From positions 1,799,676-1,863,675 of the forward strand of contig BCGN01000004.1 of assembly GCA_001599295.1 (NCBI GenBank): a stretch of 64,000 nucleotides of DNA. The letters run 5' to 3'. Below, one piece after another: positions 1 to 64,000 of the stretch. Within the stretch, counting starts at the first letter, position 1, and every line of letters begins with the position of its first letter. The stretch is from Sporopachydermia quercuum (Eukaryota). A program made the translations under genes and the position numbers. The notes below the pieces were generated by a model. That model had not been told where the DNA came from, made no database searches, and saw only the letters and a list, made by a program, of their open reading frames with translations.

Positions 1-440
1 AGTCCATTTGATACAGGCTATATGATATTGTCAAATGCATCATACTTCAATGCATATGCATTAAGGAATCAGTTGAAACTCAATCAAAATTAACACATCT
101 CATTTACCTACAGCTGGATGTAAATAACCTTCAAACTGATAACCGCCTATTTATCGAACTAATCCACAATTCAATCACTCCAAAAATCCAACCAAAACGC
201 CTCCCAAATACCTCCCACGTTCCTCCCTTTGTCACATCACGTCTCTTCGTGTTTACATACATTTATTTCTATTCTATTCACTTATCATGATAACTATATC
301 TATCATTATCAATTCTTCCTTTTTATTTTCTTATTTTTATTTTTTAATAATCTACTGAAAACACCACATATATGTATATCTACAACCAGATTGAATCTTT
401 CCTACCATTTCTTAATTCCCAGAAATACAAAACATTTAGA

Positions 441-1998
441 ATGTCGAACCTTGTCGATTTCCCAAAGTACGGAGAAGTCAAAGGTGGAGTCAAAGGAGAA
501 CCATCACCAGGGAAATCATCTTTATTAAACAAAACAAGTAAACCCTCAAGTAAACTATCAGATGCTCAATTGAGATATCTGCCATTTGGGAAAATAGTCC
601 AGGCGCATAAAATGCCTGTAACCTGTGTGAAATTCTCCCCTGATGGTAAATTGATAGCAACGTGTTGTAAGTATAATTTTACTGGTAGTCACTGTGACCC
701 ATGATTTTCTACATATTCCAATTATTTACTAACATTTTCCAGCTGCTGACAGATTAATAAAACTGTGGGATGGCAAAACGTTCCAGTTTCACTGCGAACT
801 AGAAGGACATCAATCAGGCATCTCTGATTTATGCTGGTCCCCGGATTCAAAGTACATTGCATCAGCATCTGATGACACTACTATTCGAGTTTGGTCTGTC
901 GAAAACTTTAGACAATTACGTGTTCTGAGAGGTCACACCTATCATGTTCTGTGTGTGGAATTCAATTATCGGGGTAACATTCTTGTTTCAGGTTCTGCTG
1001 ACGAATCTATTCGTATCTGGGATGTGTTCCGGGGTGAATGTCTCAAGACACTTTCTGCTCATTCTGATCCTATAAGTACTGTTGATATCTGCTGGGATGG
1101 CACTTTGATTGCATCAGGGTCTTATGATGGATTGATCCGTTTATTTGATACCGATACTGGCCAATGTTTGAAAACTCTGATATGCAATTCTCAAACCGTA
1201 CCCAATATTGGTTCAGTGCCAGTGTCTTATTTGAAATTTTCACCTAATGGCAAATACATCCTAGCATCTACACTTGATAGTTCTATCAAACTATGGGATT
1301 ATATGCAGAACAAGGTAATCAAAACCTATGAAGGATTAAATATAGTGACAGAGTTTCCTTTGAGCCCAGAAGAAAGGAAACGTGAAACAGAGCTGATGAA
1401 ACGCGAATCTGAAATGCTAGCAAGGGAATCAGAACAAGAATTACAACGGGTGAACAAAAGGAAAGAGCTTGAAGAGTCTTTGTTCCGAGCAGCACAACAT
1501 CAATTCAAGTATGTAAAAGAAGGTGCTGTTTCTACCAATTATGACTGGAATGCTCTCCCTGCTGACCCTACTAGTTTCGATAGTACAAACATCACTAATG
1601 AAATGTCAGAAGATAGTATAGGTAGTAGGAAGTATAAAAGAAAGAGGAAAGATGTGAAGAGGAGGGAATTCATGTCAGAAGAGGAAACTCAAGAAGACCA
1701 TGATCATCAAAAAGACGAGATTGGAAGTAAGGATTCAAAGTCTGATAAACTTCCGGCATTTCAACTAGGTAAGCTCTCGTGTGGAACCAAATTTCTAATA
1801 AAAGCAACTGAACCTGCCATTGTTTCTGGGTCAGAGATAGGCATTGTGTATATATGGAATGTTCAGACGAAGAAGCTGGTGTCGTTACTAAGAGGATTTG
1901 AAGGTCCTGTATATAACATAGATTCCAATAGTGATGAGAGCTTTCTAGTTGCATGTGGAGATGATGGAGATATCAGGATATGGAAGAAGGATTTATAG
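441..1998 (+). CDS. SWD3: WD40-repeat protein, WDR5/Swd3 (COMPASS subunit)-like; exons 441-666 and 743-1998, 493 aa
   Basis: Splicing joins VKFSPDGKLIATCS|ADRLIKLWD in frame. WDR5-like repeats include SGSADESIRIWD, SGSYDGLIRLFD and KFSPNGKYILASTLDSSIKLWDY. Confidence 0.85.
667..742 (+). other. spliceosomal intron (76 nt) of the SWD3-like gene
   Basis: GTAAGT donor, TACTAAC at 727-733, CAG acceptor; removal restores the WD40 frame. Confidence 0.92.
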
Positions 1999-2734
1999 AA
2001 TATATAAAGAAGGATATGGATAAGAGTATGTTAGTATTTTTGTGTGGTTTGAGGAGTATTTTTGTGTTGTAATGCTGAAATTGTTTATGGTATTACATAT
2101 GTTATGAGTGTTGCCAGGAAGATAGATATCAATGATGGATTCTTAAATATTAAAGTGCTTATACAGCTGACATTGGCTCTGATTCTTGATAACTTATGAT
2201 CCGAGCGTAATATTATAACTGCAACTATGGTTGTTTTCAGTAAGAAGTATGAGACTGCTTATTTGCCAGTAACGGATTACATTATGGATAACAGAATGAA
2301 CAAATGAAAGAGAGAAAGAAAGAGAGGATGAGAATGAAACAATAAGTAATGTGAGTTGAAATCATCATGAAGATATTCAGGGCTATGGAATTATCTTCTT
2401 TCAACTCTCTTTTATAATCAATCAATGTATTGACGTTTAGTCTCTTTACGGTTGCCGTAACTCTTGGTTGGAGATTAGGATACAATAATCAGCTTCAATC
2501 GCAAGATACTATTAACCAGTACCACTACTAATTATAGCAATAGCCTAACCTTTAAAAATATATATATTTGTACTATGTAAAGATAATTAAACATGAATTC
2601 ATATATATATGTATGTAAATTAATGTGTATGTAAATTGAATAATATTTATCAAGGGAATATCAAGGACAAGTTTCACATCAAGCAGGTGCTTCAATAATA
2701 CGAGTTAATAGTTATAAATTCAGATCTAATACAT

Positions 2735-4801
2735 TTAATCAACTTCAGGATCTTCCATTGTAGCATCTTCAGTCTTAGAATCGGCTTTAGACTTCTTATC
2801 TCTTTCAGCTCTTTCAGCAGCCATCTTTTCTGCCAACTTGGCAGCGGCTTCTTGCTCTCTTTTGGCTAAAATTGCCTGTCGTTTCTCTTCTTCCTTGGCT
2901 AAATATCTTCCTTTGATCAAATTACCTAATGATGCCAACTCTTCATACTTAGCAACATATTGAGCTTTCTTCGCATCATATCCATCTTCGTATAACCATT
3001 CTTCAGTATCCATAAGCTTCTTCTTCAATTTTTCCTTTTCTTCCTCAGATGCAAATTGTGCATATTCTTCATCAATCTTGCCTCTCAATTCATAAATGTA
3101 TTCTTCCAAAGCATTCTTACGGTTTTCAGTCTCAGCAACTAATTTATCTTCCATTACCATAGCATTTTCTGCCTCAATGTAGTCATTCTTCTTATCGGTA
3201 GGTAAAGCAAGTGAAGTATGAGTGATAGATAAATCGTCCTTCTTGACCAATTTCTTGACCTTCTTGTACGTAACGTCATCACTACCTTCTGTTTTCACTT
3301 CTTCTTCCACTTCCTTTTCTTCTACAGTGAAAGCCTGTTCAATGGTGTACAATCCGCTTTCATTATGACGGATTTTGATTCTCACGGTGACAGAGTCTTC
3401 ANCTTCAGGGACCTTGACTCCAGTAAAAGACCATTTACCAATGAAATCGTTTTGAACGTTTTCTTGACCTGGGGTATATTTAGCAGTGATGTCAAAGTCC
3501 TTAGTACGATATAAAGTGATCATCATAGTTTTTGGATAAGCGCTGCCAGCAGGGAAAACTTCCAAATGATCAGTATCTTCTGCGTCCTTGTCCCAGTAGA
3601 AAGTGACTGAAAGAGGGTTGACGTCTTCGAACTTGATCTTTCGCACGTGGAAAACGGGTGAATGTGTAGCACAGATCAAAGTAGCACCTCTGGCAACAGC
3701 CTCGTCTTGGTTCAACGTGAAGGACAAATTTCTGCCAAAGAACTCTGTGAGACGCTTCTTGACGGAAGGTACTCTGGTACAACCACCAATAAGTTCAACA
3801 GCGTCCAAATCAGCAACAGTCAAATTTGCTTGTTTCAAAGCACGTTCGAAAGGAGCAACAGTTCTTTCCAACAAAGGAGCAGCTAATTCTTCTAATTGAT
3901 CTCTGGTCATAGAAGAAGACACATCAATATCATTCATGAGAGATTCAACACTGAAAGGAGCTGAAGAGTTGGCAGATAATATCTTCTTTAGCTTTTCAGC
4001 TTGTGCCACAACTCTGTTGTATGCTTTAGGATTCGTTCTGATATCAATCTTGTATTTGGTTTTGAATTCATCAGCGAAGTATTCAGCAATCAAGTAATCA
4101 AAATCTCTTCCACCGAAGTGCTTGTCATAAGAACTGCCGATAATTCTGCATTCATCTTTTCTTAAAGCAGCAATCGAAATTTCATAAGAAGAATGGCCAA
4201 TATCTAGGAAAGCAACATATTTAGGCTTGTCTTCAGGTAAATCAGTCTTGAAAAAAGTGTATCCAAAAGCAGCAGCGGAAACTTCATTGACAATTCTAAC
4301 AGGGTTCAATTGAGCAATATGAGCGGCATCGACAATAGCTTGTCTTTGATGATCATTATACCAAGAAGGGACAGCAATAACAATATCAGAAATCTTACCT
4401 TTCACTTCCTTGGCAGTAATGTCCTTGATTTTATTAAGATACATGGCTGCCAATTGAGTTGCTGTGAAGACTTTCTTTGATCCCAAATACTTCACTTGAG
4501 TGGCAACGGCTCCTTCAACATCTAACAATTCAGTCGTGATGTATTTCTTTTCAGTGGTCATTTCAGGATCATCAAATGACTGACCGACAATTCTCTTCAA
4601 ATTGGAGATGGTGTTTTTCAAATTGGATGTTTCTTGATTTTTTGCTGCCTCACCAATAAATCTGTTCTTAATACCAAATCCTACTAATGATGGGGTTGAT
4701 CGATTGGAAACTTCGTTGACAATAACGTCAATTCCTCGGTTTCTAGCAACTGCTATAACCGAGTTCAAGTTACCAAAATCAAGTCCAAAAGGAACACTCA
4801 T
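2735..4801 (-). CDS. SSE1: Hsp110-family chaperone / Hsp70 nucleotide exchange factor
   Basis: N-terminus [62 protein letters not shown]-terminal EVD. Confidence 0.95.
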
Positions 4802-5297
4802 TTTGTTTATTCTCTTGTCTAATTTCTATTATTTCTTCTATCAATTTATACTGATTTTCCAAGTAAAACTGATTTCTATTCACACCTTTTATATTGTACA
4901 CGTTACCTTACCTTGTTAAGTCACTAGTACTACTATTTGATGATGCGTTATGTATATATAAGATAGTGAAAGACTGTATCAACGAGATATAAATATGTAG
5001 ATAGATATAATTACCGTACAATATATAATTCCTGTTAAATCTTTAGTTCTTTTCCTTTTCTTCTTTTCTTTTTTCTTTCTTTACATATATATCTGACCAT
5101 CAACATTACCGGATCTTATGGAAGGAAGACTTTAAGGCTTTGGGCTGTAGTGGATGTTTTATAAGTGGAAAATAAATTTTTTCTTTGTGGCACGGGAACT
5201 TTAAAAGATTTAACTTCGCGTCTCGCTTGGCTGGGAAAATTGAGTTCAGCACCGAAAGAGGAATGGCTTACCTGGTTTAGATCTTCTGGTATACTGT

Positions 5298-5316
5298 AGA
5301 ATGTTCCAGATGTTTC
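5298..5316. promoter_or_regulatory. heat shock element-like array upstream of SSE1
   Basis: AGAATGTTCCAGATGTTTC = GAA-nn-TTC-nn-GAt-nn-TTC, ~500 bp upstream of the Hsp110 start. Confidence 0.6.
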
Positions 5317-5796
5317 GCATCCCAAAGGGGTAGGTGAAGTCCACGTGAGTGTATAAGAGTGTAAAACTAGAATGACGGAAGTGGATGTATGAATGGTTTG
5401 GAGTATTGGGATGATTATGGTTATTATGATTGGTATTGCTGCTATTGTTATTATAGAGATCTATGTTCGAGATATGATCGAACAGTTGATATTATAGTGG
5501 TTGGCTAGCCGGTTGGATTTTAACCAAGCCTAGAGTACATATCAATAATATAGTTAATATAGTAATATGTATCGTATTATGTGTAGGTTATTGAATGACT
5601 GCGCTATCAAGTAAGCTCATGTATAGCATGATTCATTGATTCAACATGAGTGATGATCATATATGACCAGTGCGCTCAATAATTCACATTCCTCTGATTA
5701 ATATTCTTGCAGAGTATAATCCAATGAATGCAGTACCACCAACCTTCATCATATGTCGTAGTAGATGACGAACAATTAATATACATACATACTTGA

Positions 5797-8520
5797 TTAT
5801 CGTGACCTAACAGGATAAATTGATCCATAACCTTTGCTCATTCTATCAAAATCGTCTACTACTCCTAATGCTTCTTCAATGGAGTTATAAAACCCTTCAC
5901 CAAGACTAGTACTTATGATCCTATTTTCACCCTCAATGTTACTCTGCTGTACTAGATCAACTAGCCCACTAGAAATAAACAATTCTCTAATATGCGGCTC
6001 AACAGGAACTCGCGTAAACAGAACAACCAGATTTCTTTCTCTATACTCTTTCACAATATCACATAATATTTGTATTCCACTGGTATCTATTTCTGTCATG
6101 CCTTTAAGATCAATAATAACAAACCGCATCATGTCAGAGTCTCTGATTCTAGGATGTGATGGATGCACATTCATTGAACCGTACATCTCTAGTCTTCTCA
6201 ATCTAGACTGCAAATCGTTTGAATTAGAGAATATCAATGGTTCAGGGATTTTGACAATCAAGCAACCTTCAATTTCTTCTATTTCTGCTAGTGATGATTT
6301 GAACATAGGCGATCTTGAATTGTTAGACCTGATATCAAAATCAGTACTGCGTTCTTCGTCTACAATGGCCACTTCGTGATCAGGGGCATTACTACTGCTA
6401 CCTGCGCGGCCATGGGTTTTCTCAAGTCCGTCCTGTAGATCCTCTTGCTCTTCTTCTATTCTTTCTACTATCTCATCGGCATTAACAAACTGGTTAGTAC
6501 CAGGAATTCTGCCAATGATTTGAATGCGTGACCGAGAAGAATACTGGATCATTCTAATGATTGCAATGCCAACGCCTACTGCGATTCCAGCTACAACACT
6601 CCAAAACACGGTGACAATTAAACTAAGAACAAACACGATTATCTCGTCATAACCTTTAACTTGCCAGTAGAACTTCAAATCGTGTGGTGCTTCTTCAAAC
6701 AAGCTGAGACCTACAACCGTTACTATGACTGCCAGTATACAAGTGGGCAGATAGTAGAAATAAGGCATGAGATACATGATAGCAACAAATGTAACGCCGC
6801 TCATTATGAATGACGATATTTGGGTCTTCGCCCCGCACAACTTGTTGATTTTCGATCGGCCAAATGCTCCAAATGAAGGCAATGCTCCCATGCAACCTCC
6901 TACAAAATTGCATACGCCTAATGCAACCAGTTCTCTGTTGGTGGAAACATTAGTTTTATTCATCATCGACAAAGGCTTAGATGCGGTAGTGCTTTCAAAG
7001 AAGCCTAGAATTGCAACTAGTATAGATGTTGAGAAATACTGTTTGAAAACAGGAAATGCTGCTTTGCTTAAAGGGAACACAGCGCTCGCCTCATGTGACG
7101 TTATTTTACCAACAATTGACACACCTTTGCTTTGCCAATCGTAAATACTGCTGAGAACAATTGACACAACAACTGTCAAGATAATTTCTGGGAAAACAAC
7201 AATGTTAGGCCATTTCTTGCTCAAAACTACTTTCAGTTTTTTTAACCCAAAGAGAAATAAAAACGACACAAGCGAGATTATAGATGTAGTTGGGTTCCTT
7301 TGAGGATAGTATTCGTAAAGAAATTTTACCGCGTCAACAATTGTTAGGTTAGGTACTGTGGCATAGAGTGCTTCGAGACCTAATTCAGGTATCAGTTCAG
7401 TTATAAACATAATTACACCTAAGGCACATACAAATCCTCTTAACAGCCCCCTAGAGATTAATGTATCAATGAAACCATAACGAAATAGGCCAGCTAGGAA
7501 CAATAAAAGTCCTGCTGTGGACGTGATGATGCCTGCTACTTGAATAGGTTCGAATATTTGATCCGGGTTTTTCATTTCTTGGACAGAAATTTGACCCAGA
7601 ATCAAAGAAATCGCTACTTCAGGACCTACTATCATTTGGGGAACTGAGCCAAAGATAGCATAGCAAATAGGTGGGAATACCATTCCGTATAAACCTGCTA
7701 CTGCGGGCAGTTTAGCTAAGGATGTAGCATAAGACATGCATAGAGGCACTTGAAATGAAGCCATTGATACTCCGGCAATGATATCTCCATAGAGGTTAGC
7801 TCTATCGTATTTGGGAAGCCAATAGATGATAGGCAGATAATAAGAAGCATACCTTTTGATGGAGCGAGGTTTTATGCGATCAGGCTTTATATATTGAGGT
7901 GTGGCCATAGACATTTGAGAGCTGGATTGTATTTTCTTCAAATTATTGTGCGTATTGGTATTATTGTTGATATTAGAGTTGCCATGGCCAAACAACATGG
8001 ATTTCAATGATGTTGTAGATGATGCTATAGATGTGGGTAATGCTGATGATCCATAATGCGCGTTGATATTGTTAGGTCTGCTAGCAAAGGTTGATGACTG
8101 GCTTCTTCTGGAGACAGAATTGCGAGCGCCTTGCAAATGTGTGTTGAGACTGTTACTAGAAGGTCCAGTGGGGAGATCTCCAAAGACCTCAGCGCCACGA
8201 CTAGGAAAACTGGGAGTTGTGGAATAGGAATTATCATTGAAACCATAAACGGATGGTCCTGAAGGGTTTCCTGTGACAGGAATTGTTCTATAAGGTGAAA
8301 TGGTACGTCTGTAAGGACTGCTAGCAAATATCTCCTGCGCGGATCTATTGTTATTATTGACTCTGCCTCGAGATTCAATATCCTGTTGGGAACCTGCAGC
8401 AATAGGAGCACTGGCTGTGCTTGACGCACTAGTCAAACCAGTGCTGTTACTGTTTGGTTCATTGTCTTCATGATCCAGCAAAAATGTTGTTGGATGATTC
8501 CTCTTTCCTGACGAAGACAT
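5797..8520 (-). CDS. SulP/SLC26 anion (sulfate) transporter with STAS domain, YPR003C-like
   Basis: GDIIAGVSMASFQVPLCMSYATSLA, GSVPQMIVGPE and NRELVALG motifs, many TM segments, C-terminal STAS-like VIIDLKGMTEIDTSGIQIL. Confidence 0.9.
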   Translation of the reverse strand: MSSSGKRNHPTTFLLDHEDNEPNSNSTGLTSASSTASAPIAAGSQQDIESRGRVNNNNRSAQEIFASSPYRRTISPYRTIPVTGNPSGPSVYGFNDNSYSTTPSFPSRGAEVFGDLPTGPSSNSLNTHLQGARNSVSRRSQSSTFASRPNNINAHYGSSALPTSIASSTTSLKSMLFGHGNSNINNNTNTHNNLKKIQSSSQMSMATPQYIKPDRIKPRSIKRYASYYLPIIYWLPKYDRANLYGDIIAGVSMASFQVPLCMSYATSLAKLPAVAGLYGMVFPPICYAIFGSVPQMIVGPEVAISLILGQISVQEMKNPDQIFEPIQVAGIITSTAGLLLFLAGLFRYGFIDTLISRGLLRGFVCALGVIMFITELIPELGLEALYATVPNLTIVDAVKFLYEYYPQRNPTTSIISLVSFLFLFGLKKLKVVLSKKWPNIVVFPEIILTVVVSIVLSSIYDWQSKGVSIVGKITSHEASAVFPLSKAAFPVFKQYFSTSILVAILGFFESTTASKPLSMMNKTNVSTNRELVALGVCNFVGGCMGALPSFGAFGRSKINKLCGAKTQISSFIMSGVTFVAIMYLMPYFYYLPTCILAVIVTVVGLSLFEEAPHDLKFYWQVKGYDEIIVFVLSLIVTVFWSVVAGIAVGVGIAIIRMIQYSSRSRIQIIGRIPGTNQFVNADEIVERIEEEQEDLQDGLEKTHGRAGSSSNAPDHEVAIVDEERSTDFDIRSNNSRSPMFKSSLAEIEEIEGCLIVKIPEPLIFSNSNDLQSRLRRLEMYGSMNVHPSHPRIRDSDMMRFVIIDLKGMTEIDTSGIQILCDIVKEYRERNLVVLFTRVPVEPHIRELFISSGLVDLVQQSNIEGENRIISTSLGEGFYNSIEEALGVVDDFDRMSKGYGSIYPVRSR

Positions 8521-9857
8521 TTGATATTGAATGAGATTTTACTGATGATTATGAGTCCGAGTATCGTGCTCAATGCCAATTAAGAGGTAGCGTACGTGTT
8601 AGGTTATTGTTGAGTTATTAGTACTTGTCATTGGAGTAAGGCTGTCATGCATTTGGTTGTCATAATAACAACTTCTCCATAACGTGTTTATTACCTCTTT
8701 TGCTTGATTTCTTCTCGTTGACAAAGGTGGTATTCAATAAAATTGATCTGTGCAGCTCCTATTGTTATCATCTATCATAGAAAATTGTCTTTCGATCAAC
8801 TTCTAACTATCAGATCTCTTTTCTTTCTTCCTGATTGTATGCTTCCTGTATGTCTTTTTTTTCCTTCACGCCAAATCCTTTCTTGGCTAACTGTTTTAAC
8901 CTTTTGCCTTTAGTATACCTTTTTTATCTTCTTACTTTTGCCTTCTGGCTTTCCTTTTACCTCTGGCTCTAATCTTTCAGCTCTTATTCTTCTGGGGTTT
9001 TTTTTTTTTTAGCTTTTATCTTATACTGCGCTTTGCTTGTTTCAAAAACAATAATAATAATATTTTGAGTCCTTTGATTGGATCAAAACTTCTTACAGAG
9101 GTTTAATGTCTAGTGGTAGTAAACTATTGATCTGAGATGATCAATCAGTCCCCTGTAATTATAGGTACATTCAAATACCTAGTAGACCCAGTCTATTCTG
9201 CTGATAGCTCTCTTGATAGATGGATTGTTCACAACACAATGAATATAATGATAAGAAACAATTTTGTGTTTCAAGCAGCAATGGATTATCATTTCGTTTG
9301 TTGATCCAGCATGGCTTTAGATTTGTTTTATGTACAAATGGGTGATGAAAAATTTAAAAATAAGGTTAAAGTTTGGCGTAAGATGCATGGCTTATATTTT
9401 AAAGTTCCGATTCTTCTTTGGAACCCGTGCGGTTACGGAAGACCCCGAAAAAAGAGTCCAGACTCCGGTGGGAAATGAGGAGAAGAAGTTGGTAAGAGAA
9501 TGGTTATGTTAGGTGAAGAGATATGTACGGGATAACGATAGAAGAGGGATTGGATATATATATGTTCATGAAAGAAAAACTTGGTTGGCAATGATGCTAC
9601 AGTTTGGGAAAATTTACCATCATTGGACCAGCTTTTCGATAGTGAATAGAGAATGAGATAATGTGCATACTTCATTAGCATATACAAGAACAACATCAGT
9701 GTACTATTAAGGTGAAAAATATCGATATGAAGAAACTGATTTTGCTCTAGAGCACTGAAAGGCATCATTTTCAAACGCAAAGTCAAGATGGTATCTATAA
9801 AACTTCAAAATAGCTTGAATTTCCATCACTGCCAACGGCTTATTAGTACTGATACTA

Positions 9858-9867
9858 ATCACGTGAC
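9858..9867. promoter_or_regulatory. bHLH E-box (RTCACGTG; Cbf1/Pho4/SREBP type) in the SulP-helicase divergent promoter
   Basis: ATCACGTGAC, an exact RTCACGTG; a similar TCACGTGA lies at 23670-23677 upstream of AlkB. Confidence 0.4.
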
Positions 9868-10261
9868 TTCAAGGATGCATTTGGGAGGTTCATTATGGCG
9901 TATACGAGAAAAATAGAAATATCAAAATCAAAACATGATCAATGTGTTTTGATCCATAGCATTAAAAAGGCAGAATTAATATCGTAATTGCGCAAGAAAG
10001 CTAACGATCAATTGTATCATCCTCTTCTTCCACTGGAAAGGAGCTCAAATCCAATCTTTCAGAACAAGGGTTCAGTCACGTCTTTTAAAGACGTTCAAAA
10101 CCATTCATCATACACTTCGCGGCTCAGCAGTTCAGGACACACTAAAATGATTATATCACCATAGCTCCTCTGGCATACAATGCAATTCAATTTTATTACT
10201 CCTCTGTAGTCAGTCATAATAATATAAAGGCTGAAAGCTCAGTTTCAGGTTTTCCTTTATC

Positions 10262-13096
10262 ATGTTTTCCAAACTTTCAAGTACCAGTTCTAACCAATCT
10301 TCATCCACTCAAATACTCACTACCAAATATGATATATACAAAGGACTGAACGCAGAACAACTGCAAGCAGTTCAAGCCCCGATCAACTGCCAGTTGAGAA
10401 TTCTTGCTGGTCCGGGAACTGGGAAAACTGGCGTTCTCACTGTACGAGCTGCCCATCTTCTATCTAAGGGAGTCGATCCGAAAAACATGATCATCACCAC
10501 TTTCACCAAGAAAGCTGCCAGAGAAATCTCCAGCAGAATTGCAGCAATGGTTGATAATCCAAGCATTGTAAATGATCTGAAAGTTGGTACTTTCCATTCT
10601 CTCTGTTACGATCTGCTGCTTCGAAACAGGCATTTAACTGGTATGAGCAACATGGTGATTCTATCAAGTGATAATAAGCCATACATCAAAGAAATGCTCA
10701 AAGGTTTAGACCAAACTTTCTATAACAATGCCCCAGCTAAATATGGCGAAAAGCCTTACAGAAACCCATCAACTATTAATTCCTCCTCTGTCATAAACAA
10801 CTATAAAGTGTCAGCAATAGCGAAAGAGATCAGTGAGATCAAAAGCCTAGGCCATTCACTTGATTCATATGCATCCAGTCCTAATCATGATGAAGAATTA
10901 CTACATTTATACAAATCATACCAAGAAGTTCTACTGAGATACAATTATGTTGATTTTGACGATATTTTAATCAAATGTCACGAGCTTTTAAAAGAGCACC
11001 ATGAGTTGGTATCAAACATTGAAACGGTACTGGTAGACGAGTTCCAGGACACTAGCAAACTACAAATGAGCTTGGTATTCCAGTGGGCTGCTCATTCAAA
11101 CTCCATTTCAATAGTTGGTGATCCCAATCAGACGATTTATACTTGGAGAAATGCTGAAGTCGAGAATTTCGATACTTTTAAGCGGCATTATATCAATAGG
11201 TCCTTCCAGAACGTTGTTTTGAAGATCAATTACAGATCAACAACGGAAATTGTAACAATTTCCAATCTTTTGATCAAAAATAGCAATTCAAATTCAAGTT
11301 CAAATTCAGCTTCTAATTCCTCCAGTCTAAAAGCTATTAGATCTTCTAATTATAAACCTGTTTTGAGAAGCTTCCAGACGAAAACTGAGGAAGCTGATTG
11401 GATAGCAAATGAGATCAAATATCTAATATTGACTTTTCCTGAGAGATATTCTTTAAGCAAAATTGCTATCCTATTAAGATCATCTAAACCCAATCCTGAT
11501 ATTACTGGTGCTTTGGATAAACTACGATTACCATATAATGTGATAAAAGGGAAAAGGTTCTGGGATTTAAAGCAAATATGTCTGATAATCAATGTTTTAA
11601 AGGTCGTTAGATCGTCGTGGGATAAATCTGCATTGATAGAAGTCCTGTGCTATCTTGTATATAATAAAAGTGATGATAAACATAAAGCAAAAATGGCGGA
11701 GATGTTTGATAATGTAAGAGTAAGAATAGACAGTGAATTCATATATATATCACCATTAGAAGCTTTAGAACTTTCAATTGATAAAACCTCTAAGGATCTT
11801 AAGGATATTGGCAACAGAATCAGCCAAACAAAGCAGATATCAAACATCAGGAAAACAGTGAATAGCAAGAGAATGTTGCTAGATTCGTTGTTATCAACTG
11901 TTTATTCTGTTAGGGAGGCTCTTCAACAGGACGACGATAATATCAGTTTATTAGTAAATGTTATTAGAGAGATTGCTGAAGTGTTAAATATTGGAAACGA
12001 ACATGAAGAGGAAACCGAGCGAGAAATAGTTGAAGATTTCAACGATAGGAATAGCAAAGATACATGTACTAATGTTGATATTTTATTACAGCAAGTGCCA
12101 ATTCTATGCAATGAATCGATGAATAACAGCAACAGCAACAGCAACATCAATTCGAATTCAGATAATATAAACAGTTTACATCATTTGCTGTTGGCCATTG
12201 ACTTATTAAACAGTTTTGAACCTGATAACAAGAGCTTACCTAACTTATCTACCCTACCTAACAAACAGAATAAGATAGCAATATCTACAATTCATTCAGC
12301 GAAAGGTTTGGAATGGGATGTTGTGTTTATTCCTAAACTATGCCAGGAAGGATTTTCTTTCTCGCAATTGAATTCAGTTTCCAATTTGCAGGAAGAACGA
12401 AGAGTTTTATACGTTGCTTTCACTAGAGCCAAGCAGATTCTCAATATGACATACTGCGGCAATGGAAATGTTCGGGAAAGCTATAATGGTGATGGTAGTG
12501 ATAGTAGCTTTAACGATGGTAGCATGAGCTATAACTCTGGATACGATGATAGTAACCATGCTGGGGAGGATGATTCTGGTAGCTATGGAAAATGTAGATT
12601 GAATCCTCTGATTCCTTCTTCAATAGTAGAATACTGTTCAACTGATCCTGGATATAGACTGGAAAATAAGCAGAATAGCAAGAATAAGATTAGCAGTAAT
12701 TGCAATATTAGCAACAGCAGCAGATTAGATAATATAATTCAAGGGAAATTACTGGTTAACTCGTTTGGAGGATTTCGGTCTGCAAGTGAAGTGTTGAAAA
12801 AGAAGGATAGACAGAAAATCAGCAATGATAATGCTAGTAGTAATAATAACAGGAATAGGAGGAACAATAGAAATAGCCCAATTACCATCAACACTATCAA
12901 AAATACTCTTTTCAAAATACCTTCAAATCCTTTGAAACCGATTGATAGTGAGAAGAAAAACAGTGCTGACAATAGCAATAAAGTACCCGTGACAACGAAC
13001 CAGAGGATTCAGAAACCAAATGGTTCAAAGCAACGGCGACAACAGCAACTGAAAACTGGTTTAATTGACAAGTTTTTCAAGCAAACAGCCAAATAA
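10262..13096 (+). CDS. SRS2: UvrD/Rep superfamily-1 DNA helicase, Srs2-like
   Basis: Motifs ILAGPGTGKT, VDEFQDT, VGDPNQTIYTWR, INYRST, STIHSAKGLEW, EERRVLYVAFTRAK; low-complexity C-tail. Confidence 0.8.
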   Translation: MFSKLSSTSSNQSSSTQILTTKYDIYKGLNAEQLQAVQAPINCQLRILAGPGTGKTGVLTVRAAHLLSKGVDPKNMIITTFTKKAAREISSRIAAMVDNPSIVNDLKVGTFHSLCYDLLLRNRHLTGMSNMVILSSDNKPYIKEMLKGLDQTFYNNAPAKYGEKPYRNPSTINSSSVINNYKVSAIAKEISEIKSLGHSLDSYASSPNHDEELLHLYKSYQEVLLRYNYVDFDDILIKCHELLKEHHELVSNIETVLVDEFQDTSKLQMSLVFQWAAHSNSISIVGDPNQTIYTWRNAEVENFDTFKRHYINRSFQNVVLKINYRSTTEIVTISNLLIKNSNSNSSSNSASNSSSLKAIRSSNYKPVLRSFQTKTEEADWIANEIKYLILTFPERYSLSKIAILLRSSKPNPDITGALDKLRLPYNVIKGKRFWDLKQICLIINVLKVVRSSWDKSALIEVLCYLVYNKSDDKHKAKMAEMFDNVRVRIDSEFIYISPLEALELSIDKTSKDLKDIGNRISQTKQISNIRKTVNSKRMLLDSLLSTVYSVREALQQDDDNISLLVNVIREIAEVLNIGNEHEEETEREIVEDFNDRNSKDTCTNVDILLQQVPILCNESMNNSNSNSNINSNSDNINSLHHLLLAIDLLNSFEPDNKSLPNLSTLPNKQNKIAISTIHSAKGLEWDVVFIPKLCQEGFSFSQLNSVSNLQEERRVLYVAFTRAKQILNMTYCGNGNVRESYNGDGSDSSFNDGSMSYNSGYDDSNHAGEDDSGSYGKCRLNPLIPSSIVEYCSTDPGYRLENKQNSKNKISSNCNISNSSRLDNIIQGKLLVNSFGGFRSASEVLKKKDRQKISNDNASSNNNRNRRNNRNSPITINTIKNTLFKIPSNPLKPIDSEKKNSADNSNKVPVTTNQRIQKPNGSKQRRQQQLKTGLIDKFFKQTAK

Positions 13097-13281
13097 ATAA
13101 ACTATTAATTCAGTGGGTAATTGAATATACCATCTGGTTATATGGAAATAAGAAACGTAATGCTTTCAAAAATCCATGAAAACATTCTTCTTTACACTCA
13201 TTTATGATGCCCTACTTCATGTCAGTCATTTAGGTGAATTGCATATTAAAGCACCTTTCTTTCATAGCAAGCGGAAGTGGG

Positions 13282-13329
13282 ACCGGAACAGGAACCGGAA
13301 CAGGAACCGGAACAGGAACCGGAACAGGA
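13282..13329. repeat. 12-bp minisatellite (ACCGGAACAGGA)x4
   Basis: Four perfect tandem copies read directly. Confidence 0.95.
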
Positions 13330-14669
13330 TCGTGTCAGATGCTATTTTCTGAATGAGTGTTCTTCTTATTTCCCTTTCTGGAGCACCGCCGAGCCTACTG
13401 AGTCTCTTGGGGCTGGTTTTCCCGCCCAAATTCCAATTCCAATTATCAAACTAAGTCAAGTGGCTACAGTACTCTGTTCTTCTATTTCTCTAACGGTATA
13501 ACTATAACTATCATCATCCTGCAGGTTTGCTCTTTGCTGTAGTCAAATATTCAATATTTTGTAATAGGTAGTTGATTAATCACATCTACAGGGTATCAAC
13601 TACCTCGACTGCATTATTTGCACTATTGCNGTTCTAGTGGTTATATGAACTTAACGGAGTTATGCTATGTTATTATTTGGCTCGCCAAACCTATTTTGTA
13701 TAAGAAAAGCACTGCAATACTTACTTTCAACTTTCTGCTGCTGCTTTCTGTTGGAAGTTCTTTGCTTGCTTACTTACGTATTTTTATTAGCATCAGCTCA
13801 GTCTCCGAATGCAATAATACAACAAAGGTGCTGCATTATCAATACTTTTAGTTCTATTTATTCGCTTTATTGACAGGACTATGAACTAATATCATCAGTG
13901 GGTAAGGCTCAATAGTAAAACTAATACTGTTACTAGCCGATTCTAATACCTCTGTTAAAAACGGCGCTGACTGACTTAACAGACCTATGAAAGACATTGT
14001 TGCTGTCATTCCTAAATCCTCGAAGTTAAGATAGCTAAGAGTGAGCATTAACTGCAGCCTCATCCAACATTATTGACCATTCTTTTCCATCCTTTTTCGT
14101 CCATTTCTACTTTTCAGCTTCCATTTGAATGTAATTGCCAATAAACCATAGAAGCGTACTAATGCTAACAGCTAGCAAATCCAGCATGTTTAGACATTTC
14201 AACCAATGCCAATAACTCCTGTAACTCCTATAATAGTAGTATGTAAATCAATTATTAGATATTGGACCACAATAACTTATAACTAATCTATCCAGAGACA
14301 GTGATAATACTTTATCTCTTCTATAACACATCACGTCTTCTGGGGAAACCACTCGGGAACTATCAAGCCATAGATGCAATCCGGTAGGACAATAAGCTTA
14401 TGTAAGAACTGAAAGCACCAATTCGTTTCATATGGTTTCATTTAAGTTGTTTGATCATTTGGCTGAATGCAGAAAATTTCTGTTGTCGAACTAATGACAA
14501 TTTAACTGCTGAATTCATGTTATTGACGACAGAAGGGTCACACGAGCAATAGCTTGAATGCGATATATCGGAAATGATAACCCACGTTTGGAAACTATAT
14601 ACTATATTCCGAAAGATAATATCATTCATATTGGAGAACATAGGTCCTATTCCGGAGAAAATGGGTTTT

Positions 14670-17447
14670 CTAGCCTCCTTCCTCTAAAACCTGATTCCGC
14701 ATCTTCTCTATCTCTTCCGCTTTGATCACTCCTTCGTACTGTTGACAAAGCTTTAAAACGGAATCAATACTAAAACCTGTCTTCATTAAATCCTTCATTT
14801 GCAAATAAACATCTCCGCTATTTTCTCGGCTCATCAATTCCTTCTCAAAATGTTTAAACAATGCCAACGAAAGCCGAAACATGGTAGCTTCGCCTTCCGG
14901 AAGACACAATAAAACATCCCATACTCGGAACAATGCATCCGCCGGTAATGCGTCAGTGAAACATGAAAGAAACCAATTGAACGTGATTGCTTCAATATCT
15001 ACGCCTCCAATAGCAGTAAAATGCGCATACAGTTTGCTCAAATGCTGTTCGAAAAGCCGGATTAATACTGTTTGATCGGCTCTACTCGTTGCTAAAGGTG
15101 GGGAAAAGAATCCGGGGGGAAGAATATTATCTACTAGGGCTACCAAAGCCCAGAATGCGTCTTCTTCAGTGACAAAAGTTAGCAGAAACATGGCGGCAAT
15201 TATGTTCATGCCTTGGCAGTATCCGACCTCGGGATTATAACGGGCAAAAGCTGTTAGAACGTTCCGAAGTTTAGATATACCGGCTCCGGATGAACCGAAG
15301 AACACATTGTACGGCATAGTTCGATATAAATCGAGCATTATTTGACTCTCGGCCGTTTCATTCGAGGGTTTAAGTTTGATTGATTCGTATAAAGACGGAA
15401 CTTTTAGGGATAAAGCTCCGGAACATTCGGCCCAGACTTTGGGCCGATAATCCATGGGGATTCCGTTGTAAATTAAGCTTCGGAATTCTCGGTATCGGCT
15501 TTTGCCTTTGGTGGTATGAATGCGGGATCCGAAAATGCCGAACTGCTGTCCTATTTCCAGTATATCGTTGCTGTTGTGCCGTTCTCGGATGGACTCTCGA
15601 CTCGAGTGGGAATTCGAATCCTTTTTCGGATCTCTTTCGGAAGATCCTGGTCTAGCTTTCGCCATTCCAATGCTCTTGCTGAGATCTAAGCCACTGGCTG
15701 TTCCAGTGATGGTATTTTTAACCATTTCTACTACCGAGGGGGTACTTACCTTTTTCAGAAGGTCTTCCCATTTCGCCTTGCGTTCCTTTTCTAGAGTATC
15801 GTGGCTTTCTGCTAGATAGGTTATGAGACGCTGTACGTAGTCAGGTGATTCGTGAGATTGTGGCTCAGCCTCTGGAGTAGATTCAGGCGGGGATACGGTT
15901 GAGGCTGAGGCTGGAACCGTGGCTGTAGCTGTGGCTGGGGATACCTGTTGTTGAGGCTTAGCACTAATAAACTCAACAGGAGAAGATACCGGGGAAGAAG
16001 TTTCCGATTCGGCGGAAAGATTTCCGACAGCTATGGCTTTCGATAGCGACACTACCGAGAGAGAAGGTCTAGGACGTGACCCTCCCATTGTGGTAACGTT
16101 GGAAGCCGATGGTGTGGCTTCGATGCCGAATACTTCGCTGCTGTAGGTGATATTGGACAGTGACTGATCGCCAGCATCCGGAGTGGGGTTATTCTCAGAA
16201 ATCACGTGATTTGGAATTGCTTCCGACATTGTGTGGCTTCGAAGTCGNCCTGAGCCACCGGATTTTCCTGTTTCAGACTTCCCAAACCGAGAGCGACCAT
16301 AAATAAACCCGTATCGATCGGTGAGCACCGAATCGTTACCCTTTTTGGCCTGGACAGCCGCAAACGTCGGCGGCTGATCGTCTTCAGGCACTATTGAGTC
16401 TAGTTCAACCGTAGCTTTGTCGGGTCTTGGCAGGGTGTTGATTACATGCTCCCGGATTGTCTGGGGAATCCATTCCGAAGCATGGAAAGCTTGCGAAATA
16501 GTCCGAGTTCTCGGGTGAGTGGCAGTGGCAGCAGATGGGTTGAATTCGGAACCTATTTCTGATTCGGCTTCAGTTACTGACCCAGAACCGGAAGTTGAGC
16601 TGAGATCTTCCTCCTCACATTCGGATTGTTCGGGAACATCTACTAATTGAGAAGCAGATTGAGTGGCTGAGTTAGTTGGCGAATAACTAAATAGGAAATC
16701 TTTCCAGGACTGCTTTTTCAGGGTTGAAGGCAAATTATTGTGGTTATTGTGGCTTGCCTTAATAGTGTGTTCTTCCTGGATAGAGTAAATAGATGGCTCG
16801 TATAGGGAATCTGTGGCTTGGGCTACACCACTGTTCGGAATATTACCATTTGTAGGCAAATGATCTGTAGAAGATAGGGCTGATACTGAAACCACAGAAT
16901 CCTCAGGGCTCAGCTTCTTTGGCAATCCATAAACAGTATCATCTGTGGCGTCAGCCACCAAACTACTGACTAGTGTTGCTGCGTCCGTTTCCGGCGAAGC
17001 CAAATCGGCCCGAGCAAGTCTCTTTTCTATATCCGAGTATGCCACATTACACTGAACGAGCATCCTCTTTAACTCTCGTTCCCTTTCTTCGTAGTTATGG
17101 CGTAGCAGTAGTGTCTCAGCCTCCCGATTAGCCAAATCCAGCGATAGCTGCTTAACCAGCTTTACCGCTCCGTATTTATCTATTATTTTCTGTACAGATG
17201 CGTCGGAAGTCAAATGCAGACTGCCCGGAACCGAAGACCCGTTTATGGGAATATCACTGAATAANGATTTCCTATTGTGGATGTTAATCATACTGTTTTG
17301 GGTATGGTTGCTTGAAATGGAAGAGCTTGAACCCAGTCTCGAAATAGTATGACTGTGACGCTGCCTGGGGTGTAATGACGTAATATGTTCGCTGCTGTTT
17401 GAGCCATGGTTGCCGTTAGTTAGCTGTGGCAGAGATTCGCTTGACAT
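14670..17447 (-). CDS. TBC-domain Rab GTPase-activating protein
   Basis: GIPMDYRPKVW, QIMLDLYRTMP (Arg finger), GYCQGMN (Gln finger), EEDAFW, WFLSCF, RVWDVLL; N-terminal coiled coil. Confidence 0.92.
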   Translation of the reverse strand: MSSESLPQLTNGNHGSNSSEHITSLHPRQRHSHTISRLGSSSSISSNHTQNSMINIHNRKXLFSDIPINGSSVPGSLHLTSDASVQKIIDKYGAVKLVKQLSLDLANREAETLLLRHNYEERERELKRMLVQCNVAYSDIEKRLARADLASPETDAATLVSSLVADATDDTVYGLPKKLSPEDSVVSVSALSSTDHLPTNGNIPNSGVAQATDSLYEPSIYSIQEEHTIKASHNNHNNLPSTLKKQSWKDFLFSYSPTNSATQSASQLVDVPEQSECEEEDLSSTSGSGSVTEAESEIGSEFNPSAATATHPRTRTISQAFHASEWIPQTIREHVINTLPRPDKATVELDSIVPEDDQPPTFAAVQAKKGNDSVLTDRYGFIYGRSRFGKSETGKSGGSXRLRSHTMSEAIPNHVISENNPTPDAGDQSLSNITYSSEVFGIEATPSASNVTTMGGSRPRPSLSVVSLSKAIAVGNLSAESETSSPVSSPVEFISAKPQQQVSPATATATVPASASTVSPPESTPEAEPQSHESPDYVQRLITYLAESHDTLEKERKAKWEDLLKKVSTPSVVEMVKNTITGTASGLDLSKSIGMAKARPGSSERDPKKDSNSHSSRESIRERHNSNDILEIGQQFGIFGSRIHTTKGKSRYREFRSLIYNGIPMDYRPKVWAECSGALSLKVPSLYESIKLKPSNETAESQIMLDLYRTMPYNVFFGSSGAGISKLRNVLTAFARYNPEVGYCQGMNIIAAMFLLTFVTEEDAFWALVALVDNILPPGFFSPPLATSRADQTVLIRLFEQHLSKLYAHFTAIGGVDIEAITFNWFLSCFTDALPADALFRVWDVLLCLPEGEATMFRLSLALFKHFEKELMSRENSGDVYLQMKDLMKTGFSIDSVLKLCQQYEGVIKAEEIEKMRNQVLEEGG

Positions 17448-18544
17448 TATGCCTCAATTGTTGATCAAAAGTACTCAAATCGGCAATCCTCCAGTAGCAA
17501 TGTCCAATTTGGTTTAGATTGTTACCAATTGAGCCAGATTTCACTCTTTCCACTCTGTGGCTTAATTCTGAACAATGCTCACTCTATCCGAAACAAGCTT
17601 GCGGCGTGGATTCCTCTTTAGATACTTTTTGATGCCTTTAGCCCTTCCTGAATCACCTAAGCCTCTATTTCCGTTTCTAGTGATATCAACTCCTACAAGA
17701 GTAACTTCTGTCTTCTGATCAGTGGCTCATCAAAAGGAACACGACAAAATGACAAAGCGCGAGGCAGAGAAAAACTTCCCAACAACTTGTTTTCAANGTT
17801 TTCATATAAAAAGCCTTCCACTCGTGAGTTATAACAAAATAGCGAACAAAAGCGCTCCAGAACCTTTGCTCAACCCATTAAATTCTGTTCTAGACTGAAT
17901 CACACTTTCTGTACTAACTGATAGAAGCTCGACTCATTTGGCAACAGGAATCAAACGTCAAACATCAAAACAGCGTCAAATTTCACACTTTTCACGCTCT
18001 GCTTTCATTTACCAAATAAGTGTTGATTTATGCTTTGATTCTGTTATTTCTGTTTGAAAAAGCATAGAAAAGGGAAAATAAAATAGAGATGAGATGGAGA
18101 TAAGAATCCGGAGAGAGTTGAGTTGGTGGCAGGTGGTAGGTAAGAGACGGCATGAGATGTGATGTTCGAAAAGGGGGTATACAGAAGAGTGAGGAATAAT
18201 TATTTATGATTACGTGATATGATGGCTAAGGAGATAGAGGGAGATGATAAGACAGGAAATCAAGAGGAGAATGGAAATTGCTTGGTTTGGTTTGAATTCT
18301 AGTGTGATTCTAGTGAAATTAACTACAGTTATATATCAATTTTAAGAAAAAATTGTCAAATTTAGTACTATTCAGTGATCAAAAACTAGTTAACCTATCT
18401 ACCACTTCTCTCTGTAATCTAAACCTTTCTGGCCTCATCAATCGCGTACTTCTAAGATCTAGGGAACCGCTAAATCGATTGTCTCTATACACATTTTCTG
18501 CTGTTTTTCTATCTATTCGCCTTTCTTTTCTTCCTTTCTCTCTA

Positions 18545-20524
18545 TTAAATCTTGACAGCGCAACAGGGTTTAGGATAATAAGAGTTCACTAAGACCGACT
18601 TATTGAAGTTGGGGTTACTTTGTGGAACATCTAAAGCCGGATTCTTAGTGAAAAACCCAACCGGAGTTATCTCAATCTTGTGCATCTCAACCGGCATTAC
18701 TGGAAATTCTTCCACCCGAGGAACATGGGTAAACCCTAATGTAACCCAGACAACTACATCGTCGTCCCGAACATCATCACCATTATATGCCCATTTGGAT
18801 AGGCCAGAATCTTCTTTTGATTGATTGGTGAACTCACCAGCTGCATATAGCTGATCATCGTGGTATTTAGTTACCCAGAATTGCTTGGTTGAATAGTGAG
18901 CACGCTTAGCATTGAATGAAGATACATCTGCCAATGCTCCTTGGCCAGCAGGAAGCTTGATTTTNTATCCAACAGGTTTCTTTGATACGGGATTTATTTT
19001 AGACTCATTTATAACCTTCACGCTTCTATTTTTTTCGAAACAATGGTCAATAAAGCCGGCTTTTTCAATATAGTTTCTTTCGGTAATATATCCCACACCA
19101 TATGGATTCAACACTGGGTCTTTCTTCATTGGCACTGCATCATCGTATACAACAGTATTCTTGTATCCGTCAACAGCAGGATCAAATCTGAAGGATAACA
19201 AATGTTGATGATAAGGTGCCAAAGCTCCCGGAGCAATCAAAGTCCCAAAAGGTACAACGGTATCAGCACGAATTGGAGTAGTTGATAGAATACCGGTAGC
19301 TCTAATTTGAGCTTCAATTCCTCCAGCTTGATCAAATACATATTCAACAATATATTCGTAGTTAGATACAGTCGCTATCATATTAACTACCAATTCTCTT
19401 CTCCTTGTTACATAAGCTTTCTCGTTTCTATAGTTAACATGTTTCATCAATAATCCGTTATCCTTTTCAAAAATTGCAACGGTCTGCTTCAATTGTACAG
19501 CGTTTCCTTTGGCTCCAGCTCTCAAGGAGTCAAGGAAATGAACAGTACCAATACAATCAGCACCTAAAGCCAAACTATTTGCACATACTCCAAAACCATC
19601 ACTACCAAGGTCAAATGCTTGCTTTCTATGGTAAGGACTTCTAGGATCACCATAAGGAACAGTCATTTCTGAAAGCGCCATACGATAGAAAACACTTCTG
19701 TTGTCAAAAGTGACATTATGAATAACTACACCTTCTCTCCAGTTAGTAGTCAAATGGAACTTCCATTTCTGCCATTCGATATAATTGCCATTGATAGTAA
19801 ATGATGGCCCTTCTGTCTGCTTGATATCCAATGGTTGAAGCTTGCGCTGAGTAAGATTTGGGATTAAATCTGCGTGATACTCGACAGCTTCTACAGGTGT
19901 CCAAGGAGCAGTTGGAACTCTTTCATCTCCAGGTCCCAATGGTAAGAACTCGATATCAACAAGCTCATGGGTGATTCCATTGAAGATAGGTGAAATAGAT
20001 AAAGGAATTGAGTAATAGTTAGCTTCCGGATGATCTGATGCCGCTAAATACATATAATGTTGAACTAATTGTCTTGTCTCTTCCGCAGAATCAGTTCCAT
20101 ATCCCCAAGGATCTGTCATCACTTGATATCCTTCGGGGATTTTCATCTTAGTTATTTCCGCTTTGACTTTAGGATGATTCAAGCATAAATCGGTCAAAAA
20201 TTTAGTATTATCTGGTTGAATTGGTCCCACGACCCCTGGAGCTAGAGCGACGTCAGATATAATATGGCCAGCACTAGAATTAACTAAGGCTTTATAGGTT
20301 AAAGATGAGCTACTAAATACATAGTATGCATAGACAATTCTGGGGATATGAATACTTGGTTTCCCAGTTTTTTCTTGCTCAAGATAAATGCGCATTTTCT
20401 CCTTTGGAGGTTCAGCTAGTTCAATAGCTTTGAAACTGACTGATTCATTGCTGTGGGCTTTGATGATTAAACTGGAAGCCAGTTCCAACTCTTGAACAGA
20501 GATGGGATCAAAAGGATGAGGCAT
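18545..20524 (-). CDS. copper-containing (TPQ) amine oxidase, 659 aa from ATG at 20524
   Basis: MPHPFDP N-terminus, catalytic base AFDLG, TPQ precursor TVSNYEY, Cu ligands HQH and FTHVPR. The ORF-track start is a TTG; the first ATG is 7 codons in. Confidence 0.95.
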   Translation of the reverse strand: MPHPFDPISVQELELASSLIIKAHSNESVSFKAIELAEPPKEKMRIYLEQEKTGKPSIHIPRIVYAYYVFSSSSLTYKALVNSSAGHIISDVALAPGVVGPIQPDNTKFLTDLCLNHPKVKAEITKMKIPEGYQVMTDPWGYGTDSAEETRQLVQHYMYLAASDHPEANYYSIPLSISPIFNGITHELVDIEFLPLGPGDERVPTAPWTPVEAVEYHADLIPNLTQRKLQPLDIKQTEGPSFTINGNYIEWQKWKFHLTTNWREGVVIHNVTFDNRSVFYRMALSEMTVPYGDPRSPYHRKQAFDLGSDGFGVCANSLALGADCIGTVHFLDSLRAGAKGNAVQLKQTVAIFEKDNGLLMKHVNYRNEKAYVTRRRELVVNMIATVSNYEYIVEYVFDQAGGIEAQIRATGILSTTPIRADTVVPFGTLIAPGALAPYHQHLLSFRFDPAVDGYKNTVVYDDAVPMKKDPVLNPYGVGYITERNYIEKAGFIDHCFEKNRSVKVINESKINPVSKKPVGXKIKLPAGQGALADVSSFNAKRAHYSTKQFWVTKYHDDQLYAAGEFTNQSKEDSGLSKWAYNGDDVRDDDVVVWVTLGFTHVPRVEEFPVMPVEMHKIEITPVGFFTKNPALDVPQSNPNFNKSVLVNSYYPKPCCAVKI

Positions 20525-21746
20525 TCCTGAATATAGTTGTGACAACAGAACTATTCAAAAAGAATTTCTTTGATGAAATATAGAACGATAAAAATATAAT
20601 GTTGCTATTTGGTAGGAAAGAGTTCAGTTTGCGTTAGTCCTGTGTATGTAGTAAATAATCCCTGAAGAAATCGGAAATGTGCGAGGAATAAGTAGTTGAT
20701 ACTGCGAACATTCTCTAAGGAAAAGCCTCAGGCCTTATATATTTACATTCTAAAGTATAAATTCATGTTTTCCATACAGCATCTTAAAAATAACGGTTCT
20801 TCTTACCTTTCACTGACTTGCCAATCCCCATTCAGATAGATCAATGAAAATGTATGTAGTATTATTACTCATAGTAGACCCTTGGATAAACTAATATTCA
20901 CTTATTGACGCTTATCTAAAACTCAATTTGTCAACATATAGTGAGCCCGAGGAGCCATTGACAGCGGCAATACCCTTTTAGGTGTTTNAAAGATCATTGA
21001 TAATAAAATAAGTTGTTGATTAGCAGGGCGATTGTTCCTGTCAAGGAAATAAGCTTNATATCAAAGTTCGGGCTATTTCCTCTTTTGGAATATCTTCGCT
21101 TACAGTTCTTGACTAGTTGAATTTCATGCGCAAATATGCATATTAATGCATAACAGATATTGTCTCAATAGGAAATTACTTTGTGTCTAACAAATAATGA
21201 ATTGAAAAAAAGTACATGTTAGGATGTAAAATAAAAAATTTGATGAGAATTGAAGCATAAACGAGGTGGGTAGTTAGTGAGTCTGATGAGATCTTAGGTG
21301 TTTCAGTGCCTGAATTTCAGGAAACCGAAAGGGAAATGATAACGATGATGATGTTTTTGAACGTCGGAAACGATAGATCAATATTGAAGAATAGCGGAGA
21401 TCAATATCATTTCCGTAATTCTCCACCAAAGTGACCATTTCAACCTGAGATTAAGATTAAAAGGATCAAGCCTTCAATCTAACAAACTACATTGCAAAGA
21501 TAACAAGTTGATTATTTCGACAGCATTTTTTCTATCGTTCATGTCCTCCGTTTTCTCTAAAGTCCGTTTTCTATGATTGTTCGGCTCCTCGTCCTCACAG
21601 TTAGCTTATCATAGTTCACTGTTGTCCTTCGTCATCTCCCTTCTACAAGATTACTTTTATGGAACAATTCCAATCTTCGCCTGAAGTAAACACAAATCAT
21701 ATTCACAGGTGACATTCTATATACAAGAAACCCAATCCCAGAAGCT

Positions 21747-22901
21747 CTATCGACGAACTCTTCGATAAACAGTACCTTCCGGTAAGTTATACATCTTCCT
21801 AACCTCATCACTGTTTCTATCCCATATACTCCTATACACATTTGCTCCAACGGGGGTCAATCCATGCTTAGCAACAAAGTCTCGAATATCAAAAAATTCT
21901 CTTTCCAATTTGAGATCTGTAGGTAATAATTGACCATCATTGTGTTTCAATAGCCATACACAAGATCTATGAGCAGGAGCATTCTTTTCCCCAACAGCGG
22001 GGATATAATCAACTAAGGTAGTACTTTCAGCAAGCTTCTCCAGTCCAACTTCAACGTCGGTGTTGTCCTTGGTCTTTATATTAGTCACAGCGTAGTTTAA
22101 CGTGGTGGAAAATGAGTTGGCTTCTAAATCTGGAGTATCAGGATCAACAATAAGTAATGTGTATACAACACCTTCTGCAGGAACAGGATCCATGTTTTCT
22201 ATTTCAAATACTGGTGGAAAGCTTGTGACTAAACTGTGAAGAACCTCACCAGACTCAACCCAAATATTGTGAGCATTGATGAATTTTACTTTCAAGTTCA
22301 CTCTTGGATCCAATGTAGGCAAAGTATCAGGAATAATATGCAATTGTTCTAGTCTTTGCATTAACAACATCAAATCCTTTTCTTCCCATTCTTGTCGGCG
22401 CAAAAATCTGTAAACTGGCTCATCTAAAGTGTATGTTTTGGTACGGAAGTTGTAGAGCACTTCCGGGTTGATTACTTCGGCTTTGACAAGTAGATCTTCT
22501 AATTTTTTGGTTAAATTGGCTTTAGTGTCTTTATCTTCGGTGTGAGTGAGTTCTAATTCAACTTTCTTGATTTCCTCTTTGGCTTCCTTCGAATGTTCAG
22601 CTAAAATGTCGTATGCCAATGGAAAAACCTCGTTAAGGCCTACGGGAGTGTGATATTTTTCTCTGGATGCTCTTGCTCCGAGAGTGCGAGGTCCAGATTC
22701 AGGAACACCTTCAAGAACTGACTTCCTCATCAGAGGATTGTGAATTTGAAGATTTGCCTTGGCTTCTGGCCATTGCGCCAAAGTGTTCAAAGAATGTCTC
22801 GAAGAACTGAATGCCCTTGCAGGGCCGCCACTTGTACTACTGCTACCTGTGACTGTTGTCCTAGCAGTTTGAAGAACTGCTCTTCTTACAGTTGACTGCA
22901 T
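21747..22901 (-). CDS. MRPL35: mitochondrial ribosomal protein mL38 (PEBP domain)
   Basis: Arg/Ser-rich presequence from ATG 22901; LLMQRLEQLHIIPDTLPTLDP; YTLLIVDPDTPD PEBP motif. Confidence 0.9.
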   Translation of the reverse strand: MQSTVRRAVLQTARTTVTGSSSTSGGPARAFSSSRHSLNTLAQWPEAKANLQIHNPLMRKSVLEGVPESGPRTLGARASREKYHTPVGLNEVFPLAYDILAEHSKEAKEEIKKVELELTHTEDKDTKANLTKKLEDLLVKAEVINPEVLYNFRTKTYTLDEPVYRFLRRQEWEEKDLMLLMQRLEQLHIIPDTLPTLDPRVNLKVKFINAHNIWVESGEVLHSLVTSFPPVFEIENMDPVPAEGVVYTLLIVDPDTPDLEANSFSTTLNYAVTNIKTKDNTDVEVGLEKLAESTTLVDYIPAVGEKNAPAHRSCVWLLKHNDGQLLPTDLKLEREFFDIRDFVAKHGLTPVGANVYRSIWDRNSDEVRKMYNLPEGTVYRRVRR

Positions 22902-23911
22902 CGTTGAAATAATCAATCTTTTTTGAANACGTCTTTTGATGAATCAAACGCCAGCTGGTGTTTATATAAGTTAACTTGGTTATCTATATAAATTATTCAT
23001 TTGATGATCAACTGCTGATTTGTTGATTGATGGACGATGAAAAATTGCACACAAATCGCTTTCAGACTTGGAGAGGTAATTAGTGCTACATTATACGCGG
23101 GAGAATTAGAAATGGGTAAATATAGGAACTAATAATGCGAGAGTGAGATGTGTAGTCTGTTGGGCGTTGCAAAGAGACTGTTGATGAAGGCGGAAATTAT
23201 ACAGCAAGGTGATTGAGGAAGACGAGAGAGAAGGGGAAGAAAAGTTTTATGTATAATTTTGTATTTATTATGTTTAAAGGTGTAGCTTAGGATCTGGGTT
23301 TTAATGGTTTCCTGTAACAATGCAGGTTTTATGACCATTTATTAAAGCAGTGATTTCTTATCCNACCAGGAGTAGGTATTTACAAGATACAACTAGTACC
23401 CATGCATGACATGACATATGAATGAGAATAGCCATATCAAGGTAACTTTCAACCCAATCCAAGTTTAATTCTCAAGTTTTACTAACCCCAATCTAGTTTT
23501 GCTTTATATATTTCTACGTTTGCCCTGGCTTTTCATCCANGCAACATACTATTTCCCTGCCTTATTATTTCCGCTTACTTTTCCCACATCACATCTCCTT
23601 TCAATCTATCAAGGGGCTCTCTAAAGATTGCTNCTGAATTTCCTTTTTGGGCGAAACTTTTCACTTTTCTCACGTGATATTTCTTTTTTTATGGTATGCG
23701 ATCAAATGAATCTTTTGTCACTCTTTCGCTAATCACTACTTGATTATTAACCACTATTACTCTTAAATCATCACAGAAACTATACCAATAGACTCTTATA
23801 AACACATTTNNTCTATTCCTACAATTTTCAATTTCTTTCGACGGACTTTGGTCACTTTTCCCTCCTTCACTAATCATCATCCAATTTTCACCTCCAGCGC
23901 ACTCGCTCACA

Positions 23912-25090
23912 ATGTATAGCGATAAAGCATCATCAGCCGATACGAATAAATTCAAGCCTTTATTCAAACAACACAGGAGAATAGATAGAACAAATCTGGA
24001 TGCCTCAAATGTATTTATTTACAGCCAGCGTGATGAATACTCAAACCTTGATTACACTTTACAGTATCAAGACTACCTAGCGCCAGGGAAAAGTGCTAGT
24101 GAGACATTAGATCTGATCAATGAGGTATTCAATCAATACATTGATAATGGCAATGGCCATGACAATAATAAAACGCCAAAAATACAATTCACTGCTACTT
24201 TGCCAACATTAGTTACCATCAAAGAACTGCCTGGTCTTCAAATCATCCATAACTACTTCCCACCAAGAATCCAGCAGAAAGTAGTAGAAAGAACCATCAG
24301 AAGCTATATACCTCCAAATCAACATAAGTGCAACCTGGATACTCATTTTTATGTTCCAAGACCATTCAAAATTCTACCATCTCAGAATCCTGATCTAAAC
24401 AATGATGATTATACTGCTGAGACTATAATGCCTAAACCACAAGACTTATTCATCCAGCCGACACCTACTAAGCCTATTTCTCTATCAATGGCTACTGAGA
24501 GACTACTACGATGGACAACTCTTGGCGGGCAGTATAACTGGACTAATAAAACGTATCCAAGCTATGACTTTGGTAGCGAACTATGTCCGTTTATGCCAAA
24601 AGACGTTGAACTGTTGTTAGGTTGGCCTATNTTCAATATGAAGCCCGAATCTGGTATCATCAATTACTATAGTGAAGGACATATACTACTAGGACACCAG
24701 GATATTTCTGAGCTCAGTGAACGTGATCTAGTGTCAATATCAGTTGGCTGTGAGTCAGTTTTCTATATTGGTTTATATAAATCTGATTCTGAGTATGTTG
24801 AAAGTTCTGATGTGGAGGTAAAGAAGATTACTCCTTTCCAGGTTCTCCTACAGAGCGGTGATGTTCTAATTATGGGAGGATCTTCTAGAAGAGCATTTCA
24901 TGGTATAGGACGAGTGTTTCAAGGTACTTGTCCTGATTATTTAAGTGATTATAAGGAATATAGAATTGATAATGAAGGGGAAAGCGAGGATGGTGCTGAG
25001 AACGGCGATAGGGTACAGTTTTATAGAGAAATGGCAGATTGGATAAGCAAAAAAAGGTTGAATATCAATGTCAGACAAATGATTGATTAG
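23912..25090 (+). CDS. AlkB-family (ALKBH1-like) Fe(II)/2-oxoglutarate dioxygenase
   Basis: LRWTTLGGQYNW, GIINYY, HQD...H iron triad, LQSGDVLIMGG, RLNINVRQ. Confidence 0.92.
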   Translation: MYSDKASSADTNKFKPLFKQHRRIDRTNLDASNVFIYSQRDEYSNLDYTLQYQDYLAPGKSASETLDLINEVFNQYIDNGNGHDNNKTPKIQFTATLPTLVTIKELPGLQIIHNYFPPRIQQKVVERTIRSYIPPNQHKCNLDTHFYVPRPFKILPSQNPDLNNDDYTAETIMPKPQDLFIQPTPTKPISLSMATERLLRWTTLGGQYNWTNKTYPSYDFGSELCPFMPKDVELLLGWPXFNMKPESGIINYYSEGHILLGHQDISELSERDLVSISVGCESVFYIGLYKSDSEYVESSDVEVKKITPFQVLLQSGDVLIMGGSSRRAFHGIGRVFQGTCPDYLSDYKEYRIDNEGESEDGAENGDRVQFYREMADWISKKRLNINVRQMID

Positions 25091-25640
25091 ATTAGTTTAT
25101 CTGATCAATAAGTGCTGAAATTGTATTAATTAATTCTGTCTTAAATGTATTAAAAGAGGAATATATTAGGCGGAAAATACCAGCGGAAATGGTTCTTTTT
25201 CAGTAATCTCAATTCAATCTCGTATACCAGTTTTAGTTATTCCGCAATTACAACCAAATAGGATTAACTGATAACAGAAAGCAAGAAGACGAAAGGAAAG
25301 TCTCAACAAGAAAAGGATGAATGATTTAAAATACATTGGTAGGTAATTGCTGATTGGTGGGTCAGTTAATATACATGATTACTCAATTATGAGATAGCTA
25401 TATTCTGGATAGTAGACACGATATTGGTTCTCTTTTGAGCGTTATTGATTCTGGGAATGTCATATTAAGTGAACAATTATTATGTAGGAGAACAGCTAGG
25501 AAAGCAAGTTTCTAATGTAATAATACACACACGCACATATACACTATATTATACCGCTACCTTGTCATGATATGATACTGTTATACTACTATACTTTTAT
25601 AACTTATATCATACTATTTATACATTTTCTACCTTACCAT

Positions 25641-28600
25641 TCATTCATCTTTAACCATCTCATTGAAACCAGCGGTAGAAAGAGAAGTACCGTTAACAGT
25701 ATTCACACTGCTGCTGCTTTCATTGCCAGTAAATGTATTGGCACGCTTCCTCTGCTGCTGCTGCTGCTGTTGCTTTCCTGCTTCATAAAATTCAAACTGG
25801 ATAGCTCGTTTCAACGAGAAAACATCTCCTCCTACTGGAAAATTTAAATTAGAAGCTGAGTTATTATTGGATTTACTTCCAAGTCCTGCGGTAGTCCCTG
25901 TGCTGAAAAAAGCACTGCTTCCGTTTCCTGGTGTGGAAGTAGTTCCTGTAGTATTGTTGTTACTGCCACCACTAGTTCCAGTACCATTCTTCTTATCAAA
26001 CTCATCAGGCGTCATAATGCTAATATTTGATACTGAATTACTAATTGGCAGTCTTAGAGGATACTTGCTAGCAGCCAATGAAGCAGCAACTGATTCAACG
26101 TCCATTTCCTTGTTCCCATTGCTTTTACCTATTGAATGATTCACTGATGTTTCCAAGCTTTTACCTGAACCTGAAATTTTCCCTGCATTTCCAATGCTTA
26201 TTCCTACCGTTCCTATATTAGATCCTGCTGATATAGGTGTATTGACACTTCCATTAATATTGTTATTACAATTAGTATTGACTCCGTCCGAGAGGCCAAC
26301 AGTTGATATTGGTGTAGAAGAGTTGATTGACAGTTCTTTCCAGTCGAATCCTTCCTCACCATTTAATCCATCTCCCGTACTGCTGCTCTTTCCTACCCCG
26401 GGACCAATACTGTTCTGTCTTATTGGTGTGGTAAAACTTGACGCTGATTGGTTTCTTTTACTGGTTGTGATGCTCAAGCTTCGCTCTTCGCCTTGAAATA
26501 AAGCCTTTTCAGCTGCGCCAGCAGCTATCTTCGCTTTATGCTTATCCAGAGTTTTATCTCTATTCCTGATGGTGGAATCTGAGTCTTTGCCAATAGGATT
26601 TCCAGTACTATCAAACAGTTTTCTAACCGGAATGTCGAAATAGTTGCTTTTCTGTTTATTTCCCGAGCCGGAATGCGAAATCGAGTGTGCATTTACGTGT
26701 GAATTGAATTGAAACCCGCCAGAACTTGGTGGGGCAGACCTCAATGAAGGCTCCATACCTGGTGGAAATGACTGTGGGATGCTCAATCGTGGCACTGGTG
26801 CTTTTTTGGTTCTGGCAAGATTCATGTTTACACGGCCACTATCACCAGTTATAGTGTTGCCACTGCTATTGCTGTTGTTCATGCTGTTTGCCATAGTTAT
26901 ATCTGCTCTAGAATCACCATAGACGTCAGGAATGTTCACCAGAGATCGCGTAGGCCGCAGAATGGACTCAGACAATGGTTCTGTCTCATACCCATTGACT
27001 CCTGTGTATGGATACTGCTGAGAATGAGAATTAGAATGCAGATATTGGTTGGAATAGGACGAAAGCGAATAGCAAGAGTGGGAATGCGCGTTTGAATAAG
27101 GATAGGAAGATGAATCAATTGTATGGTCACTATTGGTATCGCTGATAGTAGAAGCACTGTTGGCTGGTGATACGCTTTCATTGCTTTCGTTGCTTCCACT
27201 GATTAATCCTGTGATTCCCTTTCCTTGATGTCCATTGCCGCCTTCCTGCACAGCATTTCCCTTAGAATTCATGTTGGAATGTAAATGGTTATAGTTATGG
27301 TTATGGTGATCTGATTGAGCCTGGGACAGCATTAGAGATTCTTCATTTAATAATTGAGTAAACCGTTCAAAGTTCTGCATGGAATTAGAGGCATATGACT
27401 CTCCTGATGGAAGTCCTGTTGCAAGTCCTGACGAAATGTCATTGATAACTTTAGCAACGCTTGTTTGCTTCTCTTCGTACCCGTTGAATGTGCCATCGCG
27501 AAAATTCCACAGTAAAACAGTGTTCCTCGTAGTTGTTTCTGGCTTGGAATTGGAATTAGAGCTTGAACTATCCCCAATGCTAATATCGTGTAGTTTACTG
27601 CCATTATCGTCATCATTTATGTTCTGCCGGTAACTGATTATTTGCACGATAACCAACTTCCTTAACAGCTCATCTCTATCATCGGCAACGAACATCCCTG
27701 TATGCGGGCACTGGCTATCTCTTTGCTGGAGCCAGTATAAATAGCTACCCAGAAAATCTCTTGCGCAGGGGACAACCAGCATGCTATGGCCGGTTGATTG
27801 GTCCACGGGGATGGCACCTTTGAGGATTTCTTCTTTGAAGCTGATTTCTCTGTTGCCCCGGTAGATTCTTGTCGATAGGAACCATTGGCCTTTAGAGCTG
27901 TTACTATTGCTATTAAGATTACTATTATTGTTATTGCCGTTGCAGCTGGTGTTGCCACTTCCAGGATTTGATACTAATAGTTCAACCTCAGAGCTGAAGA
28001 TTCCGCCAATTGTTTCCATTGACTGATTGTGGAAAGCTATAGGCGTGTTTAAATGATAAATAGCAGTAGGATCGCTGCTGATGCACACATCTACTACTTG
28101 AGGAGTAATCAAACAAGCCTGTTGGAGAGAAGACAAGGAAACCGTATTGAGAGTGCCAGATTGCAAGGTAGAATCAGTGAATTCGCTGTAGTACTGTTTT
28201 GATCGACTATCGCTATATGTTATAAAAGCTTTGATAGGCAACAATTGCATTGAATCACGGGGACTTTTACTGGTTGAGAATCCCTGGTGCTGATGATCAA
28301 ATTCCTCGTTCTCATTCACTTTCTCAAGCAAGTTTACACTCATATTACTATTCAAGTTGCTATTCATTCTTGCTAAAGGAGATTTCCCTGTGCTAGCTGT
28401 TGATATGCTATTAGGAGATTCACCATTAGCAGAAGTACTTCCAACGCCATTAACTATTATATTCATCAGCTCTTTATCATGAGTATATTGTCGTTTAAAC
28501 ACTTGGAGCCTATTACTAATCTGCTGTCGCGTTCTATAATGACCGGTTTTCTCTCTAATGTACTGAGAGATCATCTCATTTCTGCCAACAGTCTTACCGC

Positions 28601-29552
28601 CTTCTCTTTGGTCTTTATAATTGAAACCAAACTTTGGATACTTTCTTAAAGCTTCAACAAGATATCTATCGATTGTAGGAGTCCAAACTTCCGATTTAGC
28701 GAGTTTCTGATCGGTTGATCGTTTGATAGATGGTAAATTATCCTTCAAAGGAGATACTTCTGCAAGTGGAGTTCTGGAAGCAGAAGAAGTTCGAGAATAT
28801 GTTTCCGACAGGGATCTCGTTCGCAGGGGAATTGTATGGGAAGACACTGGCACTGTAGAAGGACCCGTTGGAGCTGTGGTCGGCACCTGTCTTTGGGTAT
28901 ACATATAACGGCCCATAGCAACCGGGGACAAGTTCACGGGAGTTGAATCAGCAGATTTGGTGATCACGTTGGAATTGACGTCGGCATTGCTGTTTCCATT
29001 GGTGAAAATATCAGCAGAAGACTCAGAAGAGACTGAAGATCCCGCCGAAGCAGTGAACGTGGTAGTCACCAACGAAGATGTAGACGATCCTGTGTTACAG
29101 GAACTAATTCTAGTTGGAATTCCTGTGCTAGCTTTCCCCATCACCACGTTAGAAGCTGTAGCAGATTCTGCTTCCTTATTGACGCTGATATTACTAGCAT
29201 TATTCTCTCGCTGTATTGGCGACATCACTAGGTAGTTATGTATTTTTGACTGCTGGAAAGGAGAAGCTTGGATATCGTCAAAAAACATCTCTGTCGCATT
29301 TGTCGAGTCGTTGAGCCAGATGTAATCCAGATGGTTTGAAGAAGGGGTTCCTGAACCGGTTATTGAGTTGTTGATTGATTCTGACGCTGTTGTAGTATCG
29401 CATGAAGAGTGCGGAGTGTTAGGCGGTAGAGTATGACCATCGTGATGTGATACGGCGCTTATAGAACCAGCGTCGAGCACTGGAGCTTCTGGGGTATCAA
29501 AATCCATCATTATATCGGTCTCAGATGCTTCCTGAGGTGTGACTGAAGCCAT
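25641..29552 (-). CDS. TEA/ATTS-domain transcription factor (AbaA/Tec1 family), 1303 aa
   Basis: TEA domain EVWTPTIDRYLVEAL...GRNEMISQYIREKTGHYRTRQQISNRLQVFK (~28490-28695); extensive S/N-rich regions. Confidence 0.88.
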   Translation of the reverse strand: MASVTPQEASETDIMMDFDTPEAPVLDAGSISAVSHHDGHTLPPNTPHSSCDTTTASESINNSITGSGTPSSNHLDYIWLNDSTNATEMFFDDIQASPFQQSKIHNYLVMSPIQRENNASNISVNKEAESATASNVVMGKASTGIPTRISSCNTGSSTSSLVTTTFTASAGSSVSSESSADIFTNGNSNADVNSNVITKSADSTPVNLSPVAMGRYMYTQRQVPTTAPTGPSTVPVSSHTIPLRTRSLSETYSRTSSASRTPLAEVSPLKDNLPSIKRSTDQKLAKSEVWTPTIDRYLVEALRKYPKFGFNYKDQREGGKTVGRNEMISQYIREKTGHYRTRQQISNRLQVFKRQYTHDKELMNIIVNGVGSTSANGESPNSISTASTGKSPLARMNSNLNSNMSVNLLEKVNENEEFDHQHQGFSTSKSPRDSMQLLPIKAFITYSDSRSKQYYSEFTDSTLQSGTLNTVSLSSLQQACLITPQVVDVCISSDPTAIYHLNTPIAFHNQSMETIGGIFSSEVELLVSNPGSGNTSCNGNNNNSNLNSNSNSSKGQWFLSTRIYRGNREISFKEEILKGAIPVDQSTGHSMLVVPCARDFLGSYLYWLQQRDSQCPHTGMFVADDRDELLRKLVIVQIISYRQNINDDDNGSKLHDISIGDSSSSNSNSKPETTTRNTVLLWNFRDGTFNGYEEKQTSVAKVINDISSGLATGLPSGESYASNSMQNFERFTQLLNEESLMLSQAQSDHHNHNYNHLHSNMNSKGNAVQEGGNGHQGKGITGLISGSNESNESVSPANSASTISDTNSDHTIDSSSYPYSNAHSHSCYSLSSYSNQYLHSNSHSQQYPYTGVNGYETEPLSESILRPTRSLVNIPDVYGDSRADITMANSMNNSNSSGNTITGDSGRVNMNLARTKKAPVPRLSIPQSFPPGMEPSLRSAPPSSGGFQFNSHVNAHSISHSGSGNKQKSNYFDIPVRKLFDSTGNPIGKDSDSTIRNRDKTLDKHKAKIAAGAAEKALFQGEERSLSITTSKRNQSASSFTTPIRQNSIGPGVGKSSSTGDGLNGEEGFDWKELSINSSTPISTVGLSDGVNTNCNNNINGSVNTPISAGSNIGTVGISIGNAGKISGSGKSLETSVNHSIGKSNGNKEMDVESVAASLAASKYPLRLPISNSVSNISIMTPDEFDKKNGTGTSGGSNNNTTGTTSTPGNGSSAFFSTGTTAGLGSKSNNNSASNLNFPVGGDVFSLKRAIQFEFYEAGKQQQQQQQRKRANTFTGNESSSSVNTVNGTSLSTAGFNEMVKDE

Positions 29553-31038
29553 TTTGTAGTACGGCGATGTAGTGATTTTGGTAGACTAATTGCTACTGAT
29601 GTTACGCTATATAGTGATATGATACACACGCTGTAATGGAAGGCAGGTACTGTACAAGATTGAGCTTCTTCCTGATAAATTCGAGTATAACCTGTTGNTA
29701 AGAAACGTGAATTTGAATAAAATACGCGTAAATCTCAAAGAATAAGCTATGAACAGCGTTGAAGTAGTTAACTTATACTTCTACTTGCTGTATGCTAATA
29801 ACAAAGACAATTGATAAGCACAATGATGCTGTACTATTTGAATTATGAANACGCGCTTAAGATGATTTCCTTCACAATGATTACTATGCAAAACAATGAA
29901 ATCCCACTGATTATGATGAATAAACAGTTTTCAACAAGTATTTAGCTGAAGCAGGATTCTAGCTGTTGTTTGTTGCGAATGTTGTTTGGCTTGGTGCAGC
30001 GCATGCCAGCTGTATCGATGCTTGTTTACTATGCAAAATTGGACAATTTAAGGATGGGAAAAAGTGTGAAAACAAAGATATCCAAAGGAAATGTGTACAG
30101 CATCAAAACTCTGGAAAAATTGAAATGAAATGACGAGAAATAATGAATAATAAAAAGCGAATCAGAAGATGAAAACAGGTAAAGCAAAGTGAAATGAGAC
30201 AATGTATAAAATATGAAGGTTCGAAGTCGAGTTAAAGTTACATAAAAGTAGCAAGCGAGTTGTTTATATTAAGTTTAAGGTTAAGGACTAAAAGGGACGT
30301 TGTTTATTGTGTACGAATATATTTCGGAAACAATATGATTGATTGTGAGGAAACAATACGGACAAGGAGCAGTATACTAGGTAGGGGTTTAAAAGAGATT
30401 TGAATTTGCAAGGGAGTAAAGGAAGAATTGCTTATTTTACTATAGAAGAACCTGAAAAATTGATGTAGACGTTTGCTTGTTATTGGTAGAATTGTTATTA
30501 CAATGAATGAAGAAGCAGCTGCTAAAGTTAAAGAGATAAGGAGCTGGATACTGATAAATCTGTAGAAGGTCAAATCCATCATACATCGTACTGTGAAGTT
30601 ATGAAGTGTGGCTTGTATGAAACATAAGCTGAAAAACAATATTCAATGCTATTAAATAAGAACAAAAAATTTCTCTCACCATCAATTAGTCTCAATAGAC
30701 AATCAGGAATAAACATGATTTTCTTTGAAGAAAAATAATTGAGTGTACGTAGTGTAATGATCACCAATCAATGAATTGAAACCAATTGCAGTTTGATTGC
30801 AATTCAGTGTGATGGTTATCCCAGCTGATTATTACAACTGTGGATATAATCATTCTTTAATTAATCAGCCGTAATAATCAGCTTAAGAATGGTTTATTCA
30901 TATCATAAGTTCCGTCAAATATCTCATCATTTTGACCATACAATAGTCTGTAATACTTGACAGTGAACTCTTCATAGTGAACAAAACATTTACAGTTACG
31001 TACAAATTATAAGGTTGGTGTTGAATTCAATCGTAGAA

Positions 31039-31151
31039 ACGCGTTTGCATTTATCTGCGTCAGGTTTCTGTGGGGTTATTCGCACGATTAGGTGACAATA
31101 TGCATGTTCATGTATGAACGTCTAACGCGTGGATGCAGATGACGAACGCGT
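31039..31151. promoter_or_regulatory. cluster of three ACGCGT (MCB/APSES-type) elements
   Basis: ACGCGT at 31039, 31125 and 31146; a fourth at 29724. Confidence 0.5.
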
Positions 31152-32367
31152 GTTGATTCATAGTTGACAGTGTTCCATGCTCAAAAAGGAAGAAATGAAT
31201 GGAGGAATCATCGTTTTCAACTTGATGGTTAAGGTATAGTTAATTTTTTTTTACTTGGGCTATAAATGTTTGAAAAGCTGAGATGATCTGATACCGGTGT
31301 CTATAGTAACAGGCTTATGATAGGCATAAAAGCAAATCTTTCTGAGACTATTAAAACTAGCAAATGGGCTTTTANGTCTGATGATATGTTATTTTGAAAG
31401 ATAGTTGCCTTCAATATGATTCTTTTGACTTTGTTAGGTATTGTCTATTAGCACATCAACTGATTGTATGTCAGTTCTTATTATTAAAAGAAAATGCATA
31501 AAACTAGCATGAAAGTACATGTTCAATAATTGTGAAGGGAGATAGTAGCTCTACATTATCGGTTATAGCCAACGTTTTACATGATTATTCTGGGACATTT
31601 GAAACATTTTTTGCTANCCGGACAATATCCTGTCAAACGCGAATGAAAATAAACACGAAAATTCCCTNTATACTCTTTAAGGATATNGAAACTCAACGAT
31701 GTGTAGAATAAATTAATTAAGTCGCCATTTAAATGTTTAAGGGTGATTTGTTCGAGTAGGTTTCGAGATGATCTCGGTTTATAAGTAAGGCTGCTTGTCG
31801 TGTATATCTAAAGTTGNTCAATGTAATAGGACAATTGAAATGTCACAAAGTACTTAGATCCTTGGAGGGGCATATGCCATCAGGGAGGCTACTATTTATT
31901 CAGTTTAACAAAGGTGAGAATAAGTTTCATAAAGCTCAAATATCCGAATTCATCCTAAAGAAATATGGCAATATCGTAAAGGGAAATCGAGGACTATTTC
32001 GTCATGTTCATAACATGTGTTAAAGAACCGAGCATTCAAGCAAGTAAGAACTTGTGAATTGTCAATGGTCAAAAGTTAAATCACTTTAGAATGGATTTGA
32101 TGAAAATCAAACCCAGGTGAGAGCCTCTTATCAATTATAGTTAAATATTCACTAATTGATTGTTTGATCAATGGAACTCGTAGATCTATCAAACAGACCG
32201 ACTNTAAAGACATATCATTAAAAGCTANATCTCATAATCTCACGTATTCTACCTACTCATTTCAACATCTACGTCTTGTCTACAAAATAGATAAAACATA
32301 ATCCAGTAAATATACATTAATGATGGTAGGAAAACCTATACGACTAGCTCGATACATTCAATGCAAT

Positions 32368-33254
32368 TTAGTGTCTCTTCTTTTCTTCGTAGACCTTCTT
32401 GGACTTGTTGGCTTGGCCGTAAGCAGAAGCCTTGATGACGGTAGGGAAGATCAAATCGTCGTTGTAACCCTTGGCAGAGGCAACTGCAGCAGCAGTAACA
32501 GTCTTAGGGTTGCTGTACTTTTGGAACTTGGTGATCTTGACNGCCTTTCTAGGCTTGGAGAAATCACCGACCTTCTTAGCGATGATGATTCTTCCCTTGT
32601 TGTCCTTGTAGACACCAATGGCAGTTTCACTAACCAAGCTGGAGAACTTCTTGGTGTTCTTTCCGCTAGCGTTAAGAGGATCAGTGGAGAAGCTGACACC
32701 ACCAGCTGATCTTCTCTTCACAATGAAGCGAGAGTTGTTGTTGGTAAGAGCCCAAAGGAAATCGCTACATTTGTTAATAATCCGTTCATAAAATTAATAA
32801 GTTGAGAAAGGATGAAATAGTATTTCATATGGTTCGATTTGGGTGTTGCACTGATGCACATGTAAACAGTTGTAGATAAACGTGCGGTTACATTATAACT
32901 GATTGAATCAAGTTTGAATTTGGCAAATATGTGCCATATTGCAGNTGAACATCGAATAGGCTTGTTGAGATCTATTTGTATGAAAAATAGGTCTTTGTTG
33001 ATTGATAATTTCAACCCATAACTAACACTAACTTAGTATCAAAAGACCACGTTAAATGTGTAGATTCTATAACCTTCAGTCACTCTTTCATTCTGCATCC
33101 CTAAATGTATTTCCACCCTNTATCCTTCGACACAACCTTCCTGCTTATTAAATTTTCCCCATNAATTCAAATTGACCATAACCATCATTCCTTTTCCTAA
33201 CTCTGACTTCGCTTATTAGCATCATAATACGTACTTAGAAACGTTGGAAGACAT
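32368..33254 (-). CDS. 60S ribosomal protein eL28 (L28e); exons 33254-33235 and 32764-32368, 138 aa
   Basis: Spliced product MSSNVSN|DFLWALTNNNSRFIVKRRSAGGVSFSTDPLN, typical of L28e; codon bias of a highly expressed gene. Confidence 0.9.
32765..33234 (-). other. spliceosomal intron (470 nt) of eL28
   Basis: GTACGT donor, TATTAAC branch at 32773-32779, TAG acceptor; long 5'-proximal intron typical of yeast ribosomal protein genes. Confidence 0.88.
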
Positions 33255-33568
33255 TATGGATATATATATGTATATGGTACTTATTGATTCTATCGTAAAT
33301 ATCAATCTACTAACACTACTTCATCAAGATCCTAAATTCCCTTTCAATAATAACGTCACGCTAGCTATTGGTGATAGTGCAATATACCTATTATTCCTCC
33401 TGGTCCAAGCATAGAGGAAAGATGTTGCATGCGCAATCTTTCCATGAACAAGTTTCGAGCAAAGAGTGCGTAATTCTCAGAATGCGTCGCTTATTTCTGT
33501 CATGAGAAGCTTCATATATAAAAATGCACAGTCACCTCGAGACCATATCTGGTAATACGTTTTTAATA

Positions 33569-33578
33569 CCTAATTAGG
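33569..33578. promoter_or_regulatory. palindromic CArG/Mcm1-type site upstream of eL28
   Basis: CCTAATTAGG ~315 bp upstream of the ATG; Homol-D-like CAGTCAC at 33529-33535. Confidence 0.4.
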
Positions 33579-33735
33579 CATTAAAGTTTTTGGTTCTCGT
33601 GTAAAACATTATAGGGTATAGACAATTCAATAAGTCCTACGACTTTATCATTGTCTTAATTTGCAATAGCTTTTACTACAAATAAAACTATATTGCAATT
33701 GTTCGAGAAGCAAATAAATAANCATCATAAACACA

Positions 33736-35280
33736 CTATATAGTAGACGCAATGATTTCTTTAGCAGCAATTCTACCGAATACAACACATTCGAGCAATG
33801 AGCTACCGCCTAATCTATTTGCACCATGAACACCTCCGGTTACTTCTCCAGCAGCATAAATTCCATCAAATACCTCTTTATCGGAGCCTTTCTTCAAAAC
33901 TCTAGCTCTATTATCTATTAATACACCTCCCATCGTAAAATGGACAACAGGTGTGACTTTGCCAATGTATATAGGTGTACTAGCACCTTTAGTCAAATCA
34001 AAGGGTGCACCGAAAAGTGGCCTAGCTAAGGGGTCTGTTTCTTCTCCAACGACATATTTATTATATTGTTTCAATTCTTGTATCAATGCTTCAGCTTTTG
34101 ACTTGTCTTCAACTGCTTCACCAATGGTAGTCCTAGTCATTAGCTTCTTAAACTCGTAAAACTTCATATGGTCGGCTATTTCTTTCTCATCCTCTTCGTT
34201 GAGGATTAGATATACTTGACGATTAGTTGATGTAGGTAGTTTTAAAATGGCATTCGTGACATTATCTCGTGTTGTTAATTCGTTGACAAATCTTGTCATT
34301 GTCGCAGGATTTATAAGTACACCACCTACTCCCCTCAAAGCCTCAGCAGCAAGAATCTTATACTTCTCATTCACATAAGTAGGATCAACAAAACCTGTCG
34401 GATGAACCTGAATTTGATCCATTTGAACAAGATCAGCTCCCAATTTACTCAAAATGGTTTGTCCATTTCCTGCTGTAGCTAATCCATTTGTGGTGGGAAA
34501 ATCTACTAGATCAGCTCGGTATTTACTTAGTAATTCAACTGATCCTGAAAATCCTCCAGATGCGAAAATTAAAAAATCAGTTTCAAGTTGTACATTTTCT
34601 GTATTTTCCTTCTTGTAGATCACACTATTAACGCGGTTACTCTCTAACTTAATATCGGTAAGTTCTGCATTATAGATGATCTCGACAGGAGCTGTAGTTG
34701 ATTCCGTGATCTTNTTGAACAACGTACTCATGATAGAAAACCCTGGAGGAAGCTTCCCCGTACCTCTATGAGTTCTTGGAACAGAATGACCACCTAATTC
34801 ATTCACTTTAGCTAAATCGATACCATTTACTTCATTGAGCCAGTGAATTGCTTCAGCTGAGTGTGAACATAGAGTATCAACTAGAGTTCTGTAACATAGT
34901 CCTTTACCTGATTTCAATGTATCATTGACAAACAACTCAGGAGAATCATTCAGTATGTTCAGCTCCTTCTGAAATTTAGTCGCAGCACCATTTATACCTG
35001 ATGAAGCTTTGATAGAGTTTCCTCCATACTTTTCTGTCTTCTCTAGTAAGTAAATTTTACCCCAGTTACGCCCTGAGTTGATGAGCTCAACGGTTGCTGA
35101 GAGGCCAGCTAGTCCACCTCCAACCACTGTAACTATTGGTTTCTCAAATTTCATATCTGATGCTGAACGGGTATTTGATTTGAGGAACGGAGTCCTGGTG
35201 CTGATTATTTTATACAAATATGAGATAATGTATGCAATTATTATATATGCAATCAATCGGAATACTGAACTTCTTCTCAT
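33736..35280 (-). CDS. OSM1: FAD-dependent fumarate reductase (Osm1/Frd1 family) with N-terminal signal anchor, 514 aa
   Basis: VVGGGLAGLSA, GGNSIKASSGING, LGGHSVPRTHR, QVHPTGF, VHFTMGG, GVHGANRLGGSSLLECVVFGR. First ATG is 35280; the track start is TTG. Confidence 0.9.
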   Translation of the reverse strand: MRRSSVFRLIAYIIIAYIISYLYKIISTRTPFLKSNTRSASDMKFEKPIVTVVGGGLAGLSATVELINSGRNWGKIYLLEKTEKYGGNSIKASSGINGAATKFQKELNILNDSPELFVNDTLKSGKGLCYRTLVDTLCSHSAEAIHWLNEVNGIDLAKVNELGGHSVPRTHRGTGKLPPGFSIMSTLFXKITESTTAPVEIIYNAELTDIKLESNRVNSVIYKKENTENVQLETDFLIFASGGFSGSVELLSKYRADLVDFPTTNGLATAGNGQTILSKLGADLVQMDQIQVHPTGFVDPTYVNEKYKILAAEALRGVGGVLINPATMTRFVNELTTRDNVTNAILKLPTSTNRQVYLILNEEDEKEIADHMKFYEFKKLMTRTTIGEAVEDKSKAEALIQELKQYNKYVVGEETDPLARPLFGAPFDLTKGASTPIYIGKVTPVVHFTMGGVLIDNRARVLKKGSDKEVFDGIYAAGEVTGGVHGANRLGGSSLLECVVFGRIAAKEIIASTI

Positions 35281-36017
35281 TGGTTTTCTATTCTTGAGAA
35301 GATTAAGGGGCCGCAAAAAGGTGTGGTATATATGATAAAAGATTCACTTGCGGTTGTCAAGGGAATAAGTAGAANTCTTGAATAAATGATATATATAAAA
35401 CTCAAGTGAGTAATGCGGTGTACATTTCCTTCATGAACAATAGAGATTTACTCTGAGAAGTACTTCTATTCCTTGTTAGAACTGTTCAAGTCCATAACAA
35501 CCGGGAGCATGTCATGTTATATTCAACGCATAATTCATGTAAGGGGCTGCAAGTACGTAAGGTTATACAACTCTAAAATTTAAGATTTTCTAATACAAGC
35601 CAACTCAAAGGTTAATTTATAAGCTCATTATTTAGTCAAAACCTTATCTAAACGAAGAATTGTGGAGATTCACTTTTAACATATTTTATTGATTCCCCGA
35701 CTCAATTACAATTAAATTAGATAAGTCAATAGAATATACATTTTTATTTATCTTATCATAAATTCATTACATAATAAACACAGATCATTCAATAAAAAAT
35801 ATTTCAAAGTACTAATAAAAACAAAACCTAAAAAGCTGCAGGCACTTTACTGTACCTGTAACGCTTAAGTACGGTTCAATCTCTTGTATGAAATGACAAC
35901 GAATAAATTACCTCTTCATACTCAAATTGCTTTTCCTTTATTTCGTTATCAATTTCCTATCATATTTGTCATTAGCCTTATCATTATCACGTAATACCAC
36001 AATCAACGCATCACAAT

Positions 36018-39000
36018 TCACATAACCTCCATCACACTTGAGAATCCACCAAATTCCAAACCAAAACTAATCAAAGTATCAATAATATCAGTTCTTCTTT
36101 TATAAGCAATTTTTCCGTCAGATCCTTTATTACCACCAATCCAAATTCTCGCTATTCCTGCTAGCTTCTCAAGTTTAAACCTATCTTGGTCACTTAGTAA
36201 ATTATTATCATACAATTCAGGAGAGTCACTAATCTTTTTTACTATCGTCGATAAGCAATCAAATAATGAAGCAAATCCTAAAATCCCCATATCATCAATT
36301 GATTCCATCTTTAATTTGCCTAGAAAATGTAGACCATTTGATAAATCATCACGAATAAGGAAGTTATTAGCAAAAGCACAGTAAAGAGCAACTTGATAAT
36401 CTCGAGAAATTGCCAATTCATTAATAGAATCATCTTTAATTAATTTAACTGCTTTGTTCAAAGAGTTAAAATTATCTCGCTTATTACCATTGAATGTTGC
36501 ATGAGCAATAACAGCTCTTCGGTGAACCATTGAAAGTTCAGGAGCAATGTCAACACATTTCTTCAACATATGATCAATATTGAGCGTTGATTTCTCTTCT
36601 AACTTGCAAACTAACACTTCAACAAGAATGTAATTAGCATAGAAAGCTGCAATTATGTCCAACGGTGAATATATTGAGTGATCAGTGAGAATTGATCCAT
36701 ACCCTTGTAAATCAAAGCAATCTTCACATTTATAACTCAATGGTTTATTGGAAACAATATTTGAGAGCATCTGAATGATCTCCTGGTTGTCAAGAATATC
36801 ACCATTTAATGCTAGATACTTTAAATATGAAGCTTGAGAAACTGATTCCTCCTTATATTCAGTTCTTTCTTGTTCGTTTTGATCATCATATAGGCCAAAA
36901 GATGATAAATACATTTTCTTTGCTTTTTTCCAATAAAACTTTGACAGTCTATTCATCATTGTTTTTATTAAATAGCTACCAGAAAGGTTCGAAATCACTT
37001 TGGCNTGAATTGCTCTTGTCAGATTTCTACTAACGGTATCCGGCAATAGTATTCCAATGAAAAACGTATAAATCAGCNTTAAGATTGAGAAGTTATTATC
37101 TCCACCAGCAAGTTGGGCTTCAATCGCTTTCTCCCATAAAGAAGCCTCTACTAAGTTCAGCTCTTTAGTGTTAAAGACAGTGACAACGCTCTTTAACGCT
37201 TCATCACCAAACAACAATTTGACTACAACTAGGAATATCACTTTAGAAAACATGATAATAACGTTGAAGATGTTGTTGTTCTTACTGGGTAAAGCTTCAT
37301 TTTCAGTACAATGTAGCCAAATCTTCTTCCGGGTCTCCATTGGGGTTGAGTTTTTTCTCATTCTACTAACAGACTGTGTGAATTGTTTTTCATTCGCATC
37401 NTTTGAACTTGATGAAAACACATCTGAGAAAATATAGAATATAGTTGAGAGGATCAATCCAATTTTCAGAAGAGGCATAGAAGATTCAGAGAAGAATTTG
37501 CCAGCAGTAACAGTAGATTTCGAAGCTGTGGTAGAAATAGATTGAAATCCAACCATTGGGAAAGCAAACAAACCTCTGGTATCATAATTAGAGAAATCAT
37601 CAATCATGCCTGAAGCAACGACACCTGCCATTGTTCCCAATAGTATTTTAGACCTATTAGACGTTGGNGAAATTGAGTTATCATTACAGGTGGAATTGTC
37701 ATTTGAAGCGTTATTCGGACTGATATTAGTGCTACCACTAGCAATTCTTTCATTTGGTGAACTGGAAGCTGATGAGGCTGATGAATTCAGGTGACCAGGT
37801 GATACAACAGAATCAATGGATGATGTAGGAGAAAATGGTGATGACGATTTTCTCTTATTGTTTCTGTTGTCGTTAGTAGAACTGGTAGGGCTGTTCAAGT
37901 TATCGAAAACAAAATCTGAGCTAGTGATAAGTAATTTACTTTTCAATAGTTGATTCTCCTGTAATAGCTTTTCATTCTTGGACTCTAAATGATGAATATA
38001 CTCAGTAGCTTTTGTTAAAACTGTAGCTTTATTCAATTTAGTTGCTGGGGCTAGTCCATCGAGATTGTCAACAGTAGATTGCTCATCAGAATTAACTAAT
38101 ACTTTCAATGATGGTACGCTATCTCTAAGAGCAATGATTTTATCATTGATGTTAGTTCTATATCTTTTCTCGACCATGTTGTGAGCAGATTTTTCTTTTC
38201 TTGCTGGTTTAACTACTTTACCTGTTGTCCTATCAATCGTGGCATGAAAAGTTATAGCGTTAGTACTTATATTCAATTTTGCTGCCGCAGTTGTAAGACT
38301 GCTGTTTCTACCAGATGCCAGCGGTTTATTTGATTTTGATCCAGTAATTGGCTGGGGGGCTGACAGAGACCTTGGCTGGGTCAAAACATGTTTCAAAGGT
38401 TCTGGGGATAATAACTCCTTTTTGATGTTGGTATTTTTACTCACATTGCCAAAAGCTTCTCCTGATGCCAATGAAGTTGAAGAAGAATAATTTGAACGAC
38501 TGATCATCGAATTTGAGGTATATGATGAATTTGTTAGAGAAACCGTCGACTCTGATACTGAAACTTGGTCATCCATTGAAATTGAGAATGGTGATAGCTG
38601 TTCTTTTGTTATTCCCTCCGATTTGAATGGTGCATTGATTGTTGATTGAAATTCAAATTCATTCGAGTTGTTTACGCAATTATCTGATTTTGAGGAGAGT
38701 TTTGATCCTCCAAATAGAGGATTCATAAAATCTTGTGATTCTACACCCCAAGGGTTATTATTGATGTCAGTTTGACTCTCTAATAAAAAGTTATGTTGAT
38801 GGTAGAGTTCATTAGTAGAAGCAGCTGCGGTATTGTTTGGCTGAGAAGTATGAAGATTGTTGATTGATTGGAAGTTATCTTTCATATCAATGTCATAAGG
38901 AAAGTTTTCATATTCCGGAATGTTGCCGAAGATTTCTTCTTCTACACTTCTTTCATTTGTAGAAAATGAAGAGTTAGAATTAATGCTTGGTTTATTTTCA

Positions 39001-39065
39001 GTTGAAGAGTTGATTGACGCTAAGAAGGCATCACAGTCTTCTATTGAGAAGGGTGAGCCTGACAT
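36018..39065 (-). CDS. SRE1: sterol regulatory element-binding protein (SREBP; Sre1/SrbA-like): bHLH-ZIP, TM hairpin and DUF2014-like C-terminus
   Basis: HNMVEKRYRTNINDKI with the SREBP-diagnostic Tyr; LNKATVLTKATEYI; hydrophobic KILLGTMAGVVA...RGLFAFP and LLKIGLILSTIFYIF; WEKAIEAQLAGGD. Confidence 0.9.
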   Translation of the reverse strand: MSGSPFSIEDCDAFLASINSSTENKPSINSNSSFSTNERSVEEEIFGNIPEYENFPYDIDMKDNFQSINNLHTSQPNNTAAASTNELYHQHNFLLESQTDINNNPWGVESQDFMNPLFGGSKLSSKSDNCVNNSNEFEFQSTINAPFKSEGITKEQLSPFSISMDDQVSVSESTVSLTNSSYTSNSMISRSNYSSSTSLASGEAFGNVSKNTNIKKELLSPEPLKHVLTQPRSLSAPQPITGSKSNKPLASGRNSSLTTAAAKLNISTNAITFHATIDRTTGKVVKPARKEKSAHNMVEKRYRTNINDKIIALRDSVPSLKVLVNSDEQSTVDNLDGLAPATKLNKATVLTKATEYIHHLESKNEKLLQENQLLKSKLLITSSDFVFDNLNSPTSSTNDNRNNKRKSSSPFSPTSSIDSVVSPGHLNSSASSASSSPNERIASGSTNISPNNASNDNSTCNDNSIXPTSNRSKILLGTMAGVVASGMIDDFSNYDTRGLFAFPMVGFQSISTTASKSTVTAGKFFSESSMPLLKIGLILSTIFYIFSDVFSSSSXDANEKQFTQSVSRMRKNSTPMETRKKIWLHCTENEALPSKNNNIFNVIIMFSKVIFLVVVKLLFGDEALKSVVTVFNTKELNLVEASLWEKAIEAQLAGGDNNFSILXLIYTFFIGILLPDTVSRNLTRAIXAKVISNLSGSYLIKTMMNRLSKFYWKKAKKMYLSSFGLYDDQNEQERTEYKEESVSQASYLKYLALNGDILDNQEIIQMLSNIVSNKPLSYKCEDCFDLQGYGSILTDHSIYSPLDIIAAFYANYILVEVLVCKLEEKSTLNIDHMLKKCVDIAPELSMVHRRAVIAHATFNGNKRDNFNSLNKAVKLIKDDSINELAISRDYQVALYCAFANNFLIRDDLSNGLHFLGKLKMESIDDMGILGFASLFDCLSTIVKKISDSPELYDNNLLSDQDRFKLEKLAGIARIWIGGNKGSDGKIAYKRRTDIIDTLISFGLEFGGFSSVMEVM

Positions 39066-41123
39066 GTTTGATTGAAATACAGCTGCAAATCAAAATAACT
39101 AAATATTGACTATATGGTTTGACGATTTGTTTCTTGATTAAAGCGGCGATGCAGTCAATAATAGGACTAAATGCTGTAAAGTATTGTTACTTGGTAAGCT
39201 AATGGTATTGAGATTCCTGTTGAAAGAAGTCGAATGTTTGTTTCAACAGTATTGAATACTACTTAGCATCACTAGCAAAATTATGATGGCCAAAAGTGAT
39301 ACCAAGTAATAACAATCAAAGATATNTCGTTTTACATATGGTGAATCAGGATCAGAATGTGGTGGGTTGCTAAGGTGTAAACTTCATTTGGTTCAATTAT
39401 TTCATTGTTGACAGTGTCAAGTAAAACGTCAAGGTAAAAAAAATTAGAAAATATGGGAATAGACGAGTAATAATAATTATAAAGAGAAGTTTACATGTGC
39501 GAGAAATATGGAANGAGGCTACTAGCTAAGGGAGCGCAGGAATAAATAATATAATAAAGATCTGGCAATTTGAACAGAAAAGTAGAATGTNAAAAATAGA
39601 GTTAAACTTAGCTAAATTGTCTATTAACGTTTATAAAAATAAACACTAATCCTAATCTTAATCTTATTCTTAGATGGTGGGGTTGGGTTGGTTTGTATGT
39701 TCTTCAATTAGCTTTTTTTTGAAGATATAGTGATTTAGAAAGTAATTATAATGTAATAAAACTAAGTCAGCATCATTTTTTTAGTTACAATAGAAACTCT
39801 TTGTTTAGNTTCTCTATTTGGCGTTCCTTGGACACCTAATAATGGAGTCTAATGTTACACCTAAAACTATCTAATCCTCACAACTTTGCGTTAGCGATTT
39901 AATCTTTAGGTTGCTAGATTTGCAAACTATATTTTGTAGTATAGCATCCTTGTCTTGTCTTGTGGTATTCTATTCATGAACCTGATAATCAATTAATGCA
40001 CTTTTTTACATCATCATTAAACATAAAATATAAAACTTGGAATAATACCCTCATAATATTAATATCTTGAGACCGTTGGAAAAAAAACAGTGGTCACTCC
40101 ACAATTCTTCCACTGAGTGAAACATGAATTCAACATCTCTGAATTATTGTAGTTCATTGCTACTCATAGACTCTTATGCTGTGTTGTTTACAACTCCAAT
40201 TAACGTTTGCCAAACTGCAATTGTTTCAAACAAAGAAAGAAAGAAAAAAATTAATATAGGTATTAGAAATTATAGCAAATTTTAGATGAGTTACGCAGTA
40301 ATGAACGTGAGCGTGTGAGAGTTTAACTAATCACTCGATGCTGGGATATTAGGAATTGTATTACAATATATTATATATATATCCTTGAACTTCATTATTG
40401 ATGTTCATGTTCATGTAAACACTTGCTTGGCAAGCTAACTGTTTCTTGAGAGGCATCTCCATTTACTGAAATATATCACAATAATACACCAGTTTTGTAG
40501 GAGGTAAATCGGATTTCCATCAAGATAGCATACTAAACCAAAGAAGTCTTCATCAATTCTAGACTGGTTAAAAGAATTGAACATGTGCAATATCGCCATA
40601 ATTAACCACAGATTCCGGTTCGATTCTTTTGCCACTGCCATGACTGTCTACAATAAAATAGAGTCCTCTGGCTCAATAAAAGAACATTATAAGAATATTT
40701 GTTCAAGAATAACAATTGTTGGTATGTGGCGTGATAATATTAAATGAAAATTGATTTTAAACGAATTTCAAGGAATGACCGAGCGTATTTTTAACCTTAA
40801 TCATTTATAAAACCATTATTACTTATTTAGGAAGGGAAATATGTTGGATTNCAGTAAATGTTCAACTTTAATTTAGATTCGGTTTCAAGATTTTCTATCA
40901 CACATTATTTACAGAATATAATATGTTTCAAATCAAATAAAAAGAGTCAGACATACAAGGCTGCTTGAAGGATAGCAGACCAACAGATGTTTTCTTTTGA
41001 GTTGACGGGATAAATTGAAATAATGATGGCACAATTTTTCTTTGATGGATGGTAGCAACAGAGAGCAGATCATTAGTTGAATTGGAAAGATCAGAGCGAT
41101 CATTTTGATTTGAAATCTCAGAC

Positions 41124-41140
41124 AGATAGATAGATAGATA
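41124..41140. repeat. (AGAT)4 microsatellite
   Basis: agatagatagatagata read directly. Confidence 0.8.
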
Positions 41141-43161
41141 TATTGATTGTAAGTGATTGTAGAAATTCGAGAGTTAAACTTTCTTTGCTTATATAGGGTT
41201 AGAATGGAGTGTCAAATAATTGGTCGAGCGTGTTAGTCTTCTGATTATCGTTTTCAGAAGCATTCAAAGCCTTAATTCCATCGTGCCCAGTGATTGAAGT
41301 GTTGAAACTGTAAGCACTTCATTTGTTTCTTCTGTATTACTATTCAGTTTCAAAGAACTTGTTTGTTTTCTTTTCCGCTCAAAATCTATCCAAAATCCTT
41401 ATCCTATCCTTACACTTTGTTCACTGAGAAAGATTCCGTCTTCCTAAAGTTTGAAGGAAAAAAAGGAAGTGGTCCGACTTTAAGTTTGCTTTTTTGGTTT
41501 AGTGTTTTACTTAAGATTTTCTTAGTAAACTATAACCTTAAATATATGTATTATTATGTAACTCAGAAACGGGAACTGAATGCTCACTTCTAGAAAGTAA
41601 AACCTTAAATCCAGATCTCATCGGTTACAACCTTGCTTACCNAATTGACACATTCGATACTGACAGCTTTTTAACATATATTTTTAGAAGAGTTGTTGTA
41701 CACGCGTTTGTGAAAGCAATTTTACCACAAGAAATGAAAATGAGTAGCTTGATGCCTCATCATCTAAATGAACTTGGTGGTATGAAGTTATTGTGACTGG
41801 CACTTGAGGCTCTTTTTCACTTCATTCAAATACAAGGTGAAAACTGGAAACCGTACCCAGTTTGCTTTCGATTAGATCGATATGAGTAATTTGAACTGCA
41901 AATACTTCTTGATGAAATTGTTGANGATTCGAGAGTTGAAATGGCTGTTAGGTTGATGGGCATGGCTGATTGTACCTATCCAGCAAGTTTGTTTTTTGAA
42001 ATTTCATAGACTTTCAATTATTTCAAAAACGTACGCTTAATAATAGAATGATATATTCATATTTATGTCTCAAATCAACTGTCACTCTATGGAGCCTTTT
42101 GTAAAATAAAATCATAACTAATTGCCATCTCTAGGTAATTCTATGATGATGTTTTTCAAGCATATGAAATTAATAATCCAAAATTCGATCTTTATCAAAC
42201 ATTACCCTTTTAGACTTATGTTCCGTAGATAAGTGGCTGAACAGTCGGAAGAACATTTTTTATTTGCCGGGTAACCTATGTTTGGCAGCTCGTGACTTAT
42301 TGAATCAGTAGGATGTCTGGGTGTTGATAGGACGTTGATATCTCTGTTTATTTGTCTGATGCATATATTCAAAACATCTCAAAATCGATCAGGATTTGAT
42401 CAAAGATGTTGTGTGATAAAACATATTCTATTGTCATATACTCCGTAATTTAAAATCCAATAGCACTTTCTTGTAAATTTTGTTACTCCAATTGTAGTCA
42501 TTTGATGTAGCAAGTAGACTTATCAAGTTACCCCAGTTAGTTGACACTACAAAGCAACCTTGATGACAAATTTATGTCCCTTTCGCTATCTATATCGCTA
42601 GAGGACAGGAACAAACGGAATATGGAGTTTTGCTCACCTCAGTATACAAATCACAATCTCACTTCAAAATCATTTCAGGTTTTGGTATCTCTTCCAAAAA
42701 TATTATAAATCCACACAAACTATTCCCATTAAAGAAAGTACGGTGGGTAAGTAACTTCTACTGAACATTCATGTCACACTGCCTTCTTTCGTGTCAGATC
42801 CCTCTGACTAAGGTTTGTCCATTTCATGACGATAATCTTTACTTTGTAACATTCTCACTTTGCGAAAGTTCTCTCTCCTTCTTTCATTCACCTTTGCTCT
42901 TCTACACATTTATCTTCTAATACATAGGTCATTTTTCTTAAAAATCATATAATACTCATGGTGTTATTTATCAAAATTTATCCTGATTGGTAACTGATTT
43001 CATTATACTTTAATACTATAATACCAGACAAGATTATAAAGCATTCTTTTATTCTTCTAGTTAAGAATTTGACAACTCATTGTTTAGGAGGTTTGTGTTG
43101 ACATAGGCCAGCGTACCAACCACCGAATACATTTTCATATATCTACATATAAATATCAACG

Positions 43162-43820
<659 letters not shown>

Positions 43821-44146
43821 TCAGTGTATTTGCAATATCAGATCCAGGGTAATATAGAATTGTTTGAGTCTAAGAAGCGATAGAATAATTAAGAGTTTCT
43901 TGACTTTACGATTTCAATGACTGTCTTTTTCTGTACATTTGATAAATCAGTCACCATAGTTCATTCCACGGACTTATTTTACTGAAGTACTCAATGGACA
44001 AGTTTAGTTTATAAATTTTCATGTTTCTATAGAGATTCAACAATATCAGATTACTCTTTTATGATAAATAGGTATTATCACCCATCTATAGAGATATTTT
44101 AAACCTATCCAGTTTAACTATTTTAACTGTTTTAGCTATTATTCCT

Positions 44147-45254
44147 TTATAATTTTGTCTTGAATGGAATGCCTTCATATTGATCCAAGGCAAGTTGAAC
44201 AGCTTTCATTGACATTCCAAGCCCGCTTTGATAACCATTTCCACTGGCACCATAGTTATGTACAATCAATTTACCAACTTCAACTTCCTCTCTTTCAATT
44301 CTAGTACCACCTTGTCTAGAGGGTCTCAACCCTGCTACTTCCCTTAAAATCTCAACAGGTCTCTCCAATATTTTTGGCAAAAGAGTAGTAGTCCGTTCAA
44401 TAATATCTTTCGTCTCATAGCCAAAAGTATCTCCAGTCCAGTTATCCTTTTGTAGAAAGCCACCTAAAATAAGCTGATCATCTGAATGAGGACGAGGGAT
44501 AATGTATGTAGCATATGACTTTCCCCATCTATGCATATTTTCTTTGATATGAGGAGCCTTAATAACAACAACCTGTCCCCTTGTTGCATATACCTTTGAA
44601 TCCTTGACACCTTCCAAAAATCTGGCTCCGATACCTGTACAGTTGAACACATATTTGGTGTCACTTTTCCAGAAAGCTTGAGATATATGTGTGAGCTTCT
44701 TTCTCTCAAACTTCACACCTTCCCTTGCCAAATAGTCTGCCATATTGACTAAAAACTTTGGACAGTTGAAATCCCAAGTGGTGTACTTTACCCCAAATTT
44801 TGCTCCTACTGGTAAGCTTTCAGGAGGTAGGATTTGAAAGCCATTCAAATAGGTACTTAAATCTTTGATCTTTCTCTTATTGGGTAAATAGTCCCAGTAC
44901 TCAGTTGTGGGATATTGCTGTAAGCCACATTCTGGTCCTCCTAATTTCTTTTGAATGACATGCAAATTAGTGTAAGTAAATTTATCGTATGCCAACGTAG
45001 CTTCATCGTTTGCTGAGATAGCAGAAAAATTACCACCAGCCCATGGCGAAGTGTAGTAAGTAGATTGATCACCAGGAAGATATTCAGCAATGATTGTTAC
45101 ATCTTTGATTCCTTTCTCAATCAGAATATACCCGGTATATAATCCAATGATACCTGATCTAATAAAACATCAATTTTGGTTAATATATACCACAAGAATG
45201 AAATGTTTGTTCATCAAAGCGCTATACGTACCCAACTATAACGTATTCACTCAT
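44147..45254 (-). CDS. D-amino-acid/D-aspartate oxidase family flavoprotein; exons 45254-45232 and 45158-44147, 344 aa
   Basis: Splicing out 45159-45231 (GTACGT, TATTAAC, TAG) rebuilds the FAD motif VIVG|SGIIGL. Also YTSPWAGGN, RGQVV, GLRPSR, HNYGASGNGYQSG and a PTS1-like -TKL end. Confidence 0.92.
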
Positions 45255-45639
45255 GATCGATTTGTTCTCAATTGCCCTAGACCAAATAAAAATGTATATT
45301 ATCAATTGTTTGAATTAAGATTAAAAGAATAACAAAATGGTCATTTAAAATATTCATGGAGACTTTTCATCACAAATTTGTAAGCCAATTGATAATACAA
45401 TGCAGCAAGTGATATTATGAAGTACAACTAACTTATGATGCTAAAGAGCAAACCACCAATTTTCACTTTCACTTTTACTTTCGCTTTTATATATTATTTT
45501 TCATCGCCTTACTGCCCATCTACGAGGTTGTTCGTTTTAATTTATAACAATGCCAATGTTTATTACTTTTTTCATGTGAATGAATTGAAAAATAAATAAT
45601 GTAAACTGATAGTAATTAATGCGGCTTTAGGGCTCCGGT

Positions 45640-45709
45640 TGACTCATTCTTGAAATTTAATTTGTCCTTCAGTTTCCTTATCAGTGATGAGGCACTTAAT
45701 GGAGATAAG
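45640..45709. promoter_or_regulatory. TGACTCA (Gcn4/AP-1) plus two GATAAG (GATA/nitrogen catabolite repression) sites upstream of DAO
   Basis: TGACTCA 45640-45646, CTTATC 45677-45682, GATAAG 45704-45709. Confidence 0.45.
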
Positions 45710-46991
45710 CCGTGTACTTGTGCCAGAAGGATGTATAGAATATTTTACAGTGGATGCCGCTTGTTATTGTTCAAAATGGAAATAATTGAGATAGTACAAC
45801 TAGCTAAATAATAAATGTAGGACATAGAGAAGCTTTCCAGAACTGCTTTGAGTAATTGTTTGGTCAAGATGCTTGCTGGTTCATGTCCGGTCCTTATGAG
45901 CAATATCATACAATATCATACATACAAGAGGAGAGCATCACTGAACTGAACCTTGGAGGTACTCAGAACTGAAATTTCATACAGGAACACAGATAAAACC
46001 TTGGAGTTGAACTGAACAAGACTAAGCTCTTAATGAAATTCGAAATAGTACTGAATAAGTGTCGTTTTTCAATCATCTCAGTATAATGATGGATCTAGTA
46101 GTATCTTGTTGTGGGTGGTGAAAGCCAAAAACCCTTTCTTCAGACACTATCAACCACAATTTTAACCAGCTTGAAATCTCCCACCCAACCAAACACGCTC
46201 GCGTTTCCTTCAAACATTAAGTATCACTACAATTCTAACATCGTCAACTTCGCTAACAATTCTCTACCTTTTTCTTTCCTACCATTCTCTCATTATTCCA
46301 GAATCATCGAGCAAGTCTCATCCATGTCTGGACTAAATCTACTTACAAATATTAGATGACATAATCCTAAAATTTCATAAAACATGACCACAATAATAAA
46401 TAAGAAATTTTTGCCACTGAGTGGAAGAAGTACAAATACATTAAGTACATGTGAAAACATTTCACTCATTACTAATCAAGTGCTCAATCAAGTAATTGAT
46501 GGCATATCTTCACCTGTAGTTCTTGCATGTCGAATAACGTGTGAATCCATCTCCACTTTATCTAAGGGGTATTATGACTATTCAATAAGAACTGTAGTTT
46601 CTGCTTTCTTTTTCTTAGAACAATGTTAATTGAAGATAAAGTCATTGAGAAACTGGAAAATTCTGGATTTACAGCGTGCAGAGGATTTATGTGTAATTCT
46701 GAACAATAGATGAGATAATAATAGCTTATGACAAGTAGAGTATCACAAATAAAATTTTCAGGAAGAAGAAAGTAGGATTTGGCACGGTACTTATAAAAGT
46801 AAGAAAGAAGTGAATACATCGTTATATTGTCACAGTTTGCTTATCGTTATACAGTTTTTTGGTAGAGAATAGGCAGTTCACAAATTTTCAAGTAGAAGCG
46901 TAAAATAATCAGAATTATTGGTCGAAACTCAACAGGGTGTTTTTAGTACAGACGGAGTATAATACACACTACACATTATACATAATACATT

Positions 46992-47019
46992 ACACATTAC
47001 ACATTACACATCACACATT
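46992..47019 (+). repeat. heptamer tandem repeat (ACACATY)x4 directly before the YAP1 ATG
   Basis: acacatt acacatt acacatc acacatt aca ATG; degenerate copies extend back to ~46962. Confidence 0.85.
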
Positions 47020-47022
47020 ACA

Positions 47023-48678
47023 ATGGCTGAGGTATCGAAAAGACCAATAAACTCAGTGAACGGTTCTGAAATTAGTAATCCTAAACGACACGAGAGCGGT
47101 ACAAGTTTATCTAGTGCCAGCTCAACTTCGTCATTATCCGAAGCAGCACTAGCAGCAGCAGCAGCTAAGAAAGCGGGAAGGAAACCTAGTAATGATGTTC
47201 CTGAAAGTAAGAGGAAAGCGCAAAATAGAGCAGCACAACGTGCTTTTAGAGAACGTAAAGAAAAGCGTCTACAGGAGCTTGAAACAAGAGTCAATGAGCT
47301 GGAAAATGAACAGCTAGCTAAAAACTCAGAGAATGAATTTTTGCGATTGCAGATTGACAGATTGATGAAAGAGTTAACCACTTATAGAAATGCATTTATA
47401 GCAGACTCACAACAAGACGGTNCTAATATCATAAGCAAACTGGATGCAACCCAGCAGAGCGAAAGCTTAGGAACTAAATGGACTCCTACTAGTTCGTTTT
47501 CCTTTCCTGCTATACCCACAAATTTCAATCCGTCCCCCGGTTCTGGCAATGTCTCGGGTTCAGCATCATCATCACCAACTTCAGTCAGTCAACCATCTTT
47601 ATCAGAGAATGGCGGGGAATCATCCTGTACGTCTGTTGGGTCGTCTCCTTTGAATCCTGTCCTGAGCAGTTCATTGATTAATAAATCATCTTCCGGAAAT
47701 GGACAGCTCAACTCTTTATTCAACACCCCAAGTGTTGGAAGCTCATCGGAAAGTTCAGCTGTGGGATCGGTGACAGGAGTGCCTACGAAGACCGAAGAGG
47801 AACCATTTGAAGAGACTGTTAGTGATTTTTGCTTGGAGCTTTCGGAGGCTTGCGGCACCAAAACGCAACCAGTACCTAAGAATTTATCGAAAGCAGCAAG
47901 TAACAAAGCTTTTTCTGTATTCTCGAATGATAGCATAAATACACCTAGCTCAATTTACTCTAATTCTATTGATACACCCAGCGGGATAGGCTCAAGCTTT
48001 CCTAATGCTACTAGTTTGCTGTTTGATTTGAATAATAATTCAAGAGACAAGCAGACGAAAAGTCGTACAGTTGGACAAGGAGCTGAAAGTTTTTCAACAA
48101 CAGACAACTCTACTGGTAGTGTTAACCAGCAAACGGAAGATCTCATTGCGAATGATTTCTTATCAAGTTTATCAGCAGTAAGTGAGCCAAATCCTTATTC
48201 GTCATTGTTTGACATGAATCAGTTTGATGCTTCATTAGTATTTGATGACCCTTTCAACAACATATACCAGGATGATGAAATAGAAAAAGCTAGCAACAGT
48301 AATCCTGTTGTAGCAGATAGCAGCCTATCAGCTCCTGAGGACGCTTCTGAATTGCTATATAAAGGACTGACAACCGAAGAATCAGTATATGATCCTTTGG
48401 GAATGTTCAAATCTAGTGAACCAGTGCCCGTTGAAGTTCCTGCTCTCGAAGAGACAAATCCAGATAACGATGAAGTTGTTCCAAACAATGAAAAATATCT
48501 TATGTCATGTTCCGCTGTGTGGGATAGAATCACGGCTCATCCGAGATATGGTGACATCGATATCGAAGGTTTATGCTACGAATTGAAAACGAAAGCTAAA
48601 TGTTCTGAAAGAGGAGTTGTGATAGAAAAAGACGAGATTGATACTATACTTGGGCAATTTCCTGAGAAGCAAAACTAA
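47023..48678 (+). CDS. YAP1: redox-sensing bZIP transcription factor Yap1/Cap1/Pap1
   Basis: KRKAQNRAAQRAFRERKE bZIP; n-CRD FCLELSEACGT; c-CRD LMSCSAVWDRI...DIEGLCYELKTKAKCSE. Confidence 0.95.
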   Translation: MAEVSKRPINSVNGSEISNPKRHESGTSLSSASSTSSLSEAALAAAAAKKAGRKPSNDVPESKRKAQNRAAQRAFRERKEKRLQELETRVNELENEQLAKNSENEFLRLQIDRLMKELTTYRNAFIADSQQDGXNIISKLDATQQSESLGTKWTPTSSFSFPAIPTNFNPSPGSGNVSGSASSSPTSVSQPSLSENGGESSCTSVGSSPLNPVLSSSLINKSSSGNGQLNSLFNTPSVGSSSESSAVGSVTGVPTKTEEEPFEETVSDFCLELSEACGTKTQPVPKNLSKAASNKAFSVFSNDSINTPSSIYSNSIDTPSGIGSSFPNATSLLFDLNNNSRDKQTKSRTVGQGAESFSTTDNSTGSVNQQTEDLIANDFLSSLSAVSEPNPYSSLFDMNQFDASLVFDDPFNNIYQDDEIEKASNSNPVVADSSLSAPEDASELLYKGLTTEESVYDPLGMFKSSEPVPVEVPALEETNPDNDEVVPNNEKYLMSCSAVWDRITAHPRYGDIDIEGLCYELKTKAKCSERGVVIEKDEIDTILGQFPEKQN

Positions 48679-49059
48679 GGTAAGGGATTGAGTTCGAGGT
48701 AAAAAAAAAAAGATACCTACATAAAATGGATGTTTGGTTAAAGCATTTATTTGTGGATGACGGTAGGTGTAAATACTTGGCTATGCCCTGGTGAAATATG
48801 GATAGAAAAATTAACAATGTACAGTTTAACGGTTTATCTTTTGATTCCTCCTTGTAGATTTGAATTCTTTCGTAAATGATATAGTTCTATCTCATTCAAA
48901 CAATCAACTATAAACTCCTCAATAAGAATGGAACACTCAATCCTTAAGTTCCTTTTCTCTTCGGCAATCAATTTATGAACTTATCTATTTAATTCATCTC
49001 ACCAACTACTTATCATGTACTCTCTCTTAGAAGGTATACAATGCCATAAGCAGAAGCAG

Positions 49060-49075
49060 TTTCCTAAATAGGAAT
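49060..49075. promoter_or_regulatory. Mcm1-type MADS-box site
   Basis: TTTCCTAAATAGGAAT, close to the extended Mcm1 palindrome, ~450 bp upstream of the ATG37-like start. Confidence 0.45.
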
Positions 49076-49521
49076 CCTCAGCCCTGTTCCAGTAAATGAA
49101 GCAGTTCAAGACCCCAAGACCGCCATAGACCCTATGGAGATTTTGCTATTGATTTGAGGGTCTCCCCATAACTTTCGTTATGTTTATCAAACGCACAAAT
49201 ACACGAAACTCAAAACAGAGCAAATGGTGTATCTACAGATAGAACACCGAAACCCAATCGACCGCTGATCAAGTAGTTGTTCTTCATTGAATGATAAAGT
49301 AATGGCAGTAAGAATTAATTGGGGTATTTTGAATGTTTATTTGAAGAGCGATTTGAGCAGTTTGGTGGTTACTTGACGGCCCAAATCAACAACATAAGAA
49401 CTGAAGCACCTTTANCCATCAGAGTGTAAACGAATGAATCTTATCAATAATCTCATTATAAAAAGTAAAAAATACTGCTATAATTTGAGCAGCAATTAGA
49501 TAGATAGCTATAGGGCTCATT

Positions 49522-51184
49522 ATGTCTGATTCCATTGGTAAGTTGGAAATACGGGAGCAAATGATGCACTTAACCGTTTAGCATCGAATTCTGTGCTATG
49601 TGTGATGTATTATATTATGTCTATCTCACAAGAGTGTAAATCTAACAATCAATTAAGATCGAGTATTTGTTAAAGCCATTTCCACAATTAAAACATTGAG
49701 TTCTAAGAGTGGAAAAGGCGCTTTACCGTCTCCCCCTTTGAATACACGAACCATGTTATACGGTTTATACAAGCAAGCTACAGGTATGTTGTGGTGGATT
49801 CGGAACAGTTACTTACAAAGGTGAACCAATGTCGTGTAGTGAGAGATTCAGCTACTTTAACGAGAAACTGATAACTAACCTTCTGCATACTATAGAGGGT
49901 GATGTTGAGGCTATAATGTCTCGCCCGCAGGGCAACTCTAAGGAGGATCTGGACGCTCAAATGAAATGGTACGTTATGATTAAAGAGTAGGACCTTGCTG
50001 TAAGGTAGCANTTAGATCAGGCATTACAAGCAACTCAATTTGCTCATATTAACAAATCACTCAACCGTATTAGGGATGCTTGGAAAGATCAAGAAGGGCT
50101 ATCAAGAACAGAGGCCAAACGCGGATACATATCCTGCTTAATTCAAGTAAGTATCATAATCTGTCGAAATCACGATNAACCCCAAAGGGTTCATTGATAT
50201 GCCCATTATGTGGCAAGTAACCATACTAACACTCTACAGGCTATGAAGATGTATGCCGGCGGTAGTCTGGAAACTTCTGAACTACTGTCTGAACTGGAAT
50301 ACCTTTGGGATCAAGTGAAAGACGTTGAAATTGAGAGCAGTTCAAGTATCTCTTCGAGTTCTGGATCAAAAGATAAACAATTGAACTCGAATTCAAGACA
50401 TTCAATCATCTCTGATATCTTCAACGCCAGCAATATAGTTACTCCAGGCACTACAGGGGGGTCTCCCATTCCTAGCTACAACTACAATCAAGCACACAGC
50501 AGTAATAATCCAACAAGCCATATCAGTTATAATCACAATCAAGTAAGAACATTCAGCGGAACAGGAGAGATCAATAGAGACGACATAAGAACATTAAGAA
50601 ATGACATAGTATTTAACTTGGAAAATTTAGGAAGCGAGTTGGAAACATTGAAACAGAAGATCGATTCAATTGTTCATTTCAACAATTTGGCTGTACCTGG
50701 TGTATCTTTCTCTAAACTAAAACGGAACTCATTGAATGGAAATAATGGTTATCTAGGCAGAAGGTTTAGCAGTAACAACAGTAATAGAATTGTTGATAGT
50801 GCAACCAACAGAGACGATGAAGTACCTAATTCCGAAGGTAACAGACATAGAAAGAAGCGACAAGAAGCCCATATAGTAATCATAGCGAGATATCTACAAC
50901 AGTTTGCTGTTGCATTTGCAAAACATGCCGCATTTGATATCCTCCTGCTGTTTGGTTTGCTAGTGATCTATCGTTGGAGAAGAAGACAGGTTATTACAAG
51001 ATTGGAAGGTACTAATCAAATCTCAGCACTAATGGAAAATATTTCACCAGCAACGTTGAAAAATGCCGCAGATAGAGATGCCATCATTGACAAATTCTTT
51101 CTATACGCATCCAACTCTTTAATGGATAGGTTTCTATTTTTCTCTGACATGATGGCCAAATGGATATTGGGATACTACTCTTAA
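49522..51184 (+). CDS. ATG37: acyl-CoA-binding-domain peroxisomal membrane protein, Atg37/ACBD5-like; exons 49522-49537, 49658-49783, 49896-49968, 50074-50146, 50240-51184; 410 aa
   Basis: Spliced MSDSI|DRVFVKAI...LYGLYKQAT|EGDV...KW|DAWKDQEGLSRTEAKRGYI is an ACB domain. A coiled coil and a TM segment followed by RWRRR lie downstream; all four introns have GT-branch-AG signals. Confidence 0.85.
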
Positions 51185-52098
51185 ATGCTTTCACAAAGGG
51201 TTACAAAGGTTAAATGACGGGAATAGGAGAATAAGAGTAGATCAAGTTTTTGGATATTCATGTCAGTATGTATGTTCATCATATCAAATGAGTTATGTAT
51301 CTTTTGTATTATTTCAGCCAAGTTTTCATAAAGGGTGCTCCAATTTCATAATAGTAAAATAGCATTGTAGTAATATGATATTAATGTCCGATCGATAGTT
51401 GGGTTTGTAGAGAGTACTGTGTCACGGGAGTTTTCCGACATAACCTCGTANTATGTCAGAAACCCTAGCTCATTCCAGGACATTCTTATGACTTGTAGGG
51501 ACGTCTCGAGATATTTTCAATCAATTCTTAGAGTTACAGTTTAGTTTAAAATCTTAAATTCAAGCGGCATCAATCTGCCACTTGCAATACAAACAACAAA
51601 TAAGAGTATCGAAGTTAATTTTACTGAGAAGATCGTTCGGGATGATGCCAAAGCTCCACAGGCAGTAAACTCGCTTTAAGGAACAGGACAATTAGATCAT
51701 AGCGCATCTGTTGGAGGGAAGGGTTAATAAATGGTAAATGGGAAATGCTAGATGAAAGAAAAATAAGGATTAACTCGGGTTAAGAAGAGTTCCAGGAACT
51801 CTTTTGGAGAAACGAGGATATGATATGGCCGTTTGCTTGTATTTGTTACAAAATTGAATGGAAGGCATGGCATGGTGAACATAATATAAGGGCCCCTACC
51901 ATGCCAATCAGTTCCAGTATCCAAATGATATCTGATATGAGATGCACTAACCAGAGAGGTTCACTTACATGAAATACTGGATTATTTATGAATAGAAAGA
52001 ATCCAATTGATTGATTGAAACTTTTCCAGAGATTAGTCTAGCCAATATCGTAGTTTATTGTGAACAATCTATCAGTCAAATCTCTGAGTTCGATTATT

Positions 52099-52123
52099 GA
52101 CCTATTTAGGACCTATTTAGGAC
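52099..52123. repeat. 11-bp tandem duplication (GACCTATTTAG)x2 forming two CArG boxes
   Basis: CCTATTTAGG at 52101-52110 and 52112-52121. Confidence 0.8.
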
Positions 52124-53561
52124 ACGCCAACAAAACATAATTGACTCCCAAAACTTTTAATCATTCCTCTTCACTTTTCTGTATATCATTAGTTTTCTCG
52201 TGGAGCTGTTATTTCAATCAATTGTTTACTCCAGTTCCTGAAAAACATGACATGTAAGTCTTGAAAGTTTCGCTACTTGAAACACGTAGCATCCTAAACT
52301 TAGCGTGAGCTTACTTGATCCTATTGGACGGATTAAGTAGAATCTAGTCTCGGATAAATTTGATTTCAGAGCGATCGCTAATCTTGCCTTGAACTGGTTA
52401 TCTAGAGGAATGTTGAAACTATAGAATCTTCTATATTCAGAATATTTACATACAATCAAATACTTTACATAAAGCGAATTCTCTTTAATTATCAATCCAT
52501 TCAATTTGATTTAACTATGCGAAGTGTCTTACAAGAGAACAACCGAGAAGCCGAATCGGCTGAGATATAGCTCAGAACGGGTTTTGAAGTCATAGCAAAT
52601 TATGACGAAATAAGACTAGTGTCAGGAACATCAGCGAGATAACACCAGACCCTCAGATTTAGTTACGAGACTCATGGTCACCCTCAGTATGAACGGTTAT
52701 CAGGAAGTACTTAACAAAGTACTGATTTCAGATGTCACCTTATCAATGGCAGTTTAGTTATCTCTAACTTGCTTTACAATCATCTTGAAAGGGTTAACAT
52801 ATGTAGCATTTGCCTGTCACGAGAAAGCATAACTATTAAACGCTTTTGATATATGGTACTAGATTTAATAAAGAGTGTTACATCAAGCTGAAGTATCAAG
52901 AACATACACGTACAGCAGTACAGCAGTAGCCATTGTGCCTTAAGGATGTCACACCAGACCCTCTCTATCTAATAAGGGACAAAGACCCTCGCTATGTACC
53001 CACGAATTTTATCCCTCACACTACCAAAACTGCCCCTCAAAAATGTTTTCATCCTGAACTGAGATACCTTTTCCAGACAATCTCATAGAATTTTTGCTGG
53101 CCGTTGCTTCTTTTCTTCTTTTCACTGTTTGGCATCAACATCAAATTGTTACATCACGGTAGAAAATATTTTCAACGCAGAACACCTTAGTCTCGTCATA
53201 CTCAACGGCTTGCAATTATAATTTTCCATCATTTACAAAGTCTTGTCTTTTCAACATAACATATCATCCCTCTCTAGAGTAAAATATCAATCAGACCACA
53301 ACAGTTGACTTTCAATACAAGCTAACAGAAGCAAACTCAACGTATTTTGAGCTAATCGGATTTGCAGCAGATCTTGACCCTTTTGGAATTGAGTTNGCGG
53401 GTTAACAATAACATAATCACAAGCACAGAAACACTCCCAAAAGTAAAGCAGCAGAACAAGCGTATAGTCACCACTGACTGATTCTTGATCTTCCAGTTAA
53501 ATTTTGTTCTAACAACTTCTCAACTCTAGTAATTGGAAGCTATCTTATCACAACATAAACA

Positions 53562-55784
53562 ATGACAAGCACATCAACAATACCTCCCCAAAGGGTGAGC
53601 CCAGAGAGAAGTACTACGAGTATATTGACGTCATTGTTCTCCTTCATGACATCTTGGATTACCATCAGCTCTAGTCCTGTTCTTCAAGCATGGTCTCATG
53701 TCTTTAGTACTTCACCACTGGTTCAGTTTGTAGTAGGATTGTTACCGAGCTTCAGAACGGCCCCTTCCATCCAACCGAAGTCAACGCGTTCAGAAGAACA
53801 CCAACAAGGATCACCAGAGTTTCAGCAATCACACCCAACAGAGACAACTTCATTGAGAACAAGTATAATAGATCCTGTGAAGAGAATGTCAATAACAGCT
53901 CAGAGACAAAATCCAACTGGGCTNTTCCCTTCAATATTTATTGATGCGACCCTCAATAGTTGTAAAAAGACTCAAGGCCAACCTGTGTCTTGTGGGACAC
54001 ATGAGAATCTATCTTTGTTTCCATCAACCAACAGTAATGGTAGCGTGACATGGAATATTTCTGATGAAATGATTTATAATGTGGAAAAGAATGAATTCGA
54101 ATTTGTGGAACCCAGTGATGTCCGTACATTGTCGTCAGATTCTTTCCGTACCCCAATAGTGTTTAAGGAGGACATATTTTCTCTTGCCAATTACTCATCA
54201 AACAGCGAGACAAACTCTCATCCTACAAGGGTTGTTCGTCACAAGCTAAATGCAAATTATTCCAGTAATCCATACTCTTCAGACTCGGCTCATGGCGTGT
54301 CAATAGTATCCAATATGTCTAGTAAGCAAGATTCTTATCATACGCGTAACGATGCGAAGGACACAACAANAATGCTGTTTGGAGCCGTTGGTTCTTTCAA
54401 CTTTGAAGGGTTGTCAGAATCTGACATTCTCAAAACATTACAGGCTGACACACTAGGGTCTGAGCCATCAAGCTCCAAAGCTGGCTCTACGGGTTCTTTC
54501 AGCTCTTTAAACGACGAATCTGTTGTCACTACTTCAACTATGTCATCNTTATCACCAGAGAGCTCGTCAGGTGCTGACCAAAGTCAATATGACNATAGCT
54601 CCAACGTCAATGACTTCAATATGAAGCTTGAGGATACACCAGAAAAGTTATGGAATGAATCCATTGCTGCCTTTCAATTCGATGAATTTAATGAACCTGG
54701 AAACATTTCTCCCGATAATTACGCATCAGCTTTCACACCTTTATCCACAACATCTACATCATCAGTTAAAAGTAATAGCAGTTCTCAGAATGAATCTAAC
54801 ATATATACCGAAATGATAGGGTCCTCAACGGATGGTTCTAATCCACGACCTAATCACATCAACAATAAAGGCCTAGCTAGTCCATCAACCCCTGCATATA
54901 AGAATACGTACAATTCTGGTTCTCCTTTTGGTGATAGCTCAACACAATCAAAAACAACTCCTAAACAAATGCTTTCTCCATCTACAACAGACAGTGAACT
55001 AGAAAGCCATCCAAATTATCCTCATACATGCGAATACTGTGGCCAGAGATTCCGTATCAAGGGTTACCTCACGCGGCACATCAAGAAGCATGCTTCTACA
55101 AAGGCTTTTAACTGTCCTTTCTTCGACAGTAATTCTAAATCACCTTGTCATCAACACGGTGGATTTTCACGCCGTGACACGTACAAGACGCATTTGAAAT
55201 CGAGACATTTTCTTTACCCACCAGGAACAAGAAGCGTNAATCGTTCTGGAGTCCCTGGTCAGTGTGCTCATTGTAAGAAGGAGTTTGAGTCTAATGAAGA
55301 TTGGGTCGAAAAGCATATCCAAACTGGTGAATGTTCTGCTATCCAACAGAAAAAGCTATTGGATCANCGCAGGAAACAGCGTCAAGAATGTGCGGCTCAT
55401 ATCGCAAGCATAAACAGTGAAGTCAGTGCCAATAACTCTAGGTCTAATGGCAATGTTGACATGACATCATTTGCTGGTATCAATCAGCAGTCTGTCTATT
55501 CCGTGGGCCCTCTTGATGGTAGATTCAATTTGCAACCGGCAGGCAATATGAACATGTATTATGGCAGTGATCCTGCTGGTATTGCTCTCCCAGTTCCTGT
55601 TGCTGTTCCCGTACCTGTTGGAGTCAGTATGCCAGTGCCAGCAGGATTACCAATGATGAATGGAATGGTTGCACAACCANCAGAGGGAATGTATTATCCA
55701 GGAATGCAAAATGTGCATGCAGGGCCTGTTTATGACGAGATGTATACAGGTACTGATAATCCTGGATATGCTAATTTCTGCTGA
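53562..55784 (+). CDS. Stp1-4-family C2H2 zinc-finger transcription factor
   Basis: CEYCGQRFRIKGYLTRHIKKH, CPFF...CHQHGGFSRRDTYKTHLKSRHF, CAHCKKEF...EKHIQTGEC. Confidence 0.88.
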   Translation: MTSTSTIPPQRVSPERSTTSILTSLFSFMTSWITISSSPVLQAWSHVFSTSPLVQFVVGLLPSFRTAPSIQPKSTRSEEHQQGSPEFQQSHPTETTSLRTSIIDPVKRMSITAQRQNPTGXFPSIFIDATLNSCKKTQGQPVSCGTHENLSLFPSTNSNGSVTWNISDEMIYNVEKNEFEFVEPSDVRTLSSDSFRTPIVFKEDIFSLANYSSNSETNSHPTRVVRHKLNANYSSNPYSSDSAHGVSIVSNMSSKQDSYHTRNDAKDTTXMLFGAVGSFNFEGLSESDILKTLQADTLGSEPSSSKAGSTGSFSSLNDESVVTTSTMSXLSPESSSGADQSQYDXSSNVNDFNMKLEDTPEKLWNESIAAFQFDEFNEPGNISPDNYASAFTPLSTTSTSSVKSNSSSQNESNIYTEMIGSSTDGSNPRPNHINNKGLASPSTPAYKNTYNSGSPFGDSSTQSKTTPKQMLSPSTTDSELESHPNYPHTCEYCGQRFRIKGYLTRHIKKHASTKAFNCPFFDSNSKSPCHQHGGFSRRDTYKTHLKSRHFLYPPGTRSXNRSGVPGQCAHCKKEFESNEDWVEKHIQTGECSAIQQKKLLDXRRKQRQECAAHIASINSEVSANNSRSNGNVDMTSFAGINQQSVYSVGPLDGRFNLQPAGNMNMYYGSDPAGIALPVPVAVPVPVGVSMPVPAGLPMMNGMVAQPXEGMYYPGMQNVHAGPVYDEMYTGTDNPGYANFC

Positions 55785-57268
55785 ATAAGTTATACTTAAC
55801 AGCAGTTTGGATAGTTGGATTAGTACGTCAATTGTTTTTTGAAACCGAGTGAATGTACAGTATCAGCTTGAACTCGGCTTAGTGATTAATGGTCTGGATA
55901 AAATTGATGGATTGTGTATAATAAAATGGTTTGGGTTGTGGTCAATTATGGGTAGTTATGATAGGGTTCAATTATTGTTTATAGAANCATAATCTTTTTG
56001 AACAAGGGAAGTGGAGTCAAATCAAACAGTGATTTGTTTGTTTGATATACGAATCCGATGGGTTTAATGTATTTGTAGTTTGTTGTATCAGAGAAAGCTG
56101 AATAAGAGGAAAAGAATCATATNGTGATGATTTTGATAGTCTAACCATCATTGTTATGATAACTTTTATCAGTTGCTTATTCTGCTGCTAATATTTCTTT
56201 GATAAATCGTTTAGTTTTTCTCTTCCTTTAATTTCTTTGGAAGCGATTCCATCATTGGTTATTTATTTATATTATTTATGTATTCTACTGTTAATTTTCT
56301 AATACGCAATTGCGAACGTTTAAATTTTGGAGCTTTTTTTGTTTGTAGGATATTCTTTTACATATCTAAAGCTTAGTGTTGGCTCGTGAGACAGAATAAA
56401 CATCTCAAAACAATGGAAGTAATGAAATCGGAACAATATGAAAGATAACGACAATGCTTTGATTTTAATAGATAAGTCATCTATCTCATTGCTCTATCGG
56501 CCTGCTTTGTATTGAATTCGTCCAAGCAAAGGGGCAGAATCCATANTCCAATATGGGATGAGCATAGCGTAATTGTATATTGGAGGATTGGATAGATTTC
56601 GGAAAACATGTCCGCTATTATCTCTAAAATATTGTGCATAGTAAGTAAATAGTCAACCAATGGACAGTAAGCTTTATTGGTTGACAAGGATAACAATGAT
56701 AATACCGTTAGCGATACAAAAAAAAATTTATACTTGTTGGATGGTCTCTTTCTCAGGCTTTTAATGATTTTGATATGTTCATTCGCCGTCGTCTGAAAGT
56801 AAAATCTAGAGTAGAGAAGTGGTCGTAATCTTTCGGATAACCTTTAACATTGATAGTTTCCGAAATTTGCACGTGATATATATAAATTTCTGTTTTCATT
56901 GAACTGACAGAATCAATTAGAAGATCCGAAAGCCATGCGGAGCAATCAATGACACTGCCGCTTAAACCAATCGAAAGGTTGACATTCATTCTCTGTTTTC
57001 CCTTATGTTTCGTTCCAATACTGAAGCAATCGTTTCATTTGAATCATGTCTCAAGGAGGTTTGGTTTCCCATTCCTAAACTCTGGAGTAAAACTTTAAAC
57101 CATTAATATTCACCGTAAAATTACANTGAACCTCAAACGACTTTCCTATATTATTATATACTATTATTTCCACAAGCAATCACTTACTTTTAATCACAAC
57201 TTATCACATATTATTAATTATCTACTACAACATTATTGTCCAAATATCCATTACAGACAAGACAAGAA

Positions 57269-58903
<1,635 letters not shown>

Positions 58904-59565
58904 CTAGAGATTTGGCAATATGGATAAACTATCACAAATACTAAAAAAAAATAACGAGAGAACAGTGGTAAGAAACCAGCCAGTATCAATACTGTTGTTT
59001 TGTTATTTGTTTCTCTATCAATGGAAGAGGAATGGTTAAAAAAAAACTGGAGAAATGATAAAATAAATAAAGAATCGCGTGAAAATTAGTTGATTGTAAA
59101 AGTTAGAGAATTCGAGAGGTCTGCTGAAAGTAAAGGTAGAAATAGAGTTGTTTGTCACGTCCGGAAGCACGAGATATTAGTTTTGACATTACTAGACAAA
59201 TATGTCACAGAATGAGGAAGGTGTTGAAGATTCAGATNTAAGACTTTGAGAAAGGAAAGGGAGCTGTTGGAAAGTTAAAGCTAATATAATGAATAAAAAA
59301 GATTACTTCATATTCAATTTAGTTTTTATCTTTCAGCTGTTTACTATNTCTCTCTTCCTAACGAAGACATAGGTAGCAACTGATTTGTTACATGTTAGTA
59401 ATTCAATTGCTCAGGAGATATCCTGATCAGTATNATNAATTCTATAATTCTTATAAAATANTTGTCTTGTAATTGTCAGAGAATGCAACACTTAAAAATT
59501 TGTATGAATGTCTTGAATATTGTCTTANCTCAACCTGGACGCATATGCTTTCGGACACGCAACAG

Positions 59566-59588
59566 ATCAGCTCATGTTATCAGCTCAC
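59566..59588. promoter_or_regulatory. tandem SRE-like elements upstream of ERG11
   Basis: ATCAGCTCAT (59566-59575) and ATCAGCTCAC (59579-59588) fit the ATC-N5-AY shape of fungal SREBP sites. Confidence 0.4.
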
Positions 59589-60890
59589 AATGTTTCTTGA
59601 CTCTGTTGGTAGTAAATGATACGATTCTGTTACACTAATTAAATTATTGAAATTCAACGTATGTAATGGCCTATGAATTTTAAAGAACTTAATTTGTAAA
59701 TAACTGCTTGCAAATAATCTCAGAAGACGCTATTCGGAGGCTCCATGGACGATGAAAAACAGAAAAATCGACTGTTAGGTACCTTCCAAAATAATACAGT
59801 GAAAGGTATTACAGGACATCTCACAAAATTTAACAACTTTGGACTCTTCAATTGACTGGTTATCACTACCACATAATATATTACTTTTCTAATATCTTAT
59901 CGTAGAGACTTTAGAAGAAATCTGAAACTTCAAATATGCCGTCAGTTAATCTCGAGCGAAATTGCTATAGTCAAAGAAAATTGATTGAAATCTCATAGTA
60001 CTCCTCTTTCTTGCACCCTTGATATCCTACTACAACAAAGAGTAAAAAAAAAGACAAGAAAGAAAAGAAAAGAGGCTGTAACGTAACATTCAATTGCTCG
60101 ATTTGGTCGAACCGTCTGAAATCAGGATTATAAAAAACTTCCTAACTGTTAGGTGAGTTATTAATCGCCTCCCTCTTACTGGATGAAATCAAAATGATGA
60201 GGAGTAAACATTCAAAGTTGATTGATATNGAAAATAGTATTCTGATGTGTAGTTGCTCTTAAAAGTAGATACTATTAAGTCATTGAGAGCTTGCTGTTTA
60301 ATATATATATATTTGATGTTCATGAACACCATTGCACTGAACGGATCTGTCAATTTAAAGTTCACTTGAGTTTTCTTAATATCTTCCTAACCTAACAATT
60401 AGCCAAGTCACTTGAATGCGGTCTTTGTTAGGTTGAAAGATTTATTAGTTCAAGGTTTAACTCTAAGTCTCGAACTAACAGTTTATTCTGCTTTTTTTCT
60501 TTCTTAATCAGACCGATAAGGTAGACATCGACGCGCTTTAAAGCAAAATAAGGGTCGTACGACTTAGCCGTATATTGAATGATGTTCGTTCGACAAGGAA
60601 TAACTTAATTGAAATAGTGTACTTATTTGACTACGATTGACGATATTATCTACAAATGCACTGCTTGTATCGCTATTTCTTTTCTTTTCTCAAGAATTGA
60701 ATTTATAAGATATCCAAATTGTTTACAGTATGAATTATTATAACTAGTACAAATGCCATCAAAGAATTAGAAACTTTGGAGTCAATAAGAAGGGGCACTA
60801 GATATATTGTATATATTGAAGTATAACGAATGAACTAACAATCCAGCTAATGATACCAGAACTCATAGCAATGATCGAGAAGCCCAGTCC

Positions 60891-63770
60891 CTATAGCAAA
60901 TCTATCTCGTCGCCATTCTGACTATGACTAAATGAATTGGAAACGTTTGCTTCCATAGCATCGTCCTTTTCCTCCATTATATTGCGTTCTATTTTCTCCA
61001 AGCTCGTTTGATCTTTCTTAATAAACTCTGTCAGTCCTTCGGTTAAATTCCCTTCTTCACCACTAGTACTTTTACACCAAGCCATTTTATCTGCGTAGAA
61101 AACCAAGATGTCATCATGATACTCAAGCTTTGTTTCATGCAATACAGCTTCAATTGCAAACTCACAACTTCTTTCAACATAATCGAAATAAGGACTTGAT
61201 TCGTTGCCCGAATAAAATATCTCAAACCATTCAAATTGGTCTTCCCATTCATTATTACTATCGTCATCATTATCACTACTACTATTCAAAACCTCTAGTT
61301 CCAGCAACTTCTCCTCTTTCTGTTTCAGCCTGCGATATATAATCCTTCTATCACCAAATACAACTCCTGCTAACACATATTCCTTGAGTTCTTCAGGCAA
61401 TAGACTAGAAACGGATTCATCGTTGATATCAGTATCTTTTAGTTTACGTTTGGTACTTTCCCAGTTTAATAATTCTTCCCTAACCGCAGTTTTCTTATTG
61501 TTCAGCTGATTCAACACATTCTCAATATCATTTCTAGCAGCAATTGACTTTCTTATCTCCCCATCTCCTTGTTCAGAATCAGTTTGATGTTTTACAACGC
61601 TATCAAGATAATGCAATGTTCTTTCCAACACCTTATTAATCGGTTTACCTTTAACTGTTGATAGATCAAGCAACTGTTTATTCAACATAACTCTCTTTCG
61701 ATCAAACGACTCATTACAATTCTTTAAAGCTTTAACAACAGGTAGAAAACTCTCTTTATACCTTTGAGGATAAAACCTTTTCGGTAGTAACAAAGAAATT
61801 CTGGCATGATTATCATCTGAAGTCAAAGAAAAGCATATAACATCAGCTATTTGCTTCAAAAACGTTTCCCCAATTCCAGAACTCCAAATCATCCCATCTA
61901 ATGTTGCTTTAAGAGTTGGCTTTTTATCTTCAGCATCAATTGGAAAAACAAGTACCCTATCATTTCTTGTTTCACCCATTGATGATCCAGCTGCAGAAGC
62001 GAAAGCTGATACCAATGCTTTTAATTTGGGATCGCCGTTGGTGTTAACAGAATAGCCATCACTTTCCTCATCGCTTTCTAGCTTTTTGTTCAACTCTAAT
62101 ATTGAAATAACAGCTTCAAGGTAGACATGAAATGGTGATAAAGAATTCTCTTCTATAGGTAAGTTTCCTACCGTTTGTACTTGTTGTTTAGATTTTATAT
62201 AGCCATTGATTAGAATAACCAATGTGGAAAATGATCTTTGGCTTTTTCCATCAAGAAATGCAAATATTCTCTGTAGCTCCAGCAGAAACTGGCCGTTTAT
62301 TCCAACAGATTTGTCCGTTGTTGCCGATGTGCCGTTCAGTATACATTCATCCTCGTCAAAGATAACCATATCTTCTTCGTAGCCTCTCCACCAGTAAGGA
62401 TTGAATCCGTAGTTGTTGAAATGATGGATATCCAGAACAATGTCTCTTATCAATGGAATTGAATGTAAGATCATTAGAGAGCCAGCTAGTTGGGGAATTG
62501 CTTTGTTCGGTAGTAGAATTGGAGGCCTAGAAAAGGAAGATGTTGTGTTAGATTGTGTCCTGACAAGAGTTAAGGAATACATATGTTAAAGAAGTAATGA
62601 TGCTAACTGTTACAGGATCGAGTTAGGTGTCAATTAATAATGGCATCTTTAGTGCGAAGCGGCCAATTAGGCCATTGATCGCTATTCCAGATCCTTAAAT
62701 GAAGACTTCAATCCCGCTCCGCTAGATAGCTCAAGAAGAACATTATTGCTATACTCAGATCGACTGATTTGAATTCGTTGAAATTTTATATTAAACTCCC
62801 ATACGCTTTTCCCAATTCTCCTCTCTCTCTTAAACAGTTCTCTGCGTCAAATTCTACTTACTCCGATAATTTTCTAATCCAAGACTCACTACTTTCTAGA
62901 ATTGAATGATTTTCTTCAGATTTCTTGAGAAAATGAAATAAACTCTCTGCTGTCACATATTCAACCATTTCCTCATTTCTTTCATCGTATTCGCTGGGTA
63001 CTGAGTGAGGCACATTTATCTCCAATGATATTTTATAATCACTACTATAATCATCATGACCAATATTGTAGTGACTGTGATTGTGATGAGTATCTGATGC
63101 TTTATGGTGATCATTGTTATGGATATGAATATCATAAGCACTATCTGATGGTATTGCATTTTCTCCTAAAGAAACTAGATTAGTAGTGCTTTGTTCTTCN
63201 GATGTAGCTTCTGACTGACCATTTTCATCACCAACCATTCGTTCTTTCACATTAATATAATTATTGGGATTTTGGCTGTATGCATTAGAATCACTGGGTT
63301 GATCTGATTGATTGTCGTTAGAATATGAATTGGGAATCAACAAAAACCTGTTGAGCAGCTTTGGAAGTAGATTGAATTTGCAAAAGTAGATTCAATTTCA
63401 TAATCATAGACATACCATACTGACGCTAAGAGACTGTTAGTTAATGCTAACTAGGATAAAGTGTACATTCAAATCCAGTCAAATATGTACAACAAGACAG
63501 TTAAGACATATACAATACAAGACAACATACATCTGGTTCGGGACCACTCAAAATGTACTCAATTGCTGCTGATACATCATTTTTACAGACCTGAATTGTT
63601 AGTATGAGACAATATTCATATTCATCAATAACTTACAAAAATTGAAACAAACAAGTTCCCCAGGGTGAGCCCTCCTCTCGTTTACTTACTTTCAATGCAA
63701 CTTCTGCTTGTTCTTTGGTAAACCCCATCGATAGTATCGCTTGGATTCTTGACTCCATGTGTTGTGACAT
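60891..63770 (-). CDS. UBA-domain protein, Rup1-like (Rsp5/Ubp2 adaptor family); exons 63770-63690, 63590-63531, 63425-63416, 63303-62862, 62526-60891; 742 aa
   Basis: Exons 1-2 give UBA RIQAILSMGFTKEQAEVALK|VCKNDVSAAIEYIL. Core PPILLP...LMILHSIPLIR and FLLELQRIFAFLDG. Four GT-AG introns; total CDS 2229 nt, divisible by 3. Confidence 0.75.
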
Positions 63771-64000
63771 TATAGAATGGTTCAATTGTATCCAATAGAC
63801 ACCCACTATGTAGTTCGAGCTGCTGTATCTTTCACTGGTTCATCACCTGGTTGATCGCTTTCCTTTACGTTTCAGTAAATAAAGGAGATGGCTGATTGTT
63901 AGATTGGGTTGCTTATTGTCAGGCGAATTGATTAACATAAAATTCACATGTTTCGGGAAGTCTGATTGTTAGTTTCATTGTTAGGTTAGTCAGTAATGGT

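Follow-up and report, generated by a model that had tools for sequence, protein, structure and literature searches.

Does a yeast TEA factor carry, C-terminal of its DNA-binding domain, a counterpart of the YAP-binding domain (YBD) of metazoan TEAD proteins, and would such a domain be lipidated as TEADs are? The question was raised by the first-pass annotation of a stretch of Sporopachydermia quercuum DNA (64,000 nucleotides, hereafter the window), which had listed seven hydrophobic blocks after a TEA domain, had paired them with blocks of the TEAD YBD, and had proposed a cysteine within them as a possible lipidation site. We analyzed the ORF, searched for homologues of its C-terminal segment, compared the resulting family with TEAD YBDs at the level of profiles and predicted structures, and examined the cysteine columns.

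The TEA-factor ORF and its hydrophobic blocks

We identified a TEA/ATTS transcription factor ORF whose TEA domain scored above the Pfam gathering score, and this was the sole above-threshold Pfam domain in the 1303-aa protein (Table 1). In a phmmer comparison of the protein with PDB sequences, the only structures matched were TEA domains of TEF-1 and TEF-3 (E = 7e-11). Most of the protein is low-complexity. All seven hydrophobic blocks were present C-terminal of the TEA domain, in the order first described, at residues 437 to 685 (27498-28244), with low-complexity N/S-rich loops between them. The C-terminal edge of the YBD-like domain, at about residue 705, is approximate because the modelled segment ended at residue 700.

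The window has a G+C content of approximately 36%, and its genes are compact and intronless, as would suit a budding yeast. Neighbouring ORFs encode ordinary eukaryotic proteins, including a RabGAP, a copper amine oxidase, a 2OG-Fe(II) oxygenase, an FAD fumarate-reductase-like enzyme, and a bHLH protein with DUF2014. The last of these (1015 aa, 36018-39065, minus strand) has an SREBP-like architecture and lies 2 ORFs of at least 150 aa away from the TEA factor.

Table 1. Features of the TEA-factor ORF and of its YBD-like domain. Residues are numbered in the 1303-aa protein and nucleotides in the window.
Feature	Residues	Nucleotides	Strand	Remarks
TEA/ATTS transcription factor ORF		25641-29552	(-)	Intronless, 1303 aa, long N/S/Q-rich low-complexity regions
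TEA/ATTS DNA-binding domain	287-354	28491-28694	(-)	Pfam PF01285, E 1.7e-18, 67.1 bits (cut-off 25.1)
YBD-like domain, predicted beta-sandwich	437 to ~705	27438-28244	(-)	Family HMM, hhalign, AF2 model, Foldseek, VIA-align
Block 1, LLPIKAFITY	437-446	28215-28244	(-)	
Block 2, AIYHLNTPIAF	497-507		(-)	
Block 3, IFSSEVELLV	518-527		(-)	
N/S-rich loop insertion 1	533-552	27897-27956	(-)	pLDDT <50 (segment positions 102-121), disordered in the model; variable or gapped in alignment A3
Block 4, WFLSTRIYRGNREISFKEE	557-575		(-)	
Block 5, LVVPCARDFLGSYLYWL	592-608		(-)	
C596 codon, candidate lipidation Cys	596	27765-27767	(-)	After modelled strand 589-595, before helix from F600
R598 codon, column of the invariant TEAD Cys	598	27759-27761	(-)	hhalign A1/A2 and A3/A2, profile vs TEAD2 chains
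Block 6, ELLRKLVIVQIIS	628-640	27633-27671	(-)	
Low-complexity loop insertion 2	645-671	27540-27620	(-)	pLDDT <50 (segment positions 214-240)
Block 7, TVLLWNFR	678-685	27498-27521	(-)	

A C-terminal domain family of fungal-type TEA factors

Metagenome contigs were scanned for the TEA-domain core with a degenerate DNA pattern, which gave at least 118 loci; once the matched frame was extended, 24 ORFs among these ran on downstream of the match for 280 residues or more. A Pfam scan of 12 of the 24 long ORFs identified 8 with both TEA and YBD, 3 with TEA only (L044, L076, and L079), and 1 (L050) with two TEA domains and no YBD. The latter, a 777-aa metatranscriptome ORF (L050:549-2879, plus strand), has a coiled-coil-like region at its C-terminus, an architecture unlike both TEAD and the fungal type. 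The C-terminal parts of L044, L076, and L079 were linked by tblastn to one another and to L075, L038, L062, L027, and L061. A family HMM built from 6 sequences added L004 (E = 2.7e-34) and L052 and L066 (approximately 1e-11), and it also reached one true TEAD, L016 (E = 0.0086). The exon fragments L035 and L006 matched this HMM and were excluded from the alignments.

The resulting 11 homologues form seven lineages by pairwise identity, namely L044, L076, L079, L061, L004, the L075 group (L075, L027, L038, and L062, 81-92% identical), and the L052 group (L052 and L066, 97% identical). They come from unlabelled contigs and are presumed to be of fungal origin; we base this assignment on AbaA/Tec1-like motifs, tentatively equating the ORFs with Tec1/AbaA. 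The first-pass annotation had ascribed motifs of the form VQEI...LLWKF to filamentous AbaA proteins, and we found VQEL or MQEI together with LLWKF or LVWKF in the L004, L052, and L066 contigs. The Pfam YBD model did not hit any of 8 fungal-type domain segments, even at E<=10, and none of the 8 had anything annotated C-terminal of TEA, in agreement with the suggestion that the domain is under-recognised. A DUF3432 match on L076 (E = 0.0012) was below the cut-off and was disregarded.

Searched with the six-sequence HMM, which holds no window sequence, the whole 1303-aa protein gave a match of 15.8 bits over residues 447-614 (one target, E = 3.5e-7). The isolated segment scored 18.8 bits, a value reached by 0 of 2000 shuffles; the maxima were 5.2 bits among 1000 global and 8.8 bits among 1000 local shuffles, so the pattern of the segment goes beyond chance. 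Alignment by hhalign of the window sequence alone with the family without the window (alignment A1) covered 137 columns in the same register, with E = 0.0054 and a probability of 6.7%. In the MAFFT alignment, the segment was collinear with every one of the 11 homologues (identity 13-20%), and F443, P484, Y564, Q643, and W682 were invariant in all 12 sequences. On the combined evidence of the HMM match and these invariant F, P, Y, Q, and W residues, the segment belongs to a C-terminal domain family common to seven TEA-factor lineages, as judged from sequence comparison. The window protein has the ordered motifs and the five invariant residues in common with the fungal-type domain but has diverged furthest within the family, with ITP for RFP, DFL for DFW, and Cys for the usual Phe at residue 596.

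Four CTG codons were identified in the YBD-like domain. Two of them, at residues 592 (within 27750-27779) and 681 (27510-27512) on the minus strand, align with Leu in 7 and 9 of the 11 homologues, respectively, which fits the standard reading of CTG as Leu and not the CTG=Ser code of some yeasts.

Profile and structural comparison with the TEAD YBD

Direct searches with the single sequence did not reach TEAD. The Pfam YBD model (PF17725) gave no match at E<=10 to the whole protein, the segment, or the segment halves, and the segment is accordingly outside a strict PF17725 definition (at least the gathering score of 23 bits); TEAD ORFs from the same metagenome scan scored 78.9-235.5 bits with this model. 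An HMM of 20 TEAD YBDs gave the segment 0.2 bits, a score that 52 of the 1000 global shuffles and 33 of the 1000 local ones also reached, and hhalign of the window sequence alone against the same TEADs returned a probability of 1.2% in a different register. A phmmer search of the segment against the PDB found no TEAD and only weak matches to Ig light chains. These matches lay in VVPCARDFLGSYLYWLQQRDSQCP (residues 593-617, 27702-27776, minus strand), in a local pattern Cys...YxxWYQQ...Q.P of the V domain (best E 0.025; 13 of the 14 hits listed). We rejected the Ig reading as chance because the family alignment pairs this stretch with a TEAD helix and the model is mostly loop plus helix there.

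Searches for close relatives were likewise negative. Word-indexed homologue searches with the segment, at near lengths, at shorter lengths, and with the TEA domain added, returned no relative, and phmmer, run exhaustively over 1.84 billion representatives, produced a single match, to low-complexity sequence. No usable match was found in the ESM Atlas for the window segment or for L076, a protein-seeded metagenome scan found no relative, and tblastn of the segment against the TEA-core loci (at least 118) found nothing at E<=1. With any family homologue as the query, tblastn did not recover the window domain.

The link to TEAD was obtained through the family. We compared alignment A1 and alignment A3 (the window and 11 homologues) with alignment A2, consisting of 20 TEAD YBDs, which are the 24 long ORFs minus L044, L076, L079, and L050. 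A1 aligned with A2 by hhalign over 198 columns (probability 59.7%, E = 8.9e-5), and A3 aligned with A2 over 186 collinear columns (probability 83.3%, E = 8.6e-6, score 44.9), beginning at the first strand and ending at the last of the conserved blocks. Column shuffles of A3 (n=200) scored a mean of 12.8 against A2 (sd 2.3, maximum 20.4), and the reversed alignment scored 11.6. When the A3 profile was compared with 177,635 distinct PDB sequences, 15 matches were found at E<=10, and the top 11 of these were TEAD2 YBD chains, aligned in register at E values of 0.21-0.30 that are by themselves not significant. A significant collinear profile-profile alignment across the domain, as expected of remote homologues, is thus present against the TEAD YBD. 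HMM searches with the C-terminal third alone gave a weak match at the LLWNF block only (5.8 bits).

Six of the seven block pairings originally drawn between the segment and TEAD were reproduced by hhalign, and the pairing of block 6 was shifted by six residues. Block 6 can be placed in two registers: the residue facing the Gln conserved in TEAD and in the family is Q637 in the original pairing and Q643 in MAFFT and hhalign. In the model this region forms a helix (625-630) and a strand (633-643), which are also compatible with the original register.

We predicted the structure of the segment with AF2 on the A3 alignment, with no TEAD sequence in the input and no templates. The model (269 residues) had a mean pLDDT of 56.6 and a pTM of 0.56; no residue reached 90, 51 residues fell in the range 70-90, 138 in the range 50-70, and 80 under 50, and low confidence was found mainly in both low-complexity loops and at the truncated C-terminal end. 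A run on the single sequence (pLDDT 34) was discarded. The order of elements in the model was two strands, two helices, six strands, two helices, and two strands. The first-pass annotation had proposed a Foldseek comparison of such a model with TEAD YBD structures, and this comparison placed them on top: among 170 PDB matches at E<=0.001, the best 40 were all YBDs of TEAD1-4 or Scalloped, with a best E of 1.7e-6, a probability of 1.00, target-normalised TM scores of 0.52-0.58, and identities of 8-12% within these best 40 of 170. TEAD YBDs were also the top matches in VIA-align, 3.6 Z units over the next match. The AF2 model thus shows a beta-sandwich that carries helical hairpins, and TEAD YBDs are the structures it matches best. 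We take the structural match as corroboration of the profile result and not as independent proof of it, because the model is of moderate quality and AF2 was trained on TEAD structures. The proposal of a fold homologous to the TEAD YBD is therefore supported when approached through family intermediates (hhalign at 83.3%, AF2, Foldseek, and VIA-align), and it found no backing in the direct Pfam, phmmer, and TEAD HMM tests.

The metazoan TEAD/Scalloped YBD (PF17725; PDB 5dq8, 5emv, 9neo, and 8a8q) is the closest known counterpart in these comparisons; the lipid-binding beta-sandwiches of PDE6-delta, UNC119, and RhoGDI are also among the closest known systems. Like the TEAD YBD, the window domain (437 to ~705) follows the TEA domain (287-354) in one polypeptide, the strand and helix order of the model is the same, approximately 186 columns are collinear, and the core residues F443, P484, and W682 pair with F/Y, P, and F, respectively. 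Unlike the TEAD YBD, the window domain has Arg in the acyl column and Tyr in place of a second Cys and contains two long low-complexity loop insertions; its identity to TEAD YBDs is only 9-14%, and it is undetected by the Pfam model. We rate the window domain as a variant of the known TEAD YBD that has diverged and carries no annotation. Our literature searches brought up no report of a fungal TEA factor with a domain like the YBD, and AlphaFold DB-type domain classifications may already show one. The homology of TEAD with fungal AbaA/TEC1 is described as that of the DNA-binding domain in a current review (PMC12672301).

Acylation, rival readings, and meaning for fungal TEA factors

The cysteine singled out as a possible lipidation site is C596 of VVPCAR, and its codon, TGC, lies where the first-pass annotation had placed it. 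Only one Cys is invariant in all 20 TEADs of A2, that of SPMCEYM in the consensus, and it corresponds to chain position 164 in the TEAD2 chain 3l15_A, presumably Cys380 of TEAD2 if the 231-residue chain begins at residue 217. Cys380 is named as the palmitoylation site of TEAD2 in the part of PMC12672301 that deals with it. In three alignments (hhalign A1/A2, hhalign A3/A2, and the profile against TEAD2), this acyl-Cys pairs with the Ser of PFAS-DFW in the family, which is R598 in the window protein. The description of C596 as a Cys near the acylation site is literally right, in that it lies two residues upstream of the acyl column, but the residue is not homologous to the TEAD Cys and is unconserved in distant relatives. 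Its own column holds F in 8, L in 1, and I in 2 of the 11 homologues; counted by lineage, five of the seven have Phe, one has Leu, and one has Ile. Conservation of the Cys across orthologues had been named as a check, and with Cys in 0 of 11 distant homologues at this column and R598 in the acyl column, the reading of C596 as the TEAD-type lipidation site was not borne out.

The acyl column itself holds S in 7, T in 2, and C in 2 of the 11 homologues, both Cys belonging to L052 and L066; the conserved acyl-acceptor Cys of the TEAD YBD is replaced by R598 in the window protein. In these two AbaA-like ORFs (L052:966-1739, minus strand, and L066:2333-3106, plus strand), the Cys of RINCSWW falls exactly in the TEAD acyl column, and theirs is the sole such lineage of the seven. 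A second well-conserved Cys of A2 (KVCSFGK) stands opposite Tyr564, which is invariant in the fungal-type family. Covalent TEAD-like auto-acylation at the homologous site is therefore unlikely, because the acyl column is Arg here and Ser or Thr in most homologues. Acylation of C596, or a non-covalent ligand in a pocket of the YBD-like domain, may nevertheless occur. The acyl-acceptor Cys falls outside the shared core of the TEAD and fungal-type domains, so lipidation looks like a later addition or a loss in fungi.

In our judgement, the ORF probably encodes a fungal-type factor of the Tec1/AbaA kind, in which the TEA domain is followed by a very diverged, two-loop-interrupted homologue of the TEAD/Scalloped YBD that would serve as a docking module. 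Residues 437 to ~705 would fold as a beta-sandwich with two helical hairpins into which two long low-complexity loops are inserted. Three other explanations were weighed against this one. A factor that kept the central lipid pocket of TEAD and acted as a lipid sensor through S-acylated C596 is distinctly unlikely, since Arg occupies the acyl column in the window and Ser or Thr does so in 9 of the 11 homologues, no homologue has Cys in the C596 column (F, L, or I instead), and the second TEAD Cys is an invariant Tyr in the family. Highly improbable, too, is a likeness that arose by convergence or as an artefact, with an unrelated beta-rich domain pushed by AlphaFold2 into a remembered fold: the profile-profile score lies approximately 14 sd over the column shuffles and is collinear across the whole domain, both domains follow a TEA domain in factors of one transcription-factor family, TEAD2 comes first when the 177,635 PDB sequences are ranked by the family profile, and the structural match to TEAD exceeds the next by 3.6 Z units.

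The segment could also be a decaying relic whose sandwich core is a mere structural spacer with no partner, the activity of the factor residing in its low-complexity regions. The window domain is the most diverged of the family (13-20% identity), tblastn with any homologue missed it, its loop insertions are long, and low-complexity sequence makes up most of the 1303-aa protein, all of which would suit decay. Against this, all five family-invariant core residues are retained, the ORF is intact across 3.9 kb, and the hydrophobic blocks are kept in order; these observations speak for selection still acting on the fold, and we consider a relic unlikely. We also considered a broader reading in which TEA and YBD were joined in the ancestor of fungi and animals before YAP/Yki, and in which the fungal domain would still be a ligand- or lipid-gated docking module, acylated in some lineages (through the acyl-column Cys of L052/L066 and C596 here). 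We give this reading a slim chance; if it were true, the pocket targeted by TEAD inhibitors would have a fungal counterpart controlling filamentation and conidiation factors.

To return to the docking module that we favour, the YBD-like domain would, by analogy with TEAD-YAP/Vgll, be a surface on which a co-regulator docks and is thereby brought to promoters bound by the TEA domain. In S. cerevisiae, Ste12 is bound by the C-terminal part of Tec1, and a Ste12-type factor, not YAP/Yki, is by analogy a plausible partner in budding yeasts. The TEA plus YBD-like architecture would be older than the split between fungi and animals. Sd/TEAD has been traced to the common ancestor of amoebozoans, fungi, and animals, and Yki/YAP, the partner of TEAD, is given as present only in holozoans and absent from fungi, in the portion of PMC4761220 that cites Sebe-Pedros et al. 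As fungi reportedly are without Yki/YAP, the partner of the fungal domain must differ. If the co-factor-binding sandwich is indeed shared, the platform for co-activators predates YAP/Yki, its ligands in animals, and this bears on the evolution of the Hippo output module. The YBD-like domain also suggests, in structural terms, how partners might be recruited by Tec1/AbaA-type regulators of filamentous growth, biofilm formation, and conidiation, and this hypothesis points to particular surfaces and residues for mutation.
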